Origin: an uncultured Pelagibacteraceae bacterium | Lineage (GTDB): Bacteria; Pseudomonadota; Alphaproteobacteria; Pelagibacterales; Pelagibacteraceae | Reading direction: 5' to 3' | Length of the DNA stretch: 64,000 bases | Assembly: GCA_902582345.1 (NCBI GenBank) | Contig: CACHRU010000004.1 | Location: forward strand, 527-64,526 | Shown here: piece by piece, positions 1-64,000 of the stretch | Layout of the letters: every line of letters begins with the position of its first letter | Numbering within the stretch: the stretch's first letter is position 1 | Notes under the pieces: model-generated | Seen by the model: only the letters and a program-made list of their open reading frames with translations | Told to the model about the DNA's origin: nothing | The model's database searches: none | Position numbers and translations under genes: made by a program

Positions 1-768
1 AAACTTCAGTTTAAAAATGTTTTAATTAAAGCTCAAAGACTTGGTTACGCTGAAAATAATCCAGAGTCAGACTTAAACGGAGAAGATGTTGCATCTAAAG
101 TTCAAATACTTTCATCATTAAGTTTTAATTCATTTATAAATAAAAATATTCACATTGAAGGGATAAAAAATATTGATATGGATGATATTTCAAATGCAGA
201 CAAATTAGGCTATAAGATAAAATTACTTGGTTTTTCAGAATTAATAAATAATAAAATTTATCAAAGAGTACATCCAACTTTGATAAATAAATCATCTTAC
301 ATAGCAAGCATTAATGGTGTTTTAAATGCAGTAATTGTAAATGGTTTACCAGTAGGTAAAAGTGTTATTCAGGGCGAGGGCGCGGGGCCATCTGCTACAA
401 CATCTGCACTTATATCTGATGTTTCATCAATATTGAGAGGAAATATTAAATACCCTTTTGTAATTTCGAATAAAAAAAGAAAAAAACTCCATTCAGGAAA
501 TATTTCAAAACTCTCTTTTTCAGCTTATGTTAGACTTGATGTTAAAGACAAACACGGAGTTTTATCAAATATAACTAAAACTTTTTCTAGATTTAAAGTG
601 TCTATAAAAAGACTAATTCAAAACCCTGCTAAATCCAAAAAAAACTCATCGATTGTAATAATTACTCACAGGGCCCTCGATTTAAATCTGCAAAAAACAC
701 TGAAAATTTTATCTAAGAAGAATTATATGATAAAAAAGCCTAAATTAATAAGAATTGAAAATAATTAA
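1..768 (+). CDS. hom: homoserine dehydrogenase (5'-truncated by window), C-terminal ACT domain
   Basis: Frame open from base 1 (AQRLGYAENNPESDLNGEDVASK); GEGAG..TTSALISD motif; ACT-like DKHGVLSNI; upstream of glpX-recJ. Confidence 0.93.
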   Translation, partial: KLQFKNVLIKAQRLGYAENNPESDLNGEDVASKVQILSSLSFNSFINKNIHIEGIKNIDMDDISNADKLGYKIKLLGFSELINNKIYQRVHPTLINKSSYIASINGVLNAVIVNGLPVGKSVIQGEGAGPSATTSALISDVSSILRGNIKYPFVISNKKRKKLHSGNISKLSFSAYVRLDVKDKHGVLSNITKTFSRFKVSIKRLIQNPAKSKKNSSIVIITHRALDLNLQKTLKILSKKNYMIKKPKLIRIENN

Positions 769-1709
769 TGGCTATCGATGTTAAGTACTTAAATAAATTC
801 ATTTCTGTCACTGAAAAAGCAGCCATTGGATCATCTTTTTTTATTGGGAAAAAAGATAAGATCGCAGCCGATCAAGGTGCAGTCGATAAAATGAGGAGTG
901 AACTTAATAAAATTGAGATGAAAGGGCTCGTTGTAATAGGAGAAGGCGAAATGGATGAAGCTCCAATGTTATACATTGGTGAAAAAGTTGGAACAAACCG
1001 CGGTCCTTTGTTTGATATAGCCCTAGACCCTTTAGAGGGGACCAACTTTGTTGCAAATAATTTACCTAATTCTTACTCAATGATCGCGGTAACGGAAAAA
1101 GATAATCTTTTTTCTGCACCCGATACTTATATGGAAAAAATTGCTATAGGTCCTAATCTACCTAAAAATTTACTAGACTTAGATAATCCAGTAGAAAAAA
1201 ATTTAAATTTATTAGCTAAAGCTAAAAATAAAAAATTAACTGATTTAACCGCATGTGTACTACAAAGACCAAGACACGATAAAATTGTACAATCTTTAAA
1301 TAAATTAGGTGTAAAAATTAAATTTATATCAGACGGTGATGTTGCAGGCGTAATTGCTGTAGGAGATAAAAATTCAAAAATAGACATATATTTGGGTATA
1401 GGAGGTGGTCCAGAGGGTGTTTTATCTGCTGCTGCACTTAGTTGTATTGGCGGACAAATTCAAACAAGATTAGTTTTAGATAATGAACAAAAAAAAAGAA
1501 TTGATCAATTTGGAATTAAAAATTTAAAAAAGAAATATAATATCGATGATATGGTTAAAGGAGACGTAATTTTTTGCGCTACTGCAATAACAGATGGATT
1601 ACTTGTACCTGGCATTCAAAAGAAGGATGATGAATTTGTTACATCAACTTACGCACTACACAAATCCTCTAATACGATAAAAAAAGTTACAAATATTCAT
1701 AAAGGATGA
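768..1709 (+). CDS. glpX: class II fructose-1,6-bisphosphatase
   Basis: VVIGEGEMDEAPML, DPLEGT, DGDV and GGGPEGVL motifs. Confidence 0.96.
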   Translation: MAIDVKYLNKFISVTEKAAIGSSFFIGKKDKIAADQGAVDKMRSELNKIEMKGLVVIGEGEMDEAPMLYIGEKVGTNRGPLFDIALDPLEGTNFVANNLPNSYSMIAVTEKDNLFSAPDTYMEKIAIGPNLPKNLLDLDNPVEKNLNLLAKAKNKKLTDLTACVLQRPRHDKIVQSLNKLGVKIKFISDGDVAGVIAVGDKNSKIDIYLGIGGGPEGVLSAAALSCIGGQIQTRLVLDNEQKKRIDQFGIKNLKKKYNIDDMVKGDVIFCATAITDGLLVPGIQKKDDEFVTSTYALHKSSNTIKKVTNIHKG

Positions 1710-3490
1710 ATAATATTTCAGTATCAGGAAAAAAGTGGTCATTAAAAAAATTTAATGAAGAAGACGTTATTTTTTTTAAAGAAAATTTTTTTTTGGACCA
1801 TATTATTTCAAAATTATTATCTGTGAGAGGTGTGCCAAGAAAAGAGGTTGAATTATTTTTGAATCCATCCTTAAAAAATATTTTACCAAATCCTGAAATC
1901 TTAAAGGATATGAATAAAGCAACCAATAAAGTATTTGATAATATATCAAAAAAGAAAAAACTTGGAATTTTTGGTGATTATGATGTAGATGGAGCTAGCT
2001 CCACAGCTTTGTTAGGAAATTTTTTCAAGAAAATAAACCATCCTTACGAAATTTATATACCAGATAGAAAAACTGAGGGTTATGGACCAAGTAAAGAAGG
2101 TTTGAAAAAATTGATTGATCTAAATGTAGGTTTAATTTTTACCGTTGATTGTGGAACAATGTCATTCGAACCAATTAATTATGCAAATAATAAGCAAGTA
2201 GACATTATAGTTTTAGATCACCATCAGAGTGAAATAAAACTTCCTGATGCTCATTCAATAGTAAATCCAAATAGATACGACGACGAGTCAAACTTAAAAT
2301 ATCTTTGTGCTTCAGGAGTCTGTTTTATGTTTTTAATTTCTCTAAATAAAAAATTACGTGAAGAAGGATGGTATATACATAATAAAATAAAAGAACCAAA
2401 TCTCTTAGAATTTTTAGATTTGGTTTCTCTTGGAACAATTTGTGATGTAGTTCCTTTAATTGGTCTTAATAGAGCACTAGTAAAACAGGGTTTGAAAATA
2501 CTTAACTTAAAAAAAAATCTTGGAATAAAAACACTTCTTGATATTTGTGGTATTGAAACAAACTTATCCACTTATCATTTAGGATATATGATTGGTCCAA
2601 GAATAAATGCAGGTGGTAGAGTTGGAAAATGCTCACATGGCGCAAATTTACTTATGAATTCTGAGCCAAAAAAAATATTTCAGATTGCATCCGAGTTAGA
2701 ACAATTTAATAAAGAAAGAAAAATTCTCGAGTCAAATCTCTTGAGTGCAGTTTTAAATTTAACTTTAGAAAAAAACAAAGATCCAGTTCTTATCCTAGAC
2801 GGTGAAAATTGGCATGAGGGTATTATTGGGATAATTGCATCAAAAATTAAAGATAAATTTAATAAACCAACAATTATTGTATCGACTAAAAATGGAGTCG
2901 GTAAAGCATCTGCTAGATCAATAGTTGGTTTTGATATAGGTTCAGTGATTATTTCTGCAGTTCAAAAAAAATTATTGATTAAAGGAGGAGGGCACAAAAT
3001 GGCTGGCGGTTTTTCCCTTAAAATGTCAAATTTAAATGATTTTAAAAAATTTATTTTTAATAAATTTAATCAATTTCAAAATAAAAATTCTTTGGATAAA
3101 ATATTTTATATTGATAGCGAAATATCTCCCTCAGCGTTGAATATTAATTTTTATGAAAATTTGGAAAAATTGGCACCATTTGGCTCTGGAAATCCTGAAC
3201 CAAGATTCGTTATTGAAGATCTTAAGGTGATAAAATCAAAAATTGTTGGAGAGAAACACGTCAAATCTATTTTACTAGCTAAAGATGGTTCATCTATATC
3301 ATCTATTTGTTTCAACTGCTTGGATAATGAAATTGGTCAATTTTTAATCAATAATAATAAGGATTTTTTTAGTATTGTAGGTAAATTGAGTTTAAATGAA
3401 TGGAAAGGGAAAAAAAATGTAGAGTTTATTATCGACGATATTTCTGTTATTAAGAAAATCAAAAATAAGGTCCCATCGTCTATCGGTTAG
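1706..3490 (+). CDS. recJ: single-stranded-DNA-specific exonuclease RecJ
   Basis: GDYDVDG, TVDCG, LDHH, PRINAGGR and GGGHKMAGG motifs; 3' end overlaps tRNA-Glu. Confidence 0.96.
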   Translation: MNNISVSGKKWSLKKFNEEDVIFFKENFFLDHIISKLLSVRGVPRKEVELFLNPSLKNILPNPEILKDMNKATNKVFDNISKKKKLGIFGDYDVDGASSTALLGNFFKKINHPYEIYIPDRKTEGYGPSKEGLKKLIDLNVGLIFTVDCGTMSFEPINYANNKQVDIIVLDHHQSEIKLPDAHSIVNPNRYDDESNLKYLCASGVCFMFLISLNKKLREEGWYIHNKIKEPNLLEFLDLVSLGTICDVVPLIGLNRALVKQGLKILNLKKNLGIKTLLDICGIETNLSTYHLGYMIGPRINAGGRVGKCSHGANLLMNSEPKKIFQIASELEQFNKERKILESNLLSAVLNLTLEKNKDPVLILDGENWHEGIIGIIASKIKDKFNKPTIIVSTKNGVGKASARSIVGFDIGSVIISAVQKKLLIKGGGHKMAGGFSLKMSNLNDFKKFIFNKFNQFQNKNSLDKIFYIDSEISPSALNINFYENLEKLAPFGSGNPEPRFVIEDLKVIKSKIVGEKHVKSILLAKDGSSISSICFNCLDNEIGQFLINNNKDFFSIVGKLSLNEWKGKKNVEFIIDDISVIKKIKNKVPSSIG

Positions 3491-3543
3491 GACACATGGT
3501 TTTCATCCATGAAAGAGGGGTTCGATTCCCCTTGGGACCGCCA
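3469..3543 (+). tRNA. tRNA-Glu(TTC)
   Basis: Acceptor GGTCCCA/TGGGACC, anticodon stem CATGG/CCATG with loop TTTTCAT, T arm AGGGG-TTCGATT-CCCCT, encoded CCA. Confidence 0.96.
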
Positions 3544-3598
3544 AAACTTTCCAAAAATTAGAATTACCAATAAATATTTTGATTAAATTTACGTTCAG

Positions 3599-3627
3599 TG
3601 TGATCAAATTGTGATCGTTTTGCGATC
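3599..3627 (+). repeat. three GYGATC hexamers at 11-bp period (left arm-like sites, cassette 1)
   Basis: GTGATC-aaatt-GTGATC-gtttt-GCGATC at 3600, 3611, 3622. Confidence 0.7.
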
Positions 3628-3648
3628 ATTTATTTGTTAGAATTTTAT

Positions 3649-4029
3649 ATGAAAAAAATTTTCTACACTTTAATTTTATTTATTTTTTCATCTTTAAATG
3701 CTTACGCAGGTATATTTAGTAAAGATATATTTAAATTTGAAAGATGTTTTACCGAAAGCTATTCAAATCATAATGATTGGATTAAAAATAGTGGTTTTGT
3801 TAAATGGGAGTGGGAAATTAATTTAAAAAAAAAGTCAGCAACAAGAATAGCTCAATTAGCATCTGATAACATGTTACGAGTTGATAGTTTTAATATAATT
3901 GCTGTTACAGATGAATTTATTAAAACCGATGATCCAACAGGAACTTCATATATTTTTTTTAGAAAAAATGGAGAAATACAAGTTAAAGGTCTAGGTCTAT
4001 CTAAAATGTTTTGTGAAAAGTATAGCTAA
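3649..4029 (+). CDS. small exported hypothetical protein
   Basis: ATG at 3649 gives MKKIFYTLILFIFSSLNAYA signal peptide; two Cys. Confidence 0.7.
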   Translation: MKKIFYTLILFIFSSLNAYAGIFSKDIFKFERCFTESYSNHNDWIKNSGFVKWEWEINLKKKSATRIAQLASDNMLRVDSFNIIAVTDEFIKTDDPTGTSYIFFRKNGEIQVKGLGLSKMFCEKYS

Positions 4030-4032
4030 TTT

Positions 4033-4689
4033 ATGAAACCAACATTTAGTAAAATAATAATATATTTAATTGTTGTGAATTTTTATCAAAATTTAATGGC
4101 AGCTGATTTGCCAGAAAAATTATTTGGTGTAAAATTAAAAGATCATATCGCTATTTATGCTGATAAAAGAAAATATAAAGAATCTTTTATGCCGAAAGGG
4201 ACACTGAGTTTTAAACTATCAACAAAAGATGAATTAAAAGAAATAAAACCAAATGATATTTTTGATTATTATTATTTGACTACAAAAAAAGATTTAAAAG
4301 TTTTATCCATTGAAGCTATTAAAGAGTATCCGGATGTAAAATCTGAGAATTTTAATAATGTTTGTCTTTCTGAATTACAAAAATTGAATAAAACTTTAGC
4401 TGATTTATATAATGTAAATCCAAATAAATTTAAACGTCGAGATTATAAAGTTAAAGATGATACTTTCACCTATTTAATTCAAACAAAATCATTAAATTAT
4501 AGAATAGGTGGAGAAAGTATAAGACTTTTCATTAGATGTGGTCATATAGGTGTTAAAGGACAAGTGGTGAGCCTACTGTCATTAGGCTTCATGACTCAAG
4601 AGCATTTCAAGAAAGATTGGTCACCTTTACTTGAAGATATGAAATTAATATCAAATGATTTCATTAAAAAAGATTTAAGAGGTTTTTAA
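4033..4689 (+). CDS. exported hypothetical protein
   Basis: 218-aa ORF with N-terminal hydrophobic signal-like segment. Confidence 0.7.
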   Translation: MKPTFSKIIIYLIVVNFYQNLMAADLPEKLFGVKLKDHIAIYADKRKYKESFMPKGTLSFKLSTKDELKEIKPNDIFDYYYLTTKKDLKVLSIEAIKEYPDVKSENFNNVCLSELQKLNKTLADLYNVNPNKFKRRDYKVKDDTFTYLIQTKSLNYRIGGESIRLFIRCGHIGVKGQVVSLLSLGFMTQEHFKKDWSPLLEDMKLISNDFIKKDLRGF

Positions 4690-4691
4690 AA

Positions 4692-4708
4692 GTGATCAAA
4701 TTGCGATC
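4692..4708 (+). repeat. two GYGATC hexamers at 11-bp period (right arm-like sites, cassette 1)
   Basis: GTGATC-aaatt-GCGATC; same motif and spacer as 3600-3616. Confidence 0.7.
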
Positions 4709-4784
4709 ACGCTCTAGTTAATTTAAAAGAATTATGCTAAAAGCATTGCTAATAAAGTGGTTCTGACCTAGGGTCACCATCAAC

Positions 4785-4816
4785 AAAGAGGGGTTCGATT
4801 CCCCTTGGGACCGCCA
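4785..4816 (+). repeat. exact copy of tRNA-Glu 3' 32 bp (att core copy 2)
   Basis: AAAGAGGGGTTCGATTCCCCTTGGGACCGCCA identical to 3512-3543. Confidence 0.95.
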
Positions 4817-4872
4817 AAAACTTCAAAAACCCTCAATAAACATAACTAGCAAATTATAAATTATTATTTTAC

Positions 4873-4890
4873 TGTGTCACCAGTGTGTCA
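4873..4890 (+). repeat. TGTGTCA x2 at 11-bp period (left arm-like sites, cassette 2)
   Basis: TGTGTCA-ccag-TGTGTCA; last base is the A of the next ATG. Confidence 0.65.
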
Positions 4891-5132
4891 TGAAAAAATT
4901 ACTTATTATTTTTATTCTTTTACTGTTTTCATGCAGTCAAGAAGATCAAAGTATGAAAAATTGTATAAAAGATTTGCAAACAAAATCTATTATTAAAAAT
5001 GGAAATGAAATGAAAATAAACAAAGAAATTGCTATTAAGTATTGTAATTTGTTTGATGAAAGTTTCCCAGAATTATTTAAAAAAAATAAAGGTGTGAATT
5101 TGGGTGTTGAGCAGGAATGGAACATTAGATGA
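4890..5132 (+). CDS. small putative lipoprotein
   Basis: MKKLLIIFILLLFSC lipobox-like signal; 80 aa. Confidence 0.65.
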   Translation: MKKLLIIFILLLFSCSQEDQSMKNCIKDLQTKSIIKNGNEMKINKEIAIKYCNLFDESFPELFKKNKGVNLGVEQEWNIR

Positions 5133-5524
5133 AATATCTATTTATAATTTCATATGCCATTTTTATTTTTTTTATAAGCGCAGTTTCAAAAGCAGAGACT
5201 AAGTGGGAAGAATTTACTAATACTGCTAATTCTATAATTTATATAACTGAAGAAAATCTTCAAATAACAAAAGGTTATGTTCAATTTGATTTTTTGTATG
5301 ATTTTAGAAAAAAGAACGCTGATATCTCGTCAATGAGGGTCACTTATATCATTGACTGTAAAAAACAAAAATCAGCTATTAAGAAAACAATCAGTTACGC
5401 AAAACCAATGGGCAAAAACAAATTAAGAGAAGAAATTAAAAAAGATTTAAAATGGGATACAGTTCTCAGTACAAAAACTAAAGTTACTGCTCTTGGATTA
5501 GCTATGAGAGAGGGTTGTATTTAA
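5129..5524 (+). CDS. exported protein, surface-adhesin E-like
   Basis: Signal peptide; W..(N/T)...Y pattern, S......DC, C-terminal W...C layout resembling adhesin-E family. Confidence 0.55.
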   Translation: MKYLFIISYAIFIFFISAVSKAETKWEEFTNTANSIIYITEENLQITKGYVQFDFLYDFRKKNADISSMRVTYIIDCKKQKSAIKKTISYAKPMGKNKLREEIKKDLKWDTVLSTKTKVTALGLAMREGCI

Positions 5525-5532
5525 GTTTATAT

Positions 5533-5934
5533 ATGAAAAAATTAATTGTTAATATTTTTATTCTTTTACTGTTGTCTAATTTGTGTATAGCTCAAGACCG
5601 AAACTTTGTACCTGTCGCAACAGTAAATGGTGAATTATATCTATTAGATTTCAATTCAATAAAACCAGGCGATAATAATGAAATAAAATATATTCAGTTA
5701 ATATCATTTAAAAAAAAACAAACTACAGAAAATGGAAAAAAATATCTATCAGTACAAATGTATATGAAAGGTAAATGTAATGAAATGATTAACAAACCCT
5801 ACATTTTACAATACTATGATGCTCAAATGAAAAAAGGAAATATAGTAAGATCAGCAAAATGGGGTGGTGATTGGAGTAAACCTAAAAAAGGAACTGCCTA
5901 CCATGTAGTTTTAGAAGAAGCTTGCAAAAATTAA
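5533..5934 (+). CDS. exported protein, surface-adhesin E-like
   Basis: ATG at 5533 (MKKLIVNIFILLLLSNLCIA); YLLDFNSIK, YLS...C, W....GT......AC layout. Confidence 0.55.
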   Translation: MKKLIVNIFILLLLSNLCIAQDRNFVPVATVNGELYLLDFNSIKPGDNNEIKYIQLISFKKKQTTENGKKYLSVQMYMKGKCNEMINKPYILQYYDAQMKKGNIVRSAKWGGDWSKPKKGTAYHVVLEEACKN

Positions 5935-5999
5935 ATTTGAAGTCTATTCCACCTCCAAACACCTATTGGAATAGTCTTTAGTGAATGTTAAGATAAGTT

Positions 6000-6347
6000 A
6001 TGAAAAATTTATTTTTATCAATAATATTTATTTTTTTTTGTATAACAAAAGTTAACGCAATTACGATAGTTTGCGAACACTCTGGAGAAAAGTTTGATTA
6101 TATGTTTATACTAGATGGAAATGAAACTTTCGCATATGTTCTTGAAGGTAATAAAGATTCTGGTATTGGCGAAATAAAACGTACTAAAACACCAGAAGGT
6201 TGGATATTTGAATTAACAAATATGTATCAAGGTCAAAAAGAAACAATGACTTGGGATGTAAATTTAAGAAAAAAAAGTGGGCTCTTTAAAATGAATTTGG
6301 TTGGTAAGAAAAAAACACGAAAAGTAAAGTGCAGTAAATTGCTCTGA
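6000..6347 (+). CDS. small exported hypothetical protein
   Basis: MKNLFLSIIFIFFCITKVNA signal; Cys near both ends of mature part. Confidence 0.7.
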   Translation: MKNLFLSIIFIFFCITKVNAITIVCEHSGEKFDYMFILDGNETFAYVLEGNKDSGIGEIKRTKTPEGWIFELTNMYQGQKETMTWDVNLRKKSGLFKMNLVGKKKTRKVKCSKLL

Positions 6348-6362
6348 CAAATACTAGACGCA

Positions 6363-6974
6363 ATGCCTTGGTCTAATAATAGTTTTTCTCTCTCCGAAAA
6401 AGTGAAAATTGATAAATTATTTTTAAATGTTCACAATTTTACTAATAAAGAAGTGAACTACATTTACTCAAGCTCAGAAGATGACAAAGAATATATGCAT
6501 TATGAATTATTAATTAATAAAAAAGCATATTTAAGATTAAAAGCAAACAAGATTACCTATAACAATTTAAAAAATTATCTTGATAAAATGGAAGACAATA
6601 AACCAAGTGACATTAAATTGGACCGAATTAAAAACAAAAACTCTTTTCGTTTGATGCCTAATTACGATGATATGAGTAAATCAAAAGATCTTTTTCCTTT
6701 TAGAGAAATTCAATTTACTTCAATGATTTTTTTAAAAAATGACAAATATAAAGGATTATGGACCAATCTAGCATTTGATAGATTTTGGGTGCTATATGAT
6801 GTTAAAAAAAAAGATGGTTTTTTTGGAGATTATAAAGATTGGGATTTTGAAAATTGGGACAAGGATTTAAAAGATGAATTTGATAATACAATTGGAAATA
6901 ATTTTATAAAGAAAACAATTAAATTTTTTAATAAGATCAAACCATCTCAATATGAAAATCCCAAGATTAAGTAG
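6363..6974 (+). CDS. hypothetical protein
   Basis: 203-aa ORF with no signal peptide or recognised motif. Confidence 0.6.
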   Translation: MPWSNNSFSLSEKVKIDKLFLNVHNFTNKEVNYIYSSSEDDKEYMHYELLINKKAYLRLKANKITYNNLKNYLDKMEDNKPSDIKLDRIKNKNSFRLMPNYDDMSKSKDLFPFREIQFTSMIFLKNDKYKGLWTNLAFDRFWVLYDVKKKDGFFGDYKDWDFENWDKDLKDEFDNTIGNNFIKKTIKFFNKIKPSQYENPKIK

Positions 6975-6991
6975 TGTGTCTGCAGTGAGTC
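6973..6991 (+). repeat. AGTGWGTC x2 at 11-bp period (right arm-like sites, cassette 2)
   Basis: AGTGTGTC-tgc-AGTGAGTC; overlaps stop codon of preceding ORF. Confidence 0.65.
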
Positions 6992-7045
6992 CGTTCTTGC
7001 CTATTTTTTTAAAATCATTTAATAATAAGGCTTATTTTAATTAAC

Positions 7046-7077
7046 AAAGAGGGGTTCGATTCCCCTTGGGACCGCCA
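7046..7077 (+). repeat. exact copy of tRNA-Glu 3' 32 bp (att core copy 3, attR-like)
   Basis: Identical to 3512-3543 and 4785-4816; preceded by AAC as in copy 2. Confidence 0.95.
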
Positions 7078-7084
7078 AATTTTT

Positions 7085-8041
7085 ATGTATAAAATAGCTG
7101 TCATCGAAAAAATCCATGAAGATGGTTTAAAAATTTTTTCTCAAAATCCCAATTATGAGTATGAACTAATTGAAGACACTTCAAAAGAAAATCTTATCAA
7201 AGAATTACCAAAATTTGATGGATGCACTTTAAGAGTCTCTGAATTAAATTCTGAAGTATTATCTCACTGTAAAAAATTGAAAGTTATATCAAGACATGGA
7301 GTGGGTTATGATAATGTTGATCTAGATTATATTAAAAAAAATAAAATTTCATTATTAATTACAGCAACAGCAAATGCAGTATCTGTAGCTGAACATGTTT
7401 TTTATATGATGCTATACATTTCTAAAGGGTTTAATAAATTTGATAGTGAAGTGCGATTGGGAAATTTCAAAAAAAATTCTCAAAAAATCAAAACTTTCGA
7501 GTTAAATAACAAAGAAATACTTATAGCCGGTTTCGGTAGAATTGGTCGAGCTCTATCAAAGAGATGCTCAAGCTTTCAGATGAAAATGAATATCTATGAT
7601 CCTTATGTTGATGAAAAAACTATAAATAATTGTGGTGGAAGAAAAGTAAGTGATTTCAATTTGGCTTTAAAAACCGCGGATTATGTCTCAATTCATATGC
7701 CTCTTACAGACAAAACTAATAATATAATAAACTACGATAATCTAAAAAAAATGAAAAAAAATTCAATTATAATAAACACTTCTAGAGGATCTATAATCAA
7801 TGAATTAGATCTAGACAAAGCTTTAAATGAAAATTTAATTTTTGGGGCAGGTTTAGATGTTTTTGAGAAAGAGCCAGTTGATAATAATAATCCATTACTA
7901 AAAAATGAAAAAGTCTTTTTAAGCCCACACTCAGCTACATTTACTGAAGAGTGCAAGTCTAAAATGAGTATTGAAACAACAAAAAATATAATTGATTTTT
8001 TTGAAAAAAAAATAGATAAATCAATGATAGTAAAGTTATGA
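7085..8041 (+). CDS. D-isomer-specific 2-hydroxyacid dehydrogenase (SerA-like, no ACT domain)
   Basis: RHGVGYDNVD, GFGRIG, INTSRG, GLDVFEKEP, SPHSA. Confidence 0.88.
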   Translation: MYKIAVIEKIHEDGLKIFSQNPNYEYELIEDTSKENLIKELPKFDGCTLRVSELNSEVLSHCKKLKVISRHGVGYDNVDLDYIKKNKISLLITATANAVSVAEHVFYMMLYISKGFNKFDSEVRLGNFKKNSQKIKTFELNNKEILIAGFGRIGRALSKRCSSFQMKMNIYDPYVDEKTINNCGGRKVSDFNLALKTADYVSIHMPLTDKTNNIINYDNLKKMKKNSIIINTSRGSIINELDLDKALNENLIFGAGLDVFEKEPVDNNNPLLKNEKVFLSPHSATFTEECKSKMSIETTKNIIDFFEKKIDKSMIVKL

Positions 8042-8547
8042 AAGATATAATCAATAAAATTAAATCATTTGGTCTTTTAGAATTTTTAGTTACTGCTTCT
8101 TTAATTTACGTTATATCGATGTTAATTTGGACTGCATCGACTAGATCTGCGATTGAAGATAAAGCTAATCAAATTAAATCTAATCATAAAAAAGTAGTCG
8201 AATACATGAATGAGCAAGTAAATATATGCACACAAAATAGTAATTCTGTGACACCATGGGGGGAAAATTGTAAAAATATCTGGACCTCATCTTTAATTGT
8301 TGAATATATATTAAAAAATTTAAAACTTTCTAATCCATATTCTTTAAATAAACCTTTAATTCAAATATCATCAGATCCCAGAATACAGGCAGAGGGTAAA
8401 GCGGGTCAATCAACCGATAAAGGAATTATTTTTGTATCTTCAAATAATTTTAATGCTGAGCCAGGATCAGAATGGATTATTGGAACTTGCACAAAATCTC
8501 CATGTGTAGCTGCAGGTAATAATGAACTTGTTTCAATTTACCGTTAA
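8038..8547 (+). CDS. prepilin-like (type IV pilin/pseudopilin-like) protein
   Basis: KIKS|FGLLEFLV fits [GAS]|F-x3-E followed by a hydrophobic helix; Cys pairs. Confidence 0.5.
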   Translation: MKDIINKIKSFGLLEFLVTASLIYVISMLIWTASTRSAIEDKANQIKSNHKKVVEYMNEQVNICTQNSNSVTPWGENCKNIWTSSLIVEYILKNLKLSNPYSLNKPLIQISSDPRIQAEGKAGQSTDKGIIFVSSNNFNAEPGSEWIIGTCTKSPCVAAGNNELVSIYR

Positions 8548-9443
8548 TCTAAAATCTCAAAACCAACTTTTGTTGTGACATTTTTTAAATACTTATAACC
8601 TTTTTTTGCGTATTCTAATGGGTTCGCTTTTGCTGGATCTTGTTCTGCTTCCACAACTATCCATCCTGAGTAATTTTTATCCTTTAAAATTTTAAGGAAT
8701 GGATGATAGTCAATACATCCATCTCCAGGTACTGTAAAAGTTCCATTTAAAAAAGCCTGCCTAAAAGAAAAATCTTTTTTTAAACATTTATCTAAAACTT
8801 CTTTCCTAATATCTTTGCAATGAACATGCTTTACTCTTTGGTAGAATTTATCAAGTAATTGCAAAGAACTACCCTGAGCGAACATCATGTGACCTGTATC
8901 TATAAGAAGTTTGACACTATCGTTTGTACTTTCTATTAATCTTTCAGTATCTTGTTGTGTTTCAATAACTGTTCCCATGTGATGGTGATAAGCTAAGGGC
9001 ATACCTTCATCCTCCATCATCTTACTTATTTCATTTATTCTACTAATTAATTTACTCCAATCATCATCATTCAATTTTGGTCTTTTAGATAAAGATATAT
9101 TTGGAATATTTTGAATTGAGCCAGTCACTTCGGCAAAAACCATACAGGGTGCACCACAGTCTTTAAATAAATCTAATTGTTTTTTCATTAAATTCATTTC
9201 TTCTTTAGGCGTGTTATGTAAAAGTTTTGCTCCATACCATCCAGAACATAACTTTAAATTTTCTTTTTTAAGTTTAGGTAATAATTCTTCCGACTCAAGT
9301 GGAAATTTACCTCCAAACTCTACACCTGAAAATCCTGCAAGCTTTGCTTCATAAAGGCATTGTTCTAACGTAGTTTCACCACCAAGTTCTGGCATATCAT
9401 CATTACTCCAAGCAATGGGTGCAACACCTAATCTGATACTCAT
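8544..9443 (-). CDS. iolE: myo-inosose-2 dehydratase
   Basis: PIAWSNDDMPELGG, YHHHMGT, DTGH, HVHCKD, FTVPGDG, VEAEQDP. Confidence 0.95.
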   Translation of the reverse strand: MSIRLGVAPIAWSNDDMPELGGETTLEQCLYEAKLAGFSGVEFGGKFPLESEELLPKLKKENLKLCSGWYGAKLLHNTPKEEMNLMKKQLDLFKDCGAPCMVFAEVTGSIQNIPNISLSKRPKLNDDDWSKLISRINEISKMMEDEGMPLAYHHHMGTVIETQQDTERLIESTNDSVKLLIDTGHMMFAQGSSLQLLDKFYQRVKHVHCKDIRKEVLDKCLKKDFSFRQAFLNGTFTVPGDGCIDYHPFLKILKDKNYSGWIVVEAEQDPAKANPLEYAKKGYKYLKNVTTKVGFEILD

Positions 9444-9487
9444 AAATTTTAATTTAAATAATATTTAAAACATATACAATAATAAAT

Positions 9488-10483
9488 ATGTTAAATGTAG
9501 CCTTACTTGGATTTGGAAGAATTGGACAGATGCATGCTGAAAATATTAAAAATCATAATAAACTTAATTTACTCTATATATGTGAGAAAGATAGTAAATT
9601 AGCGAAGAAAGCAAAACTAAAATTTAATTGTAAGGTTGTAAAAAATTATAAAACTTTATTCGAGGATAATATGGTTGATATAATTTTCATATCTTCATCT
9701 ACACCTACACATATTAATTTTATTAAACTAGGAGTTAGAAATAATAAAACCGTTTTTTGTGAAAAACCATTAGATTTAAATTTAGATAAAATTAAAAATG
9801 CGTATAAAATTATAAATAAAAAAAAACATAAAATTCAAATGGGGTTTAATCGTAGATTTGACCCCGGACATCATTCCATAAAATTATCTTTAAAAAATAA
9901 TAAGATAGGTAGTTTGGAAAAAATAATTATTACTAGTAGAGATCCTTCACCCCCACCTTTAGCTTATCTAAAAATTTCTGGAGGTATTTTTAAAGATATG
10001 ATGATACATGATTTTGATTTGTGTAGATATTATTTGGATAAAGATCAGATCAATGAGATTTCATCTTTTGCGACGAGATTCAAAAATATGTATAAAAAAA
10101 TTAATGATTATGAATTGGCAACGGTTACAATGAAGAGTAAAAAAGGGGTTTTATGTATAATTAATAATTCACGACATTGTTCTTTCGGTTACGATCAGAG
10201 GGTTGAATTATTTGGATCAAAAGGTATGTTGATATCAAATAATAAAAAAATAACAGAGGCTGAGTTTTATAATTCAAAAAATACTAATTCCAAAAATTTG
10301 TTTCTTAATTTTTTTATTGAGAGATATAATGAAGCTTATAAAATTCAACTTGATGAATTGGTTAAACTTGCAGAAAAAAATATTATTTCTAGATCCAGTT
10401 TTTCTGACGGTTATGAAGCTTTAAAATTAGCTGAAGCTGCGTACAAATCGCTTAAACAAAAAAAAACCGTCTTTATTAAATAA
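9488..10483 (+). CDS. iolG: inositol 2-dehydrogenase
   Basis: GFGRIG, FCEKP, GFNRRFDP, SRDP, SGGIFKDMMIHDFD, GYDQRVE. Confidence 0.9.
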   Translation: MLNVALLGFGRIGQMHAENIKNHNKLNLLYICEKDSKLAKKAKLKFNCKVVKNYKTLFEDNMVDIIFISSSTPTHINFIKLGVRNNKTVFCEKPLDLNLDKIKNAYKIINKKKHKIQMGFNRRFDPGHHSIKLSLKNNKIGSLEKIIITSRDPSPPPLAYLKISGGIFKDMMIHDFDLCRYYLDKDQINEISSFATRFKNMYKKINDYELATVTMKSKKGVLCIINNSRHCSFGYDQRVELFGSKGMLISNNKKITEAEFYNSKNTNSKNLFLNFFIERYNEAYKIQLDELVKLAEKNIISRSSFSDGYEALKLAEAAYKSLKQKKTVFIK

Positions 10484-10590
10484 TTAATATATACTATAAG
10501 TTGTATTGTTCATTTTGCCTTAATTATTTTTTGAAATTCTAAATTTTTTTTGTTTTAATATAAAAATAAATTAACAACAAGGAAACAAAT

Positions 10591-11511
10591 ATGAAAAAAC
10601 TATACTTTACTATTGTAGCTTTTGTTACATGGTCAATGATGTCTTTATCTGCGTTTGCAGTTGACATAATTGTAGTGTCACACGGGCAAGCTAACGACCC
10701 TTTTTGGTCTGTAGCTAAAAACGGAGTTGATAAAGCTTGTAAAGATATGAAAGTGTCTTGCAAGTATACTGCTCCTGGAACTTTTGATATGGTTGAAATG
10801 GCAAAATTAATTGATAATGCTGTTTCGCAAAAACCAAAAGGAATAGTTATAACTCTTCCTGATGCAGCAGCATTAGGCAAATCTGTTAAAGCTGCAATTT
10901 CAGCTGGAATACCTGTAATTTCAATGAACTCAGGTTCTGATGATTACATGAAACTTGGAATAAGTGCGCACGTCGGGCAAACAGAGTTCGAAGCTGGAGT
11001 AGGTGGTGGACAAAAAATGAAAGCCGCTGGAGGAAAAAAAGCTTTGTGCGTTAACCATGAAGTGGGAAATGTAGCTCTTGATAGAAGATGTGCTGGATTT
11101 AAAAAGGGTTTTGGTGGTTCTGTAGAAATTTTAGGAACATCAAATGACCCAACTGAAATTCAGAAAGCTGTCGCTGCAAAATTAGGTGGTGTTGATACTA
11201 TTTTAACACTTGGAGCCGGTTTATCTGGAGAAGCAGCATTAAAAGCTCTTGAGTCAGCAGGTAAAGTTGGTTCAGTCAAATTAGGAACATTTGATATGTC
11301 TCCAAATATGCTAAAGGCTGCAGCCGCTGGAAAAGTTGAGTTTTTAATTGATCAACAACAATATCTACAAGGCTATTTACCAATAGCTATCTTTGCTCAA
11401 TATATGAGATATGGAACTATGCCAGCAGGTGTAGTGATGACTGGTCCAGGTTTTGTTACACCTCAAAATGCTAAAAGTGTAATAAAATGGGCAGCTCAAG
11501 GTTATAGATAA
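10591..11511 (+). CDS. sugar (inositol) ABC transporter substrate-binding protein
   Basis: Signal peptide; HGQANDPFWSV, DQQQYLQGYLP; iol context. Confidence 0.9.
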   Translation: MKKLYFTIVAFVTWSMMSLSAFAVDIIVVSHGQANDPFWSVAKNGVDKACKDMKVSCKYTAPGTFDMVEMAKLIDNAVSQKPKGIVITLPDAAALGKSVKAAISAGIPVISMNSGSDDYMKLGISAHVGQTEFEAGVGGGQKMKAAGGKKALCVNHEVGNVALDRRCAGFKKGFGGSVEILGTSNDPTEIQKAVAAKLGGVDTILTLGAGLSGEAALKALESAGKVGSVKLGTFDMSPNMLKAAAAGKVEFLIDQQQYLQGYLPIAIFAQYMRYGTMPAGVVMTGPGFVTPQNAKSVIKWAAQGYR

Positions 11512-11523
11512 AATCTAAATATT

Positions 11524-11557
11524 AAAAGGCCTGACATTTAAAGTTAGGCCTTTTTTT
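11524..11557 (+). terminator. intrinsic terminator-like stem-loop between binding protein and permease
   Basis: AAAAGGCCTGAC-atttaaa-GTTAGGCCTTTTTTT. Confidence 0.75.
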
Positions 11558-11575
11558 AAACAGTAAAATTTATTT

Positions 11576-12703
11576 ATGTCAATCAAATCTAAAAGTATTG
11601 AAACGAAAAAAAAGATATCTAAAGATGAAAGATTAAAAAGAATTTCAAGATTCAGAATTTTATTAAATAGACCTGAGCTTGGAGCTTTAGGTGGATCAAT
11701 TTTAGTTTTTATATTTTTTGGTTTAGTTGCTGGAGACACTGGAATGTTTAGTGCCTACGGTATGATGAATTTTTTAGAGGTTTCTGCAAATCTAGGAATA
11801 ATTGCTATTGCAGCAGCTATGCTTATGATCGGAGGAGAATTTGATTTATCGATAGGATCAATGATTGGCTTTGCTGGTATTTGTATTGCGATACCCGCTA
11901 TTTATTGGGGTTGGCCTTTGTGGATGAGTATTATTTTTGCTTTCTCCATGGCAGTGCTGGTTGGTTACTTTAATGGAATTTTAGTTGTTCGAACCGGTTT
12001 ACCATCCTTTATCGTTACTCTCGCAATGTTATTCATTTTAAGAGGTGCCACACTTGCCATAACGAGGCTAATAACAGGTAGAACACAAGTTCCAGGTTTA
12101 AGAGTGTTAATTGAAAATGATCCAATCGCATGGATTTTTGCTGCTGATACATTTAAATGGTTATTTACTTGGTTAGGTTCAATGGGATTAATAGCCTTAA
12201 GACAAGATGGAACCCCATTAGCAACTGGTGTGCCCGCTTCGGTTTTATGGTGGATAGGGTTAACAATTTTAGCGACATGGATATTAATGAAAACTAGGTA
12301 TGGAAATTGGATTTTTGCTTCAGGCGGAGATAAGCATGGCGCAAGAAATGTTGGGGTTCCAGTAGATAGAGTTAAGATAGGTCTATTCATAGGGACAGCT
12401 GTAGCTTCGACTATTTTTGCATGTGTACAGGTTCTTGATGCGGGTTCAGCAGATACAATGCGAGGCACGCTTAAAGAATTAGAGGCAATTGCTGCCGCTG
12501 TAGTAGGTGGCTGCTTATTAACAGGAGGATACGGTTCAGCGATTGGAGCCGCTTTCGGCGCTTTGATATTTGGAACAGTTTCAATGGGGATATTTTATAC
12601 AGATGTTGATACAGATTGGTTTAAAGTATTTTTAGGTGGAATGATGTTAATAGCAGTAATTTTCAATAACTACATAAGAAGAAAGGTAACAGAAAACAAA
12701 TAA
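11576..12703 (+). CDS. sugar ABC transporter permease (RbsC/BPD_transp_2 family)
   Basis: [30 protein letters not shown]; many TM segments. Confidence 0.92.
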
Positions 12704-13497
12704 TGTCTAACTATTTAGTTGAATTTAATAATATTTCAAAATTTTTTGGAAAGGTTATAGCTCTTAAAGACGTCACTATGAAACTTAAAAAAGGTGAAAT
12801 AATGTGCCTTTTAGGAGATAATGGTGCAGGAAAATCCACGTTAATAAAAACTTTATCTGGTGTTCACAAACCTGATGAAGGTGAAATTATAGTTGAGGGA
12901 AAAAAAACAATTTTTGCATCTCCAAAAGATGCATTAGACATGGGTATAGCAACTGTTTATCAAGATCTTGCTTTAGTTTCTTTAATGAGCGTTACCAGAA
13001 ATTTTTTTATGGGAAGAGAACCGCAAAAAGGACTCCCAGGTCTTAAAACTTTTGATATCGATAAAGCTAATGAAATCGCATCGGAAAGAATGGGTCAAAT
13101 TGGTATTGATGTAAGAGACCCTTCGCAGGCGGTAGGGACTATGTCTGGAGGTGAAAGACAGTGCTTAGCAATTAGTAGAGCAATATATTTTGGTGCAAAA
13201 GTTTTGATTTTAGATGAGCCAACTTCAGCATTAGGTGTTCATCAAGCGTCAGTAGTTTTAAAATATATTGTTAAAGCTGCTTCTCAGGGATTAGGTGTTA
13301 TACTTATTACTCACAATGTACATCACGCATATCCCGTTGGGAACAGGTTTACTGTTTTAAATAGAGGAAAAAGTTTAGGAACTTATTCCAAAAAAGATAT
13401 ATCACGTGAAAAACTTTTAAGTATGATGGCAGGAGGAGAAGAACTAAGCAAACTTGAAGTTGAGTTAAAAGAAATGGATAGAATTTCCAAAATTTGA
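12703..13497 (+). CDS. sugar ABC transporter ATP-binding protein
   Basis: [22 protein letters not shown]. Confidence 0.93.
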
Positions 13498-14402
13498 TGA
13501 AAATAGGAATAGATTTAGGAGCAACCAAAATCGAATACGTCCTTCTTGATAAAAACAATAATGAAATTAAAAGAGATAGAGTTTCAACTCCTAAAAATTA
13601 CCATCAAACAGTTAACCTTATAAAAGATTTAGTAAATAAAATTCAAAAAAATAAAAATCTAAAATACGATTTAGGTATTTGCCATCCTGGGGCTGTTGAT
13701 ACTACAACAGGGTTTATTAAAAACGCCCATAACTCTACCTGGTTAAATGGAAAAAATTTAATTATGGATCTTAAAAAAGAATTAAATAATAATATTTTAT
13801 CTGATAATGACGCTAATTGTTTTTGTTTATCGGAGTCTTTTGATGGCTCAGCAAAAAATTATGAAATAGTTTTCGGAATCATACTTGGATCAGGTTGTGG
13901 TGGAGGTCTCGTAATAAATAAAAGAATAATTCAAGGTATAAATGGTTTAACAGGAGAGTGGAGTTTAAATCAAGCGCCTATATCTGAAGCTTCAAATTTA
14001 AAAGCTGGAAAAATTAATGACTTTTCAAATCGTATAGAGGGATATTTGTCTGGTAAATCTATAGAAAAAAGATTTGAAAAAAAATTTAACAAAAAACTAA
14101 AGGCGAGTGAAATTTTTTCTAATTATAGAAAAAGTGAAAAAGAGTCCCTATTTTTTATTAATGAATATAAAGATATCTTATCAAGATGCTTAGTAACGAT
14201 AATAACAACAATAGATCCTGATGCGATAGTCTTTGGCGGTGGTTTATCAAATGAAATTGATTTTTTAGACGAAGTTAAAAATAAAACAGCTCTACTAATT
14301 GACGAACCAAATTTAAAAACTGTTTTTTTAAAACCAAAATTTGGTGATGCAAGTGGTGTTCGTGGCGCAGCTATTTTGAGTAGACAAAATTTTACTTTAT
14401 AA
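13494..14402 (+). CDS. ROK family kinase (fructokinase Mak-like, atypical)
   Basis: [40 protein letters not shown]; lacks Cys-rich Zn motif. Confidence 0.85.
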
Positions 14403-15549
14403 TTGAATTAATTTCTTTTTTAGAAAAGAATTTAGGCTTTTTGCAATTAGTTTTAATTTCTATTCTTTTATTATTTTTTGCTGATTTGTGAATTGCGTCA
14501 ATAATATTTAAAACATGAAGAGACAACTCACCATTACATCTATGAATTTTTCTTTTTTTTATGGAGTCTATCATTTCTGCTAAACCAGCTCCTCTATAAT
14601 TAGCATTTGTTGGAGACTCATTTGCTCTTGAACTTTGCGTTCTGATATTAATTTTTCCTAAAAGTGCTTTGTTTGTTTTGTAATTTTTCCAGTCACTTCC
14701 CATTTTTTTACTCAGTAAAACAGAACCTCCAAACATATTTGGATCAGGGACTACCATTGACCCTTCTTCACCATAAAGCTCAATATGATTTCTTAAATGA
14801 GAAATTACATCAAAAGATAATGTTAACCTTATTATTGTGCCATTCTTAAATTTTATTGTTGAAAAATAAGTTGTAGGACACTTAACTTTAATTCTTTTTC
14901 CTTTTTTCGGTCCTATACCTATTTTTCTGATAGCAGTATTCTTTAAACATTGACTTAACACATTTTTAGCTGGGCCTAAGAGATTGACTAATGCTGTTAA
15001 ATAATAGGGACCCATATCGATGACTGGTCCGCCTTCTTTTTTTTCAAACCAAGGTTCAGGATTAGGATGATATGATTGAATACCTGGATACGCAAATATA
15101 GCATTCCCAAATTTAATATTTCCTATGACTTTTTTTTCTAAAAGTTCTTTTGCTTTTTGATTACCCCCTCCCAAAAATGTATCCGGAGCATTCCCTATAC
15201 TAAGTTTTTTCTTTTTAGCTAATTTGATAAGACTTAAGCCATCTTTAAGGTTAATCGCCAAAGGTTTTTCTGAATATACATGTTTGTCGTTTCTTAAAGC
15301 TTTAATTGCCACAGAGTAGTGTGCCTTTGGAATTGTCAAATTAAGAATAATGTCAATTTCTTGATTTCTCATTAACTCATTTACTGACATAAATTTAATT
15401 TTATAAATTTTTGCACATTTTTTTGCGGCTTGAATATCTATATCCGCACAAGCAACAATCTTAAAATTATTAAAATATCTATGTGCTCTAAAATAGGTTT
15501 CAGCAATATTTCCGCAACCAACTAAACCAACTTTAAAAATCTTTTTCAT
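14392..15549 (-). CDS. Gfo/Idh/MocA family oxidoreductase
   Basis: VGCGNI, YSEKP, APDTFLG, GGPVIDMGPYY. Confidence 0.9.
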   Translation of the reverse strand: MKKIFKVGLVGCGNIAETYFRAHRYFNNFKIVACADIDIQAAKKCAKIYKIKFMSVNELMRNQEIDIILNLTIPKAHYSVAIKALRNDKHVYSEKPLAINLKDGLSLIKLAKKKKLSIGNAPDTFLGGGNQKAKELLEKKVIGNIKFGNAIFAYPGIQSYHPNPEPWFEKKEGGPVIDMGPYYLTALVNLLGPAKNVLSQCLKNTAIRKIGIGPKKGKRIKVKCPTTYFSTIKFKNGTIIRLTLSFDVISHLRNHIELYGEEGSMVVPDPNMFGGSVLLSKKMGSDWKNYKTNKALLGKINIRTQSSRANESPTNANYRGAGLAEMIDSIKKRKIHRCNGELSLHVLNIIDAIHKSAKNNKRIEIKTNCKKPKFFSKKEINSIIK

Positions 15550-15558
15550 CTTTAAAGT

Positions 15559-17403
15559 TTATACACCTTTTCTTTGCTTTTTCTTTCCCTGAATATGTTC
15601 TTTCAGGGCTTTTTTGTTTTCCTCGGTTGTAGGAATAGATAAAGTAGGACTCTCCCAATAAGCAGAACCTTCGAGCCATTGATAACCATCGGTATGAATA
15701 CTTATTACATAAGTTTTTTTGGATTTTTTTGCTCTTTTAAACGCTTCTTCAAGTTCTGAAATAGAGTTGACGTGTTCTCCATCTGCACCCATACTTTTTG
15801 CATGATTTGAGAAATTTACTGGTATAAAATTGGATGTTTTTGAAGTTTTGAATAAACAGTTAAACTCTTTTCCACCTTTGAATAATTGTAATCTATTTAT
15901 AACTGCATGACCACCATTGTCACATACTATAATGATGAGTTTATGATTAGTTATAACTGAACTATAAATATCAGAATTAAAGAGTAAATAAGATCCATCC
16001 CCCACAAAAGCGATTACCTCTTTTTCAGGATGTGCCATTTTTATTCCTAAAGCTCCGGATATTTCATATCCCATACAGCTAAAACCCCATTCTGTCTCGT
16101 GTGTATTTAACTCTTTAGGTCGCCAAACTTGAATAACTTCTCCTACTAATCCACCTGCTGCAGTTACAGCTATATCGCTTGGCTCAGAATTTCTATAAAT
16201 TGCTCCAACAGCATGCGCGTAACTTGGTAATTTTTTATTTGTTGGACCACTTTCTTTATCTACATATTCATTCCAATTTTTTAATTCAATTCGTCCTTTG
16301 TCATTCCAATTTTTATCAGCACTCCAATCACCCAAAGCCATAGATAACTCCTTTAATGATACCTTAGCATCACCAATAACTGCTTGAGCTAAATGTTTGG
16401 TTGAATCGTATCTACTTGTATTTATTGAAATAAGTTTAAAACTAGAGTTTTCAAAATTTGCCCATGATCCTGTTGTAAAATCTCCAAGTTTCGTACCTAT
16501 TGCTATAGCTAAATCAGTTTTTTTTGCCATATTGTTAGCAGCTTTTCCTCCAAGGCCTCCTATTACTCCTAAGAAATGTGAATGGTCTTTTTTCATCGTA
16601 GAGTAACCCATAACAGTTTGTGAGACTGGTATATTGTGTTTGATAGCAAAATTAGATAGCTCACTCGTAGCATCTGAGTAAAAAACACCACCTCCAGAAA
16701 TGATTAGAGGCATTTTTGATTTCTTAATAATCTCTGCAGCCTTTTTGATTTGAAAATCATCTGGTTTTGCCCTTCTAATATGATGAACTCTTTCTTTAAA
16801 AAATTCCTCGGGATAATCAAATAGTTCACCTTGAACGTCTTGACTCAAAGATATACATGCAGGCCCACAATCTGCAGGATCCAGCATCATTTCTATAGCT
16901 TGTGGTAAAGAAGATATAATCTGCTCTGGTCTGGTAATTCTATCAAAATATTTTACTACAGATTTAAAACTATCATTTTGAGTTAAACCTGGATTATTAA
17001 AATGTTCAACTTGCTGAAGAACTGGATCTGGCATTCTATTCGCAAAAGTGTCTCCAGGTAAAAATAAAATAGGCAATCTATTGCTCATTGCTACTGCCGC
17101 AGCTGTTATCATATTTGTTGAACCTGGACCAACAGAACTTGTAGCTATAAAAATTTGTTTTCTTCTTTTGGCTCTTGAATAAGCAATACCAGTTAAAGCC
17201 ATATTTTGTTCATGATGTCCTCTCCAAGTAGGAAGTTCATTTTTATTTTCCTCAAGAGCCTGACCTAGACAAGCAACATTTCCATGTCCAAATATACCAA
17301 ACACCCCTGGAAAAAGTGGTTCTTTTTTTCCATTAATTAAAATCTTCTGCTTTATAAGAAATTTAACCAAAGCGTGTGAACAAGTAAGTTGAATATTTTT
17401 CAT
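15559..17403 (-). CDS. iolD: 3D-(3,5/4)-trihydroxycyclohexane-1,2-dione acylhydrolase
   Basis: IFGHGNV, PDPVLQQVE, GFSCMGYEI, TPP motif GDGSY...N. Confidence 0.94.
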   Translation of the reverse strand: MKNIQLTCSHALVKFLIKQKILINGKKEPLFPGVFGIFGHGNVACLGQALEENKNELPTWRGHHEQNMALTGIAYSRAKRRKQIFIATSSVGPGSTNMITAAAVAMSNRLPILFLPGDTFANRMPDPVLQQVEHFNNPGLTQNDSFKSVVKYFDRITRPEQIISSLPQAIEMMLDPADCGPACISLSQDVQGELFDYPEEFFKERVHHIRRAKPDDFQIKKAAEIIKKSKMPLIISGGGVFYSDATSELSNFAIKHNIPVSQTVMGYSTMKKDHSHFLGVIGGLGGKAANNMAKKTDLAIAIGTKLGDFTTGSWANFENSSFKLISINTSRYDSTKHLAQAVIGDAKVSLKELSMALGDWSADKNWNDKGRIELKNWNEYVDKESGPTNKKLPSYAHAVGAIYRNSEPSDIAVTAAGGLVGEVIQVWRPKELNTHETEWGFSCMGYEISGALGIKMAHPEKEVIAFVGDGSYLLFNSDIYSSVITNHKLIIIVCDNGGHAVINRLQLFKGGKEFNCLFKTSKTSNFIPVNFSNHAKSMGADGEHVNSISELEEAFKRAKKSKKTYVISIHTDGYQWLEGSAYWESPTLSIPTTEENKKALKEHIQGKKKQRKGV

Positions 17404-17454
17404 AAATTCTTTATAACCTATTTAAATATACTCTTATTTTCAACGAATAAATTT

Positions 17455-18900
17455 ATGTACGAAAAATTTGGACAATTCATAGATGGTAAATGGCAAAAGT
17501 CTTCCAGCGGAGAAAGTTATGATGTAGTTAATCCAGCAAATGAAGAAGTGATTGGTAAAGCTTCCAAAGCTGATCAGAATGATATTAAAGCAGCTCTTAA
17601 ATCAGCTGAAAAGGGTTTGGAAATTTGGAAAAATACAAGTCCATGGGAGAGAGCAAAAATTATAAGAAAAATTTCTGAGTTAATAAGAAAAAAAGTTGAT
17701 ATCCTATCAAATTGGCTTACTTTAGAAGTGGGAAAACCACTAGCTGAGGGAGCGGGAGAAGTAAATGGTGCTGCTGATATTTTTGAATGGAATTCTGAGG
17801 AAACAAAAAGAATTTATGGAGAAACATTACAGAGTAGATTTCCAAATACTAGAATTCACGTATATTATCAACCTGTTGGCGTAGTAGCTGCTCTTGTGCC
17901 GTGGAATTTCCCAGTAATCCTTGCATCTAGAAAAATTTCAACAGCTTTAGCTGCTGGTTGCTCAGTTATAGTCAAGCCTGATGTAATAACACCTGGTTCA
18001 GTTATGGAACTTGTTAATATATGTAAAGAGGCTGGCGTTCCCGCTGGTGTTATTAATCTTTTATCTGGAGATCCAGCGTTTATATCAGATCAACTCTTAT
18101 CTTCTGATATAATTAAAAAAGTTTCAATTACTGGATCAACAAGAGTTGGTAAATTAATTTTAAAAAAAGCGGCAGATAAAGTTCAAAGGGTAACAATGGA
18201 ATTAAGTGGTCATTCACCTTTCATAGTTTTCGACGATGTTGATTTAAATAAAGTTACTGATATGGCTATTACAGCTAAATTTCGAAATAATGGTCAAGTT
18301 TGTATTTCACCTGGTAGATTTTATATTCATGAAAATAAAAAAGATGATTTTACAAAACTGATGCTAGAAAAAACAAAAAAACTTAAAATTGGCAACGGAC
18401 TTGATAAAGATACTGTTTTAGGTCCTTTAACTACAAAAAAAAGGCTTGAAGAAGTCGAGTCATTGGTTGACATAACAAAAAAAGAGGGTGCAAAAGTTTT
18501 ATGTGGAGGAAAAAGACCCGCAGGATTTAATAAAGGTTTTTTTTATGAGCCAACAATTTTCGACAATGTAAAAGACAACTATACTATTGTTAATCAAGAA
18601 CCTTTTGGGCCTTTGGTTCCAATATTAACTTTTAAAAAATTCGATGAAGTAATCGAAAGAGCTAATAATAATGAATTAGGTCTTGCAAGTTATATTTATA
18701 CAAATGATATGAAAAAAGCGAATAAAGCTTCAGAATTGATGGAAAGCGGCACAGTTGCAGTTAATACACCTGTTGTTGCTGTTGCCGAAGCACCATTCGG
18801 TGGAATTAAACAAACTGGTTATGGTAGAGAAGGGGGTTCAATGGCCATAAAAGATTATTTAAATATTAAATATACTCATCTTGGTGTCCATTACGATTAA
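17455..18900 (+). CDS. NAD-dependent aldehyde dehydrogenase, succinate-semialdehyde dehydrogenase-like
   Basis: ATG at 17455; PWNFP, TGSTRVG, MELSG, KFRNNGQVC, EPFGP, PFGGIKQTGYGREG. Confidence 0.9.
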   Translation: MYEKFGQFIDGKWQKSSSGESYDVVNPANEEVIGKASKADQNDIKAALKSAEKGLEIWKNTSPWERAKIIRKISELIRKKVDILSNWLTLEVGKPLAEGAGEVNGAADIFEWNSEETKRIYGETLQSRFPNTRIHVYYQPVGVVAALVPWNFPVILASRKISTALAAGCSVIVKPDVITPGSVMELVNICKEAGVPAGVINLLSGDPAFISDQLLSSDIIKKVSITGSTRVGKLILKKAADKVQRVTMELSGHSPFIVFDDVDLNKVTDMAITAKFRNNGQVCISPGRFYIHENKKDDFTKLMLEKTKKLKIGNGLDKDTVLGPLTTKKRLEEVESLVDITKKEGAKVLCGGKRPAGFNKGFFYEPTIFDNVKDNYTIVNQEPFGPLVPILTFKKFDEVIERANNNELGLASYIYTNDMKKANKASELMESGTVAVNTPVVAVAEAPFGGIKQTGYGREGGSMAIKDYLNIKYTHLGVHYD

Positions 18901-19691
18901 TGCGAAAAAATTTAGTAAAAAAATTATTTAGAGAGGGGAAGCCAATTATTAATGGATGGCTCCAAATTCCAAGTTCATTTTCAGCTGAGGTTATGGCCAA
19001 ACAGGGTTGGGACTCCCTTACAATTGATATGCAGCATGGTGTTATAGATTATCCAAATGCCTTACAAATGTTACAAGCGATTTCATCAACCGAAACTATT
19101 CCTTTAGCTAGAGTTAATTGGAATGAGCCTGGACAAATTATGAAAATTTTAGATGCAGGTTGTTATGGAGTAATATGTCCAATGGTTAGCAATAGACAGC
19201 AAGCAGAAAACTTTGTGAAAGCTTGTATGTATCCGCCGAATGGTTATAGGAGTTACGGACCTATTAGAGGACTTTTGTACGGAGGGAGTGATTACCCTGA
19301 AAAAGCAGATGATGAAATTTTAAAGTTAGCAATGATAGAAACCAAAGAAGCGTTAGAAAATCTTGATGAAATTTTAAGCACAAAAGGTTTAGACGGTGTT
19401 TATATTGGACCAGCTGATTTAAGTTTAGCATTAAATGAGAAACCAGGTTTTGATAGACCTGAAAATACAAAAGCTTTTAAAGAAATATTAAATATTTTAG
19501 CCAAAGCAAAGGAAAATAAATTAATGGCCGGTATTCATAATGGCACCCCAGAATATGCCCAAAAAATGATTGATAAAGGATTTAATTTTGTAACAATAGC
19601 CTCAGATCAAAGACTTATGACTAGTGGCGCAAAATCTATTATTGAAAAATTTAAAGGACATCAAAAATTTAAAGAAAGTAAAGGGTATTAA
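18900..19691 (+). CDS. HpcH/HpaI family class II pyruvate aldolase
   Basis: IDMQHG, LDAG..GVICPM, YPP.GYRS, MIET, IGPADLS. Confidence 0.9.
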   Translation: MRKNLVKKLFREGKPIINGWLQIPSSFSAEVMAKQGWDSLTIDMQHGVIDYPNALQMLQAISSTETIPLARVNWNEPGQIMKILDAGCYGVICPMVSNRQQAENFVKACMYPPNGYRSYGPIRGLLYGGSDYPEKADDEILKLAMIETKEALENLDEILSTKGLDGVYIGPADLSLALNEKPGFDRPENTKAFKEILNILAKAKENKLMAGIHNGTPEYAQKMIDKGFNFVTIASDQRLMTSGAKSIIEKFKGHQKFKESKGY

Positions 19692-19698
19692 ACATTTT

Positions 19699-20463
19699 AT
19701 GACAGAACTCATTTCGAATAAACTAGCAAGAGCTTTTCTCCAAAATAAAATAATTGCTCCAATTCCTGACAAATATACAAAAAATCTTAAGAAAGCTGAT
19801 AATTTTAGACGTTTATGTGAAAGCAAGATTAATAAGCCTATAGTTGGATTTAAAGCTGGTGGGACAGCAATACCTTTGTTAAAAAAGCTTAAGGAAAAAG
19901 AACCTTTTTATGCGTCTGTTTTTAAACAAAACTTATTAAAAAATAAAAAAAAAGTTAAGATAAATAAGTTTACTCTAGGCATAGAACTGGAAGTTTGTTT
20001 TTTAGTTAAAAAAGATTTTTTTTCTAACAAAAAAAAACTCACAAATAAGAATATAAAAAAATATATTACACATATTGCTCCATGTTTAGAGATTGTTGGA
20101 TATAGACAGAGAAAGAAGGGTATTAAATCTTTGGGCGACTTATGTTCAGACTTTGGAGGAAATATAAAATTTATAATTGGCAAAAAAAAAATATTTAAAA
20201 ATATAAAAGTTGATAACCTAAAGACAAATATTTCAAATAAAAAAATAAAACATTCTGTTAATGGTAATACTAAAACAGTATATATAAACCCAATAAATGC
20301 TTTACGATTTGTACTAAATAAAATTAAAAAAGATAAAATAAATTTAAACAAGAACTTTTATGTATTCACAGGTTCAACTGTTGGTGTTGTGCCTATTTTA
20401 GGCAAAGGTTTATATAGCGGAAAGATAGAAAAAATAGGATCAGTAAAAACTAAAATTATTTAA
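19699..20463 (+). CDS. fumarylacetoacetate-hydrolase-family protein (MhpD/HpaH hydratase-like)
   Basis: ATG at 19699; GFKAGGT, IELEVCF, PCLEI, FTGS. Confidence 0.75.
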   Translation: MTELISNKLARAFLQNKIIAPIPDKYTKNLKKADNFRRLCESKINKPIVGFKAGGTAIPLLKKLKEKEPFYASVFKQNLLKNKKKVKINKFTLGIELEVCFLVKKDFFSNKKKLTNKNIKKYITHIAPCLEIVGYRQRKKGIKSLGDLCSDFGGNIKFIIGKKKIFKNIKVDNLKTNISNKKIKHSVNGNTKTVYINPINALRFVLNKIKKDKINLNKNFYVFTGSTVGVVPILGKGLYSGKIEKIGSVKTKII

Positions 20464-22516
20464 TAGAATTATTAATAATTTCAGCCTTATCAAAAATCTT
20501 AAGCAGTACATCAAATTTTTTTAAATTAATTTTATTCAAATTTATTAAGTCAATATTTTTTTTTGCAAGTTCAAATAAATCTGCATGATGTACTTCATCA
20601 GCAATTTTAAATAATTTAAAACCACTTTGTTCAAAACCAACTAAATCACCAAAACCCCTCAATTTTAAATCTTCCTCAGATATTTCAAATCCATCATTAG
20701 TCTTTTTTAAAATTTTTATTCTTTTAGTTGCATTTTCCGATAAAGAACTATTATAAACTAAAATACAAATACCAGGTTTATTTCCTCTGCCAACACGTCC
20801 TCTTAATTGATGTAATTGTGAAAGTCCAAATTTATTTGCGTTATCAATAATAATTACGTTAGCATTAGGAAAATCAATACCCACCTCAATAACTGTCGTA
20901 GATACTAAAATGTCTATTTTTTTATCTTTAAATTTTTTTAGTATAATTTCTTTCTCATCTTGTTTTATAGATCCATGAATTAATTCAACTCTACCAGGAA
21001 ATTTTTTTTTAATAGTTTCGAATCTTTTTTTTGCTGATGTAAAATTTAGTATTTTTGACTCTTCAATCAAGGGACAAACCCAAAATATCTGATTACCTTC
21101 TTTAATTTTATTCTTAAGAAGTTTCCAAATTTCTTCAATTTTCTTTGAAGGTTTGCTATAGGTGATTACTTTTGCTCTGCCAGCTGGCTTTTCAGTTATT
21201 TTTGAGATATCCATATCTCCATAAATACCTAACATCATAGTTCGTGGAATAGGGGTTGCAGACATCAACAAAAGATCACATTCCGGACCACCTTTATCGG
21301 CTAATGATATTCTTTGTTTAACTCCAAATTTGTGCTGTTCATCAATTACTACCATTCCTAAATTATTAAAAATAATTTTTTTTTGGAATAATGAGTGTGT
21401 GCCTATTATTAAATCAATATTATTTGACTTTAGATTGTTTAAGATATTTCTTCTGTCCGATAAAGATGTTTTTCCAGTAAGCATTGCTATCTTTATTTTC
21501 GTATTTTTAAATAAATTTCTTGCCTCAAAATAATGTTGCTCAGCCAATATTGAAGTAGGTGCCATTAAAGCGCACTGAAAACCAGACTCAATTACATTTG
21601 CCATTGTCATTAAAGAAACAATTGTTTTGCCACACCCGACGTCGCCTTGCAACATTCTAAACATTCTATTTTTTGATGATAAATCTAAATTAATTTCTTC
21701 TATTACTTTTTTTTGACTTTTTGTTAAGGAAAAATTCAAATTATTATTTATCTTAGTATATAATTTATTTGTAAACTTTTTTATTTTTTGCTTACCTTTC
21801 TTTATTCTTTTTCTCGATTCTGATAATGTCAATAAATGTGCAAAAATTTCATCATAAGCTAGTCTTCTATAAAAAGTTGAATTTATATCGATACCATCTT
21901 CAACTTTATGGATTTTTTTAAGGGATGCATCCCACCTATCAAAATCCATTTGTTTTAAAAAATCTTCGTTGTGCCATTCTTCTATTTGTGGCAACTTATC
22001 AAGAACTTGTTCAATTATTTTCCTATAGTTTTTTTCAGTTACTCCTTCAACCAATTTATATTTTGGTATTATTTTTTGAACAAAGTCTAAATTCGTAATT
22101 TTTGTTATATAATCAGGGTTTGTCATTTGATACTTATTTTTGTAAAAATTAACTTTTCCACTTACTAAAACCCATTTATTTATTGGTAAAACATTTCTTA
22201 TATATCCCTCCCTACTATTAAAAAAAACTAATTCAATTTTACCTTTTCCATCTTCACATATAACCCTGTTAGGAAGATTCCTAATTCTAGGAAAATTATA
22301 TTTGGAGACTTTAACCTTAAGGGTAAATATTTTTCCTATTTCTAATTTATCAAGTGAAGTAGAATGAGATCTATCCGTAGATGAGTATGGAAAAAACATT
22401 AGTAAATCTTTAATGTACACAATATTTCTTCTTTTAAGGATTTCTGATGTTTTTGATCCAACCCCCTTAAGTTGGCTTACTTTATTAAATAAAAAATTTT
22501 TTTTTGTAAGACTCAT
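20456..22516 (-). CDS. recG: ATP-dependent DNA helicase RecG
   Basis: QGDVGCGKT, DEQHKFGV, MSATPIPRT, QLRGRVGRG. Confidence 0.96.
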   Translation of the reverse strand: MSLTKKNFLFNKVSQLKGVGSKTSEILKRRNIVYIKDLLMFFPYSSTDRSHSTSLDKLEIGKIFTLKVKVSKYNFPRIRNLPNRVICEDGKGKIELVFFNSREGYIRNVLPINKWVLVSGKVNFYKNKYQMTNPDYITKITNLDFVQKIIPKYKLVEGVTEKNYRKIIEQVLDKLPQIEEWHNEDFLKQMDFDRWDASLKKIHKVEDGIDINSTFYRRLAYDEIFAHLLTLSESRKRIKKGKQKIKKFTNKLYTKINNNLNFSLTKSQKKVIEEINLDLSSKNRMFRMLQGDVGCGKTIVSLMTMANVIESGFQCALMAPTSILAEQHYFEARNLFKNTKIKIAMLTGKTSLSDRRNILNNLKSNNIDLIIGTHSLFQKKIIFNNLGMVVIDEQHKFGVKQRISLADKGGPECDLLLMSATPIPRTMMLGIYGDMDISKITEKPAGRAKVITYSKPSKKIEEIWKLLKNKIKEGNQIFWVCPLIEESKILNFTSAKKRFETIKKKFPGRVELIHGSIKQDEKEIILKKFKDKKIDILVSTTVIEVGIDFPNANVIIIDNANKFGLSQLHQLRGRVGRGNKPGICILVYNSSLSENATKRIKILKKTNDGFEISEEDLKLRGFGDLVGFEQSGFKLFKIADEVHHADLFELAKKNIDLINLNKINLKKFDVLLKIFDKAEIINNSIK

Positions 22517-22541
22517 AAACTATATATATAATACTTTTAGT

Positions 22542-22796
22542 ATGGAAAAATTGGAAAATTTAAAAAAGAAAATTATTTATCGTTCTCAATATCGTGGAAC
22601 AAAAGAAATGGATATGCTTCTCCATAAATTTGTTAAATATTATATTGATGAATTAGACAGCAAGGACCTTTACGATCTACACGAGCTCTTAAAAACAGAG
22701 GATGAAATATTGTTTAATTTTTATCAATTCGGTAAAAAAGATGAGAGTCTTCAAGAAAATCGTATTTCATCACTTTTTAGAAATTTTAAAATTTAA
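22542..22796 (+). CDS. sdhE: succinate dehydrogenase flavinylation factor SdhE
   Basis: ATG at 22542; YRSQYRGTKEMD (RGxxE); divergent from recG. Confidence 0.88.
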   Translation: MEKLENLKKKIIYRSQYRGTKEMDMLLHKFVKYYIDELDSKDLYDLHELLKTEDEILFNFYQFGKKDESLQENRISSLFRNFKI

Positions 22797-22797
22797 A

Positions 22798-22887
22798 TGG
22801 CGGAGAGGGTGGGATTCGAACCCACGAACGAGTTGCCCCGTTGCTGGTTTTCAAGACCAGTGCTTTCAACCGCTCAGCCACCTCTCC
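22798..22887 (-). tRNA. tRNA-Ser(TGA)
   Basis: Minus strand GGAGAGG.../...CCTCTCC-G-CCA; anticodon loop CT-TGA-AA; long variable arm. Confidence 0.96.
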
Positions 22888-22997
22888 TTAAAGTTTAAAT
22901 TAGTCTATTTAATACTATCAATATGGTTAAATAACAATAAAGATTAAGATATTTACAAATACTAGTTTATGGGAGTTTTTTATGATAATCACAAAAA

Positions 22998-24002
22998 ATG
23001 ATTAAGTATATTAAAATATTAATCTCTTTATTAATATTTATTTTTTACTCAGCAAAAACATTAGCAGACGATGACAAATTTAAAATTTGGCTTAATAATT
23101 TTAAAAATGAAGCTATCAATATGGGCATATCCGAAGAAATTGTTACATCGTCATTAGCAAATGCTCGTTTTCTACCTAAAGTTATTGAATACGATAGATA
23201 TCAACCCGAGTTTTATGAAGACACAAAAACTTATATAAAAAAAAGAACCAGCAAAGATAAACTGAGAAAAGGTTTAGTTCTATACAAGAGAGAAAAAAAA
23301 ACAATAAACACGGTGGAAAAAAATTTCTTTGTTGAAAAAGAACTCTTATTGGCATTAATGGGAATAGAAACAAATTTTGGAAAATATCTTGGAAAAATGG
23401 ATATAATATCCTCTCTTGCAACTTTAAGTTTTGATAAAAGGCGCAGTGCTTTTTTTAAAAATGAGTTACTGACTCTTTTAAGTTTGTTAGACAGACAAAT
23501 TATAACAAAAGAAGAATTGTATGGTTCTTGGGCTGGAGCTTTTGGGAATTTTCAGTTTATGCCATCAACTATTAAAAATTACGCTATAGATTATAATAAT
23601 GATACAAATATTGAATTAAAAAAGATCGAAGATTCTTTTGCATCAGCTGCAAATTATATTAATAAAATCGGTTGGAAAAAAAACCAACCATGTTTTTTTA
23701 AAATTGAATTAAAAGAGAATATACCCTCAAAATATCTTAACAGTTCTGCAAAAAAGATTGTAAATAAAAAAAAAATAGCTTTTTTTAAAAAATATATAAA
23801 AAATTATGACAATTATAATTTTAATGAAAATTTATTATCAGCAATTATTACACCAGATAAAGATATAATACCTAATTCTAAAAATCTTTCCCCAGCATAT
23901 CTAGTTTTTTCAAACTATGAATTGATTTTAAAATGGAATAGATCATTAAGATTTGCTCTTGCTGTTTGTACACTTAAACAAAAGTTTGAAAATGAAATTT
24001 AA
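22998..24002 (+). CDS. mltB: lytic murein transglycosylase B
   Basis: DRYQPEF, GIETNFG, GSWAGAFGNFQFMPS, WNRS. Confidence 0.9.
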   Translation: MIKYIKILISLLIFIFYSAKTLADDDKFKIWLNNFKNEAINMGISEEIVTSSLANARFLPKVIEYDRYQPEFYEDTKTYIKKRTSKDKLRKGLVLYKREKKTINTVEKNFFVEKELLLALMGIETNFGKYLGKMDIISSLATLSFDKRRSAFFKNELLTLLSLLDRQIITKEELYGSWAGAFGNFQFMPSTIKNYAIDYNNDTNIELKKIEDSFASAANYINKIGWKKNQPCFFKIELKENIPSKYLNSSAKKIVNKKKIAFFKKYIKNYDNYNFNENLLSAIITPDKDIIPNSKNLSPAYLVFSNYELILKWNRSLRFALAVCTLKQKFENEI

Positions 24003-24726
24003 TTATTTAATATTATTTTTGTTATTAGTATCATGCACGTCAACCACTTCATTAAATAATAAAAAGGCTTATTCATCTAAAGGTTTTGCATATATTTATA
24101 ACGAAAATGATTATAACGATAAAGTTGTAAATAAAAGATATAATAATTTTGAAAATATTATTGCGCATAACAATTTAAAACCTGGCACTCTTATTAAATT
24201 AACTAATCCTGAAAACAACATGACAATATCAATTGAAGTTAAAAATAGAGTAAATTATCCAGAATTTTATAAAATTCTCATTACGGAAAGTGTAGCCAAT
24301 GAATTAAGATTAAACAAAAATATACCATTTATTGAAGTAGAAGAATTAAAAAAAAATAAATCCTTTATTGCAGGTAAAGCAAAAACTTTTAATGAAGAAA
24401 AAAAAGTTTTTACAAAAGCACCAATTCAAAATGTAAAAATTGATGATATTTCAAAAAAAATGTCGAAACCTAAAAAAAAGAAATCTAAAATATTTAAAAT
24501 AGTTTTAGGTGAATTTTATTTAAAAGATTCGGCTATTATACTAAAAAACAGATTAATGGATAAAATTCCTGATTTTAATGAAAAAAAATTAATGATTACT
24601 AAAGTTAGTAAGAACAATTATCATTTAACATCTGGTCCATATAGAGCTATAAACACACTAAAAGAAGACTATTTAAAACTTAAAAAATTTGGTTTCGAAG
24701 AACTTGATATAAATTCTTATGAATAA
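23992..24726 (+). CDS. RlpA-like lipoprotein with SPOR-like C-terminus (divergent)
   Basis: ATG at 23992; lipobox LLVSC; AHNNL..GT.IKLTNPEN; lies between mltB and dac. Confidence 0.7.
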   Translation: MKFNYLILFLLLVSCTSTTSLNNKKAYSSKGFAYIYNENDYNDKVVNKRYNNFENIIAHNNLKPGTLIKLTNPENNMTISIEVKNRVNYPEFYKILITESVANELRLNKNIPFIEVEELKKNKSFIAGKAKTFNEEKKVFTKAPIQNVKIDDISKKMSKPKKKKSKIFKIVLGEFYLKDSAIILKNRLMDKIPDFNEKKLMITKVSKNNYHLTSGPYRAINTLKEDYLKLKKFGFEELDINSYE

Positions 24727-25873
24727 ATTAATTAAAATTTTATTTTTGGTTAACCTATTAATTTTTAATAAAGTTATTGCCAACCCTAATATTAATATAA
24801 AAACTGGTATTTTAATGGACTATCACTCTGACGAAGTATTATTTGAAATTGATTCAGACTTAGAAATTTATCCAGCATCAATGACAAAGATAATGACATC
24901 TATAATAGCGTTTGATCTTTTAAAAAGTGGAAAACTTTCAATGACTGATACCTTTACCATATCGGAAAATGCATGGAGAATGTCCCAAGCAGGTTATTCA
25001 TCAATGTTTATTATGGTTAATGATGAAGTTTCCGTAGAGGATTTATTAAAAGGGATAATTATTGCGTCGGGCAATGATGCTTGCATAGCTTTAGCCGAGG
25101 GCATTGCTGGTTCAGAGGAAAATTTTGCGGATATGATGAATGAAAAGGCTGCAGAAATTGGTTTGACCTCAACAAATTTTTCAAATTCATCAGGAATTAA
25201 TGATCCTGATAATTTCTCTACAGTCAAGGATATAGCTATAATGTCAAAATATTTAATAAAAAATTATCCTGAATTATATAAACTATATGCAGAAAAAGAA
25301 TTTACATGGGATCGAACAGGCGGGGATCCAATTACTCAAGGTAATAGAAATGGATTGTTGTATAATAAAAGTTTAGGAGCGGATGGCATTAAGACTGGTT
25401 ACCTCGCAGTAGAAAAATATTCATTAGCAAGTTCAGTAAAAAAGAATGAGAGAAGACTGATTTCAGTAATAAGTGGAGCTCAAACTAAAAGAGAAAGAAC
25501 AAACCTGTCTATTAAATTGATTAATTGGGGGTATAGAAATACGGTCACTTATGAAGTTTCTAAAAAAAATTCATCATCTTTTGAATTAGATACATGGCTT
25601 GGTAAAGAGAGACTTGTTAAAGCTTCAACTAAAGAGGATTTATATATAACAATACCAAGAAAAGAGATGAGAAACTTCAAAGTTTTAATAGATTATAAAG
25701 GTCCAATAGAAGCGCCTATTAAAATTGGCGATGAATTAGGATCTATAAAAGTATATCAGAAAGACGAGTTAATTAAGTCTGCCAAGATATATTCAGACCA
25801 AAATATAAAGAAAATAAATTTTATAAAAAGTTTTTTCATGTCAATAAATTATTTGATTTGGGGAGATGTTTAA
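24719..25873 (+). CDS. D-alanyl-D-alanine carboxypeptidase (PBP5/6)
   Basis: PASMTK, SGN and KTG motifs. Confidence 0.93.
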   Translation: MNKLIKILFLVNLLIFNKVIANPNINIKTGILMDYHSDEVLFEIDSDLEIYPASMTKIMTSIIAFDLLKSGKLSMTDTFTISENAWRMSQAGYSSMFIMVNDEVSVEDLLKGIIIASGNDACIALAEGIAGSEENFADMMNEKAAEIGLTSTNFSNSSGINDPDNFSTVKDIAIMSKYLIKNYPELYKLYAEKEFTWDRTGGDPITQGNRNGLLYNKSLGADGIKTGYLAVEKYSLASSVKKNERRLISVISGAQTKRERTNLSIKLINWGYRNTVTYEVSKKNSSSFELDTWLGKERLVKASTKEDLYITIPRKEMRNFKVLIDYKGPIEAPIKIGDELGSIKVYQKDELIKSAKIYSDQNIKKINFIKSFFMSINYLIWGDV

Positions 25874-26510
25874 AAAAAAACCACTTTTTATTGTCTTTGA
25901 GGGTATCGAGGGATGTGGAAAATCATATCAAAGTAAAAAATTATACAATAATCTTAAAAGATTAAAGATTCCTGTCATATTAACAAGAGAACCTGGAGGT
26001 ACTCCCAGTGCAGAAATAATAAGAAATTTAATATTAAAAGACTATTACAATTTTAAAGCTAAAGAAAAATTTAACAAGTATACAGATACTTTATTATACT
26101 TAGCTGCAAGAAACGAACACATAATAAATAAAATAGCACCATCAATAAAAAAAGGAAAAATTGTAATATCAGATAGATATATTGACTCAACTTTTGCATA
26201 TCAAGTTTATGGAAAAGGAGTAAATAAAAAATTTATCCAAAACATCCATAAGTTTATTCTTATGAATATAAAGCCCGACATAACTTTTATCTTAAAAGTA
26301 AAATATGACATATCAAAAAAAAGGTTAAAAAAAAGAAAAACCAAAAATCGATATGATAAGTTTTCAAGAAGTTTTTATATACAAACACAGAAAGCTTTTT
26401 TAAAAATTGCAAAAAATAAAAGAAATTATTATGTTTTAGATGCCTCTAATGACACACCAGATCTTGAAAAAAAAATATTATCTATCATCAAAAATAAACT
26501 AAAAAAATAG
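25866..26510 (+). CDS. tmk: thymidylate kinase
   Basis: FEGIEGCGKS, TREPGG, DRYIDST.AYQ. Confidence 0.95.
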   Translation: MFKKKPLFIVFEGIEGCGKSYQSKKLYNNLKRLKIPVILTREPGGTPSAEIIRNLILKDYYNFKAKEKFNKYTDTLLYLAARNEHIINKIAPSIKKGKIVISDRYIDSTFAYQVYGKGVNKKFIQNIHKFILMNIKPDITFILKVKYDISKKRLKKRKTKNRYDKFSRSFYIQTQKAFLKIAKNKRNYYVLDASNDTPDLEKKILSIIKNKLKK

Positions 26511-26512
26511 AA

Positions 26513-27445
26513 ATGGAAAATAAATTAGAAAACCCTTATTTTTCAATTAGACTTTTTGGACTAAACAATTACCTTGGAGATTTAATTAATACATTTGAAA
26601 ATAAAATTTTTCCATCAACAAGTTTGATAATTGGTAAAAAAGGTATTGGTAAATTTACTTTAATAAATCATTTTTTAAATTATATATTTGACAAATCTTA
26701 TGATAGAGAAAAATGTATGATTAATCTGAATTCTGATTTTTCAAAAAAATATTTAGGCGGCACATTTCCAAATATAATTTATTTAGGCGAAAATAACGCT
26801 ATAACACCAAAAATTGATGATATAAGAAACATCCAAAACATACTTATGAAATCAAGTTTTGAAAAAAATCCAAGATTTATTATTCTAGATAATTTAGATC
26901 TTTTAAACATTAATAGTTTAAATGCACTTTTAAAAACTTTAGAGAATCCAGGTCAAAATAACCATTTTATCTTAATCCAATCAAGTGAAAAACCTTTGCT
27001 CGAAACAATTTTATCAAGAAGTTTATTGACCAGGATACATATTAATAAAATGAAATCAAATAATATTATAAAAAATTTAATAGATGAATATAAAATAGAA
27101 AATATTTTAGATATTGAAAAAATACAAACTACCCCTGGAAACTTTTTAAAATTTAATTCAATTTGTATTAAAAACTCAATTAATATCGAAGAAGATTTTA
27201 TAGACAATTTGAAACACTTATTTTTGTTATTTAAGAAATCAAAAGATAAAAATTTTATAACGTTTGCCTCATTTTTATCAGAAAAATATTTCAATGAATT
27301 ACAATTAAAGAATCCCAAGAAAATTCTAGAAATAAATGAATTTAAAATTAAAACATTGAAAATGATTAATGATTTTGTAGAATATAATTTAAATCAACAA
27401 ACAGTTATTAATAAAATATCTAATAATCTTAATAATGCAGCGTAA
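26513..27445 (+). CDS. holB: DNA polymerase III subunit delta'
   Basis: GKKGIGK, NALLKTLENP, TILSR; tmk-holB-metG order. Confidence 0.85.
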   Translation: MENKLENPYFSIRLFGLNNYLGDLINTFENKIFPSTSLIIGKKGIGKFTLINHFLNYIFDKSYDREKCMINLNSDFSKKYLGGTFPNIIYLGENNAITPKIDDIRNIQNILMKSSFEKNPRFIILDNLDLLNINSLNALLKTLENPGQNNHFILIQSSEKPLLETILSRSLLTRIHINKMKSNNIIKNLIDEYKIENILDIEKIQTTPGNFLKFNSICIKNSINIEEDFIDNLKHLFLLFKKSKDKNFITFASFLSEKYFNELQLKNPKKILEINEFKIKTLKMINDFVEYNLNQQTVINKISNNLNNAA

Positions 27446-28973
27446 AAATTTTTATATAACAACACCAATTTATTACCCTTCAGGTAAACCACATATGGGA
27501 CATGCATATTCTAGTATAATAGCAGACGTTATAGCTCGATTTAAAAGATTAGAGGGATACGATGTTCATTTTCTAACAGGAACAGATGAGCATGGTCTAA
27601 AGATTGAGAGAGAAGCAAAAAAAAACCAAAAAGACACCAAAACTTTTTGTAACGAGCTTTCAAAAAAATTCAATGAATTAACAAAAATCCTTAATTTAAC
27701 AAATGACGATTTTATAAGAACAACTGAAAAAAGACATTTTAAATCTGTAGAAAATTTATGGTCAAAATTAGTAAGCTCAGGTGATATTTATTTGGATAAA
27801 TATAAAGGATGGTATTCAGTTTCAGATGAAGCTTATTATGATAATGATGAAATTGAAGAAATTGATGGAATTAAAGTGTCTAAGAGTTCAGGCTCAAAAG
27901 TCGAATGGGTAGAAGAGGAGTCTTATTTTTTTAAATTATCATCCTGGTCGGAAAAACTATTAGATTTTTATAAAACCAATCCTAATTTTATTTTACCTTT
28001 GTCTAGAAAGAATGAAGTTATTAAATTTGTCCAAAAAGGTCTAAATGATTTATCGGTTAGCAGAACTTCATTTTCATGGGGCATTCCAGTTCCAAAAAAT
28101 CAAAAACATGTTATATACGTTTGGTTGGATGCACTTACTAACTATTTAAGTGCATTAGATTATCCAGATACATCATCAAAACTTTATAAAAAATTTTGGC
28201 CTGCTGACATTCACATTATTGGAAAAGATATATTAAGATTTCATGCAATATATTGGCCAGCCTTTTTAATGGCTGCCAACATTCCTTTACCCAAACGTGT
28301 GTATGGACATGGATGGATACTCTCAAACGAAAAAAAAATGTCAAAATCAATTGGAAATATTTTAGACCCAATAGAGATAATTAAAGATTATGGAATAGAT
28401 CAATTGAGGTACTATCTTTTAAAAGAAGTTTCTTTGGGAAATGATGGAAATATTTCTTTAGATAATTTAAAAAAATGTATCAACAACGATTTAGCTAATA
28501 ATTATGGTAATTTATGCCAAAGGGTATTTTCTTTCATAAAAAAAAATTGTGAAAATAAATTACCAAAAAGTAAAATCAAACCATCGATGGTAGAAAATAA
28601 ATTAACAGGTAAAATAAAAGATGAATTAAAAAATTTAATAGATTTGGTTAATAATCAAGATTTGAACAATTACATTAAAAAAGTAATAGAATACTCTTTT
28701 GATGCAAATAAATTTTTTAACGACTCCGAGCCATGGTCATTAAAAAAAACAGATTCTGTTAAAATGAACTCAATTTTAAATACTATTGTTGTTCAAATTA
28801 AAAATATAAGTATTCTATTACTTCCGATTATACCTGCAAGTGCTAATAAAGTATTAGATATGATAAACTACGAAAATGAATTTAGATCAATAAGCCATAT
28901 AAGAAAAGATAATAATTTTAATTATGATAAAGAGTTGGGAGAAATAGAAATTCTCTTCAAGAAAGTTGAATAA
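27435..28973 (+). CDS. metG: methionine--tRNA ligase
   Basis: HMGH, GTDEHG, YVWLDAL, KMSKS. Confidence 0.96.
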   Translation: MQRKNFYITTPIYYPSGKPHMGHAYSSIIADVIARFKRLEGYDVHFLTGTDEHGLKIEREAKKNQKDTKTFCNELSKKFNELTKILNLTNDDFIRTTEKRHFKSVENLWSKLVSSGDIYLDKYKGWYSVSDEAYYDNDEIEEIDGIKVSKSSGSKVEWVEEESYFFKLSSWSEKLLDFYKTNPNFILPLSRKNEVIKFVQKGLNDLSVSRTSFSWGIPVPKNQKHVIYVWLDALTNYLSALDYPDTSSKLYKKFWPADIHIIGKDILRFHAIYWPAFLMAANIPLPKRVYGHGWILSNEKKMSKSIGNILDPIEIIKDYGIDQLRYYLLKEVSLGNDGNISLDNLKKCINNDLANNYGNLCQRVFSFIKKNCENKLPKSKIKPSMVENKLTGKIKDELKNLIDLVNNQDLNNYIKKVIEYSFDANKFFNDSEPWSLKKTDSVKMNSILNTIVVQIKNISILLLPIIPASANKVLDMINYENEFRSISHIRKDNNFNYDKELGEIEILFKKVE

Positions 28974-29749
28974 TGCTTATAGACTCTCATTGTCATCTCG
29001 ATTATGAACCAATGATCTCATCATTAGATGATGTGATTAATAGGGCGATTAAATCAGATATTAAACTGATGCTTACAATTTCAGTCACAGATAATAAATT
29101 TGACAATATTTTAGATATTATAAATAAATATGAAAATGTATACGGAACTTACGGTATTCATCCTCACGAAGCTAAAAATCATCAATTTATTAATAAAAAT
29201 ATAATATTAAAAAAAATAAAAATGAGTAAGAAAATTATAGGTATAGGTGAAACTGGTTTAGATTTTTATTATAATCATTCTGATGAAAAAGATCAGTGCA
29301 AATTATTTGAAGAACATATTGAAGCAAGTATTGAAAGCAAAAAGCCTTTAATCATCCACTCAAGATCAGCTGAAAATAAAACTTATGAAATTTTAAAAAG
29401 CTATACTAAAAATCATGATTTAAAAATCTTAATGCATTGTTTTACAGGATCAAAAGAATTTGCAATAAAACTTATTGACTTAAATGCTTATTTTTCAGCC
29501 AGTGGGATTATCACATTTAAAAACACTGGGGATTTAAAAGAAACCTTTAAATTAATTCCAATAAATAGAATTTTAATTGAAACTGATGCTCCTTATTTAT
29601 CTCCAGAACCACTTAGAGGTAAGTCAAATGAACCTTCTAATATAGTTTACACTGCAAAATATTTATCTTTATTAAAAAAAATTGAATTTAAAAATTTTTG
29701 TAAAAATACTTCAGATAATTTTTTCAACCTTTTTGAATTAGCTAAATGA
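28973..29749 (+). CDS. TatD family hydrolase/DNase
   Basis: DSHCHLD, GIHPH, GETGLD, MHCFTG, ETDAPY. Confidence 0.93.
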   Translation: MLIDSHCHLDYEPMISSLDDVINRAIKSDIKLMLTISVTDNKFDNILDIINKYENVYGTYGIHPHEAKNHQFINKNIILKKIKMSKKIIGIGETGLDFYYNHSDEKDQCKLFEEHIEASIESKKPLIIHSRSAENKTYEILKSYTKNHDLKILMHCFTGSKEFAIKLIDLNAYFSASGIITFKNTGDLKETFKLIPINRILIETDAPYLSPEPLRGKSNEPSNIVYTAKYLSLLKKIEFKNFCKNTSDNFFNLFELAK

Positions 29750-30516
29750 AGAATAAATTCACAATTTTAGGATGTGGAAGCTCATTAGGATCACCTTGGA
29801 TAACAAACTATTGGGGTAAACTTAAAAAAAATAATCCTAAAAATATTAGAACAAGATGCTGTGCCCATATTCAATATAAAAATATATCTATATTAATTGA
29901 TACATCACCTGATATTAAGAGCCAGATTCAATCAAATAAGATTAAAGATATTGACGCTATTTTATATACCCATGAACATGCTGATCAAACCGTTGGAATT
30001 TTTGAAATGAGACCTTTTTATTGGAAAAATAAAAAAAAGATTCCAGTTTATGGTAATAGAAGAACTATTAATGCACTTAGACAAAAATATACTTTTTGTT
30101 TTAAAACTAAACACGGTTATCAACCCATTATGAAATCAAAAATCGTGAAAGGTAAATTTAAAATATTCAAAAAAATGAATTCAATAAGTTTTAATTGTAT
30201 TGATGTACAACATGGTTTAATAAAAGCATACGGCTACGTTTTTAATAAAATAGCATATATAAGTGATTGTAATAAAATTCCAAATAAGTCAAAAAAATAT
30301 TTAGAAAATCTTGATACATTAATTATAGATTGTTTAAGAGAAGAAAAACATCCCTCACATTTCAATTATGAAGATGCACTAAATCTTATAAAAGAAGTAA
30401 AACCAAAAAAAACAATTTTAACAAACCTACATGTTGATTTAGAATTCGATAGCCTCAAGAAAAGACTTCCTAGTAAAGTTATTCCTGCTTATGATGGACT
30501 TTCGTTTAATTTTTAA
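29746..30516 (+). CDS. MBL-fold metallo-hydrolase (PhnP-like)
   Basis: ILGCGSS, IDTSPD, THEHADQ, AYDG. Confidence 0.88.
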   Translation: MKNKFTILGCGSSLGSPWITNYWGKLKKNNPKNIRTRCCAHIQYKNISILIDTSPDIKSQIQSNKIKDIDAILYTHEHADQTVGIFEMRPFYWKNKKKIPVYGNRRTINALRQKYTFCFKTKHGYQPIMKSKIVKGKFKIFKKMNSISFNCIDVQHGLIKAYGYVFNKIAYISDCNKIPNKSKKYLENLDTLIIDCLREEKHPSHFNYEDALNLIKEVKPKKTILTNLHVDLEFDSLKKRLPSKVIPAYDGLSFNF

Positions 30517-31048
30517 TTTCGAGTTTAATTCTATCTAAGAATTTTTTTGAGTTTGGTTTTGTAAAAGAGGCAAAAGTATCAACAACTTTTCCATTTTTAC
30601 CAACAATAATCTTATGAAAATTCCACTTCGGAATAGCTCCTAAACCGTAATTTTTTTTTGCCCATATATAAAATGGATGTGCATTTTTACCTATTACGTT
30701 TATTTTTTCAGTCATAGGAAAATTTATTCCAAAATTTGTTTCACAAAAATCTTTTATTTCCTCATTGGAGCCTGGTTCTTGCTTAAAATTATTTGTTGGA
30801 ACTCCAATAATTACAACATTTTCATCTTTGTAAGTAGTCCATAAATCTTGTAGCTCGCTATATTGTGGGGTGTAACCACAGCGACTTGCCACATTAACAA
30901 CAACAATAACTTTTCCCTTATAATCATCTAAAGAAATTTGTTTACCGTTTATTCCGTTAAATTTAAAATTATATGCTAATTCATTATAATTTGCATTTAC
31001 ATTTAAAAAATTAAAGAACATAAAAATTACTAAATATAAAATTCGCAT
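30506..31048 (-). CDS. glutathione peroxidase
   Basis: NVASRCGYTPQY, QEPG, KWNFHK. Confidence 0.93.
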   Translation of the reverse strand: MRILYLVIFMFFNFLNVNANYNELAYNFKFNGINGKQISLDDYKGKVIVVVNVASRCGYTPQYSELQDLWTTYKDENVVIIGVPTNNFKQEPGSNEEIKDFCETNFGINFPMTEKINVIGKNAHPFYIWAKKNYGLGAIPKWNFHKIIVGKNGKVVDTFASFTKPNSKKFLDRIKLEIKN

Positions 31049-31057
31049 GGATCATTT

Positions 31058-31456
31058 TTAAACATTTAGAGCTTTTGATAAAGCGTTAAATGGTAGCATA
31101 ATACAATTATTTCTACTTTTATTTTTCTTACTGACTAAAATATTAATAAATTGAAATTTTTTAGGTATTTTTTTTTTATTTATTTGGGATTTACTCAAAA
31201 TTTCATAGTTTTTTTTAAAACTTTCAACTGATAATAATTTTATATAATTTGCTAATAAACTAGCTGAAGCTTGACAAAAAACACAGGAGTCTGTCTCGTA
31301 TCTAATAAGTTTGATTTTCTTATTTTTCACAATAACTTCAATTTTAATTTTATCACCACAACTTTTGTTTTTTGCAGATGTTTTGTGAGTATAATCATCT
31401 TTTAATCCCATAAATTTTGTATCTGATGCTATTTTCAAAATCTTCAAATTAATCAT
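31058..31456 (-). CDS. IscU/SufU-like Fe-S scaffold domain protein
   Basis: SCGD, C..CQASAS, R..C..LP. Confidence 0.8.
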   Translation of the reverse strand: MINLKILKIASDTKFMGLKDDYTHKTSAKNKSCGDKIKIEVIVKNKKIKLIRYETDSCVFCQASASLLANYIKLLSVESFKKNYEILSKSQINKKKIPKKFQFINILVSKKNKSRNNCIMLPFNALSKALNV

Positions 31457-32625
31457 TTTTTACTTCCAATTAACAAAAGCACAAAACCAAAAATTGTTGA
31501 CATTAGTGATCCGACTAACACTCCAATTTTAACTCCATCCATATACTCTATATTTTCTATAAATGCCAAGTTTCCAACGAATAAGCTCATTGTAAACCCA
31601 ATTCCAGTTAATACAGATACCGCATAAAATGAAGTCCAATTTGAATTATTTGGTTTGTCTGCATATTTAAAATAAATAGCCAAATAAGAAAAGATGAATA
31701 CTCCAAATTGTTTTCCAAAGAACAAACCTGTTACTATACCTAGTGGTACTGGATTAAATAAAGAACTAAAAGTTAGGCCTTCAAGTGAAACACCAGCGTT
31801 CGCAAATGCAAAAATTGGCATGATACCAAAAGCAACATAAGGTGAAATACTATGCTCGAGCTTTAACAAAAGCGAGTTAGATGATTTTTTTTTATCATGT
31901 GGTATAGTAAGGGCTAATAACACACCGGCTATCGTAGCATGAATTCCTGATTGATGTGTAAATTCCCATAGCAGTATTCCAACAATAAGATAGGGAAAAA
32001 ATTTTTTTACATTAAATTTATTAAGTAAAATTAGAACCAATATAGAAATGAACATCAAAAATAAATATTTGATCTCAATATTTCCTGAATAGAAAAAAGC
32101 TATTATAACTATTGCTCCAAGATCATCAATTATTGCCAAAGCTGTTAAAAAAACTTTTAATGAAATTGGAACTCTTTTTCCAAGTAAAGATAGTACACCT
32201 AGTGAAAAGGCTATGTCAGTAGCCGACGGTATAGCCCAACCATTAAGGGTAACGCTATTATTAAAATTAATAAAAATGTAAAATGCTGCGGGTACAACCA
32301 TGCCACCAACAGCTCCAATTATCGGAAGGGCTGCTTGTTTTGGATTTGAAAGTTCACCCTGAACAAATTCTCTTTTAATTTCTAAAGATACAAGGAAAAA
32401 AAATATTGCCATTAAGACATCATTGATCCAATGTAGAACTGATAATTTAATCCCAAAACCTTTGATGCCTAAAGTTATATACTTTTCTAGAGTATCAAAA
32501 TAATAGGCACTATAATCACTATTACTTATAAATAAAGCAAGGACTGCACTTAACAGCAACAAAAGACCAGAAGCGGACTCAAGTTTAAAAAAGTATTTAA
32601 AAGGCTTAGTAATATTTTGAATCAT
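31453..32625 (-). CDS. nhaA: Na+/H+ antiporter NhaA
   Basis: HWINDVLM, ATDIAF, LAIIDD, GIGFTMSLF. Confidence 0.96.
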   Translation of the reverse strand: MIQNITKPFKYFFKLESASGLLLLLSAVLALFISNSDYSAYYFDTLEKYITLGIKGFGIKLSVLHWINDVLMAIFFFLVSLEIKREFVQGELSNPKQAALPIIGAVGGMVVPAAFYIFINFNNSVTLNGWAIPSATDIAFSLGVLSLLGKRVPISLKVFLTALAIIDDLGAIVIIAFFYSGNIEIKYLFLMFISILVLILLNKFNVKKFFPYLIVGILLWEFTHQSGIHATIAGVLLALTIPHDKKKSSNSLLLKLEHSISPYVAFGIMPIFAFANAGVSLEGLTFSSLFNPVPLGIVTGLFFGKQFGVFIFSYLAIYFKYADKPNNSNWTSFYAVSVLTGIGFTMSLFVGNLAFIENIEYMDGVKIGVLVGSLMSTIFGFVLLLIGSKK

Positions 32626-32691
32626 AATTTATAATAACAGAATTGTTCTAAGATAATTGACAAAATTTGTCACCTATAATATATAATTTTA

Positions 32692-33426
32692 ATGATAATT
32701 GCTCTCATTCCATCAAGACTAAACTCAAAAAGATTAAAAGAAAAACCACTGATTGAATTAGACGGTATACCGCTAATAGTTCATTGTTATAAAAGGGTAA
32801 AATTGTCAAAAAAAATTGATAAAGTTTTTGTTTGTACAGATAGCAATAAAATTAAAAAGGTTGTGGAAGAAAACGGTGGAGATGCAATACTAACATCTAA
32901 AAAACATAAAAATGGGACTGAAAGAATTAATGAAGTTGCCAAAAAACTTAACGCAAGACTAATATTAGATGTTCAAGGCGATGAACCTTTGATAAATCCT
33001 AAATCAATAGATAAAGTTATTAATTTTCACTTAAAAAATAAAAAATTTGATATAATACTGCCAAGTGTTCCTTTTGACCCCAAGAATGATAATAAAAATA
33101 TAGTAAAAAATTTATTTAATTATAAAAAAGAAATTTTGTATTTAAGTAGATCATTAATACCTTTAAACAACTTTAACAAAAGAATTAAATATTTTAAACA
33201 CTCATCAATAATTTCTTTTACAAAAAAAGCCTTAAATAATTTTTGTAAATTGAAACAATCTCCACTTGAAATTATTGAGGGTGTTGAATTATTAAGAGCT
33301 GTAGAAAATAATTTCAAGATAGGAACTTTTATTTTAAATGATAAAAGTTTTTCTGTAGATGTAAATTATGATTTACTTAAAGCGATGAAAAAAATTAAAA
33401 AAGATCCAATAAGAAAACTTTATTAG
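32692..33426 (+). CDS. kdsB: 3-deoxy-manno-octulosonate cytidylyltransferase
   Basis: IPSRLNSKRL..KPL, NGTERI, VQGDEP, LSRS.IP. Confidence 0.85.
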   Translation: MIIALIPSRLNSKRLKEKPLIELDGIPLIVHCYKRVKLSKKIDKVFVCTDSNKIKKVVEENGGDAILTSKKHKNGTERINEVAKKLNARLILDVQGDEPLINPKSIDKVINFHLKNKKFDIILPSVPFDPKNDNKNIVKNLFNYKKEILYLSRSLIPLNNFNKRIKYFKHSSIISFTKKALNNFCKLKQSPLEIIEGVELLRAVENNFKIGTFILNDKSFSVDVNYDLLKAMKKIKKDPIRKLY

Positions 33427-34067
33427 TGCCTAATATTAAAAAATTGAAAAATATTCGGATGGTAATTTTTGATTTGGATGGAGTCCTTATTAATAGCAAA
33501 AACAATATGAGGAAATCCTGGAATAAAGTAAGAGAAATACATAAAATAAGAAATAAATTTGAAGAGTACTTTAAATACATTGGCTTGCCTTTTTTAGAAA
33601 TACTTAAACGACTGAGAATAAGGGATAAACATTCAAAAATTTTCAAAACGTTTAAAAAAGTTTCAGTAAAAAATTTTAGTTTAATGAAACCTTACCCTCA
33701 AATGAAGAAAGTTTTAGCAATAATCAAAAATAAAGATATAAAGCTTAGTATCGTTACGTCTAAAGACTATGTAAGAACTAAAAAAATTCTTAATTTATAT
33801 AAAATTAAAAACTTTAATGTTGTTTGTGCTTATTCTTCAAAAATGAGAGGCAAACCGCATCCAGATCAATTAAAATATGTTCTAAAAAAAACACAGATAA
33901 AAGCTCAAAATACAATATACGTCGGAGATATGTATGTTGATTTTTTAGCATCTAAAAATGCCAAAATGAAATTCGTATTCGCAAAATATGGATATGGTAG
34001 AGATAACTCAAAATACAAATATAAAATCAACAGTTTATCTGACTTAAAATATATAAATAAGAGTTAA
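33426..34067 (+). CDS. HAD family hydrolase (phosphoglycolate phosphatase-like)
   Basis: FDLDGVL, TSK, KPHP, VGDM..D. Confidence 0.85.
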   Translation: MPNIKKLKNIRMVIFDLDGVLINSKNNMRKSWNKVREIHKIRNKFEEYFKYIGLPFLEILKRLRIRDKHSKIFKTFKKVSVKNFSLMKPYPQMKKVLAIIKNKDIKLSIVTSKDYVRTKKILNLYKIKNFNVVCAYSSKMRGKPHPDQLKYVLKKTQIKAQNTIYVGDMYVDFLASKNAKMKFVFAKYGYGRDNSKYKYKINSLSDLKYINKS

Positions 34068-34113
34068 ATTTTAATAGTATAAAAATAATTTTTGCTTTAT
34101 AAAACAACATGTT

Positions 34114-34190
<77 letters not shown>

Positions 34191-34196
34191 TTCATT

Positions 34197-36419
34197 ATGA
34201 AAATTAAAAAAGTAGTTGTCGTAGGTTCAGGTACAATGGGAAGTGGTATAGCTGCTCATCTATGTAATGCTAACATTAATGTGGTACTTTTAGATTTAAA
34301 AACTGAAATCGCAGATTTAGCTAAAGAAAGAATTTTAAAATCAAGACCACCTTTATTATTCGAAAAATCTAAAATTGATTATTTGGAAACTGGAAATATC
34401 GAAGATAATTTTAACCATGTATCTGATGCAGATTGGATTGTTGAGGCTGTAGTTGAGAGAATTGATATAAAACATGATATATATCAAAAAATTTTTAAGG
34501 TAAGAAAAAAAGACTCTATAATTTCATCTAATACTTCCACCATACCATTAAAAATATTATCTGAAAAACTTAATCAAAACGATAAAAAGGATTTTTGTAT
34601 TACCCATTTTTTTAATCCTGTAAGATATATGGGTTTACTTGAAATCGTTCAAAATAAATTAAACGATAATAACAAAATTCAATTTTTAAAAGATTTTTGT
34701 GAAATTAAATTAGGTAAAGGTGTGATCATTTGTGGAGATACACCTGGATTTTTAGGTAATCGAATTGGGGTTTATGCAATGCAAATTGCAATGACAGAAG
34801 CAATAAATATGAATCTTACCGTTGAAGAAGCTGATGCTGTTTTTGGAAGACCTATGGGAATTCCTAAAACAGGTGTTTTTGCCCTATATGATTTAATAGG
34901 AATAGATCTTATGTCAGATGTATTAAAGAGTTTTAAAAAGGAATTGCCTCCAGATGATAAGTTTCACAATGTTTCAAAAGATATTCCAATAATAAAAAAA
35001 CTTATTGAAACAGGCTTTACAGGCAGAAAAGGGAAAGGTGGCTTTTATAGAATTAATAAAACAAATAACAAAAAGATACTTGAAGCTCTAAATTTAAAAA
35101 CGAACAAATATTCTCCTTCAAAAAAAATCGATTTGCAGATCAAAAAGATAAATTTATTAGAGCTTATTAATAGAAAAGATAAGTATGGAAAATATGCATG
35201 GTCTGTCATAGAAAAAATAATTTTATATGCTTCCTCTCTGATACCTCAAATCACTAATGAATATAATGATATAGACGAAGCACTCAGATTAGGATTTAAC
35301 TGGAGCCTAGGACCATTTGAGATGTTAGATTCGATTGGATTGGAAAACTTTTTTGCGAAATCATCTAATGTGAGTAAAAATAAGTTTTTATTAGACCTTA
35401 AAAATAAAAAAGTTAAAAAATTTTATAATGAGAGACAAAAATATACAAACATCGAAACTTTCGCAAAAATAAAAAATTCTGCTCTTAAATTCGATAAAAA
35501 TGATTCAGCCGAGACTTATAGATTTAAAGATTTTAATATAGTTGAGTTTAACACTAAAGCTAATGCTTTAGATTATGACTCAATGGATGCTTTGATGAAA
35601 GCAACAGATAAACCTTTAATAATAATAAATGAAAGTATGCAATTTTCAGCTGGAGTAAATTTAAATTATGTAATGGATTTTGTTAAAAAAGGTGATTTAA
35701 AATCAGTTGAAAAATTTATAAAATATTTCCAGCAAACCTGCCAACATCTTAAATACTGTGATAATCCAGTCATATCAGCACCTTCAGGACTTGCTCTAGG
35801 TGGAGGGGAAGAAGTTTTATTACAAAGCAATTATGTAGTCTCTCACACAAATATAGTTATGGGGTTAGTTGAAACAATTGTAGGATTGGTACCTGCTGGT
35901 GGTGGGTGTAAAGAACTATTATGGAGATGGACACAAACAAAGGAAGCAGAAAATGACTATGATTTTGCTCCGTTAAAAGTTTTTGAAATAATTGGATATG
36001 CTAAAACTGCTTCTTCACCTCAACAGGCAAAACCACTTCTTTTTTTAGACTCTAATCATGAAGTAATAATAAATCGTAATAATTTATTTTCTGCTGCAAA
36101 ATCTTTTGTATTAAAAAACAAAAATTTTTCACCTCCGAGTGAATGTAAATTTAGACTCACAGGGTCGCAGGTAAGAGAAAAAATGCAAAAAATACTTGAA
36201 GATTTGTATAATAAAAAGGTAATTTTCGATCATGGTATGGAAGTTGGTAAAGAATTAGCATATGTATTGAGTGGTGGTGATACAGATATAAATAAAACAA
36301 TTGATGAAAAACAAATGTATAAGTTGGAGTTAGACAGTTTTATGAAATTAATAGAAACAAAAAATACACAAAAAAGAATTGAACATACTTTAACAACAGG
36401 AAAACCATTGGTTAATTAA
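34197..36419 (+). CDS. 3-hydroxyacyl-CoA dehydrogenase / enoyl-CoA hydratase fusion (FadN-like)
   Basis: [23 protein letters not shown]; C-terminal crotonase (FSAG, ALGGGEE, GLVP). Confidence 0.9.
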
Positions 36420-38179
36420 TGACTACTTATTCCGCACCAGTTGAAGAAATGATGTTTTTATATAATCATTTAAAAGACAACAAAGATTATAACGAGATAC
36501 AAAAATTTAAAGAAATAAACTCTGATCTAGTCAAAGATATTTTAGATCAAGCTGCAAAAATAAATCAAGAAATTGTTCATCCTCTAGCAAAAGTTGGTGA
36601 TGAAACCCCGTGTGTTTATGAAAATGGTGTTGTAAGATCACCTCCCGGCTATAAACAAGCGTATCAACAGTTTATTAAAGATGGGTGGACATCATTATCA
36701 TGTGATCCAAAATATGGTGGCCAAGGTATGCCCAAAACTGTAAGTACTTTTTTTGAGGAAATGCTATCTTCATCAAGCCTATCATTTAAACTTTATAGCG
36801 AACTTAGTATTGGGGCATATCATTGTATTTTGCATCATGCAGATACTAAAATAAAAAATAAATTTTTACCTAAAATTGTAGAAGGAAAATGGAGCGGCAC
36901 AATGTGTTTAACAGAGTCCCAATGTGGCACAGATTTAGGCTTAATTAAAACAAAAGCTGAAAAACAAGAAGACGGTTCTTTTTTATTAACCGGTCAAAAA
37001 ATTTTTATCACATCTGGTGACCATGATTTAACAGAAAATATAATACATCTTGTTTTGGCAAAAATACCTGGAGCACCCCCAGGTACAAAAGGAATAAGTT
37101 TATTTCTTGTGCCTAAATTTAATGTGAACGATGATGGTAACATAGGAACAAGGAACGGGGTTAAAACTCTATCAATTGAGTCAAAGATGGGTATAAAGGG
37201 TTCGCCGACATGTGTCCTAAATTTTGATAACGCAAAGGGCTATCTTATTGGTAAAGAAAATAAAGGTTTAAGCTCAATGTTTACAATGATGAATTTAGAG
37301 AGAATAATTGTTGGAATTCAAGGTTTAGGAATAGCCGAGACTGCATATCAAAACTCACTAGCTTACGCCAAAGAAAGAAAACAAGGCAAAGCAAATAATA
37401 CTAATACAGAAAAAGCTGATGAAATTATTAAGCATGCAGATATTAGACGAAGTCTGTTGAGCATGAAGTCAATTATAGAGGGTGAGAGATCCCTCTCATT
37501 TTGGTTGTCACAACAAATTGACGTAAGCTTAAACCATTCAGATGAAAATATAAGAAAAAATGCAAACGATCTTGTTTCTTTGATGACACCAGTAGTTAAA
37601 TCATTTTTTACAGATATGGGATCTGAAATAACAAATGAGGCCATCCAAGTTTTTGGAGGCTACGGTTATACCAAAGACCAAGGTATAGAACAGCTTTTTA
37701 GAGATAATAGAATAACACCTATTTATGAGGGCACAAATTCTGTTCAAGCAATAGATTTAGTTTTCCGAAAAGTCTTAAAGGAAAAGATTTTAAATAATTT
37801 TTTGAAATTAATACAAAAAGAAATTAGTGAACACAATAATAATCAACAATTAAAAAAGTTTTCAAATATTATTAACGATAAAATTGATATAATTAACAAA
37901 TTTTCAAATTGGTTAGAAAAAAGAAATAAAGAAAAAAGAGATGATGTAAGCGCTTCTTGCAACGATTTCTTGAAAATTCTAGGTTATTTATCCTTAGCTT
38001 ATTCTTGGTTTAAAACAACTAAAGTAAGTTTAAGTTTAAAAGATCAGAATAAAAATTTTTACAATGAGAAAATAAATACAGCAAATTATTACTTTGATAA
38101 AATTCTACCAAGAATTAATGCTCATTATGAGTCTGCTACTAGTGGAAGTGATATAATAATGAACGCAAAATTTGGATAA
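36419..38179 (+). CDS. dmdC: acyl-CoA dehydrogenase, probable methylmercaptopropionyl-CoA dehydrogenase
   Basis: GTMCLTE..CGTDL, KIFIT, KMGI, MMN.ER, IYEGTN; operon with dmdB/dmdA-like genes. Confidence 0.75.
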   Translation: MTTYSAPVEEMMFLYNHLKDNKDYNEIQKFKEINSDLVKDILDQAAKINQEIVHPLAKVGDETPCVYENGVVRSPPGYKQAYQQFIKDGWTSLSCDPKYGGQGMPKTVSTFFEEMLSSSSLSFKLYSELSIGAYHCILHHADTKIKNKFLPKIVEGKWSGTMCLTESQCGTDLGLIKTKAEKQEDGSFLLTGQKIFITSGDHDLTENIIHLVLAKIPGAPPGTKGISLFLVPKFNVNDDGNIGTRNGVKTLSIESKMGIKGSPTCVLNFDNAKGYLIGKENKGLSSMFTMMNLERIIVGIQGLGIAETAYQNSLAYAKERKQGKANNTNTEKADEIIKHADIRRSLLSMKSIIEGERSLSFWLSQQIDVSLNHSDENIRKNANDLVSLMTPVVKSFFTDMGSEITNEAIQVFGGYGYTKDQGIEQLFRDNRITPIYEGTNSVQAIDLVFRKVLKEKILNNFLKLIQKEISEHNNNQQLKKFSNIINDKIDIINKFSNWLEKRNKEKRDDVSASCNDFLKILGYLSLAYSWFKTTKVSLSLKDQNKNFYNEKINTANYYFDKILPRINAHYESATSGSDIIMNAKFG

Positions 38180-38184
38180 GTGTA

Positions 38185-39813
38185 ATGAGCCAGTACAATA
38201 TTAATCTAGATAAAAACGAGGCTAATTACGTTCCATTATCACCTCTTACATTTTTAGAGAGAATTAAAGACGTTTATCCAAACTATGAAGCCCTAATTTA
38301 TGGCAACAGAAAATATACTTGGTTAGAGGTATATAGGAGAGCAGTCAAATTCGCGAGTGCTTTAACTAAAATTGGTATAAAAGAAGGTGATACTGTTTCA
38401 ATAATGGCAGCAAATACTCCAGAGTTATTCGAAGCCCATTATTCAATTCCAATGACTGGCGCTGTGATTAATACAATAAATACAAGACTAGACTCAAAAA
38501 CAGTAAGTTATATTTTAGATCATAGCGATGCTAAAGTTTTGATTGTAGATAGACAATTCAAGAATACTATATCTAAAGCTTTAGAGAATTTTAATAAAAA
38601 GATAATTATAATTGATATTAATGATAAACAAATAAATTTACCAGATGGTGGTAAAATTGGCGATCTAGAATATGAAAAATTTTTGAGTACAGGTGATGAG
38701 CATTTTGTCTGGAAAAAACCAGTTGATGAGTGGCAGGCAATATCATTAAATTACACATCAGGAACAACCGGACTACCAAAAGGTGTAGTGTACCATCATA
38801 GAGGGTCATATTTGATGTCAATGGGAAGTGTTATGGCTTGGGGTATGCCAAATAGATTAACTTATTTGTATACTGTGCCAATGTTTCATTGTAACGGATG
38901 GGGCTATCCTTGGACTCTTGCTTTACTGCATGCACGTATAATTTTTGTAAGAAATATAATTGTAAAAGATATTTTTAATTTAATCGTTAAATATAAAGTC
39001 ACACATTTTGGTGGGGCTCCTATTGTATTAAACATGCTTGCAAATGCACCGAAAGATGAACAGAAAAAGTTAATTAATAAAGTTTTTGTTATGACGGCTG
39101 GCGCTCCACCACCTAGCTCAATTTTAAAAAAAATGCAATTATTAGGTTTTGAAGTGATGCATGTGTACGGTTTAACAGAAACCTATGGTCATATTTCACA
39201 TTGTGCATGGAACAACGATTGGGATAATTTTGACGAAGAAAAAAAATCTGAAATTAAATCCTATCAAGGTGTTAGATATCCTCATACGGAACATGTTGCC
39301 GTTCTGGATCCGAAAACCTACCAGAAGATACCCCAAGACGGTAAAACTATGGGCGAAATAATGATCAGAAGCAATACTGTTATGAAAGGATATTATAAAA
39401 ACAATGAAGCAACTAAAAAAGCTATGGAAAAGGGATGGTTTCATTCCGGTGATTTAGCAGTGGTACATAAAAATGGCTACATACAGGTCAAAGATAGATC
39501 AAAAGATATTATTATTTCAGGAGGAGAAAACATTTCATCAGTTGAAATTGAAAACACTTTAACAAAACATCCGTCTGTATCTTTATCAGCGGTAGTGGCT
39601 AGACCTGATAAAAAATGGGGTGAAACACCTTGCGCATTTGTGGAGTTAATAAAAGGAAAAATAGCAACCGAAGACGAACTACTTAAATTTTGCAGAGAAA
39701 CATTAGCAGGTTTTAAAATGCCCAAAAAAATTATATTTTGTGAATTACCTAAAACCTCAACTGGTAAAATTCAAAAATATGAATTGAGGAAAAAAGCCAA
39801 GGAAATAAATTGA
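38185..39813 (+). CDS. dmdB: acyl-CoA synthetase, probable methylmercaptopropionate-CoA ligase
   Basis: NYTSGTTG.PKG, PMFHCNGW, YGLTET, DRSKDIIISGGEN; dmdA context. Confidence 0.78.
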   Translation: MSQYNINLDKNEANYVPLSPLTFLERIKDVYPNYEALIYGNRKYTWLEVYRRAVKFASALTKIGIKEGDTVSIMAANTPELFEAHYSIPMTGAVINTINTRLDSKTVSYILDHSDAKVLIVDRQFKNTISKALENFNKKIIIIDINDKQINLPDGGKIGDLEYEKFLSTGDEHFVWKKPVDEWQAISLNYTSGTTGLPKGVVYHHRGSYLMSMGSVMAWGMPNRLTYLYTVPMFHCNGWGYPWTLALLHARIIFVRNIIVKDIFNLIVKYKVTHFGGAPIVLNMLANAPKDEQKKLINKVFVMTAGAPPPSSILKKMQLLGFEVMHVYGLTETYGHISHCAWNNDWDNFDEEKKSEIKSYQGVRYPHTEHVAVLDPKTYQKIPQDGKTMGEIMIRSNTVMKGYYKNNEATKKAMEKGWFHSGDLAVVHKNGYIQVKDRSKDIIISGGENISSVEIENTLTKHPSVSLSAVVARPDKKWGETPCAFVELIKGKIATEDELLKFCRETLAGFKMPKKIIFCELPKTSTGKIQKYELRKKAKEIN

Positions 39814-40598
39814 ATTTTGAAATTGATGATAAATCTGTTTTTTCAATGGACACCGGGGAAACTCTAGACTCTAAAAAAAATACTATATTTCTTTTACATG
39901 GCAGCGGCCAATCACATGTTGTTTGGTCTCTGACAACACAATTTTTATCTGATCAAAATAACAATGTGTTTGCAATAGATTTCCCAGGTCATGGGAATTC
40001 AGAAGGTGAAAGTTTAAAATCAATTGAAGATATGGCTGAATGGTTGGATAAAGTTGTAAAAAAATTAGATTTAAATGAAATCACTCTTATAGGACATTCT
40101 CAGGGTTGTTTGGTAGCACTTGAGTATGCAAGCAAATTTACAAAAAAAGTTAAGAATATTATTTTTATAGCTGGTTCATATGAAATTCCAGTTAATAAAG
40201 ATCTAATTAATTTAGCTTTAGCTGGAGATATGGAAACATTAAATTTAATGATGAAGTGGGGTTATGGAAGTTCAAAACAATTTATTGGAGGCAATCCTCT
40301 ACAAAAAATTTTAAATTCAGCAAGGGAAGTTCGCGATGTACTAGCCACCGATTTAATTGCTTGTAATAATTACAAAAATGGCACTAAAGCTATAAAGAAA
40401 ATAAACTGTCCTACATTTTTTATTTTTGGTGAATTAGATAAAATGATAAGAATTGAGAAAGGTAAAGAGTTTGCGAATTTATTTTCAAACTCTGAAACGC
40501 ATGTTATTAAAAATTGTGGACATATGATTTTACTAGAAAATGCTTTTGAAATGAGAGAAAAGATAAATAATTTTTTAAAAAAAAATGAAAAAATTTGA
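39810..40598 (+). CDS. alpha/beta fold hydrolase
   Basis: LHGSG, DFPGHG, GHSQG nucleophile elbow, GH; TTG start overlapping upstream stop. Confidence 0.85.
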   Translation: MNFEIDDKSVFSMDTGETLDSKKNTIFLLHGSGQSHVVWSLTTQFLSDQNNNVFAIDFPGHGNSEGESLKSIEDMAEWLDKVVKKLDLNEITLIGHSQGCLVALEYASKFTKKVKNIIFIAGSYEIPVNKDLINLALAGDMETLNLMMKWGYGSSKQFIGGNPLQKILNSAREVRDVLATDLIACNNYKNGTKAIKKINCPTFFIFGELDKMIRIEKGKEFANLFSNSETHVIKNCGHMILLENAFEMREKINNFLKKNEKI

Positions 40599-41694
40599 AA
40601 TTTCAAAGACAAGAAGATTAAGAGAAACTCCTTTTACAAAAAAATTAGAGAATTATGGAGTTGGTGGTTATACTGTTTATAATCATATGTTACTTCCTAC
40701 GTATTTTAAATCAATGCAAGAAGAATATTTGCATTTGAAGAGAGATGTTCAGATATGGGATGTGTCTGTCCAAAGAGAATTAGAGGTCTACGGTAAGGAT
40801 GCATACGAATTAATTCAACTTATGACTTGTAGAAATTTGTCAAAAGCTTTACCAAACAAATGTTATTATGTTCCATTGGTAGACAAAGATGGATATATAA
40901 TAAACGATCCGCTTATCATTAAGATCAATGATCAAAAATGGCGAATTTGTATAGCAGACTCAGATGTTATACTTTTTGCTAAAGGTATTTTATCAACTAA
41001 AAACTTATCAGCAGAAATTTATGAGACGAACATATCCACGTTGGCTATACAAGGACCAAAATCACACGATTTAATGAAAAAAGTTTTTGGTACAAAAATA
41101 ATGGACTTAAAAATTTTTAATTTCGATTACTTCAAATTTAAAGAAACCAAATTTATGATTTCCAAAACAGGATTTTCAAAACAAGGGGGTTACGAGATAC
41201 ATATTGAAAATACTAAAGCTGGATTGGATCTTTACGATTTTTTTATAAAGTCTGGTAAAGAATTTAACTTAAAACCAGGCTGTCCAAATGCCATTGAAAG
41301 AATAGAAGGGGCACTACTTTCTTATGGAAACGATATGGATATCAAAGACAACCCTTTTGAGTGTGGATTAGAAAAATATATAGATTTAAAAAGCAATATT
41401 AAATTTTTAGGGAAAGAGTCTCTTCAAAAAATAAAAAACAATGGAATTAAAAAGAAATTGATGGGTGTAAAAGTTGATGGGAATCATATAAATTTAGTCC
41501 AAGAAGAAAAGTTAATTAATAATAAAAAAGAAATAATAGGGTACTTAAGATCAGCGGCTTTTTCACCCAGTTTTAATAAAATTGTTGGCTTAGCAATGAT
41601 AAAAAGTTCTTATGCAAATATTGGAAATACTTTTAAAATTAATATAAACAATGAAATACTTAATGGCGAGATATGCAATTTGCCATTTAACTAA
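40585..41694 (+). CDS. dmdA: DMSP demethylase DmdA homolog (GcvT family), divergent
   Basis: RLR.TP, YNHMLLP, QIWDV, NDP, ADSD, SKQGGYE, PGCPN.IERIE..LLSYGND; operon context. Confidence 0.75.
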   Translation: MKKFEISKTRRLRETPFTKKLENYGVGGYTVYNHMLLPTYFKSMQEEYLHLKRDVQIWDVSVQRELEVYGKDAYELIQLMTCRNLSKALPNKCYYVPLVDKDGYIINDPLIIKINDQKWRICIADSDVILFAKGILSTKNLSAEIYETNISTLAIQGPKSHDLMKKVFGTKIMDLKIFNFDYFKFKETKFMISKTGFSKQGGYEIHIENTKAGLDLYDFFIKSGKEFNLKPGCPNAIERIEGALLSYGNDMDIKDNPFECGLEKYIDLKSNIKFLGKESLQKIKNNGIKKKLMGVKVDGNHINLVQEEKLINNKKEIIGYLRSAAFSPSFNKIVGLAMIKSSYANIGNTFKININNEILNGEICNLPFN

Positions 41695-41695
41695 T

Positions 41696-41977
41696 ATGAA
41701 AAAAGTAAAAATATATATACCATCAAAAACAGCCATGCAATCTGGCAAAGGTAAACAAAAAAAATGGATTTTAGAGTTTTATACTAAAGACCCAATTACA
41801 AATCCCTTAATGGGTTGGGACTCAACAAAAGATACGTTAAACGAGGTTAAAATTGAGTTTGATACTAAAGATCAAGCAGTAAAATACGCAGAAAAAAATA
41901 ACCTTAAATATGATTTAATAGAACCAAATAAAAGAAAATTTGTAATTAAATCTTATGCTGATAACTTTACTAATTAG
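41696..41977 (+). CDS. ETC complex I subunit (NDUFS4-like)
   Basis: ATG at 41696; KTAMQSG, NPLMGW, YADNF. Confidence 0.88.
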   Translation: MKKVKIYIPSKTAMQSGKGKQKKWILEFYTKDPITNPLMGWDSTKDTLNEVKIEFDTKDQAVKYAEKNNLKYDLIEPNKRKFVIKSYADNFTN

Positions 41978-41982
41978 ATATT

Positions 41983-42987
41983 ATGTGGCGTAGTTTTTTT
42001 ACAGAAAAAAAATGGTTATTATGGTCGTGGGGTGGTTTTGCCTTCATAATTTTTTCATTGTTAGCTCAAACCTACATAGATGTTAAAATCAATGAATGGT
42101 ACAAAGGTTTTTACGACCTCTTGCAAAAAGCTCCAGAAAGAGAATTATCTGAATTTTACGATGGTATCTATTTATTTATGAAACTAGCTATTCCATACGT
42201 GATTATCTACACAATTACAAATTATTTTACTAGACTATGGGCTTTTAGATGGAGGGAAGCAATGACTTTCTCTTACATGCCTTATTGGAGAGCAGTAGAC
42301 GCCAAAGTAGAGGGTGCATCTCAAAGAATTCAAGAAGATGCAATGAATTTTGCAAAAATTGTTGAAAGTCTTGGTCTTCAAATAGTAAGAGCGATAATGC
42401 TTTTAATTGCTTTTATACCAATTTTGTGGGGCTTGTCCTCAAACGTTGTAATACCTTTTTTTAAAGACATTACAGGTTCTCTAGTTTGGGTTTCTTTAAC
42501 TGCTAGTCTTGGGGGTTTAGTTGTTAGTTGGTTAGTTGGAATAAAATTACCTGGCCTAGAATACAACAATCAAAAAGTTGAAGCAGCCTTTAGAAAAGAA
42601 TTAGTTTACGGAGAAGATGATAGAAAAAATTACGTACAAGCTCCAACTATATTCCAATTATTTACAGGAATTAAATTTAATTATCATAGATTATTTTTAC
42701 ATTATGGATATTTTGATCTATGGATAATAATGTACAACCAAACAATGATTATTGTGCCTTATTTATTAATGGGGCCGGGTTTATTTACAGGTGCTATGAC
42801 ATTAGGTGTTTTAATACAAACCTCGTCTGCTTTCAGAGAAGTACAAAGTAGCTTTTCCTTATTCTTACAAAATTGGACAAGGATAACAGAACTAAGATCT
42901 ATTTATAAACGTTTAAACGAATTTGAAACAGCAATTAATTTTCGAAATAAGTTGAGAAAACCAAGAAAATCTGATGTAAGAGCTTAA
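41983..42987 (+). CDS. SbmA/BacA-like peptide transporter
   Basis: FRWREAM, EGASQRIQED, GIKLPGLE..NQKVEAAFRKELV. Confidence 0.9.
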   Translation: MWRSFFTEKKWLLWSWGGFAFIIFSLLAQTYIDVKINEWYKGFYDLLQKAPERELSEFYDGIYLFMKLAIPYVIIYTITNYFTRLWAFRWREAMTFSYMPYWRAVDAKVEGASQRIQEDAMNFAKIVESLGLQIVRAIMLLIAFIPILWGLSSNVVIPFFKDITGSLVWVSLTASLGGLVVSWLVGIKLPGLEYNNQKVEAAFRKELVYGEDDRKNYVQAPTIFQLFTGIKFNYHRLFLHYGYFDLWIIMYNQTMIIVPYLLMGPGLFTGAMTLGVLIQTSSAFREVQSSFSLFLQNWTRITELRSIYKRLNEFETAINFRNKLRKPRKSDVRA

Positions 42988-43886
42988 TGGAGCTCTATAT
43001 AAAGTTAATTGATGTTCTTTTCCCTGTCTTCTTTATTATTGGAGTAGGTTATTATCTTGGTAAAAAAGATCCAAATTTTGATACAACTTTCATAACAAAT
43101 TTCGCCGGAAATATCGGCACACCAGCTATGATTTTTTATACAATTACAACAACTGGTGTAACTCTTGATATATTTATAGAATATTTTATTTATGCTGTAA
43201 TAATAATTGCAGGATTCGCAATTGTCGGTTTCATATTTTTATTTATTCTTAAAAAAGATACTATTACAGAATTGCCACCATTAATTTTACCAAATACTGG
43301 TAACATGGGTGTTCCCATATGTCTCTTTGCTTATGGTACAGAAGGACTAGGTGTGGCATCTGCAATTGCATCTGTAATTATTTTATTTCACTTCACTATC
43401 GGTGTTTTATTAGCTAAAAAAAGTTTTTCATTAGATATTTTAGTAAAAAACGTTCCTATCTATGGAATTATTATTGCGGTTCTTTTTCTTTACTTTGAAT
43501 GGGAGGTTCCAGGGTATATTGAAAACACCACATTTTTATTAACTTATACAACAATATTTTTAGTTTTAATGTCTCTGGGTATTGCATTAACAAGATTAAA
43601 AGTTGTCTCTTGGACACACGCATCTATACTAGGGGCGGTTAGGATAGTTATCGGTCCAATTATAGGGTTTGCTCTTATTAAATTTTTAGGACTCACGGGT
43701 TTTGCTGCTGGAGTTCTCTTAATCCAATCTTCTATGCCTAGTGCAGTTTTAACTTATTTAGTTGGTTCAATGTATTCCGAAAAGAGGGCAGTAGACAACG
43801 TAGCTAGTGTTATAGTTACTTCTACGTTAATGTCCTTTATATCCGTACCTATCATCGTTTATATAAGTCTACGTTTTTTTCAATAA
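42987..43886 (+). CDS. AEC family (membrane transport protein) transporter
   Basis: PNTGNMGVP...AYG, SSMPSAV; about 10 TM segments. Confidence 0.87.
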   Translation: MELYIKLIDVLFPVFFIIGVGYYLGKKDPNFDTTFITNFAGNIGTPAMIFYTITTTGVTLDIFIEYFIYAVIIIAGFAIVGFIFLFILKKDTITELPPLILPNTGNMGVPICLFAYGTEGLGVASAIASVIILFHFTIGVLLAKKSFSLDILVKNVPIYGIIIAVLFLYFEWEVPGYIENTTFLLTYTTIFLVLMSLGIALTRLKVVSWTHASILGAVRIVIGPIIGFALIKFLGLTGFAAGVLLIQSSMPSAVLTYLVGSMYSEKRAVDNVASVIVTSTLMSFISVPIIVYISLRFFQ

Positions 43887-44066
43887 ATACAATGACTTAC
43901 GATATATAATTAAAGTAAAATATTAGAATATAAGTAAGTAATACTTACTTTAATTTAATAATATTAAGAAAAAACATTGATATTATTGACTTATTTATAG
44001 AATATTTTGCAAAAAAAAATAAAATTAAGTAAAATTCATCAAATCAAAGCTTAAATATACCCCTAA

Positions 44067-44273
44067 AACCAAAGATTTTCAGGTTGTCTAGAATTGGCTA
44101 ATGGTGCGAATTCTAGAGCAATGCATAAAGAGAATATAGCGTTTAAAGGGCCATAGATAGCATTTTTTTTGCGATTTGATATTGTATGGTACAACTGAAC
44201 CGCGAGTAAGCAAAAAAAGCAACCAAAGATTGAGAATTAAGCTAAAACGCCCGTTAAACAACAATTCTAGAGC
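44067..44273. repeat. two copies of a degenerate 53-bp module, 154 bp apart, with nested inverted repeats
   Basis: AACCAAAGATT at 44067/44221, CTARAA at 44088/44242, AATTCTAGAGC at 44109/44263 (all offset 154). Confidence 0.65.
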
Positions 44274-44542
44274 GTTATACCCTCCTTTTTTAGCAGTTTT
44301 CTCTTGGTTTCAATACCACCTTTACCTGAATATCCTCCTAGTGAACCGTCTGACTTAATCACCCTATGACAAGGTATTTTGGGAGCATAAGGGTTTTTAC
44401 CTACTGCATTGCCCACAGCTCGAGCTGAATAGGGGCTTTTAATGGCTATAGCTACCTCTTTATAGGTTTTGACCTTACCTTTTGGTATTTTAAGCAAATA
44501 CTTCCAAACTTTTATCTGAAAATCAGTGCCTTTCAGCTTCAT
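44267..44542 (-). CDS. MGMT family methylated-DNA--protein-cysteine methyltransferase (C-terminal domain only)
   Basis: GTDFQIKVW, RAVG, IPCHRV active site. Confidence 0.88.
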   Translation of the reverse strand: MKLKGTDFQIKVWKYLLKIPKGKVKTYKEVAIAIKSPYSARAVGNAVGKNPYAPKIPCHRVIKSDGSLGGYSGKGGIETKRKLLKKEGITL

Positions 44543-44924
44543 TTTGATATTTTGAACTTGTTTTGCTAGAGTGGTGGGGACCTACAAGCATTATAGTCCA
44601 CGCAGGCTTATTATCCTTCAGTTTAAGGCTATGTTTATCTGTGTTTTTTCTAAATCCAATGTATCCAGGACCTCTCCAAAAAGTACCTTTATTAGTAGTT
44701 TCCCAATATCCACCTTTTAAAATAATTGTTATATAAGACCAGTAATGATCGTGTAAATCTCCTCGATCTTCTTTAAGTATCTTATGCACTAAAATATTGA
44801 ATGGAAACCATTTAGGCCTTTTTCTAAATAAAACATAATACCTAATCATAAATGGCTCTGCTTTATCGTAATCTGGCCAACTTGGCCCTCTATCTAAAAT
44901 AACTCTTTTCCTGTTCTCAAACAT
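44523..44924 (-). CDS. cupin-like hypothetical protein
   Basis: LHDH.W..ITIILKGGYWE ... H.L.L ... WT pattern typical of a His-ligated cupin fold. Confidence 0.65.
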   Translation of the reverse strand: MFENRKRVILDRGPSWPDYDKAEPFMIRYYVLFRKRPKWFPFNILVHKILKEDRGDLHDHYWSYITIILKGGYWETTNKGTFWRGPGYIGFRKNTDKHSLKLKDNKPAWTIMLVGPHHSSKTSSKYQNEAERH

Positions 44925-44927
44925 GAT

Positions 44928-45092
44928 TTAATCAATCAATAAGGCAATAATTAATAAAATTCCTACTATTAGAATAGTTACTCCTGTTGTTAAAGCTAAG
45001 TTTCTGCTTTTATTTTTTAACTTTTCCCAACGATACATCAGAAAAAATGCTACGATTGGAACTGATATTCCTAAAATAATATATTTAAGCAT
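44928..45092 (-). CDS. small two-TM membrane protein (54 aa; not in ORF track)
   Basis: Translated by hand: MLKYIILGISVPIVAFFLMYRWEKLKNKSRNLALTTGVTILIVGILLIIALLID*; stop lies 3 bp before next ATG. Confidence 0.65.
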   Translation of the reverse strand: MLKYIILGISVPIVAFFLMYRWEKLKNKSRNLALTTGVTILIVGILLIIALLID

Positions 45093-45138
45093 TAAATTAT
45101 TTTATCTTATTTGCTTGACTTCTAAAATGAGTTATTAT

Positions 45139-45173
45139 ATTACTAACGATAATTAATTGTTATCAATAGTAAT
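45139..45173. promoter_or_regulatory. lox/dif-like recombinase site (14-bp arms, 7-bp spacer)
   Basis: ATTACTAACGATAA-ttaattg-TTATCAATAGTAAT; arms 12/14 complementary; ends 3 bp before recombinase ATG. Confidence 0.7.
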
Positions 45174-45176
45174 GAT

Positions 45177-46130
45177 ATGAATGAACTTACAACTGATATA
45201 AAAGCTCTACATGAGGAAACATTAAGTAATCTTAAAACCTCTAAAGCAAACAATACTCTTAGAGCTTATAGATCAGATTTTAAGGATTTTGGTGGCTTTT
45301 GCGCTAAACATGGTTTTAAGTCCATGCCAACAGATCCAAAAGTTGTGTCTTTATACCTTACCTATTTATCTAAATCATCAAAAATTAGCACTTTGAGACG
45401 TAGATTGGTGTCTATAGGCGTTATTCATAAACTAAAAGGTCATTATCTAGATACAAAACATCCGATAATAATTGAAAATTTAATGGGAATTAAAAGAACA
45501 AAAGGTAGTAAACAAATAGGAAAAAAACCATTATTAATCAATCATTTAAAAGAAATAATTAATGTAATAAATCAACAAGATATTGATGAAATAGTAAAAT
45601 TAAGAAATAAGACATTAATATTAATTGGTTTTGGAGGAGGGTTTAGACGTTCAGAATTAATATCTATTGATTATGACGATGTTGAGTTTGTTGATGAGGG
45701 GGTTAAAATAATTCTTAAGAAATCTAAAACAGATCAATTTGGAGAAGGTATGATTAAAGGACTTCCCTACTTTTCAAAAGAAATTTATTGTCCGGTCGTA
45801 AATCTTATGAATTGGTTAAAAATATCAAAAATTAAAAATGGACCAATATTTAGAAGATTTGCAAAAGGATCCACTTTAACAAAAAACAGACTAACAGATC
45901 AATCAGTAGTCCTTATTATCAAAAATTGTTTAAAATTAGCCGGTATAGAAAATAATAATTTTTCTGGGCATAGTTTAAGATCTGGATTTGCTACTGTAGC
46001 TGCAGAAGCAGGTGCAGATGAGAGAAGTATTATGGCTATGACAGGGCATAAAACTACACAAATGGTTAGACGCTATATAAAAGAAGCAAATATATTTAAA
46101 AATAATGCTTTAAATAAAATAAAAATCTAA
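45177..46130 (+). CDS. Cre-like tyrosine recombinase/integrase
   Basis: NTLRAYRSD N-domain; catalytic R (FRRSEL), K (KSKTDQ), HxxR (GHSLRSG), H (TGH), Y (RRYI) all intact. Confidence 0.92.
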   Translation: MNELTTDIKALHEETLSNLKTSKANNTLRAYRSDFKDFGGFCAKHGFKSMPTDPKVVSLYLTYLSKSSKISTLRRRLVSIGVIHKLKGHYLDTKHPIIIENLMGIKRTKGSKQIGKKPLLINHLKEIINVINQQDIDEIVKLRNKTLILIGFGGGFRRSELISIDYDDVEFVDEGVKIILKKSKTDQFGEGMIKGLPYFSKEIYCPVVNLMNWLKISKIKNGPIFRRFAKGSTLTKNRLTDQSVVLIIKNCLKLAGIENNNFSGHSLRSGFATVAAEAGADERSIMAMTGHKTTQMVRRYIKEANIFKNNALNKIKI

Positions 46131-46963
46131 AAAATAAAAAAAAGTTTAATCTTACATTTAAGTAATTCTAAGTAATAATTAAAATTTTTCTTAGGATCAT
46201 CAAGCTTAGATAAATATTTTGTTCTAGATTTAAGGTAGTATTTTTTAAAAAATTTTGTTGTTATACCCCATTTTTTTAAAAAAGTTTTATCTCCCCTATT
46301 TGTAGTTAATTGAATTTTTTTTCTAGTAGTTAATGATGAAAAATGATAAACTTTAAAATTATTAATACCTTTAAATATTCTTACACCCTCATTCCACAAT
46401 TTCATATTTAGATCGGGATCAGATGCGATACCGGGATTAAACTCTTCACTCATACCACCTATTTTTTCCCACATAGTCTTTTCTATTAAATGTGGAGCAA
46501 AATGACTGCCTTGATGATCATAAAAATTATGAGATTTGTAATTTGTAAGAAGTTTATTTTCATCAAAATTATTAATGTTTTCACCACAATTTAATTTAAT
46601 ATGACCTGAATTAGGTTCAATCATAGTTCCAGATAAATAAAATTTGTTATCTGAAATAGTATCCAATTCATTTTTTAAAAATTGATCCCACTCAGGTAAA
46701 AAATACATGTCATCATGTGAGTAAAGTAAATATTTTTTTGTAGCCAATTTAAAAATTTTATTAATTGAAGAACATAAACCAATATTTTTTTTGGAGTAAG
46801 TGAATTTGAAATTATTTTTTTTTACGAAATCCAAGGTTCCATCTATGCCATCATTAACATGTATTAAAATTTCATGATTAAATGATGAATTTTTTTTTAT
46901 ACTTGATATGCATAGTTTTAAATAATCTAAATTATTGTAAGTGGGTATTCCGATTGAAAACAT
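46127..46963 (-). CDS. glycosyltransferase family 2
   Basis: SIGIPTYN, NDG, YSHDDM, IGGMSEEF. Confidence 0.85.
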   Translation of the reverse strand: MFSIGIPTYNNLDYLKLCISSIKKNSSFNHEILIHVNDGIDGTLDFVKKNNFKFTYSKKNIGLCSSINKIFKLATKKYLLYSHDDMYFLPEWDQFLKNELDTISDNKFYLSGTMIEPNSGHIKLNCGENINNFDENKLLTNYKSHNFYDHQGSHFAPHLIEKTMWEKIGGMSEEFNPGIASDPDLNMKLWNEGVRIFKGINNFKVYHFSSLTTRKKIQLTTNRGDKTFLKKWGITTKFFKKYYLKSRTKYLSKLDDPKKNFNYYLELLKCKIKLFFIF

Positions 46964-47773
46964 TTAAAATCTTAATAAAATTATACGCTTAATTAATGAA
47001 TATATATAATACAAAAAAGTATAGATCTTAAAAAAGACTAAATACTTAATAAAATATTTTAATTTGTTTTTATTTCTTTTTGTCTTTGTAATGTACCTCT
47101 TGTTCTCATAAGAATTATTTTTTACAAGGTTGCTCTCAATTTCATTGATATTCTTTGTTACAACAACAATATTTCGATAAAAGGACACATTAGTGATTAA
47201 TCCATCAAAGGGATTTTTAATATAAAATGGATTAGGAATTTCTTTATAATTTAAACAATCACTTAAATTTTTAAAAAAATTCAGATGAGTATTAGCATAT
47301 TTTAAATCAAAAGGATTTCCACCAAAAAAATGATTGTAGCTTGTTTGTGTATCCTCTATAAAATAAATTCCACCATTTTTTAAATATGGGAATAAGAATT
47401 TAAAACTTTTAATAACATCTTTGGGATAATGACTTCCATCATCAATTATAAAATCAAAACTTTTGTATTTATTTATTAATTTTTTTAAAAACACATAATC
47501 TGATTGCGAACCCTGAATTAGATCTATATTATTTGTTTTTATTTTCAGTTTTTTCTTATTAACATCCTTTATGTCTATACCTATTACTTTTCCATTATTA
47601 AAAAATCTCGACCAAGCTTTAACTGATGATCCATCCGCTACACCAATTTCCAAAACTTTAACTTTTTTGTTTTTATGAACGTTTAAATATTTTTCGTAAA
47701 CTTCAGAATATTTATGATTGTATTTATCCGATTTGTATTTTTTGAAAAGATTCGACAATAATCTCTTACTCAT
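46964..47773 (-). CDS. class I SAM-dependent O-methyltransferase
   Basis: VLEIGV, GIDI, FDFIIDDGSH, GGIYFIED. Confidence 0.85.
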   Translation of the reverse strand: MSKRLLSNLFKKYKSDKYNHKYSEVYEKYLNVHKNKKVKVLEIGVADGSSVKAWSRFFNNGKVIGIDIKDVNKKKLKIKTNNIDLIQGSQSDYVFLKKLINKYKSFDFIIDDGSHYPKDVIKSFKFLFPYLKNGGIYFIEDTQTSYNHFFGGNPFDLKYANTHLNFFKNLSDCLNYKEIPNPFYIKNPFDGLITNVSFYRNIVVVTKNINEIESNLVKNNSYENKRYITKTKRNKNKLKYFIKYLVFFKIYTFLYYIYSLIKRIILLRF

Positions 47774-49889
47774 TTAAAAAATCCCAAAAAAAGTTTTTTG
47801 TTTTAAAGCCTAAAGTTTTTTTAATTATGTAATCTGCAATAATAGTAGAGTTGAAATACTTGAAATATTTTAATCTTCCAGCTCTAGCAATTTTCTTCCT
47901 TTTACTATCGTCTTTATTTAATAAGTTTATTTTTTCAGCTAATTCATCAATATTATTATAGAAAACTAATTCACTTTCTGTGAATAAATCATTTAATTTT
48001 GTTTTTCTATCCACAAAAGTTAGCAAACCATTTCCCACCATTTGGGAAATTCGATCACTACTATAGTATTTTATAGGCTCACCTTGGCTTAAATTTAAAG
48101 CCATTTTGGATTGAGAAATTGTTTTTAAATAATTATCAGCCCAAATAGGTTGTTTATTATCCATGCCATAAATATCATATTTTACTGTGGGTGTTTTTGA
48201 AATTAATTTTTTTATAAAATTTTCTCTTACATCAAATTTACCTTTTTTAAGTATTCCCCTGTGAACTCCATGACTCATTGCAAAAAATAGATCTCTATTA
48301 AAAGACTTTTTTTGGTCAATTTTAAGTTTTTCGAAAGAGCTATCTACAGGGTTTGGTAAATAAAATATATTATCTTTATTAAATTTTAGAACATCTGGAG
48401 ATGTTGTGCAAAAATTTGCATCAGTTATAGAAAATTTATCTTCAAATCGTTTACGATTTATTGACCACTCGGAGTCCATTCTGTCTAAAAACCACTGTGA
48501 TATCTTAATATTTGGATAAATCTGTTTAATATATATTAAAGTTTCATTATTTATTAAATCTGCATGTCCAAGGACTATAAGATCAGGTAAATAATTACTT
48601 ACAACTTCTATTAGTTTTTTGTTAAGTTTTTTTGATCCTTTTATATCATTAATTGATCTATAGTAACTTACAATGTCCCTATCACTAAATTCTAAAACAC
48701 TATGATTTAATCTGATAAAACCATTGTTAATTCTTCTGCCTGTATTATAAAAAAGTCTACCGTTGTGCCTTTCATTAAAATTAGTAATGTGCAAAATTTT
48801 AAGTCTTTTTTGTAGGTCATGCTTTAAATTAAAATCTTTGCTTAAACTTATTTTTTTTCTGTAATTATCTATTTTATTAGAAATGTATTTATGAGTTAAA
48901 TAAAAATTTTTAACTGATAATTTTTGTAATTCTTTCCTAAATCTTATGTTTTTAATAAGATTATCAATAGCGACAAACAAATTTTTAGTACTTAATGACC
49001 TTAAAATTACACCGTTGGTAATAGTCTCTGGCAACCCTCCCCTATTACTTATAATAACAGCACAGCCTCGACTAGAAGCTTCTAGACCAGTTCTTCCAAA
49101 GGGTTCTTCCCACCTCGAACATGCTACAGCAATATTAGTTCTATCAAAAATTTTTAAAACCTTTTTATGCTCTAGAAAACCTAGCAAGTTAAGATTTTTA
49201 TGCCTAAAAATTATTTTTTCACGGTGCTCATCACCAATTACATAGGCTTTCCAATCTTTATATTTGTTTAAAATTTTAATTACTGCTTTTCCAAAAATAT
49301 CATAACCTTTTGCTGAATTAAGTTTACCAACGAAAGTAATAATTTTTTCTTTATTTTTAAGGTTTATTCTTTTTTTTATATTTGCAGATTGTTGTATAAC
49401 TTCAAGTTTTTCAGAATTATGTATTACTTTATTCAAATCACTAATAAATCTACTTTTGGACCATTCACTATTAAAGATGACTTTGGAACAAATAAACAAT
49501 AATTTTAATCGTTCATCAACAGTTTTGGAGCCTATCATTGATAACGGATCATTGTGGAAATATAAAACTATTTTTGATTTAGTATTTTTCTTAATCATCC
49601 TCACATAATTTGGTCTATTATGGATTTCTATTAAGTCAGATTTACGTTTTTTTTCGAGTTTAATAAATTCATCAACATACTTTTTTGACTGACTTTGAAA
49701 AATTTTTTTTTCAAGTGGTATATTAATATAATTTAAGTTAAAAATATTCTTGTATTTTGTGTTTCCATAAATATTTATATTTTTTTTATAATTACTTATC
49801 TTAACAGTGTCATTTATAAATAATGAAACGGCTCCAGCATAACTTGGTGAAAAATTTTCTTTATAAGGTAGTAAAATAGATATTTTCAT
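47766..49889 (-). CDS. two-domain glycosyltransferase (GT4 plus CgeB-like GT-B domain)
   Basis: FVGKL...KG, EEPFGRTGLEA; second half with YSSDRI and G.L.F. Confidence 0.82.
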   Translation of the reverse strand: MKISILLPYKENFSPSYAGAVSLFINDTVKISNYKKNINIYGNTKYKNIFNLNYINIPLEKKIFQSQSKKYVDEFIKLEKKRKSDLIEIHNRPNYVRMIKKNTKSKIVLYFHNDPLSMIGSKTVDERLKLLFICSKVIFNSEWSKSRFISDLNKVIHNSEKLEVIQQSANIKKRINLKNKEKIITFVGKLNSAKGYDIFGKAVIKILNKYKDWKAYVIGDEHREKIIFRHKNLNLLGFLEHKKVLKIFDRTNIAVACSRWEEPFGRTGLEASSRGCAVIISNRGGLPETITNGVILRSLSTKNLFVAIDNLIKNIRFRKELQKLSVKNFYLTHKYISNKIDNYRKKISLSKDFNLKHDLQKRLKILHITNFNERHNGRLFYNTGRRINNGFIRLNHSVLEFSDRDIVSYYRSINDIKGSKKLNKKLIEVVSNYLPDLIVLGHADLINNETLIYIKQIYPNIKISQWFLDRMDSEWSINRKRFEDKFSITDANFCTTSPDVLKFNKDNIFYLPNPVDSSFEKLKIDQKKSFNRDLFFAMSHGVHRGILKKGKFDVRENFIKKLISKTPTVKYDIYGMDNKQPIWADNYLKTISQSKMALNLSQGEPIKYYSSDRISQMVGNGLLTFVDRKTKLNDLFTESELVFYNNIDELAEKINLLNKDDSKRKKIARAGRLKYFKYFNSTIIADYIIKKTLGFKTKNFFWDFLNE

Positions 49890-50134
49890 GAACTTTTATT
49901 TTTAATATTATTTCTTAGCGTTCTATTGTTCTTTATATAATATTCTCTAGAAATTGCTTTACTTTTTGTTTTAACTTTCTCCTTATAAATTAATTCCCAT
50001 TTTCTTCCCCTAGTAAATTTTGCACCTTTTCCTTTATTATGAAGACTTAATCTTTTCGAAATATCATTGGTATAACCCACGTATGTAATATTTTTTTTTG
50101 GAAGAGATCTTAACATATAAACATAATACTTCAT
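49886..50134 (-). CDS. GIY-YIG nuclease family protein (YhbQ-like)
   Basis: YVYML, YVGYT, R...HN.GKGAKFTR, E..IK. Confidence 0.88.
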   Translation of the reverse strand: MKYYVYMLRSLPKKNITYVGYTNDISKRLSLHNKGKGAKFTRGRKWELIYKEKVKTKSKAISREYYIKNNRTLRNNIKNKSS

Positions 50135-50154
50135 TTAAATTTAATCCTATTATT

Positions 50155-50775
50155 TTATGCAGGATCTGAAGTCCCTGCAGAAACGATAAATTTAGAAGCT
50201 TGTTCAAACGAAATATCTAAGTAGATTAGATCATTTTTAGGAACCATAAGTAAAAATCCACTAGTAGGATTTGGTGTTGTTGGAACAAAAACATTGACTA
50301 ATTTTTTATCAGTTTTTTGACTCATGGAAGCATTGTTCTCTTTAGTAACGAAACCAACGACCCAAACATCTTTTCTAGGGTATTCAAGAAGTACAACGCT
50401 TTTTTTCTTATCTCCAGAACCGCTATCTGTAAATGACTCTGTCATTTGTCCAATAGCTGAATAAATTGTTCTTAAAATCGGTATTTTTTTTAAAAGTGAA
50501 TTAAGTAATTCTATTATTTTTTTTCCTAAAAATGATAAAGATAGCCAACCAATAAATGTAATAAATATTATTGATATTAAAATCTCTATTCCAGGAATAT
50601 CTATAGGAAGATAATGATTGGGATTTATTTCCTTTGGAATAATTTTAGTTGAAATTTTTATTATAAAAACTGTCAAATATAAAGTTATTGCAAGCGGGAT
50701 AAGTACAACCGCTCCAGCAAAGAAATAGTTTCTTATTCTAGAAAATAAAGATTTTTTCTGCTTTTTTTTAGCCAT
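50155..50775 (-). CDS. DUF502 domain membrane protein
   Basis: RNYFFAG, IPILRTIY, EYPR, VFVPTTPNPTSGF. Confidence 0.88.
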   Translation of the reverse strand: MAKKKQKKSLFSRIRNYFFAGAVVLIPLAITLYLTVFIIKISTKIIPKEINPNHYLPIDIPGIEILISIIFITFIGWLSLSFLGKKIIELLNSLLKKIPILRTIYSAIGQMTESFTDSGSGDKKKSVVLLEYPRKDVWVVGFVTKENNASMSQKTDKKLVNVFVPTTPNPTSGFLLMVPKNDLIYLDISFEQASKFIVSAGTSDPA

Positions 50776-50860
50776 CAGTTATAACTTGAATATATTATAA
50801 ATACTAAAATTAATAAAAAAATTGCAATTAATAATTTATTATTTAAAATCATGAATCTTA

Positions 50861-51697
50861 ATGAAATATAACATAAATAGAAGAAAATTTCTTGGCTTAA
50901 TTGGATGCGGTTGTTGTGGTCTTTTTTTGCCATCTTGTTCAACAGTGCCAATAACTGAAAGAAAACAATTGACGATTGTTTCAGAGGCAAGAATTAATTT
51001 ACAAGCAGCTGCTGCATATGAAAAATTTAAATCAAAAAATAAACTAATTAATACAGGCAAACAAATTAAAGAGATTAAGGATATAGGAAAAAGAATGGAA
51101 AATTCTGTATCGGCTTTTTTTCAAAAACAAAATAAAATTGATCCGACTTCAGATTTTGAATGGGATTATGTTTTAGTAGATAATGATAAAGTTAAAAATG
51201 CTTGGTGCATGCCTGGAGGCAAGATAGCTGTCTACACAGGAATTTTAAAAGTTACAAAAAATAAAGATGCACTTGCTGCTGTCATGGGTCATGAAATAGC
51301 TCACGCTGTTGCAAAACATTCAGTTGAAAGAATGAGTCATGCTATGACAATAAATGTGGGCACACAAATTGCTGATATTTTTTTAGGTGGTGCAATTAAT
51401 AGAACAAGAAATACAGTTGGCCAAAATACTGGCATGGATATTTTTCAATTGGGCATTATGAATCCTTTTGGTAGAAAACAAGAAACTGAAGCTGATTATT
51501 TAGGTTTGATTTTTGCTTCACTTTCTGCGTTTGATATAAGAGAATCTATCAATTTGTGGAAAAGAATGTCAGAAAGTAAAAAAGGTAAAGAGATCCCCGA
51601 GTTTATGAGCACTCATCCCTCGAGCAAAAAAAGAATATTAAACTTACAGGGTTGGGTTAAAGAGGTAATGATAAAATACCCACCAATAAAAATTTAA
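50861..51697 (+). CDS. M48 family metallopeptidase (lipoprotein)
   Basis: NAWCMPGGK, HEIAH, E.EAD..G, STHP; RRKFLG and LPSC signal. Confidence 0.92.
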   Translation: MKYNINRRKFLGLIGCGCCGLFLPSCSTVPITERKQLTIVSEARINLQAAAAYEKFKSKNKLINTGKQIKEIKDIGKRMENSVSAFFQKQNKIDPTSDFEWDYVLVDNDKVKNAWCMPGGKIAVYTGILKVTKNKDALAAVMGHEIAHAVAKHSVERMSHAMTINVGTQIADIFLGGAINRTRNTVGQNTGMDIFQLGIMNPFGRKQETEADYLGLIFASLSAFDIRESINLWKRMSESKKGKEIPEFMSTHPSSKKRILNLQGWVKEVMIKYPPIKI

Positions 51698-51702
51698 TTT
51701 AT

Positions 51703-51778
51703 TGGTGAGCCCTGATGGACTCGAACCATCGACACCCTCCTTAAAAGGGAGGTGCTCTACCAACTGAGCTAAGGGCCC
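51703..51778 (-). tRNA. tRNA-Lys(TTT)
   Basis: Minus strand GGGCCCT.../...AGGGCTC-A-CCA; anticodon loop CT-TTT-AA. Confidence 0.96.
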
Positions 51779-51819
51779 AAAAGAGATACTTTTTATATAT
51801 AATCTCGATAAAATTCAAA

Positions 51820-52941
51820 TCAATTTTTTTCGAATATTTTCATATATTTTCTATAGAAAAGATTAAATCTTTTCTTATGAATTTCTTCTCTAATTTTAAT
51901 CATTAACTGTTGATAAAAGTTAATATTATGTAATGAAATCAGCATTGAGGCTAGCATTTCATTAGATTTAACCAGATGGTGAAGATAACTTTTAGAGTAA
52001 CTATTAAGACCCCTGATGTGGCAATTTTTATCAATTGGATTCTTGTCGTATTTATATTTTGAGTTTCTTAAATTTACTTTTCCATTCCAAGTATACGCTA
52101 AACCTGTTCGTCCAGATCTAGTAGGTAGTACACAATCAAACATGTCTATACCACACTTTATAGCACCCAATAAATCTGAAGGGGTGCCTACCCCCATTAA
52201 ATATCTGGGTTTATTTTTAGGCATATATTTAACCGTCTCACTTAGTATTTTTAGCATTTGTGATTGTGTTTCTCCTACCGCGAGACCACCCATGGCATAA
52301 CCTTGAAAATTAATTTCTTTTAATTTTTCTAAGCACTCAAGTCTTAAATCTTTATGCAGCCCACCTTGAATTATTCCAAATAAAGCTTTTTTTTTATTAT
52401 TTCCAAATTCAATTTTACATCTTTTAGCCCAACTTATTGAAATTTTTAACGATTCATTTAACTGTTTTTTATTTAATGTTAGTTTTGGACAATCGTCTAA
52501 TACCATCAATATATCTGAATTTATTTTTTTTTGAATTTGAATGCTTTTTTCTGGACTTAAAATTATTTTTTTTCCGTCTAAATGTGATTTAAATATTGCT
52601 CCAATTTTTGGATCTATGTGATTAAATTTAGAAAGAGACATAATTTGGTAGCCGCCAGAGTCAGTTAGTATGGGTTTGTTCCACTGCATAAATTTATGCA
52701 AACCACCAAAACTAGATATTATGTCTGTTCCTGGTCGTAAAAAAAGATGATAAGTGTTTCCTAGAATAATCTCAGATTTTGTTTTAAGAAGATCATCTAA
52801 GAAAATACCCTTTAAAGTACCTTGCGTTCCAACAGGCATGAACGCTGGTGTATTGATTACTCCCCTAGATGTAAAAATTTTACCAACTCTAGCTTCATTG
52901 TCTTTCGTTGTTAACTTAAATGAGAAATTTGATTTTAACAT
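51820..52941 (-). CDS. tgt: tRNA-guanine transglycosylase
   Basis: TPAFMPVGT, GNTYHL, TDSGGYQ, GGLAVGE, YLMGVG, DMFDCV. Confidence 0.95.
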   Translation of the reverse strand: MLKSNFSFKLTTKDNEARVGKIFTSRGVINTPAFMPVGTQGTLKGIFLDDLLKTKSEIILGNTYHLFLRPGTDIISSFGGLHKFMQWNKPILTDSGGYQIMSLSKFNHIDPKIGAIFKSHLDGKKIILSPEKSIQIQKKINSDILMVLDDCPKLTLNKKQLNESLKISISWAKRCKIEFGNNKKKALFGIIQGGLHKDLRLECLEKLKEINFQGYAMGGLAVGETQSQMLKILSETVKYMPKNKPRYLMGVGTPSDLLGAIKCGIDMFDCVLPTRSGRTGLAYTWNGKVNLRNSKYKYDKNPIDKNCHIRGLNSYSKSYLHHLVKSNEMLASMLISLHNINFYQQLMIKIREEIHKKRFNLFYRKYMKIFEKN

Positions 52942-52945
52942 CAAA

Positions 52946-53500
52946 TTATTTTGATCTTATACTTATAATCTTATCTGGATTACTTACAGTTCCGTTAGGG
53001 CCGTCACCCTTTTTAATTTTATCAATTAATTCCATTCCTTTAACCACTTTGCCAAAAGCAGTGTATTGACGATCTAAATGTGGAGCTGAGTCAAAGCAAA
53101 TAAAAAATTGACTATTAGCACTATCGGGATCTGCAGATCTAGCGGCCGATAAAACTCCTCTTGTATGCGCTACATCAGAAAATTCTGCTTTTAAGTCCGG
53201 AAGATCAGATCCACCGGTTCCCACTCGACTTAAATCAAAATCAGATGAGTTTGAATTACCAAATTTAACATCTCCTGATTGTGCCATAAATCCAGATATG
53301 ACCCTATGAAAAACAACACCATCATATTTGCCTTCATTAGATAAAGTTTCAAATCTTTTGACATGGTTCGGAGCTACATCTTTAAATAATTCTATTTCTA
53401 CATTTCCATCCTTTAATTTCATAATCATAATATTTTCTCCTGCGTTTATTTTTGAATTGAATATTAAAACAAAAAAAAAATAAAATAAAACTTTCTTCAT
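52946..53500 (-). CDS. cyclophilin-type peptidyl-prolyl isomerase
   Basis: FHRVI.GFMAQ, SANSQFFI, LDRQYTAFG. Confidence 0.93.
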   Translation of the reverse strand: MKKVLFYFFFVLIFNSKINAGENIMIMKLKDGNVEIELFKDVAPNHVKRFETLSNEGKYDGVVFHRVISGFMAQSGDVKFGNSNSSDFDLSRVGTGGSDLPDLKAEFSDVAHTRGVLSAARSADPDSANSQFFICFDSAPHLDRQYTAFGKVVKGMELIDKIKKGDGPNGTVSNPDKIISIRSK

Positions 53501-53988
53501 TATATTCTCTTTTTTAAATATTTTATTACTGATTTTGTCAAAAATTTACTTATGTTACCATCTAATTTTGAAATCTCTTTAACAAATTTTGATGAAATAA
53601 TTTGATTCTCAACGTCTGACATAAGAAAAATTGTCTCAATATTACTACTTAGTTTTTTATTCATTCCAGCAAGTTGAAACTCGTACTCAAAATCGGAAAC
53701 TGCTCTTAAACCTCTAATTATAATTTCTGCTTTATATTTTTTACATAAGTCTATTGTAAGACTACTAAATGGAACAATTTTGATTTTGCTTTTGCTTAGT
53801 CTTAAGTCTTTAAATAATGAAAGTTTTATAATTTCTATACGTTCATCTATTGAAAAAAAATAATCTTTATTTGAATTATCAGTTGTAGCAATAACTAGCT
53901 TATCGACTATTTTTAGAGACTTCTTAATTACATCTATATGACCTAGAGTAAGTGGATCGAAGGTTCCTGGATAAATAGCTGTTCTCAT
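53500..53988 (-). CDS. coaD: pantetheine-phosphate adenylyltransferase
   Basis: YPGTFDP.TLGH, RGLRAVSDFEYE, ISS. Confidence 0.96.
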   Translation of the reverse strand: MRTAIYPGTFDPLTLGHIDVIKKSLKIVDKLVIATTDNSNKDYFFSIDERIEIIKLSLFKDLRLSKSKIKIVPFSSLTIDLCKKYKAEIIIRGLRAVSDFEYEFQLAGMNKKLSSNIETIFLMSDVENQIISSKFVKEISKLDGNISKFLTKSVIKYLKKRI

Positions 53989-56564
53989 TATTCAATATTA
54001 TTTTCAATTTTAATTACAGACGCAACTTTTTCGTTACCTGATAATTTTTTAATTCTAACACCCTGGGTGTTTCTGCCGGCTACACGGATTTCTTTAACTG
54101 CACATCTCATAATACTCCCCTTATCTGTAGATAATATTATTTCATCATTATCCTCAACAACTAATGTTGCTGCGACATTTCCATTTCTTTGTGAATTAAT
54201 TATTCCTATAATGCCTTTTCCTCCACGATTAGTTACTCTATAGTCCATATACGAAGATCTTTTACCATATCCATTTTCTGTAACCGACAAAATAAATTTG
54301 TTTAAACCGTTTTTAATCTTAGCATCTTTTTTAATAGTTTTTTTATCAATTTGTGAGTTATCTAAAACTGATAATGATATTACCTTGTCGTTGTCTTTAA
54401 GAGTAATCCCCTTAATTCCTTTTGATGATCTACCTTTAAATAATCTTAATTTCTTAGACATAAATCGTATACATTTTCCGTTTTTAGTACCAAGAAGAAT
54501 ATCTTGATCTTCTTTGCAGATTTTAACACCTACTATTTTATCATTTTCCTCTAATTTCATAGCAATTTTACCGCTAGAGCTAATATTGTTAAAATCTTCA
54601 AGTGAGTTTTTTCGTACGTTACCATTAGCTGTAACAAAAATTACCATAAGTTTTTTCCACTCGTTTTCGTCTTCAGGTAAAGGCATTATAGAACTAATTG
54701 AATGATGGCTCTTTAAAGGGAGTAAATTAAAAATAGATTTGCCTTTTGAAACTGCTGTTCCTTCGGGAATTTTATAAGCTTTTATTTTATAAACCAATCC
54801 TTGAGTTGAAAAAAATAAAACTGGTGTGTGGGTATTAGCAGTAAAAATTTGCACCACAAAATCTTCGTCCCTAGTAACTATACCCTTTTTCCCTTTACCC
54901 CCTCTTTTTTGAGATTTCAAAGAAGTTAAAGGGCTTCTTTTGATATACCCTTGATTAGTAATATTTATAACCACTGACTCTTTTTGTATAGTTTCCTCTA
55001 TATTGTAATTTAGAACAGCATCAATAATTTTTGTTCTTCTAGGTACTGAGTATTTATCTTTAATGTTAAGTAATTCAGATTTAATAACATTGTAAAGTTC
55101 CTTTTTCGAGTTAAGAATTTTATTGTACTCATGAATCAATTTTGATAATTTAAGAATTTCATTTTCTATTTCGCTAATTCCATAAGCTGTCAATCTTTGC
55201 AATTTTAAGTCGAGAATTGCTTCCACTTGAGTTATTGAAAATTGGTATGAGGAAATATTTTTCTTTTTTTCAACTAATTTTATAATTTTATTACTTTTTT
55301 TAATTTTCCATTTTTTTTCAAGTAATTTATTTTTTGCATTTTCTGTATTTTTTGAATTTTTAATAATTTTTACAATTTCATCAATATTTTCAACGGAGAT
55401 GGCAATACCAATTAGAATATGCGCTCTGTCTTCGGCTTTCTTTAAATCAAATTTTATTCTTTGTGTTAACGTAAATTCTCTAAATTTTAAAAATTCAGAT
55501 AAAAATTCTTTTAAATTTAAAATCTTTGGTTTATTTTCAACGATTGCTAAAGTGTTAAATCCAAAAGAGCTTTCAATATTAGTCAACTTATAAAGTTGAC
55601 GTCTGATTGTTTCTGGCTCTATGCCTTTTCTTAATTCAATTACAACTCTAATCCCATCTCTATTAGACTCATCCCTAATATCTCTAACACCCTCTATTTT
55701 TTTATCTCTTGCTAATTGAGCTATTTTTTCAATAAGCAAGGATTTATTAATTTGATAAGGAATAGATTTAATAATTAGACTGTCTCTACCACTTTTTTTC
55801 TCTTCAAATTCTATTTCACCTCTAATTTTAAACGAGCCTCTACCTTTATTATATCCTTGTTTAATAATATCTTTTCCAATAATTACTCCGCCAGTTGGAA
55901 AATCAGGGCCAGGCACATGTTTCATCAATTGAGAAATCGTAATATCTTTATTTTCAATAAATGCGATTGTTGCATTAATTATCTCACCTAAATTGTGAGG
56001 AGGTATACTTGTTGCCATACCTACAGCAATACCACCAGCTCCATTTACTAACAAATTTGGATATTGAGATGGTAAAACTGTTGGTTCCTTTTCGGTTTCG
56101 TCATAATTATTTCTATACGACACGGTGTTTTTTTCTAAGTCTTCAGTAAGGTGTTTTGCTATTCTTGCCAATTTTGTTTCGGTATATCTCATTGCTGCTG
56201 GTGGATCTCCATCTATTGAGCCAAAATTACCCTGACCACTTATTAAAGGTAAGCTCATTGAAAATTCTTGAACTAATCTAACCAAAGCGTCATAAACTGA
56301 TTGATCACCATGTGGATGATATTTACCAATTACATCTCCTACTATTCTTGCAGATTTTCTAAAAGATTTTGTCCAATCGTATCCTCCCTTGTACATCGCA
56401 TAAATAATTCTTCTATGAACAGGTTTTAAACCATCTCTTACGTCTGGAAGAGCTCTACTAACAATTACGCTCATCGCATAAGATAAGTAAGATGAGCTCA
56501 TTTCATCTTGAACAAAAATTTGTTTATATGAATTATTTGAACTTTGAGTAGTTATTTTTTCCAT
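53988..56564 (-). CDS. gyrA: DNA gyrase subunit A
   Basis: RALPDVRDGLKP, HPHGD, AMRYTE, GyrA-box QKRGGKG. Confidence 0.97.
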   Translation of the reverse strand: MEKITTQSSNNSYKQIFVQDEMSSSYLSYAMSVIVSRALPDVRDGLKPVHRRIIYAMYKGGYDWTKSFRKSARIVGDVIGKYHPHGDQSVYDALVRLVQEFSMSLPLISGQGNFGSIDGDPPAAMRYTETKLARIAKHLTEDLEKNTVSYRNNYDETEKEPTVLPSQYPNLLVNGAGGIAVGMATSIPPHNLGEIINATIAFIENKDITISQLMKHVPGPDFPTGGVIIGKDIIKQGYNKGRGSFKIRGEIEFEEKKSGRDSLIIKSIPYQINKSLLIEKIAQLARDKKIEGVRDIRDESNRDGIRVVIELRKGIEPETIRRQLYKLTNIESSFGFNTLAIVENKPKILNLKEFLSEFLKFREFTLTQRIKFDLKKAEDRAHILIGIAISVENIDEIVKIIKNSKNTENAKNKLLEKKWKIKKSNKIIKLVEKKKNISSYQFSITQVEAILDLKLQRLTAYGISEIENEILKLSKLIHEYNKILNSKKELYNVIKSELLNIKDKYSVPRRTKIIDAVLNYNIEETIQKESVVINITNQGYIKRSPLTSLKSQKRGGKGKKGIVTRDEDFVVQIFTANTHTPVLFFSTQGLVYKIKAYKIPEGTAVSKGKSIFNLLPLKSHHSISSIMPLPEDENEWKKLMVIFVTANGNVRKNSLEDFNNISSSGKIAMKLEENDKIVGVKICKEDQDILLGTKNGKCIRFMSKKLRLFKGRSSKGIKGITLKDNDKVISLSVLDNSQIDKKTIKKDAKIKNGLNKFILSVTENGYGKRSSYMDYRVTNRGGKGIIGIINSQRNGNVAATLVVEDNDEIILSTDKGSIMRCAVKEIRVAGRNTQGVRIKKLSGNEKVASVIKIENNIE

Positions 56565-56569
56565 GGTTT

Positions 56570-57028
56570 TTAAAATGGAATTTCATCATCTAAATCATTT
56601 CCAGCTTGTTTGATGTTTTCATCTGGAAGAGAGCTTTTTTCGTCATTTACTAAATTGCTGGTACCACTTTTATTTTTTCCATCGAGCATTGTGAGACTAG
56701 AATTGTACCCTTGCAGCACTATTTCGGTTGAATATTTGTCTTGGCCACTTGCTTCATCTTTCCATTTTCTAGTGGACAATTGTCCTTCAACATAAACATT
56801 CGCTCCCTTTTTTAAATATTGTTGTACCACATTAATTAATCCTTCATTAAATATAACCACTCTATGCCACTCGGTTTTTTCTTTTCTTTCACCACTATTT
56901 TTATCTTTCCATGATTGGCTGGTGGCTATACTTAACCTTGCGACGTTTTTTCCGTTAACCATTTGTTTGATTTCTGGGTCTGCCCCCAATCGCCCGATTA
57001 ATAACACTTTATTTAAACTTCCTGCCAT
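56570..57028 (-). CDS. ssb: single-stranded DNA-binding protein
   Basis: NKVLLIGRLG.DPE, TEWHRV, C-terminal DDEIPF. Confidence 0.97.
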   Translation of the reverse strand: MAGSLNKVLLIGRLGADPEIKQMVNGKNVARLSIATSQSWKDKNSGERKEKTEWHRVVIFNEGLINVVQQYLKKGANVYVEGQLSTRKWKDEASGQDKYSTEIVLQGYNSSLTMLDGKNKSGTSNLVNDEKSSLPDENIKQAGNDLDDEIPF

Positions 57029-57128
57029 AATAATTTAGAATAAATTTTTGATTTTAAACTTTAATACTTTTAAATTATAACATATTTGAATAACAAAGAT
57101 AAGTTTATAATTTTTAAATATAATAATA

Positions 57129-60005
57129 ATGTTGAAAAAAATCGTTATAAAAGGCGCTAAAGAGCATAACCTAAAAAATGTTTCTTTAGAAATACCTAAG
57201 GAAAAGTTAATAGTGATAACTGGCCTGTCAGGTTCTGGTAAATCGTCTTTAGCTTTCGATACGATTTATGCAGAAGGTCAAAGAAGATATGTTGAAAGTT
57301 TATCAGCATATGCTCGTCAATTTTTGGATAAAATGAAAAAACCAAATGTTGAATTCATTGAGGGTTTAAGTCCAGCTATTTCGATTGAACAAAAAAATAC
57401 CTCAAAAAATCCAAGGTCTACTGTAGCTACAGTTACAGAAATATATGACTATATGAGAGTTCTGTATGCAAGAATTGGTACTCCCTACTCTCCATTTACT
57501 GGAAAACCTATTGTGTCACAGTCTGTTTCGGATATGGTAACTAAAATTAAAGATCTACCAAAAAATAGCACAATATTTCTCTTATCACCAATTGTAAGAG
57601 GTAGAAAGGGTGAATACAAAAAAGAAATCTTAAATTATAAGAAAAGAGGATTTTCAAAAATAAAAGTTGATGGCAAATATTTAAACATTGATGATTTTCC
57701 TAATTTAAACAAAAAAGTTAAACACGATATTTCAATAATTGTAGATAGAATTGTAATCAACTCAAGTATAGGAAATAGATTAGCAGATAGTGTTGAAACT
57801 GCATTAAATTTATCAAATGGGCTTTTAATTGTAGAGTATGAAAATGAGACTTTACCAAAAAAATTTAGAAAAAAAGAGTCAATTACTTTTTCCTCTAAAT
57901 TCTCTTGTCCTGAAAGTGGTTTTACCATAGAGGAGATAGAACCTAGGCTTTTTTCATTCAATTCTCCATATGGAGCTTGTGAAGAATGCGAAGGTATAGG
58001 TCACAATTTAAATGTAGATCCTAATTTAGTGGTACCTAATACAAAATTAAGTTTACAAGAAGGCGCGATATCTCCTTGGTCAAAATCAACATCTTTATAT
58101 TATGCACAGACATTGTCATCTTTATCGAAACATTATAAATTTTCTATGCAACAACCATGGAAAAAACTTTCAAAAAAAATTCAAGATATAATATTATATG
58201 GTTCTGATGAAGATGAAATCAAATTTCATTACGATGATGGTTATGAAAAATATTCAACAACCAAATCTTTTGAAGGTGTAATTAATAATTTAGAAAGAAG
58301 ATTTCTTGAGACTGATAGTGAGTGGAAAAGAGAAGAAATCGCGCAATATCAAAGCGAGTCAAATTGTGAAAAATGTGAAGGGTTTCGTTTAAAAGAAGAA
58401 GCGCTTTGTGTAAAAATTGATAAGTTAAGTATAAGTGAAATTACAAAAAAATCAATTGATGATGCTAAAAATTGGTTTGATAACTTACCGAATAGACTAA
58501 CCGAGCGAGAAAATAAAATAGCTCAACATATTTTAAAAGAAATCAAGGAAAGATTAAACTTTTTAATAAATGTTGGATTAAATTATTTAACTCTTTCTAG
58601 AGAGTCTGGAACGTTATCAGGTGGAGAGTCACAAAGAATTAGATTAGCTTCACAAATAGGATCAGGTTTAACAGGTGTATTATATGTATTAGACGAACCG
58701 TCTATAGGCTTGCATCAAAGAGATAATAAAAAATTAATAAATGCATTAAAAAAACTCAGAGATCTTGGAAATACAGTTATTGTTGTTGAACATGATATAG
58801 AAACAATGGAAAATTCTGATCATATAATTGATATTGGACCTGAAGCTGGAATTAATGGCGGAAAAATTATAGCTGAGGGTGATGTAAAAAATATTTCTTT
58901 AAACAAAGAAAGTATTACTGGAGATTATCTTTCAGGTAGAAAATTTATATCATTGCCAAAGAAAAGACGTATAGCAAAAAATGGAAAATATGTAGAAATT
59001 AATGGAGCTACAGGTAACAATTTAAAAAACGTAAATTTAAAAATCCCTACAGGAACACTTACATGTGTTACGGGTGTTTCCGGTAGTGGAAAATCCACTT
59101 TGGTTCTTCACACTTTATATAACGCTTTAAACTTGATGCTTAATAATAACAAGTCAAGAAAAATACCTAAACCGTTTAAAGGTTTTAAAGGAACGGAAGC
59201 TATAGATAAGATAATTAATATAGATCAATCGCCAATAGGAAGAACTCCAAGATCGAATCCAGCTACATACACAGGGGCATTTGGTCCAATAAGAGAATGG
59301 TTTGCATCTTTGCCCGAGTCTAAAGCCAGAGGATACAAAGTTGGCAGATACTCTTTTAATGTAAGAGGTGGAAGATGTGAAACTTGTGAAGGCGATGGTG
59401 TTATAACCTATGAAATGCATTTTTTGCCTGATGTTTTTATCCCTTGTGACTCTTGCAAAGGAGCAAGATACAACAAAGAAACTTTAGAAATAAAATTTAA
59501 AAATAAAAATATTGCTGATGTTTTAGATATGACTATCGATGAAGGTTGCATTTTTTTTGAGAATATTCAAACGATTAGATCAAAACTAATTACATTAAAA
59601 CATGTTGGATTAGGCTATATGAAAATTGGGCAACAAGCCACAACGTTATCAGGTGGCGAAGCCCAAAGAATAAAACTTGCTAAAGAGCTCTCGAAAAGAC
59701 CTACTGGTAAAACGATGTATATATTAGATGAGCCTACAACTGGTTTACATTCACATGATATAAAAAAACTTTTAGAAATTTTGCAAGCTTTTGCTCAAAC
59801 AGGTAATACAGTTGTGGTTATTGAACACAATTTAGATGTAATTAAAACGGCAGACCATATAATTGATATGGGACCTGAGGGAGGTATTAATGGTGGAAAT
59901 GTGCTGGCTGAAGGACCTCCAGAGAGAATAGCAGAAAAGGACTGTTATACTGGTAAATTTTTAAAAGAAATTCTTCATAATTCTAATATGAAAAAAACTG
60001 CCTAA
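57129..60005 (+). CDS. uvrA: excinuclease ABC subunit A
   Basis: Two ABC ATPase modules ([21 protein letters not shown]) and Zn fingers. Confidence 0.97.
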
Positions 60006-60032
60006 ATTACATTTATTGTGTTATAATAATTT

Positions 60033-60635
60033 ATGGTTAATATCTTACAATCTTTATCTAGAACAGTACATTTATCTTTAGTTTTAGCGATACTATTATT
60101 TCTTGGATTGTATCTTGGTTCAGATGGATTTGCATTTGATAGATACTTCTTTAGCTGGTTTTTTAGATATTTACACGTTTTAGCAGGTGTAATGTGGATT
60201 GGTTTGTTGTGGTATTTAAACTTTGTCCAGATACCAAGTATGCCAAAAATTTCAGATGATCAAAAACCTGCAATAACTAAAGTCATAGCGCCAGCAGTTC
60301 TTTTTTGGTTCAGATGGGCAGCATTCGCAACAATTATCACTGGTTTAATTGTTGCTTATTTAAATGGGTATTTACATCAATCAATGACACTTGGGATTGG
60401 AAGTGGTGGTGGTAAAAACACTGCTATAGGAATTGGAATGTGGTTAGGTATTATCATGGCTTATAATGTGTGGTTTATAATTTGGCCTAATCAAAAAAAA
60501 GCTCTTGGGATTGTGGAAAGTTCACCTGAAGAAAAACCGATTGCTGCAAAAAAAGCAATGTTGACATCTAGAATAAATACTCTCCTTTCATTGCCAATGT
60601 TGTTAACAATGGTAGCGGCACAGAATTTGTACTAA
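60033..60635 (+). CDS. urate hydroxylase PuuD-like membrane protein
   Basis: HVLAGVMWIG...Y.NF, WFRWAA, NVWFIIWPNQKK, SRINT. Confidence 0.65.
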   Translation: MVNILQSLSRTVHLSLVLAILLFLGLYLGSDGFAFDRYFFSWFFRYLHVLAGVMWIGLLWYLNFVQIPSMPKISDDQKPAITKVIAPAVLFWFRWAAFATIITGLIVAYLNGYLHQSMTLGIGSGGGKNTAIGIGMWLGIIMAYNVWFIIWPNQKKALGIVESSPEEKPIAAKKAMLTSRINTLLSLPMLLTMVAAQNLY

Positions 60636-60643
60636 TAATTACT

Positions 60644-61555
60644 TTAATTAACTTTATTTTCATCATCTTTTTCCAAAGTCTTAAAAGAAACTTTTAATAA
60701 CTTCAAAACAGGTGAGGCAACAAACATTGATGAATAAGTGCCAATTATTACACCTAAAATCATCGCAAAAGAAAAGCCTCTCAATATTTCACCACCGAGA
60801 ACATAAATAGATAATAATGCAAGCAAAGTTGTAATTGATGTAATAATTGTCCTCGATAAAGTTTCATTAATAGAAATATTTGCAATCTCACTTATGTGAA
60901 TATTATTAAACTTAAATAAATTTTCTCTTATCCTGTCATATATAACAACAGTATCATTCATGGAATAACCAACAATGGTTAAAACTGCAGCTATAATAGA
61001 TAAATTTATCTCAAAGGATAACAAAGAAAAAATACCAATAGTTATTATTACGTCATGAAATAAAGCTAATATAGAACCTAAACTAAATTGCCATTCAAAT
61101 CTTATCCAAATATAAAAGAGCATTGCAGCAAGTGATAATGAAATAGCGATAATTCCATTTTTAAGGAGTTCCTGACTTACTTTTGGCCCAACATTTTCAA
61201 CTCTTCGAAAATCTATTTCAGTATTAAGACTTTGTTGTAAATTAGTTTTAATCTTTTCACTAACCTCTTTATTATCGTTAAATTTTTCCTCTACCTTTAT
61301 TAAGAAATCTCCTTTTTTTCCAAATTCTTTGACACTCACATCTCCTAATTTCATTAAATTTAATGAAGATCTAATTTCGGAGATGTTTATATCTTTTTTT
61401 TCAGATCTTAGCTCAATCAATGTTCCGCCTTTAAAATCTATACCATAATTTAACCCCTTAAAAATTATAATTAAAAAACTAAGAATGATTAATATAATTG
61501 ACAAGAGATTTGCTTTAGAAAAATAAGAAGCAAAATTAATTTTCTGGTGAATCAT
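60644..61555 (-). CDS. secF: protein translocase subunit SecF
   Basis: GIDFKGG, VGPKVS, GYSMNDTVVIYDRIREN. Confidence 0.96.
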   Translation of the reverse strand: MIHQKINFASYFSKANLLSIILIILSFLIIIFKGLNYGIDFKGGTLIELRSEKKDINISEIRSSLNLMKLGDVSVKEFGKKGDFLIKVEEKFNDNKEVSEKIKTNLQQSLNTEIDFRRVENVGPKVSQELLKNGIIAISLSLAAMLFYIWIRFEWQFSLGSILALFHDVIITIGIFSLLSFEINLSIIAAVLTIVGYSMNDTVVIYDRIRENLFKFNNIHISEIANISINETLSRTIITSITTLLALLSIYVLGGEILRGFSFAMILGVIIGTYSSMFVASPVLKLLKVSFKTLEKDDENKVN

Positions 61556-63093
61556 AGATTAATATTTCCTTTCTTATTTAAAACAATTATTGAAGTTATA
61601 TGTCGAGCTATAAAATATGCAGAAAATAATGTCGTTAAGATTCCAAGTCCCAATGTAACAGCAAAACCTTTCACGGGTCCTGAGCCAAAAGCAAATAATA
61701 TTAATGCAGCTATTAATGTTGTAACATTTGCATCTAAAACTGTGATTTTGGCTTTTTTGTATCCAATATCAAATGCATGAATAATTGATTTTTCAGTTTT
61801 TAGTTCTTCCTTAATTCTCTCAAAAATTAAAACATTAGCATCTACAGCCATTCCTACAGTCAGAATAATACCCGCTATACCTGGAAGTGTAAGTGTAGCC
61901 TCAAGTAAAGTTAAAATTCCAATAAGCATAAGAAGATTAAATATTAATGATAAATTTGCTACAAAACCGAAAATTCTATATTTATATATCATAAACGTAA
62001 TCACTAACAGGAAACCAACTAATAAAGAAAGTGAACCAGATTTGATTGAGTCTTTTCCTAAATCAGGTCCAACTGTTCTTTCCTCAACTGTATTTAAACT
62101 TGTTGGCAAAGCTCCTGATCTAAGCAATAAAGCTAAGTCTGTAGCTTCTTGAAATGTAAAATCTCCTGTAATATTTCCATTTCCTGCAGTTATTGGTTCT
62201 CTTATTGATGGAGCACTAATTATTTTTTCGTCCAAAACTATTGCTAATCTTTTTCCTACATTGTCTGTGGTTGCCCTTCCAAATTTTTGAGATCCTAATC
62301 TATCAAGAGTAAATGTAACTGTTGGGGTGTTTGATTGATTGTCAAGTCGCGGTTGAGCGTCAATTAAATTTTCGCCACTCATTACAATTTTCTTGCTTAC
62401 TTTTAGTTCTTCACCAGTGTCAGATATTAATTTATCATATCCAAATTCATTGTTATCGTCTGATACAAGCCTAAAATCCAGTTTAGCAGTTTTTCCAATT
62501 AGTTTTTTAATTCTGTTAGGATCTTTAACTCCTGGTAATTCAACAAGAATTCTTTTTTCACCTCTTTGTAATATTGTTGGCTCTTTAGTTCCAACGTCAT
62601 CTATTCTTCTTCTAATAATTTCAATTGATTGATTTATTGCTGAATTATTAATCAACAAAAGCCCTGATTTAGAAAAAGAAATTTCAACTAAATTATTATT
62701 TATAAATATATCTAATTCATTTTTATTAAACTTTTGTATGAAAGGATTTAGGTCATTATCTTTTTTTGATAAAAATATATTCTTAAATTTTTTAGTATCT
62801 TGAGTTTTAAAAAAAATTTTTTTTTCTTCAATAAAAAAATCTTTAAATTTAATATTATTTTCTTTCAAACTTTTTTTTATAGGGATAATTTTATCTTGAA
62901 GTCTATCTTTGATAAGTGGATCAGTATCAATTTCGAGTAACAAATATGAACCACCTTGCAGATCTAGACCAAGATTGACTTTTTTATTAATTAATTTTTG
63001 ATCATCTGATTGAAAATTCAAAAAAGAAAATGAAGCTAAAAAAAGAAAAATTATGTAAACAAAAAAAGTTTGAAATTTTGTAAAATTTAACAC
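61552..63093 (-). CDS. secD: protein translocase subunit SecD
   Basis: LGLDLQGG, LRSGALP, GMAVDANVLIFERIKEE; GTG start. Confidence 0.96.
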   Translation of the reverse strand: MLNFTKFQTFFVYIIFLFLASFSFLNFQSDDQKLINKKVNLGLDLQGGSYLLLEIDTDPLIKDRLQDKIIPIKKSLKENNIKFKDFFIEEKKIFFKTQDTKKFKNIFLSKKDNDLNPFIQKFNKNELDIFINNNLVEISFSKSGLLLINNSAINQSIEIIRRRIDDVGTKEPTILQRGEKRILVELPGVKDPNRIKKLIGKTAKLDFRLVSDDNNEFGYDKLISDTGEELKVSKKIVMSGENLIDAQPRLDNQSNTPTVTFTLDRLGSQKFGRATTDNVGKRLAIVLDEKIISAPSIREPITAGNGNITGDFTFQEATDLALLLRSGALPTSLNTVEERTVGPDLGKDSIKSGSLSLLVGFLLVITFMIYKYRIFGFVANLSLIFNLLMLIGILTLLEATLTLPGIAGIILTVGMAVDANVLIFERIKEELKTEKSIIHAFDIGYKKAKITVLDANVTTLIAALILFAFGSGPVKGFAVTLGLGILTTLFSAYFIARHITSIIVLNKKGNINL

Positions 63094-63102
63094 GAAAAAG
63101 TT

Positions 63103-63384
63103 TTATTTTTTAACTTCTTTTTGTAAAAGACTTGTAATAGTAGATTTTATAACTTGTACTTTGACATTATCGGCAACATTTACCTCGATACGATCATCCT
63201 CCATTACTTTCTCAACTGTTCCAATTATGCCTCCTGATGTAATTACTTCATCCCCCCTTTTTAATGATTGAACCATAGCTTTGTGTTCTTTGACTCTTTT
63301 CTGTTGAGGTCTTATAAGAAAAAAATAAAAGATTACAAAGATTAATATTAGTGGAATAAATTGTGCAAAACCAGAACCGTTCAT
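63103..63384 (-). CDS. yajC: preprotein translocase subunit YajC
   Basis: FYFFLIRPQQK, GDEVITSGG. Confidence 0.95.
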   Translation of the reverse strand: MNGSGFAQFIPLILIFVIFYFFLIRPQQKRVKEHKAMVQSLKRGDEVITSGGIIGTVEKVMEDDRIEVNVADNVKVQVIKSTITSLLQKEVKK

Positions 63385-63434
63385 AATTTATAAATAATTA
63401 TAATAAAAGAGTTATTTTAACAAGCTAATAATAT

Positions 63435-64000
<566 letters not shown>

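What the first reader, a model, noticed from the sequence alone, without database searches (positions are those of the whole stretch)
3469..7077. Tandem array of integrase-less gene cassettes at tRNA-Glu, each closed by a copy of the tRNA 3' end
Seen: the 32-bp block AAAGAGGGGTTCGATTCCCCTTGGGACCGCCA occurs three times exactly (3512, 4785, 7046), cutting out units of 1273 and 2261 bp. The flanks follow the attL/attP/attR logic of sequential integration. Copies 2 and 3 are both preceded by AAC (related P arms). Copies 1 and 2 are both followed by similar AAA(A)CTT.CAAAAA...CAATAAA sequence (related P' arms). Copy 3 runs 7 bp into the next metabolic gene (B' arm). Neither unit encodes an integrase, replication or capsid gene. 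Established: tyrosine integrases often target tRNA 3' ends, with crossover in the 7-nt T-loop flanked by symmetric sequence, and the core here is centred on that T arm. Inference: these are minimal non-autonomous cassettes mobilised in trans by a phage or satellite integrase. They would accumulate in a polarised, integron-like array with the newest next to the tRNA, giving a streamlined genome swappable surface/secreted protein modules.
Basis: partly seen in the sequence, partly recalled or inferred. Interest (0 to 1): 0.88.

Follow-up and report, generated by a model that had tools for sequence, protein, structure and literature searches.

The report
Integrase-less gene cassettes at SAR11 tRNA-Glu
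Two small blocks of genes, mostly for exported proteins, sit one behind the other at the end of a tRNA-Glu gene in an ocean SAR11 (Pelagibacteraceae) genome; each keeps both docking sites used by small integrase-carrying, phage-satellite-like elements but has no integrase, so they look like cargo cassettes that such elements can insert and spread.

Summary
The last 32 nt of tRNA-Glu(UUC) occur three times exactly (3512, 4785, 7046) and bound units of 1273 and 2261 bp between recJ and a 2-hydroxyacid dehydrogenase. The units have seven ORFs and no integrase, replication or packaging gene.

Both are members of cassette families. Relatives carry 0.6-4.2 kb units at this site with conserved ends and different cargo. 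Each family has its own 7-mer in 11-nt-spaced direct repeats at both ends: GTGATCA-type in unit 1, TGTGTC-type in unit 2.

The same architecture is the attP of small integrase-bearing elements. One relative (SAG AG-915-B23) has a 4.1-kb integrase+primase element at this site, and its joined P-core-P' form occurs in a metagenome. A 5.4-kb integrase/helicase/small-terminase element carries the exact 32-nt core flanked by TGTGTCA repeats.

Shared cargo is 90-96% identical between species whose recJ flanks are 70-79% identical. Empty sites exist.

Best reading: non-autonomous, CIME-like cassettes served in trans by satellite integrases. The integron-like polarity is untested. This scan already reported the same phenomenon in other SAR11 genomes. 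It is a new variant of a known kind.

The parts
1706..3490 (+). recJ (left chromosomal flank, B side)
   Evidence: Pfam DHH, DHHA1 and RecJ_OB. The same gene lies upstream of tRNA-Glu in relatives.
3469..3543 (+). tRNA-Glu(UUC), intact; its 3' end is the attachment site
   Evidence: ARAGORN; Rfam RF00005, 59.9 bits.
3512..3543 (+). core copy 1 (attL core: T arm, 3' acceptor strand and CCA)
   Evidence: Exact 32-mer.
3544..3633 (+). left (P') arm of cassette 1, family B. It holds three GTGATC-type 7-mers at 3599, 3610 and 3621, spaced 11 nt apart.
   Evidence: Conserved in the relatives L051, L036, L035_c2 and L047. Motif positions.
3649..4029 (+). cassette 1 ORF1, 126 aa, signal-peptide-like N-terminus, no family
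4033..4689 (+). cassette 1 ORF2, 218 aa, signal-peptide-like N-terminus, near-orphan
   Evidence: Three hits among 5.8 billion proteins. An 88% identical copy lies beside small-terminase genes in L187.
4690..4784 (+). right (P) arm of cassette 1, family B, with GTGATC-type 7-mers at 4691 and 4702
   Evidence: The same arm is present in L051 (G230).
4785..4816 (+). core copy 2 (junction of cassette 1's P arm with cassette 2's P' arm)
   Evidence: Exact 32-mer.
4817..4889 (+). left (P') arm of cassette 2, family A: a 73-nt conserved end with TGTGTC-type 7-mers at 4872 and 4883. The first ORF starts at the next base.
   Evidence: Alignment of 17 family A left ends. Motif positions.
4890..5132 (+). 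cassette 2 ORF1, 80 aa, lipoprotein-like (lipobox)
5129..5524 (+). cassette 2 ORF2, 131 aa, Adhesin_E family
   Evidence: PF16747, E = 1.4e-11.
5533..5934 (+). cassette 2 ORF3, 133 aa, Adhesin_E family
   Evidence: PF16747, E = 2.4e-14.
6000..6347 (+). cassette 2 ORF4, 115 aa, signal-peptide-like N-terminus, no family
6363..6974 (+). cassette 2 ORF5, 203 aa, no signal peptide, near-orphan
   Evidence: Four hits. Found in other family A cassettes with different companion genes: L188, L189, L190.
6974..7045 (+). right (P) arm of cassette 2, family A, with TGTGTC-type 7-mers at 6974 and 6985
   Evidence: Alignment of 17 family A right ends; about 77 nt are conserved. Motif positions.
7046..7077 (+). 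core copy 3 (attR core)
   Evidence: Exact 32-mer.
7085..8041 (+). D-2-hydroxyacid dehydrogenase (right chromosomal flank, B' side)
   Evidence: Pfam 2-Hacid_dh and 2-Hacid_dh_C. It starts 7-9 nt after the tRNA in the empty-site relatives G049, G022 and G004.

Best explanation
The interval 3544-7045 holds two non-autonomous integrative elements, cargo-only cassettes, stacked at the attB in the 3' end of tRNA-Glu of a Pelagibacteraceae (SAR11) genome. Each is a complete recombination substrate of lambda-type tyrosine integrases. It has a core (the tRNA T arm plus acceptor end) at both borders. It also has arm-type sites, 7-mers in 11-nt-spaced direct repeats, about 55-100 bp inside each border. 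The matching integrases are not in this genome. They are carried by small (4-5.5 kb) phage-satellite-like elements (integrase plus primase or helicase, sometimes a small terminase) that use the same core as attP. What is shown: the att architecture; the cassette families with swapped cargo; presence/absence polymorphism at the site; horizontal spread between species; integrase-bearing elements with the same core and a related arm motif, in both integrated and joined (attP) forms; and the same cargo sitting beside small-terminase genes in one metagenome contig. What is inferred: a satellite integrase supplied in trans excises and integrates the cassettes; cassettes pass between cells by riding with satellites, through co-excision of tandem units or capture as satellite cargo; and units pile up because every integration regenerates a core. 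Cassette 2 (TGTGTC motif) has identified candidate integrases, those of the G252 and P0004 elements. Cassette 1 (GTGATCA motif) has none yet.
For: The repeats are exact and non-random. In a sample of the same genus, 18 of 105 genomes with the core have two to five copies, in units of 593-4173 bp. Three checked relatives have the empty site recJ-tRNA-Glu-dehydrogenase. Family A has 17 units with 73-nt left and ~77-nt right ends conserved around different cargo, and the first ORF starts at +74 in most of them. Family B behaves likewise. The same 7-mer occurs in 11-nt-spaced pairs at both ends in 13 of 26 units, including both window units, against 0.06 of 25 for interior control windows. Shared cargo is 90-95.6% identical between genomes whose recJ flanks are 70-79% identical, and the cargo is mosaic. 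G252 (SAG AG-915-B23) holds a 4146-bp element at the same site with a tyrosine integrase (PF00589, 9.5e-24) and a primase-like gene. Its ends carry TGTGTCC repeats. Metagenome contig L102 carries a 99% identical integrase next to P arm-core-P' arm joined through one core. The P0004 integrase (62% identical to G252's) sits in 5.4-kb units with an AAA_25 helicase and a Terminase_2 gene. About 125 bp upstream of that integrase lie the exact 32-nt core without a whole tRNA, a pair of GTGTCA repeats in the P arm and four TGTGTCA(C) repeats in the P' arm. Sister satellites with other tRNA cores have their own repeat pairs in the same places. The AlphaFold model of the G252 integrase (pLDDT 87.5) has an N-terminal three-strand sheet plus helix ahead of the core-binding and catalytic domains. 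It aligns over its full length with whole lambda Int (TM 0.67-0.69). Window 3602-4709 (cassette 1 cargo) is 88% identical over 1109 bp to a contig where it lies beside Terminase_2 genes.
Against: Movement of these two units was not observed. This 85%-complete assembly has no integrase of the satellite family. No integrase-bearing element with exactly the family A or family B arms was found. That covers 178 genomes of the genus, 15 further metagenome instances of the family A right end, IMG/VR and INPHARED. The link to a particular integrase therefore rests on the shared core and a shared short motif. Some relatives have mutated or lost cores (L039, L043, L050, L047, L104, L188), so at least part of the pool is decaying in place. 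The short conserved ends could also serve as homology for ordinary recombination.
Confidence: 0.72

Rival explanations
1. Inert scars. The units are decayed leftovers of satellites that once integrated here and lost their integrase and replication genes. They no longer move by site-specific recombination. Their spread among relatives is vertical or by homologous recombination of the whole recJ-dehydrogenase interval.
For: There is no integrase in the units or in the genome. Cores are degenerate or lost in several relatives. The CIME model itself starts from decay of a full element (PMC5704250). The tycheposon preprint describes degenerated elements and stray partial tRNAs in islands (10.1101/2020.12.28.424599).
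Against: All three cores in the window are exact over 32 nt, although only copy 1 is under tRNA selection. Both arms, including the repeat pairs, are conserved around at least 17 different cargoes, and no integrase fragment occurs in any of them. Cargo is 90-96% identical across species whose flanks are 70-79% identical, which whole-interval homologous exchange does not explain. The same genes occur in units with different companion genes and at different array positions.
Confidence: 0.2
2. Host-recombinase elements. The cassettes are moved by the single chromosomal Xer-like tyrosine recombinase (window 45177-46130), in the manner of the integrase-less IMEX elements that exploit XerCD at dif.
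For: Nearly every genome of the genus has exactly one tyrosine recombinase, so it would always be available. IMEX elements are integrase-less and stack in tandem (my own knowledge; not checked here).
Against: The site is a tRNA 3' end with arm repeats. That is the layout of the satellites' own attP next to their own integrases. The host protein is only distantly Xer-like (79 bits against a cut-off of 329.6) and was not linked to this site by any result. Different cassette families carry different arm motifs, which one host enzyme does not explain.
Confidence: 0.04
3. Integron-like system. The cassettes are captured as folded single-stranded sites by a dedicated integron-type integrase and are expressed from a common promoter, with the newest unit nearest the tRNA.
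For: The units form a tandem, co-oriented array of small gene units with a repeated boundary.
Against: No integron integrase is present; the best NCBIfam integron score is 34 against a cut-off of 265. The boundaries do not fold better than shuffled sequence (z = -0.06 to -1.95). Units hold two to five genes and each carries its own conserved upstream end. The boundary is an ordinary lambda-type core with arms.
Confidence: 0.02

Closest known systems
CIMEs (cis-mobilizable elements) of streptococcal ICE/IME systems (definition in PMC5704250)
   Same: The element keeps attL and attR but has no integration or transfer genes. It sits in tandem at the 3' end of a tRNA-type target. It is expected to move when a related integrase-bearing element supplies the enzyme or integrates beside it (accretion).
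   Different: Here the autonomous partners are small phage-satellite-like elements of a streamlined marine bacterium, not conjugative elements. The cassettes form families with standardised ends and freely swapped cargo; 32 family A right ends were found and none is accompanied by an integrase of the satellite family. That looks like a maintained cassette format more than one-off decay products. Mobilisation is untested.
Marine phage satellites / VEIMEs of Pelagibacter (Eppley et al. 2022, PMC9618062) and PICI-like tycheposons (10.1101/2020.12.28.424599)
   Same: The hosts and habitat are the same, the elements rely on tyrosine integrases, and tycheposons likewise integrate at tRNA genes. The integrase-bearing relatives found here (integrase plus helicase or primase plus small terminase, 4-5.5 kb, tandem copies in contigs) fit that description. 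They share the core and the arm motif with the window's cassettes.
   Different: The window's units lack every hallmark gene of a satellite: integrase, replication and packaging. The papers read do not describe att-complete, integrase-less cassettes. The tycheposon work explains integrase-free island material by imprecise excision, which would not leave both arms intact.
Additive flexible genomic islands at tRNA genes (Alteromonas, PMC4898812; 'Ca. Methylopumilus' tRNA-Lys island with recurring 20-nt tRNA-end repeats, PMC10872708)
   Same: A tRNA-anchored hotspot where the number and content of cassettes differ between strains, partial tRNA repeats mark the insertions, and nearly identical cassettes occur in different species.
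   Different: Those reports give no arm-site architecture and identify no cognate integrase. Here both arms, their repeat motifs and matching integrase-bearing elements are identified.
Phage lambda attP with arm-type sites bound by the Int N-terminal domain (structures 1z1g and 1z1b)
   Same: Core sites lie around a short overlap, with direct-repeat arm sites tens of bp away on both sides. The integrase model has an N-terminal sheet-plus-helix domain and aligns over its full length with lambda Int.
   Different: Sequence identity is only ~18%. The arm sites here are simple 11-nt-spaced pairs. Binding, accessory factors and directionality control are unknown.

Membership tests
CIME-like non-autonomous integrative element | Flanked by attL and attR (direct repeats of the core at both borders) | tested here: met
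   Exact 32-nt cores at 3512, 4785 and 7046.
CIME-like non-autonomous integrative element | No integrase and no transfer, replication or packaging genes inside | tested here: met
   Pfam, NCBIfam and PHROGs on all seven ORFs. A six-frame PF00589 search finds nothing in the interval.
CIME-like non-autonomous integrative element | att sites related to those of an autonomous element that targets the same site | tested here: met
   The G252 element at the same tRNA-Glu, its joined attP form in L102, and the P0004 satellite attP with the exact core and TGTGTCA repeats. The match is by core and short motif for cassette 2. No partner with the GTGATCA motif was found for cassette 1.
CIME-like non-autonomous integrative element | Excision or transfer when a functional partner is present | not testable with these tools
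This needs an assay or long reads.
Lambda-type (heterobivalent tyrosine integrase) attachment sites | Core with inverted repeats around a short overlap | tested here: met
   The T arm reads GGGG, a 7-nt loop, then CCCC inside the core. The crossover point itself was not mapped.
Lambda-type (heterobivalent tyrosine integrase) attachment sites | Arm-type repeat sites on both arms | tested here: met
   The same 7-mer occurs in 11-nt-spaced pairs at both ends in 13 of 26 units against 0.06 of 25 controls, and both window units pass. The layout is the same in the satellites' attP.
Lambda-type (heterobivalent tyrosine integrase) attachment sites | Cognate integrase has an arm-binding N-terminal domain | tested here: inconclusive
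   The model of the G252 integrase has strands at 2-7, 10-15 and 23-27 plus a helix at 30-45, and aligns over its full length with lambda Int. This is a predicted fold only, and binding to the repeats is untested.
Integron cassette array | Adjacent integron integrase (IntI) with attI and a common promoter | tested here: not met
   The genome has one PF00589 hit, 42 kb away and Xer-like. Its integron model score is 34 against a cut-off of 265.
Integron cassette array | attC sites that fold as imperfect hairpins | tested here: not met
   Single-strand folds of the four boundaries give z = -0.06 to -1.95, and the only stable stem is the tRNA T arm.
Phage satellite (VEIME / PICI-like / tycheposon) | Own integrase plus replication and/or packaging genes | tested here: not met
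   None are present in the window's units. They are present in the related elements L045 and L082-L096.
Additive flexible genomic island at a tRNA | The same chromosomal slot holds different numbers and kinds of cassettes in relatives, marked by partial tRNA repeats | tested here: met
   Relatives hold zero to four units at this slot, with 26 units compared.

The most novel reading that the evidence does not exclude
SAR11 may run a 'distributed cassette system'. In it, a pool of standardised, att-complete, integrase-less cassettes would sit at several tRNA and tmRNA slots (Glu here; the GTGATCA repeat also lies next to tRNA-Met and tmRNA-type cores in relatives). The cassettes would be served by a modular family of satellite integrases in which arm specificity and core specificity are combined in different ways. 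Satellites, and the phage capsids they hijack, would act as the shuttle. This would be a main route of gene gain in the most abundant and supposedly mobile-element-poor bacterium of the ocean. It would work like an integron whose integrase lives on a parasite of phages.
Probability: 0.3. Interest if true: 0.8.

Novelty: new variant of a known kind. Interest (0 to 1): 0.6.

Why it matters
SAR11 genomes are the textbook case of streamlining and are usually described as almost free of mobile elements, yet their pangenome is open. This locus shows a concrete, testable mechanism for small-scale gene gain. Cargo-only cassettes have standard ends that fit the integrases of tiny phage-satellite-like elements, so the cell can receive genes at a tRNA slot without keeping any recombination gene itself. 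It also supplies testable DNA-protein pairs (7-mer repeats and integrase N-domains). It links three bodies of work that have been described separately: additive tRNA islands, marine satellites (VEIMEs and tycheposons) and CIMEs. The cargo consists of small exported proteins and lipoproteins, two of them Adhesin_E-like. Relatives carry serine proteases and a Z1/helicase gene. This points to cell-surface and possibly phage-interaction traits. If the cassettes prove immobile, the locus is still a clean record of repeated satellite traffic at one tRNA.

Tried and rejected
1. Phage attP. The core 27-mer and its SAR11 variant were searched in IMG/VR. All 20 hits are whole phage-encoded tRNA genes (mostly in tRNA arrays), not attP.

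2. A reconstituted family A junction was run by blastn against INPHARED phages, with no match.

3. A 17-nt family A arm word in IMG/VR gave three chance hits in unrelated 48% GC contigs.

4. The G252 integrase searched in IMG/VR with the search for related loci gave no relatives. The family was found only through the protein database and metagenome contigs.

5. Published pelagiphage integration sites are tRNA-Cys, tRNA-Leu and tRNA-Arg, not tRNA-Glu (10.1101/410191).

6. I looked for an autonomous master copy with family A arms. None was found in the 178 genomes of the genus or in 15 further metagenome loci.

7. I looked for an integrase partner with the family B motif. None was found. The motif search instead turned up cassettes at other tRNA and tmRNA cores.

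8. Promoter in the conserved left end. The family A consensus has a TTGATA / 17-18 nt / TAAAAT-like pair, but the scan of the window is no richer than shuffles (27 found, 23.6 expected). The window's own copy has a weaker -35. I kept this only as a weak idea.

9. My first motif statistic (a 7-mer shared by both ends, any spacing) did not discriminate: 22 of 26 units against about 14 of 25 controls. I replaced it with the 11-nt-spacing test.

10. Rfam finds nothing but the tRNA.

12. No complex-prediction job was run.

Full report
**1. Observation**

The 32-nt block at window:3512-3543 is the 3' end of an intact tRNA-Glu(UUC) at 3469-3543. It recurs exactly at 4785 and 7046 on the same strand, with none expected by chance. 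These are the only copies in the 978-kb, 27-contig, 85%-complete assembly. No other tRNA of the assembly has a repeated end.

The array lies between recJ (1706-3490) and a D-2-hydroxyacid dehydrogenase (7085-8041). Unit 1 (3544-4784) has two ORFs and unit 2 (4817-7045) has five, all on the + strand. Two of the ORFs are Adhesin_E-family proteins. The rest match nothing in Pfam, NCBIfam or PHROGs. A crude N-terminus test finds six of the seven signal-peptide-like and one with a lipobox.

There is no integrase, replication or capsid gene and no integrase fragment in the units. The genome's only PF00589 match is a Xer-like gene 42 kb away.

One detail of the finding is wrong. Copy 3 ends at 7077 and the dehydrogenase starts at 7085, so they do not overlap.

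**2. The site in relatives**

A 27-nt core search in 401 genomes of the family showed that most have one copy. In the window's own genus, 18 of the 105 genomes with a match have two to five copies, always in direct orientation on one contig. I fetched 20 such loci. The units are 593-4173 bp long.

Three high-quality relatives (G049, G022, G004) have the empty arrangement. In them recJ is followed by tRNA-Glu, and the dehydrogenase ATG comes 7-9 nt later. The slot is therefore polymorphic, holding from zero to four units.

A database scan names one of these genomes (G252) as an uncultured Pelagibacteraceae single-cell genome, AG-915-B23. This places the genus in SAR11.

**3. Cassette families with standard ends**

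The units fall into families defined by their ends, not by their cargo.

- Family A includes window unit 2 and has 17 examples. A 73-nt left end is conserved, and the first ORF starts at the next base in most units. A right end of about 77 nt is also conserved. Between the ends lie one to five unrelated genes.
- Family B includes window unit 1 and has five or six examples. It has different conserved ends.
- Other genera have further families (L052, L053).

Every family carries its own 7-mer as direct repeats spaced 11 nt apart, about 55-100 bp inside both borders and in the same orientation:

- GTGATC-type in family B (window 3599, 3610, 3621 and 4691, 4702);
- TGTGTC-type in family A (window 4872, 4883 and 6974, 6985);
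- TGGGCAC in the other genus.

A strict test asked for the same 7-mer, with at most one mismatch, in 11-nt-spaced pairs at both ends. It is met by 13 of 26 units, including both window units. Random interior windows of the same units meet it 0.06 times in 25.

**4. Horizontal spread**

Where two genomes share cargo, it is 90-95.6% identical. One example is L039 against L043, over 1133 bp. The adjacent recJ flanks of the same genomes are only 70-79% identical.

Cargo is also mosaic. One gene is shared by units that otherwise differ, and similar cargo sits at different positions in different arrays.

The window's own cargo proteins are near-orphans, with three or four hits among 5.8 billion proteins. 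Even so, ORF 6363-6974 turns up in three other family A units with different companion genes (L188, L189, L190).

**5. Integrase-bearing partners**

G252 carries a 4146-bp element at the same tRNA-Glu. It has a 328-aa tyrosine integrase (PF00589, 9.5e-24) whose start lies about 110 bp from the right border. It also has a primase-like gene and small ORFs. Its two ends carry TGTGTCC-type repeat pairs.

A metagenome contig (L102) encodes a 99% identical integrase. Upstream of it, that element's right arm, a single core and its left arm are joined. This is the attP form, either circular or tandem.

The integrase family is abundant in marine metagenomes, with 255 proteins at E <= 1e-10. One member, P0004, is 62% identical and is seen on 57 contigs. 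It sits in 5.4-kb units of integrase, an AAA_25 helicase, a Terminase_2 small terminase and small ORFs, and these units repeat in tandem within contigs.

About 125 bp upstream of that integrase lies the exact 32-nt window core with no whole tRNA around it. A pair of GTGTCA repeats sits in the P arm about 100 bp upstream of the core. Four TGTGTCA(C) repeats at 11-nt spacing sit in the P' arm 65-110 bp downstream.

Sister elements (P0012, P0016 and a second element in the same contigs) use other tRNA or tmRNA ends as core. Each has its own repeat pair in the same places. In Pelagibacteraceae genomes, other members of the family lie next to tmRNA and tRNA-Leu.

The repeat pairs are therefore a general feature of this family's attP. 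They are best read as arm-type sites.

The AlphaFold model of the G252 integrase (pLDDT 87.5) has an N-terminal three-stranded sheet plus a helix (residues 2-45) ahead of the core-binding and catalytic domains. It aligns over its full length with whole lambda Int (TM 0.67-0.69). Its best matches are the Tn1549 and lambda integrases. This fits an arm-binding domain but does not prove one.

**6. Cargo on a satellite**

Window 3602-4709 covers the cargo of unit 1 from the inner arm repeats on one side to those on the other. It is 88% identical over 1109 bp to a metagenome contig (L187). There it has no tRNA core beside it. It lies next to Terminase_2 and small genes on the other strand, with a triple GAACGCA repeat upstream. 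The same cargo therefore also sits beside satellite-type genes.

**7. What was not found**

- The window's genome has no satellite-family integrase. Nearly all 178 genomes of the genus have just one tyrosine recombinase, the Xer-like one. Only four have a relative of the G252 integrase.
- No integrase-bearing element with exactly family A arms exists in those genomes. None exists in 15 more metagenome loci that carry the family A right end.
- No partner with the GTGATCA motif was found. That motif instead appears beside tRNA-Met and tmRNA-type cores in relatives.
- IMG/VR and INPHARED gave no attP.
- Cultured pelagiphages are reported to use tRNA-Cys, tRNA-Leu and tRNA-Arg (10.1101/410191).
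- The boundaries do not fold like integron attC sites, and Rfam sees only the tRNA.

**8. Mechanism**

Shown:
- complete attL/attR architecture on both window units;
- cassette families with standard ends;
- presence/absence polymorphism and cross-species spread;
- integrase-bearing elements with the same core, in integrated and joined forms;
- a shared arm motif between family A and those elements;
- the same cargo beside satellite-type genes.

Inferred: a satellite integrase supplied in trans binds the arm repeats and the core, then excises or inserts the units. Units travel between cells with satellites, by co-excision of neighbouring units or by capture as cargo. Each insertion regenerates a core, so units accumulate. 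Distal cores, free of tRNA selection, decay, which produces the mutated or lost cores and fused units seen in L039, L043, L050, L047, L104 and L188.

The order of arrival in the array is unknown. I put about 0.72 on this reading, about 0.2 on inert scars, and little on a host-Xer or an integron-type mechanism.

**9. Comparison with what is known**

- By definition these units are closest to CIMEs, elements that kept attL and attR but lost their integration and transfer genes (PMC5704250). The partners here are phage-satellite-like elements, not conjugative ones.
- The partners match the Pelagibacter-associated VEIMEs (PMC9618062) and the PICI-like tycheposons.
- The locus is an additive tRNA island in the sense used for Alteromonas and Methylopumilus.
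- The SAR11 genome papers I searched or read (PMC7318151; 'Pelagibacter, resolved') do not describe att-complete, integrase-less cassettes.
- This scan has already reported the same phenomenon on other SAR11 DNA, at tRNA-Glu, tRNA-Thr and tRNA-Met. Those are AI notes, seen after my reading was formed, and I do not count them as independent evidence.

**10. Verdict**

The feature is real and well anchored by comparison, and its mechanism is plausible but unproven. It is a new variant of a known kind, of moderate to high interest for marine microbial genomics.

Noticed in passing
window 45177-46130: This is the only tyrosine recombinase in the assembly. It is only distantly Xer-like (XerD model 79 bits against a cut-off of 329.6). 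Nearly every one of the 178 genomes of the genus has exactly one such gene. A single divergent Xer in these genomes may deserve its own look, including where the dif site is.
   Followed up: partly
L082-L087 (metagenome contigs): Contigs hold tandem runs of two different 5.4-kb satellite-like units. One has a 334-aa integrase and the tRNA-Glu core. The other has a 345-aa integrase, a different core also seen near tmRNA in G258, and TGTACCT repeat pairs. These could be packaged concatemers, tandem integrations or assembly chimeras.
   Followed up: partly
L191, L194 (tRNA-Met); L192, L193 (tmRNA-type core) in G004, G407, G258: The GTGATCA 11-nt repeat pair of family B also lies about 85-110 bp from tRNA-Met and tmRNA-type cores in relatives. 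This suggests that one arm specificity is combined with several core specificities.
   Followed up: partly
window 4853-4880, minus strand: A near-consensus promoter-like pair (GTGACA, 16 nt, TATAAT; 11 of 12 matches) overlaps the family A arm repeat and points toward the core. In a circular form it would read across attP toward the place where satellites keep their integrase. In this AT-rich DNA it may be chance.
   Followed up: no
L047 (G184) and L188 (MDTA01004133.1): These are fused units. A family B unit runs into a family A unit with no intact core between them. In L188, a family A unit contains an internal degenerate right arm without a core. Both are examples of decay inside arrays.
   Followed up: partly
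L035, L050, L053 (relatives' cassettes); L047: Cargo in relatives includes secreted trypsin-like serine proteases (three units, two genera), a MORN-repeat protein and a Z1-domain/ResIII helicase gene that looks defence-related. Eppley et al. mention periplasmic serine proteases on Pelagibacter-associated satellites.
   Followed up: no
L058, L061 (IMG/VR contigs): A whole tRNA-Glu with the window's exact 27-nt core sits in viral contigs. It is preceded by GGTGAATTT direct repeats. It is probably a phage-encoded tRNA, and its meaning for this site is unknown.
   Followed up: no
G132:C6:3582 and 5888 (another genus): Two copies of the core lie in opposite orientation 2.3 kb apart. ARAGORN was not run on this locus, so it may be two convergent tRNA-Glu genes or an inverted unit.
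   Followed up: no

What the first reader, a model, noticed from the sequence alone, without database searches (positions are those of the whole stretch)
45115..46130. Cre-like recombinase plus lox-like site at a gene-orientation convergence: candidate non-XerCD chromosome dimer resolution system
Seen: an intact tyrosine recombinase with Cre-like features (KTDQ.G.G, CPV, SGHSLR.G), preceded by ATTACTAACGATAA-ttaattg-TTATCAATAGTAAT ending 3 bp before its ATG and just downstream of a TTGACT -35-like hexamer (45115). There is no second copy of the site and no phage, plasmid or att-repeat context. By my count, genes up to 46130 are 42 plus / 11 minus and genes after it are 3 plus / 15 minus, so orientation converges here. 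Established: single-recombinase systems such as XerS/difSL have the dif site next to the gene at the terminus, and Cre-family enzymes use palindromic sites near their own gene to resolve dimers. Inference: a domesticated Cre/lox-type pair serving as the chromosomal dimer resolvase and autoregulating via its site; it is also a possible new genome-engineering recombinase.
Basis: partly seen in the sequence, partly recalled or inferred. Interest (0 to 1): 0.8.

Follow-up and report, generated by a model that had tools for sequence, protein, structure and literature searches.

The report
SAR11 Cre-like chromosome dimer resolution module
SAR11 ocean bacteria, once reported to lack the usual XerC/XerD-dif system, carry one Cre-like recombinase gene directly behind its own 35-bp palindromic site exactly where replication ends; the pair very probably unlinks fused sister chromosomes, and SAR11 phages copy the site.

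Summary
ORF 45177-46130 is an intact tyrosine recombinase (R157, K184, H265, R268, H291, Y300). Its fold and profile are closest to Cre. The 14-7-14 palindrome at 45139-45173 ends 3 bp before the ATG.

The palindrome alone is not beyond chance in this AT-rich window. Its weight comes from comparison:
- It precedes every ortholog examined.
- Its 17-bp core occurs exactly once in 298 of 401 Pelagibacteraceae genomes. The reversed control never occurs.
- Its arms co-vary with two recombinase types.

The gene is the only conserved tyrosine recombinase of the family. XerC/XerD were not found there but are present in the sister family. In the closed Pelagibacter sp. RS39 genome the site lies about 0.6 kb from the global cumulative GC-skew maximum, 48% of the chromosome from the minimum. 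Gene orientation converges on it. Four draft contigs, including this window's, show the same pattern. FtsK with a gamma domain is present.

Integrase-less pelagiphage DNA carries the same arms, mostly with different spacers. Full-length homologs sit on 2114 plasmid records, beside stability genes in the three inspected.

Recombination itself, FtsK dependence and autoregulation are inferred, not shown. Earlier agents of this scan reached the same reading on other SAR11 genomes. No paper describing it was found.

The parts
45115..45120 (+). -35-like hexamer TTGACT of the recombinase promoter
   Evidence: Seen. It is conserved as TTGACA/TTGACT at the same distance upstream of the site in the orthologs. 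Promoter function is inferred; the consensus scan did not call this pair.
45138..45143 (+). -10-like hexamer TATTAC, 17 bp after the -35; it overlaps the outer left arm
   Evidence: Seen. Type-B orthologs have TATTAT at the same place. A recombinase bound to the site would cover it. Autoregulation is inferred only.
45139..45152 (+). left arm of the recombination site, ATTACTA-AC-GATAA
   Evidence: Present in 80/80 further species loci. Variation is concentrated in the 2-nt linker between the outer and inner blocks. The same arm occurs on 36 viral contigs and 2 cultured pelagiphages.
45153..45159 (+). asymmetric 7-bp central (crossover) region TTAATTG
   Evidence: It is TTAATTG or TTAATGG in nearly all hosts. 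It is the only block that varies freely among the phage copies. That marks it as the spacer, and its asymmetry gives the site a direction.
45160..45173 (+). right arm TTATC-AA-TAGTAAT
   Evidence: Inverted copy of the left arm, 12/14 here. Conserved.
45177..46130 (+). Cre-like tyrosine recombinase, 317 aa
   Evidence: Pfam PF00589 and PF02899. Catalytic R157, K184, H265, R268, H291 and Y300 are conserved across 68 homologs and align with Cre R173, K201, H289, R292, W315 and Y324. The AlphaFold2 model has pLDDT 94, and its best PDB matches are all Cre/Tre at TM 0.80. It is the only PF00589 match in this genome.

Best explanation
The gene and its upstream 35-bp site form a self-contained, single-recombinase chromosome dimer resolution module of Pelagibacteraceae (SAR11). 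It replaces XerC/XerD-dif. When sister chromosomes are fused by an odd number of crossovers, the dimer carries two directly repeated copies of the site at the two termini. Recombinase protomers bind the 14-bp arms of both copies, synapse them and exchange strands across the asymmetric 7-bp centre, as Cre does at loxP. That returns two monomers. FtsK, which is present with its gamma domain, probably brings the two sites together at the septum. The promoter's -10 lies inside the left arm, so bound recombinase probably also represses its own gene. An insertion at the site would cut the gene off from its promoter. The enzyme belongs to a large, mostly plasmid-borne Cre-like family. Integrase-less SAR11 phages carry the same arms and so probably borrow the host enzyme.

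Shown: anatomy, conservation, terminus position, lack of detectable XerCD, Cre-like fold, phage and plasmid relatives.
Inferred: catalysis at this site, dimer resolution, FtsK involvement, autoregulation.
For: 1. Terminus. In the closed 1,200,090-bp genome of Ca. Pelagibacter sp. RS39 (G080; identified) the site is at 674,662-674,696. The cumulative GC-skew maximum is at 675,249 (detrended 673,576) and the minimum at 97,882, so the site lies 48% of the chromosome from the minimum. ORF orientation is 68+/22- in the 100 kb to the left and 20+/75- to the right. The skew peak falls in the bin holding or adjoining the site on G021:C1 (472 kb), G051:C1, G059:C2 and this genome's C4.
2. Sole recombinase. 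It is the one PF00589 hit in this genome. There is one hit in most of 61 same-genus genomes and most of 87 family genomes at least 97% complete. The extra hits are sporadic ORFs, mostly of phage-integrase size (about 340-560 aa), with a few shorter fragments, and none scores above 94 bits. XerC/XerD of the sister family score 133-156 bits. The sister-family proteins are best matched by the XerC and XerD models (314 and 316 bits, just under those equivalog cut-offs), and the XerD-like one passes the tyrosine-recombinase subfamily cut-off (330 against 279).
3. Vertical and near-universal. An ortholog, single-copy in nearly all, is present in 166/180 family genomes at least 85% complete.
4. Site conservation. 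It lies upstream of 17/17 and 80/80 orthologs. The 17-bp core occurs exactly once in 298/401 genomes and the reversed control never. Two recombinase types carry two matching arm types.
5. The site is a target in its own right. 36 viral contigs and the cultured phages HTVC100P and HTVC035P carry both arms, with neither the host recombinase nor the host flank genes on them; the four records scanned for any tyrosine recombinase have none.
6. Cre-likeness. Cre is the best PDB hit to the family profile, over the full length (E 2e-12). The Foldseek top 30 are all Cre/Tre at TM 0.80, against 0.61 for XerH.
7. Precedent. Cre-loxP placed at dif resolves E. coli chromosome dimers and needs FtsK translocation (PMC2680272). 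XerS/difSL has the same site-before-gene module (PMC1914069). FtsK with a gamma domain is present here.
Against: - No experiment or direct trace of recombination was found. There were no duplicated sites or integrated elements in 401 genomes, and the one double hit was overlapping contig ends.
- No polar KOPS-like word emerged in the closed genome. GGGNAGGG is 10 against 2 but far too rare to guide FtsK.
- In two closed genomes the gene carries one frameshift ahead of the catalytic residues (Y300 in both; also H265 and R268 in G155) while the site is intact. This may be sequencing error, or it may show the gene is dispensable.
- The module borders a hypervariable glycosyltransferase island, so an island-related role is not fully excluded.
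- The palindrome is not beyond chance within the window alone, and the promoter was not called by the scan.
- A 7-bp centre is unusual for Cre-type (8) and Xer-type (6) sites.
Confidence: 0.8

Rival explanations
1. The recombinase is the resident integrase of the neighbouring variable glycosyltransferase island. It would capture or swap sugar-coat gene cassettes at its site, integron-like, and it sits at the terminus only because variable islands gather there.
For: The right flank is variable: GT2 is present in 39/97 loci and the methyltransferase in 3/97, while the left flank (ogt 95/97) is fixed. A 133-aa ORF between ogt and the site is present in only 13/97 loci. An earlier agent of this scan described the locus as a slot of swappable glycan genes.
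Against: The variable genes lie behind the gene's 3' end, not next to the site. No second site or half-site above chance bounds the island. The 17-bp core is single-copy in 298 of the 299 family genomes that have it; the one double hit was overlapping contig ends. The gene is vertically conserved across the family rather than moving with island content. The site tracks the skew peak to within about 1 kb in a closed genome.
Confidence: 0.07
2. The palindrome is only an operator for autoregulation of a recombinase (or DNA-binding protein) whose real target or role lies elsewhere. One example would be action on phage DNA.
For: The site overlaps the likely -10 and start region and ends 3 bp before the ATG. 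Phage genomes carry many copies of the arms, so phage DNA is a real substrate candidate.
Against: The arm-spacer-arm layout has an asymmetric centre that varies freely only in phage copies. That is the anatomy of a crossover site, not of an operator. No other site exists in the host genome. The exact terminus position is unexplained by regulation alone. All six catalytic residues are conserved.
Confidence: 0.06
3. It is a decaying remnant of a plasmid or phage that integrated in the SAR11 ancestor, kept by chance and without present function.
For: Homologs are abundant on plasmids. Two closed genomes show a frameshifted copy.
Against: The reading frame is intact, with 62-91% identity across genera, in 166/180 genomes of a heavily streamlined lineage. 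The non-coding site is nearly invariant while its flanks diverge.
Confidence: 0.03

Closest known systems
Cre/loxP of phage P1, including engineered dif::loxP plus Cre in E. coli (PMC2680272)
   Same: One recombinase. The two-domain fold matches at TM 0.80 over the full length, and Cre is the best PDB profile hit. The motif around the second catalytic Arg, SGHS-x-R, is the same. The site has two about 14-bp inverted arms around a short asymmetric spacer, 35 bp against 34 bp. The site lies next to the gene. Cre's natural role is to keep a replicon monomeric, and Cre-loxP at dif can resolve chromosome dimers with help from FtsK translocation.
   Different: Only about 18% sequence identity. His replaces Cre's Trp315. 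The spacer is 7 bp rather than 8. The module is chromosomal, vertically inherited and fixed at the terminus of a free-living bacterium. The site overlaps the gene's own promoter.
XerS/difSL of streptococci and lactococci (PMC1914069)
   Same: A single-recombinase module with the site immediately upstream of the gene, at the terminus. It replaces XerCD in a whole family. The authors propose that the layout protects against insertions at the site.
   Different: Not homologous at family level: the XerS model scores 40 bits against a cut-off of 267. difSL is 31 bp with unequal arms, whereas this site has near-symmetric 14-bp arms.
XerL/dif of Legionellales (PMC9765430)
   Same: A single-recombinase system that homology searches overlooked, in a group listed as lacking Xer/dif by the same 2009 survey. 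It has long, nearly perfect inverted arms and about 30 bp in all, and a mobile element mimics the site.
   Different: XerL's catalytic Tyr is at position 387, so the protein is clearly longer. Its gene lies more than 400 kb from dif or on a plasmid. Sequence relationship to XerL was not tested here because no reference sequence was available.
XerH/difH of Helicobacter and Campylobacter; XerA/dif of archaea
   Same: A single recombinase acting at a palindromic terminus site.
   Different: Weaker structural match (XerH TM 0.61/0.55; XerA about 0.5) and only partial sequence matches.

Membership tests
Cre-type tyrosine recombinase / lox-type site | Two-domain Cre fold (helical N-terminal domain plus catalytic domain) clamping DNA | tested here: met
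   AlphaFold2 model with pLDDT 94.4. The Foldseek top 30 PDB hits are all Cre/Tre, with TM 0.76-0.83 over 300-335 columns. The profile matches Cre residues 41-328 at E 2e-12.
Cre-type tyrosine recombinase / lox-type site | Catalytic set R-K-H-R-(W/H)-Y | tested here: met
   R157, K184, H265, R268 and Y300 are invariant in 68 homologs and H291 is conserved in more than 90%. They align with the Cre catalytic residues. His stands where Cre has Trp315.
Cre-type tyrosine recombinase / lox-type site | Simple site: two about 13-bp inverted arms and an asymmetric 8-bp spacer, with no arm-type accessory sites | tested here: inconclusive
   The layout is 14-7-14, so the spacer is 7 bp rather than 8. No further repeats were seen nearby in the host. 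Cleavage positions are unknown.
Cre-type tyrosine recombinase / lox-type site | Recombination of two sites by the recombinase alone | not testable with these tools
   Needs an excision or in vitro assay.
Chromosome dimer resolution (Xer/dif-type) system, functional class | Single-copy, non-coding, AT-rich palindromic site at the replication terminus (skew switch) | tested here: met
   and for four more contigs.
Chromosome dimer resolution (Xer/dif-type) system, functional class | Dedicated recombinase conserved across the lineage, with no other candidate system | tested here: met
   XerC/XerD were not found in the genomes searched but are present in the sister family.
Chromosome dimer resolution (Xer/dif-type) system, functional class | FtsK translocase with gamma domain, and polar guiding motifs converging on the site | tested here: inconclusive
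   FtsK with a gamma domain is present. No convincing polar word was found.
Chromosome dimer resolution (Xer/dif-type) system, functional class | Loss causes dimer-dependent, RecA-dependent segregation defects | not testable with these tools
   Genetic test needed.
XerC/XerD (TIGR02224/TIGR02225) | Score above the equivalog cut-off | tested here: not met
   XerD 79 bits against 329.6; XerC 65.7 against 335.
XerS (NF003462) | Score above the equivalog cut-off | tested here: not met
   39.9 bits against 267.

The most novel reading that the evidence does not exclude
SAR11 runs its chromosome segregation on a plasmid-derived Cre/lox-type pair, and its integrase-less, supposedly strictly lytic phages parasitise that host enzyme. 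They carry the host arms but mostly private 7-bp spacers, natural heterospecific lox-like sites. That would let the host recombinase circularise or resolve phage genomes without integrating them into the chromosome. Many carry two adjacent sites, one for each of the two host recombinase/arm types.
Probability: 0.4. Interest if true: 0.85.

Novelty: new variant of a known kind. Interest (0 to 1): 0.75.

Why it matters
SAR11 is the most abundant group of ocean bacteria, and the standard survey (PMC2731167) lists it as lacking any dif/Xer system, with streamlining given as the reason. This module would show that the function was kept but handed to a different, Cre-like enzyme. It would add a further natural class of single-recombinase dimer resolution beside XerS, XerH, XerA and XerL, and would be the first natural counterpart of the engineered dif::loxP experiment. 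It gives an exact terminus marker for SAR11 genomes and metagenome contigs. It suggests a new way in which integrase-less pelagiphages use their host. It also offers at least two co-varying recombinase/site pairs, plus a natural set of alternative spacers, as candidate orthogonal genome-engineering tools.

Tried and rejected
- KOPS-type analysis of the closed genome gave no convincing polar 7- or 8-mer.
- Exact searches of viral contigs for the whole 35-bp site, for the spacer plus right arm, and for the type-B site found nothing. Only patterns allowing a free spacer or a variant last base found phage copies.
- The one genome with two core copies (G318) proved to be overlapping contig ends at 99% identity, not an integrated element.
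- A canonical-dif pattern search was at control level in number. The sister family shows one recurrent dif-like word in three genomes, which I did not place against skew. The closed SAR11 genome shows none.
- Rfam and tRNA scans show no RNA gene at the locus.
- An island-integrase reading was considered and rejected for lack of any second site.
- I did not build a tree with Cre/Xer references. At about 18% identity it would not be reliable, and I relied on profile and fold comparison instead.
- I did not compare with XerL because no reference sequence was available.

Tallies include the unpublished genomes G136 and G293 as single rows.

Full report
WHAT IS THERE. The window is contig C4 (bases 527-64526) of a 978-kb, 27-contig, about 85%-complete, 29%-GC genome. 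Close relatives in public records are Pelagibacteraceae single-cell genomes and Ca. Pelagibacter. ORF 45177-46130 (+) encodes a 317-aa tyrosine recombinase: Pfam Phage_integrase at 5.6e-21 plus the SAM-like N-terminal domain. It scores far below every curated Xer model: XerD 79 bits against 330, XerC 66 against 335, XerS 40 against 267. Directly upstream are TTGACT (45115-45120) and a 14-7-14 palindrome at 45139-45173. Its parts are the left arm ATTACTAACGATAA, the centre TTAATTG and the right arm TTATCAATAGTAAT, ending 3 bp before the ATG. No tRNA or known RNA family lies at the locus.

IS THE PALINDROME MORE THAN CHANCE? Within the window alone it is not. Markov-1 simulations of this AT-rich sequence give on average 2.2 inverted repeats of this geometry with 2 mismatches or fewer, and the window has one. 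The weight comes from comparison:
- The same site precedes all 17 same-genus orthologs with readable upstream DNA, at protein identities down to 62%, and 80 of 80 further species representatives.
- The 17-bp core GATAATTAATKGTTATC occurs exactly once in 298 of 401 family genomes, and in 152 of 173 high-quality ones. The reversed control never occurs. Where both were listed, the core lies next to the gene.
- Variation is structured. The outer block ATTACTA and the inner block GATAA are fixed, a 2-nt linker varies, and the centre is TTAATTG or TTAATGG.
- A second recombinase type is about 304-310 aa, has a 12-residue deletion and is 62-66% identical. It always carries different, perfectly symmetric arms (TTTCCGATAA / TTATCGGAAA) around the same inner block and centre.
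Arms that change together with the protein are what a binding site is expected to do.

TERMINUS POSITION. G080 is the closed 1,200,090-bp genome of Ca. Pelagibacter sp. RS39. There the site is at 674,662-674,696 and the global cumulative GC-skew maximum at 675,249 (673,576 after detrending). The minimum is at 97,882, so the site lies 48% of the chromosome away from it. ORF orientation is 348+/168- on one replichore and 230+/346- on the other. Within 100 kb of the site it is 68+/22- on the left and 20+/75- on the right. The skew maximum falls in the bin holding or adjoining the site on a 472-kb contig (G021), on G051:C1, on G059:C2 and on this genome's C4. In the window itself the peak is at 44241 on a 43-47 kb plateau, and orientation is 39+/9- before and 3+/14- after the gene. 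The layout is always the same: the leading strand runs into the site, and the gene follows it.

NO OTHER CANDIDATE SYSTEM.
- This is the only PF00589 match in the genome.
- Most of 61 same-genus genomes, and most of 87 family genomes at least 97% complete, have exactly one match. The extras are sporadic ORFs, mostly of phage-integrase size (about 340-560 aa), with a few shorter fragments, and none scores above 94 bits.
- An ortholog, single-copy in nearly all, is found in 166 of 180 family genomes at least 85% complete, including dozens of closed 1.2-1.5-Mb genomes.
- The sister family of the same order instead has two recombinases scoring 133-156 bits to PF00589. They are best matched by the XerC and XerD models (314 and 316 bits, just under those cut-offs), and the XerD-like one passes the tyrosine-recombinase subfamily cut-off (330 against 279). 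That family also has a recurrent canonical-dif-like word in three genomes.
- FtsK with its gamma domain is present in this genome.
Carnoy and Roten (PMC2731167) reported that P. ubique has no dif/Xer system. I found no paper on SAR11 dimer resolution. One 2026 preprint simply calls the recombinases of Arctic Pelagibacterales XerC and XerD, from automatic annotation. Public records name this protein 'site-specific integrase' or 'XerD'.

WHAT KIND OF ENZYME.
- A profile of the orthologs hits Cre best among solved structures, over both domains (E 2e-12, Cre residues 41-328). XerD matches only in the catalytic domain.
- The AlphaFold2 model (pLDDT 94) finds Cre/Tre as its top 30 PDB matches at TM about 0.80. 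XerH reaches 0.61 and XerA about 0.5.
- R157, K184, H265, R268, H291 and Y300 align with the Cre catalytic residues, with His where Cre has Trp315.
- The wider family is large: 3766 clusters at E below 1e-30.
- Full-length homologs at 35-43% identity sit on 2114 PLSDB plasmids. In the three inspected they lie beside toxin-antitoxin and ParA stability genes. That fits a plasmid multimer-resolution ancestry. The direction of transfer is an inference.

PHAGES CARRY THE SITE. I followed a lead from earlier agents of this scan.
- Three viral contigs carry a 34/35 copy of this window's own site variant. One of them encodes an endolysin, a small terminase and a replication initiator.
- A pattern that leaves the centre free finds 36 viral contigs with both arms intact. 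None encodes the host recombinase or the host flank genes. The four phage records scanned for any tyrosine recombinase, three of these contigs and the complete HTVC100P genome, have none.
- The centres differ: CTTATGA in 12, the host's TTAATTG in only 3, and 13 other variants.
- The cultured pelagiphages HTVC100P and HTVC035P carry such sites near the terminase end of their genomes. HTVC100P has no annotated integrase and no PF00589 match. The paper that reports these isolates (PMC8477408) calls the int-less subgroup I of HTVC010P-type phages strictly lytic.
- At least 15 of the 38 phage sites, and more by eye, are followed within a few bases by a second palindrome with the type-B arms.
So the arms are kept wherever the host enzyme is to be used, and the 7 bp between them is the freely variable crossover region. 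By analogy with heterospecific lox spacers (my own knowledge, not tested here), most phage sites could recombine with each other but not with the chromosome.

MECHANISM.
Shown: a unique, directional, arm-spacer-arm site at the terminus; one conserved, catalytically complete Cre-like enzyme; no detectable XerCD; FtsK present.
Inferred: on a dimer the two direct copies are synapsed and recombined to give monomers. Cre-loxP does this when placed at dif in E. coli, where FtsK translocation but not activation is needed (PMC2680272). The likely -10 (TATTAC here, TATTAT in type B, 17 bp after the conserved -35) lies inside the left arm, so occupancy should repress the gene. As proposed for difSL-xerS (PMC1914069), an insertion at the site would separate the gene from its promoter.

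AGAINST, AND RIVALS.
- No recombination product was seen. The only genome with two cores was an assembly overlap.
- No polar guiding word was found.
- Two closed genomes have a single frameshift in the gene with the site intact, which is either sequencing error or dispensability.
- The module borders a variable glycosyltransferase island. The left flank is fixed (ogt in 95/97 loci) and the right flank varies. However, that island lies behind the gene, and no second site bounds it.
I put the dimer-resolution reading at 0.8. The rivals are an island-cassette role at 0.07, operator-only at 0.06 and a relic at 0.03.

NOVELTY. Single-recombinase dimer resolution is a known kind (XerS, XerH, XerA, XerL). 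This is a new variant, with a Cre-type enzyme of plasmid kinship in the most abundant marine bacteria. The same module was already flagged and followed up on other SAR11 genomes by this scan, and I re-derived each claim here.

Noticed in passing
L241-L273, L225-L227 (viral contigs); L228:34318-34380 (HTVC100P); L240:1501-1560 (HTVC035P): Phage copies of the site keep both 14-bp arms but carry 15 different 6-7-bp centres, most often CTTATGA. Only 3 of 36 contigs have the host centre. Many are followed within 2-6 bp by a second palindrome with the arms of the other (type-B) host recombinase.
   Followed up: partly
loci L012-L019 against L002-L010; genera g1, g6, g9: Two recombinase/site types occur side by side within the same genera. 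Type A is about 317-319 aa with ATTACTA..GATAA arms. Type B is about 304-310 aa with TTTCCGATAA arms. The whole module seems to be exchanged between lineages or kept as an old polymorphism.
   Followed up: partly
L274 (G155:C1:594800-596800) and L275 (G125:C1:570600-572600): In two closed Pelagibacter genomes the recombinase has one frameshift, near residue 200-214 in G155 and near residue 270 in G125, while the upstream site is intact. This is either sequencing error or real loss.
   Followed up: partly
window 46127-~56000, minus strand: Directly behind the recombinase lies a run of glycosyltransferase and methyltransferase genes (GT2, methyltransferase, a 707-aa double GT1). Its content varies between species: GT2 is present in 39/97 loci and the methyltransferase in 3/97. 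It is a flexible cell-surface island sitting at the replication terminus.
   Followed up: partly
window 44523-44924, minus strand: A 133-aa ORF without a Pfam match lies between ogt and the site. It is present in only 13 of 97 orthologous loci, so it is a small strain-variable insertion on the side of the site away from the gene.
   Followed up: no
window 43887-44273: The window's cumulative GC-skew maximum (44241) falls inside the long non-coding stretch with a duplicated 53-bp module, which another first-stage note flagged. A link to replication termination was not examined.
   Followed up: no
G028:C21:78284-78305, G027:C2:75861-75882, G025:C2:154721-154742: The sister family that keeps XerC/XerD shows a recurrent canonical-dif-like word, ATAA-TATATA-TTATG followed by an A-rich tail (TAAAAT in two genomes, ACAAAT in the third), in three genomes. 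It was not checked against skew.
   Followed up: no
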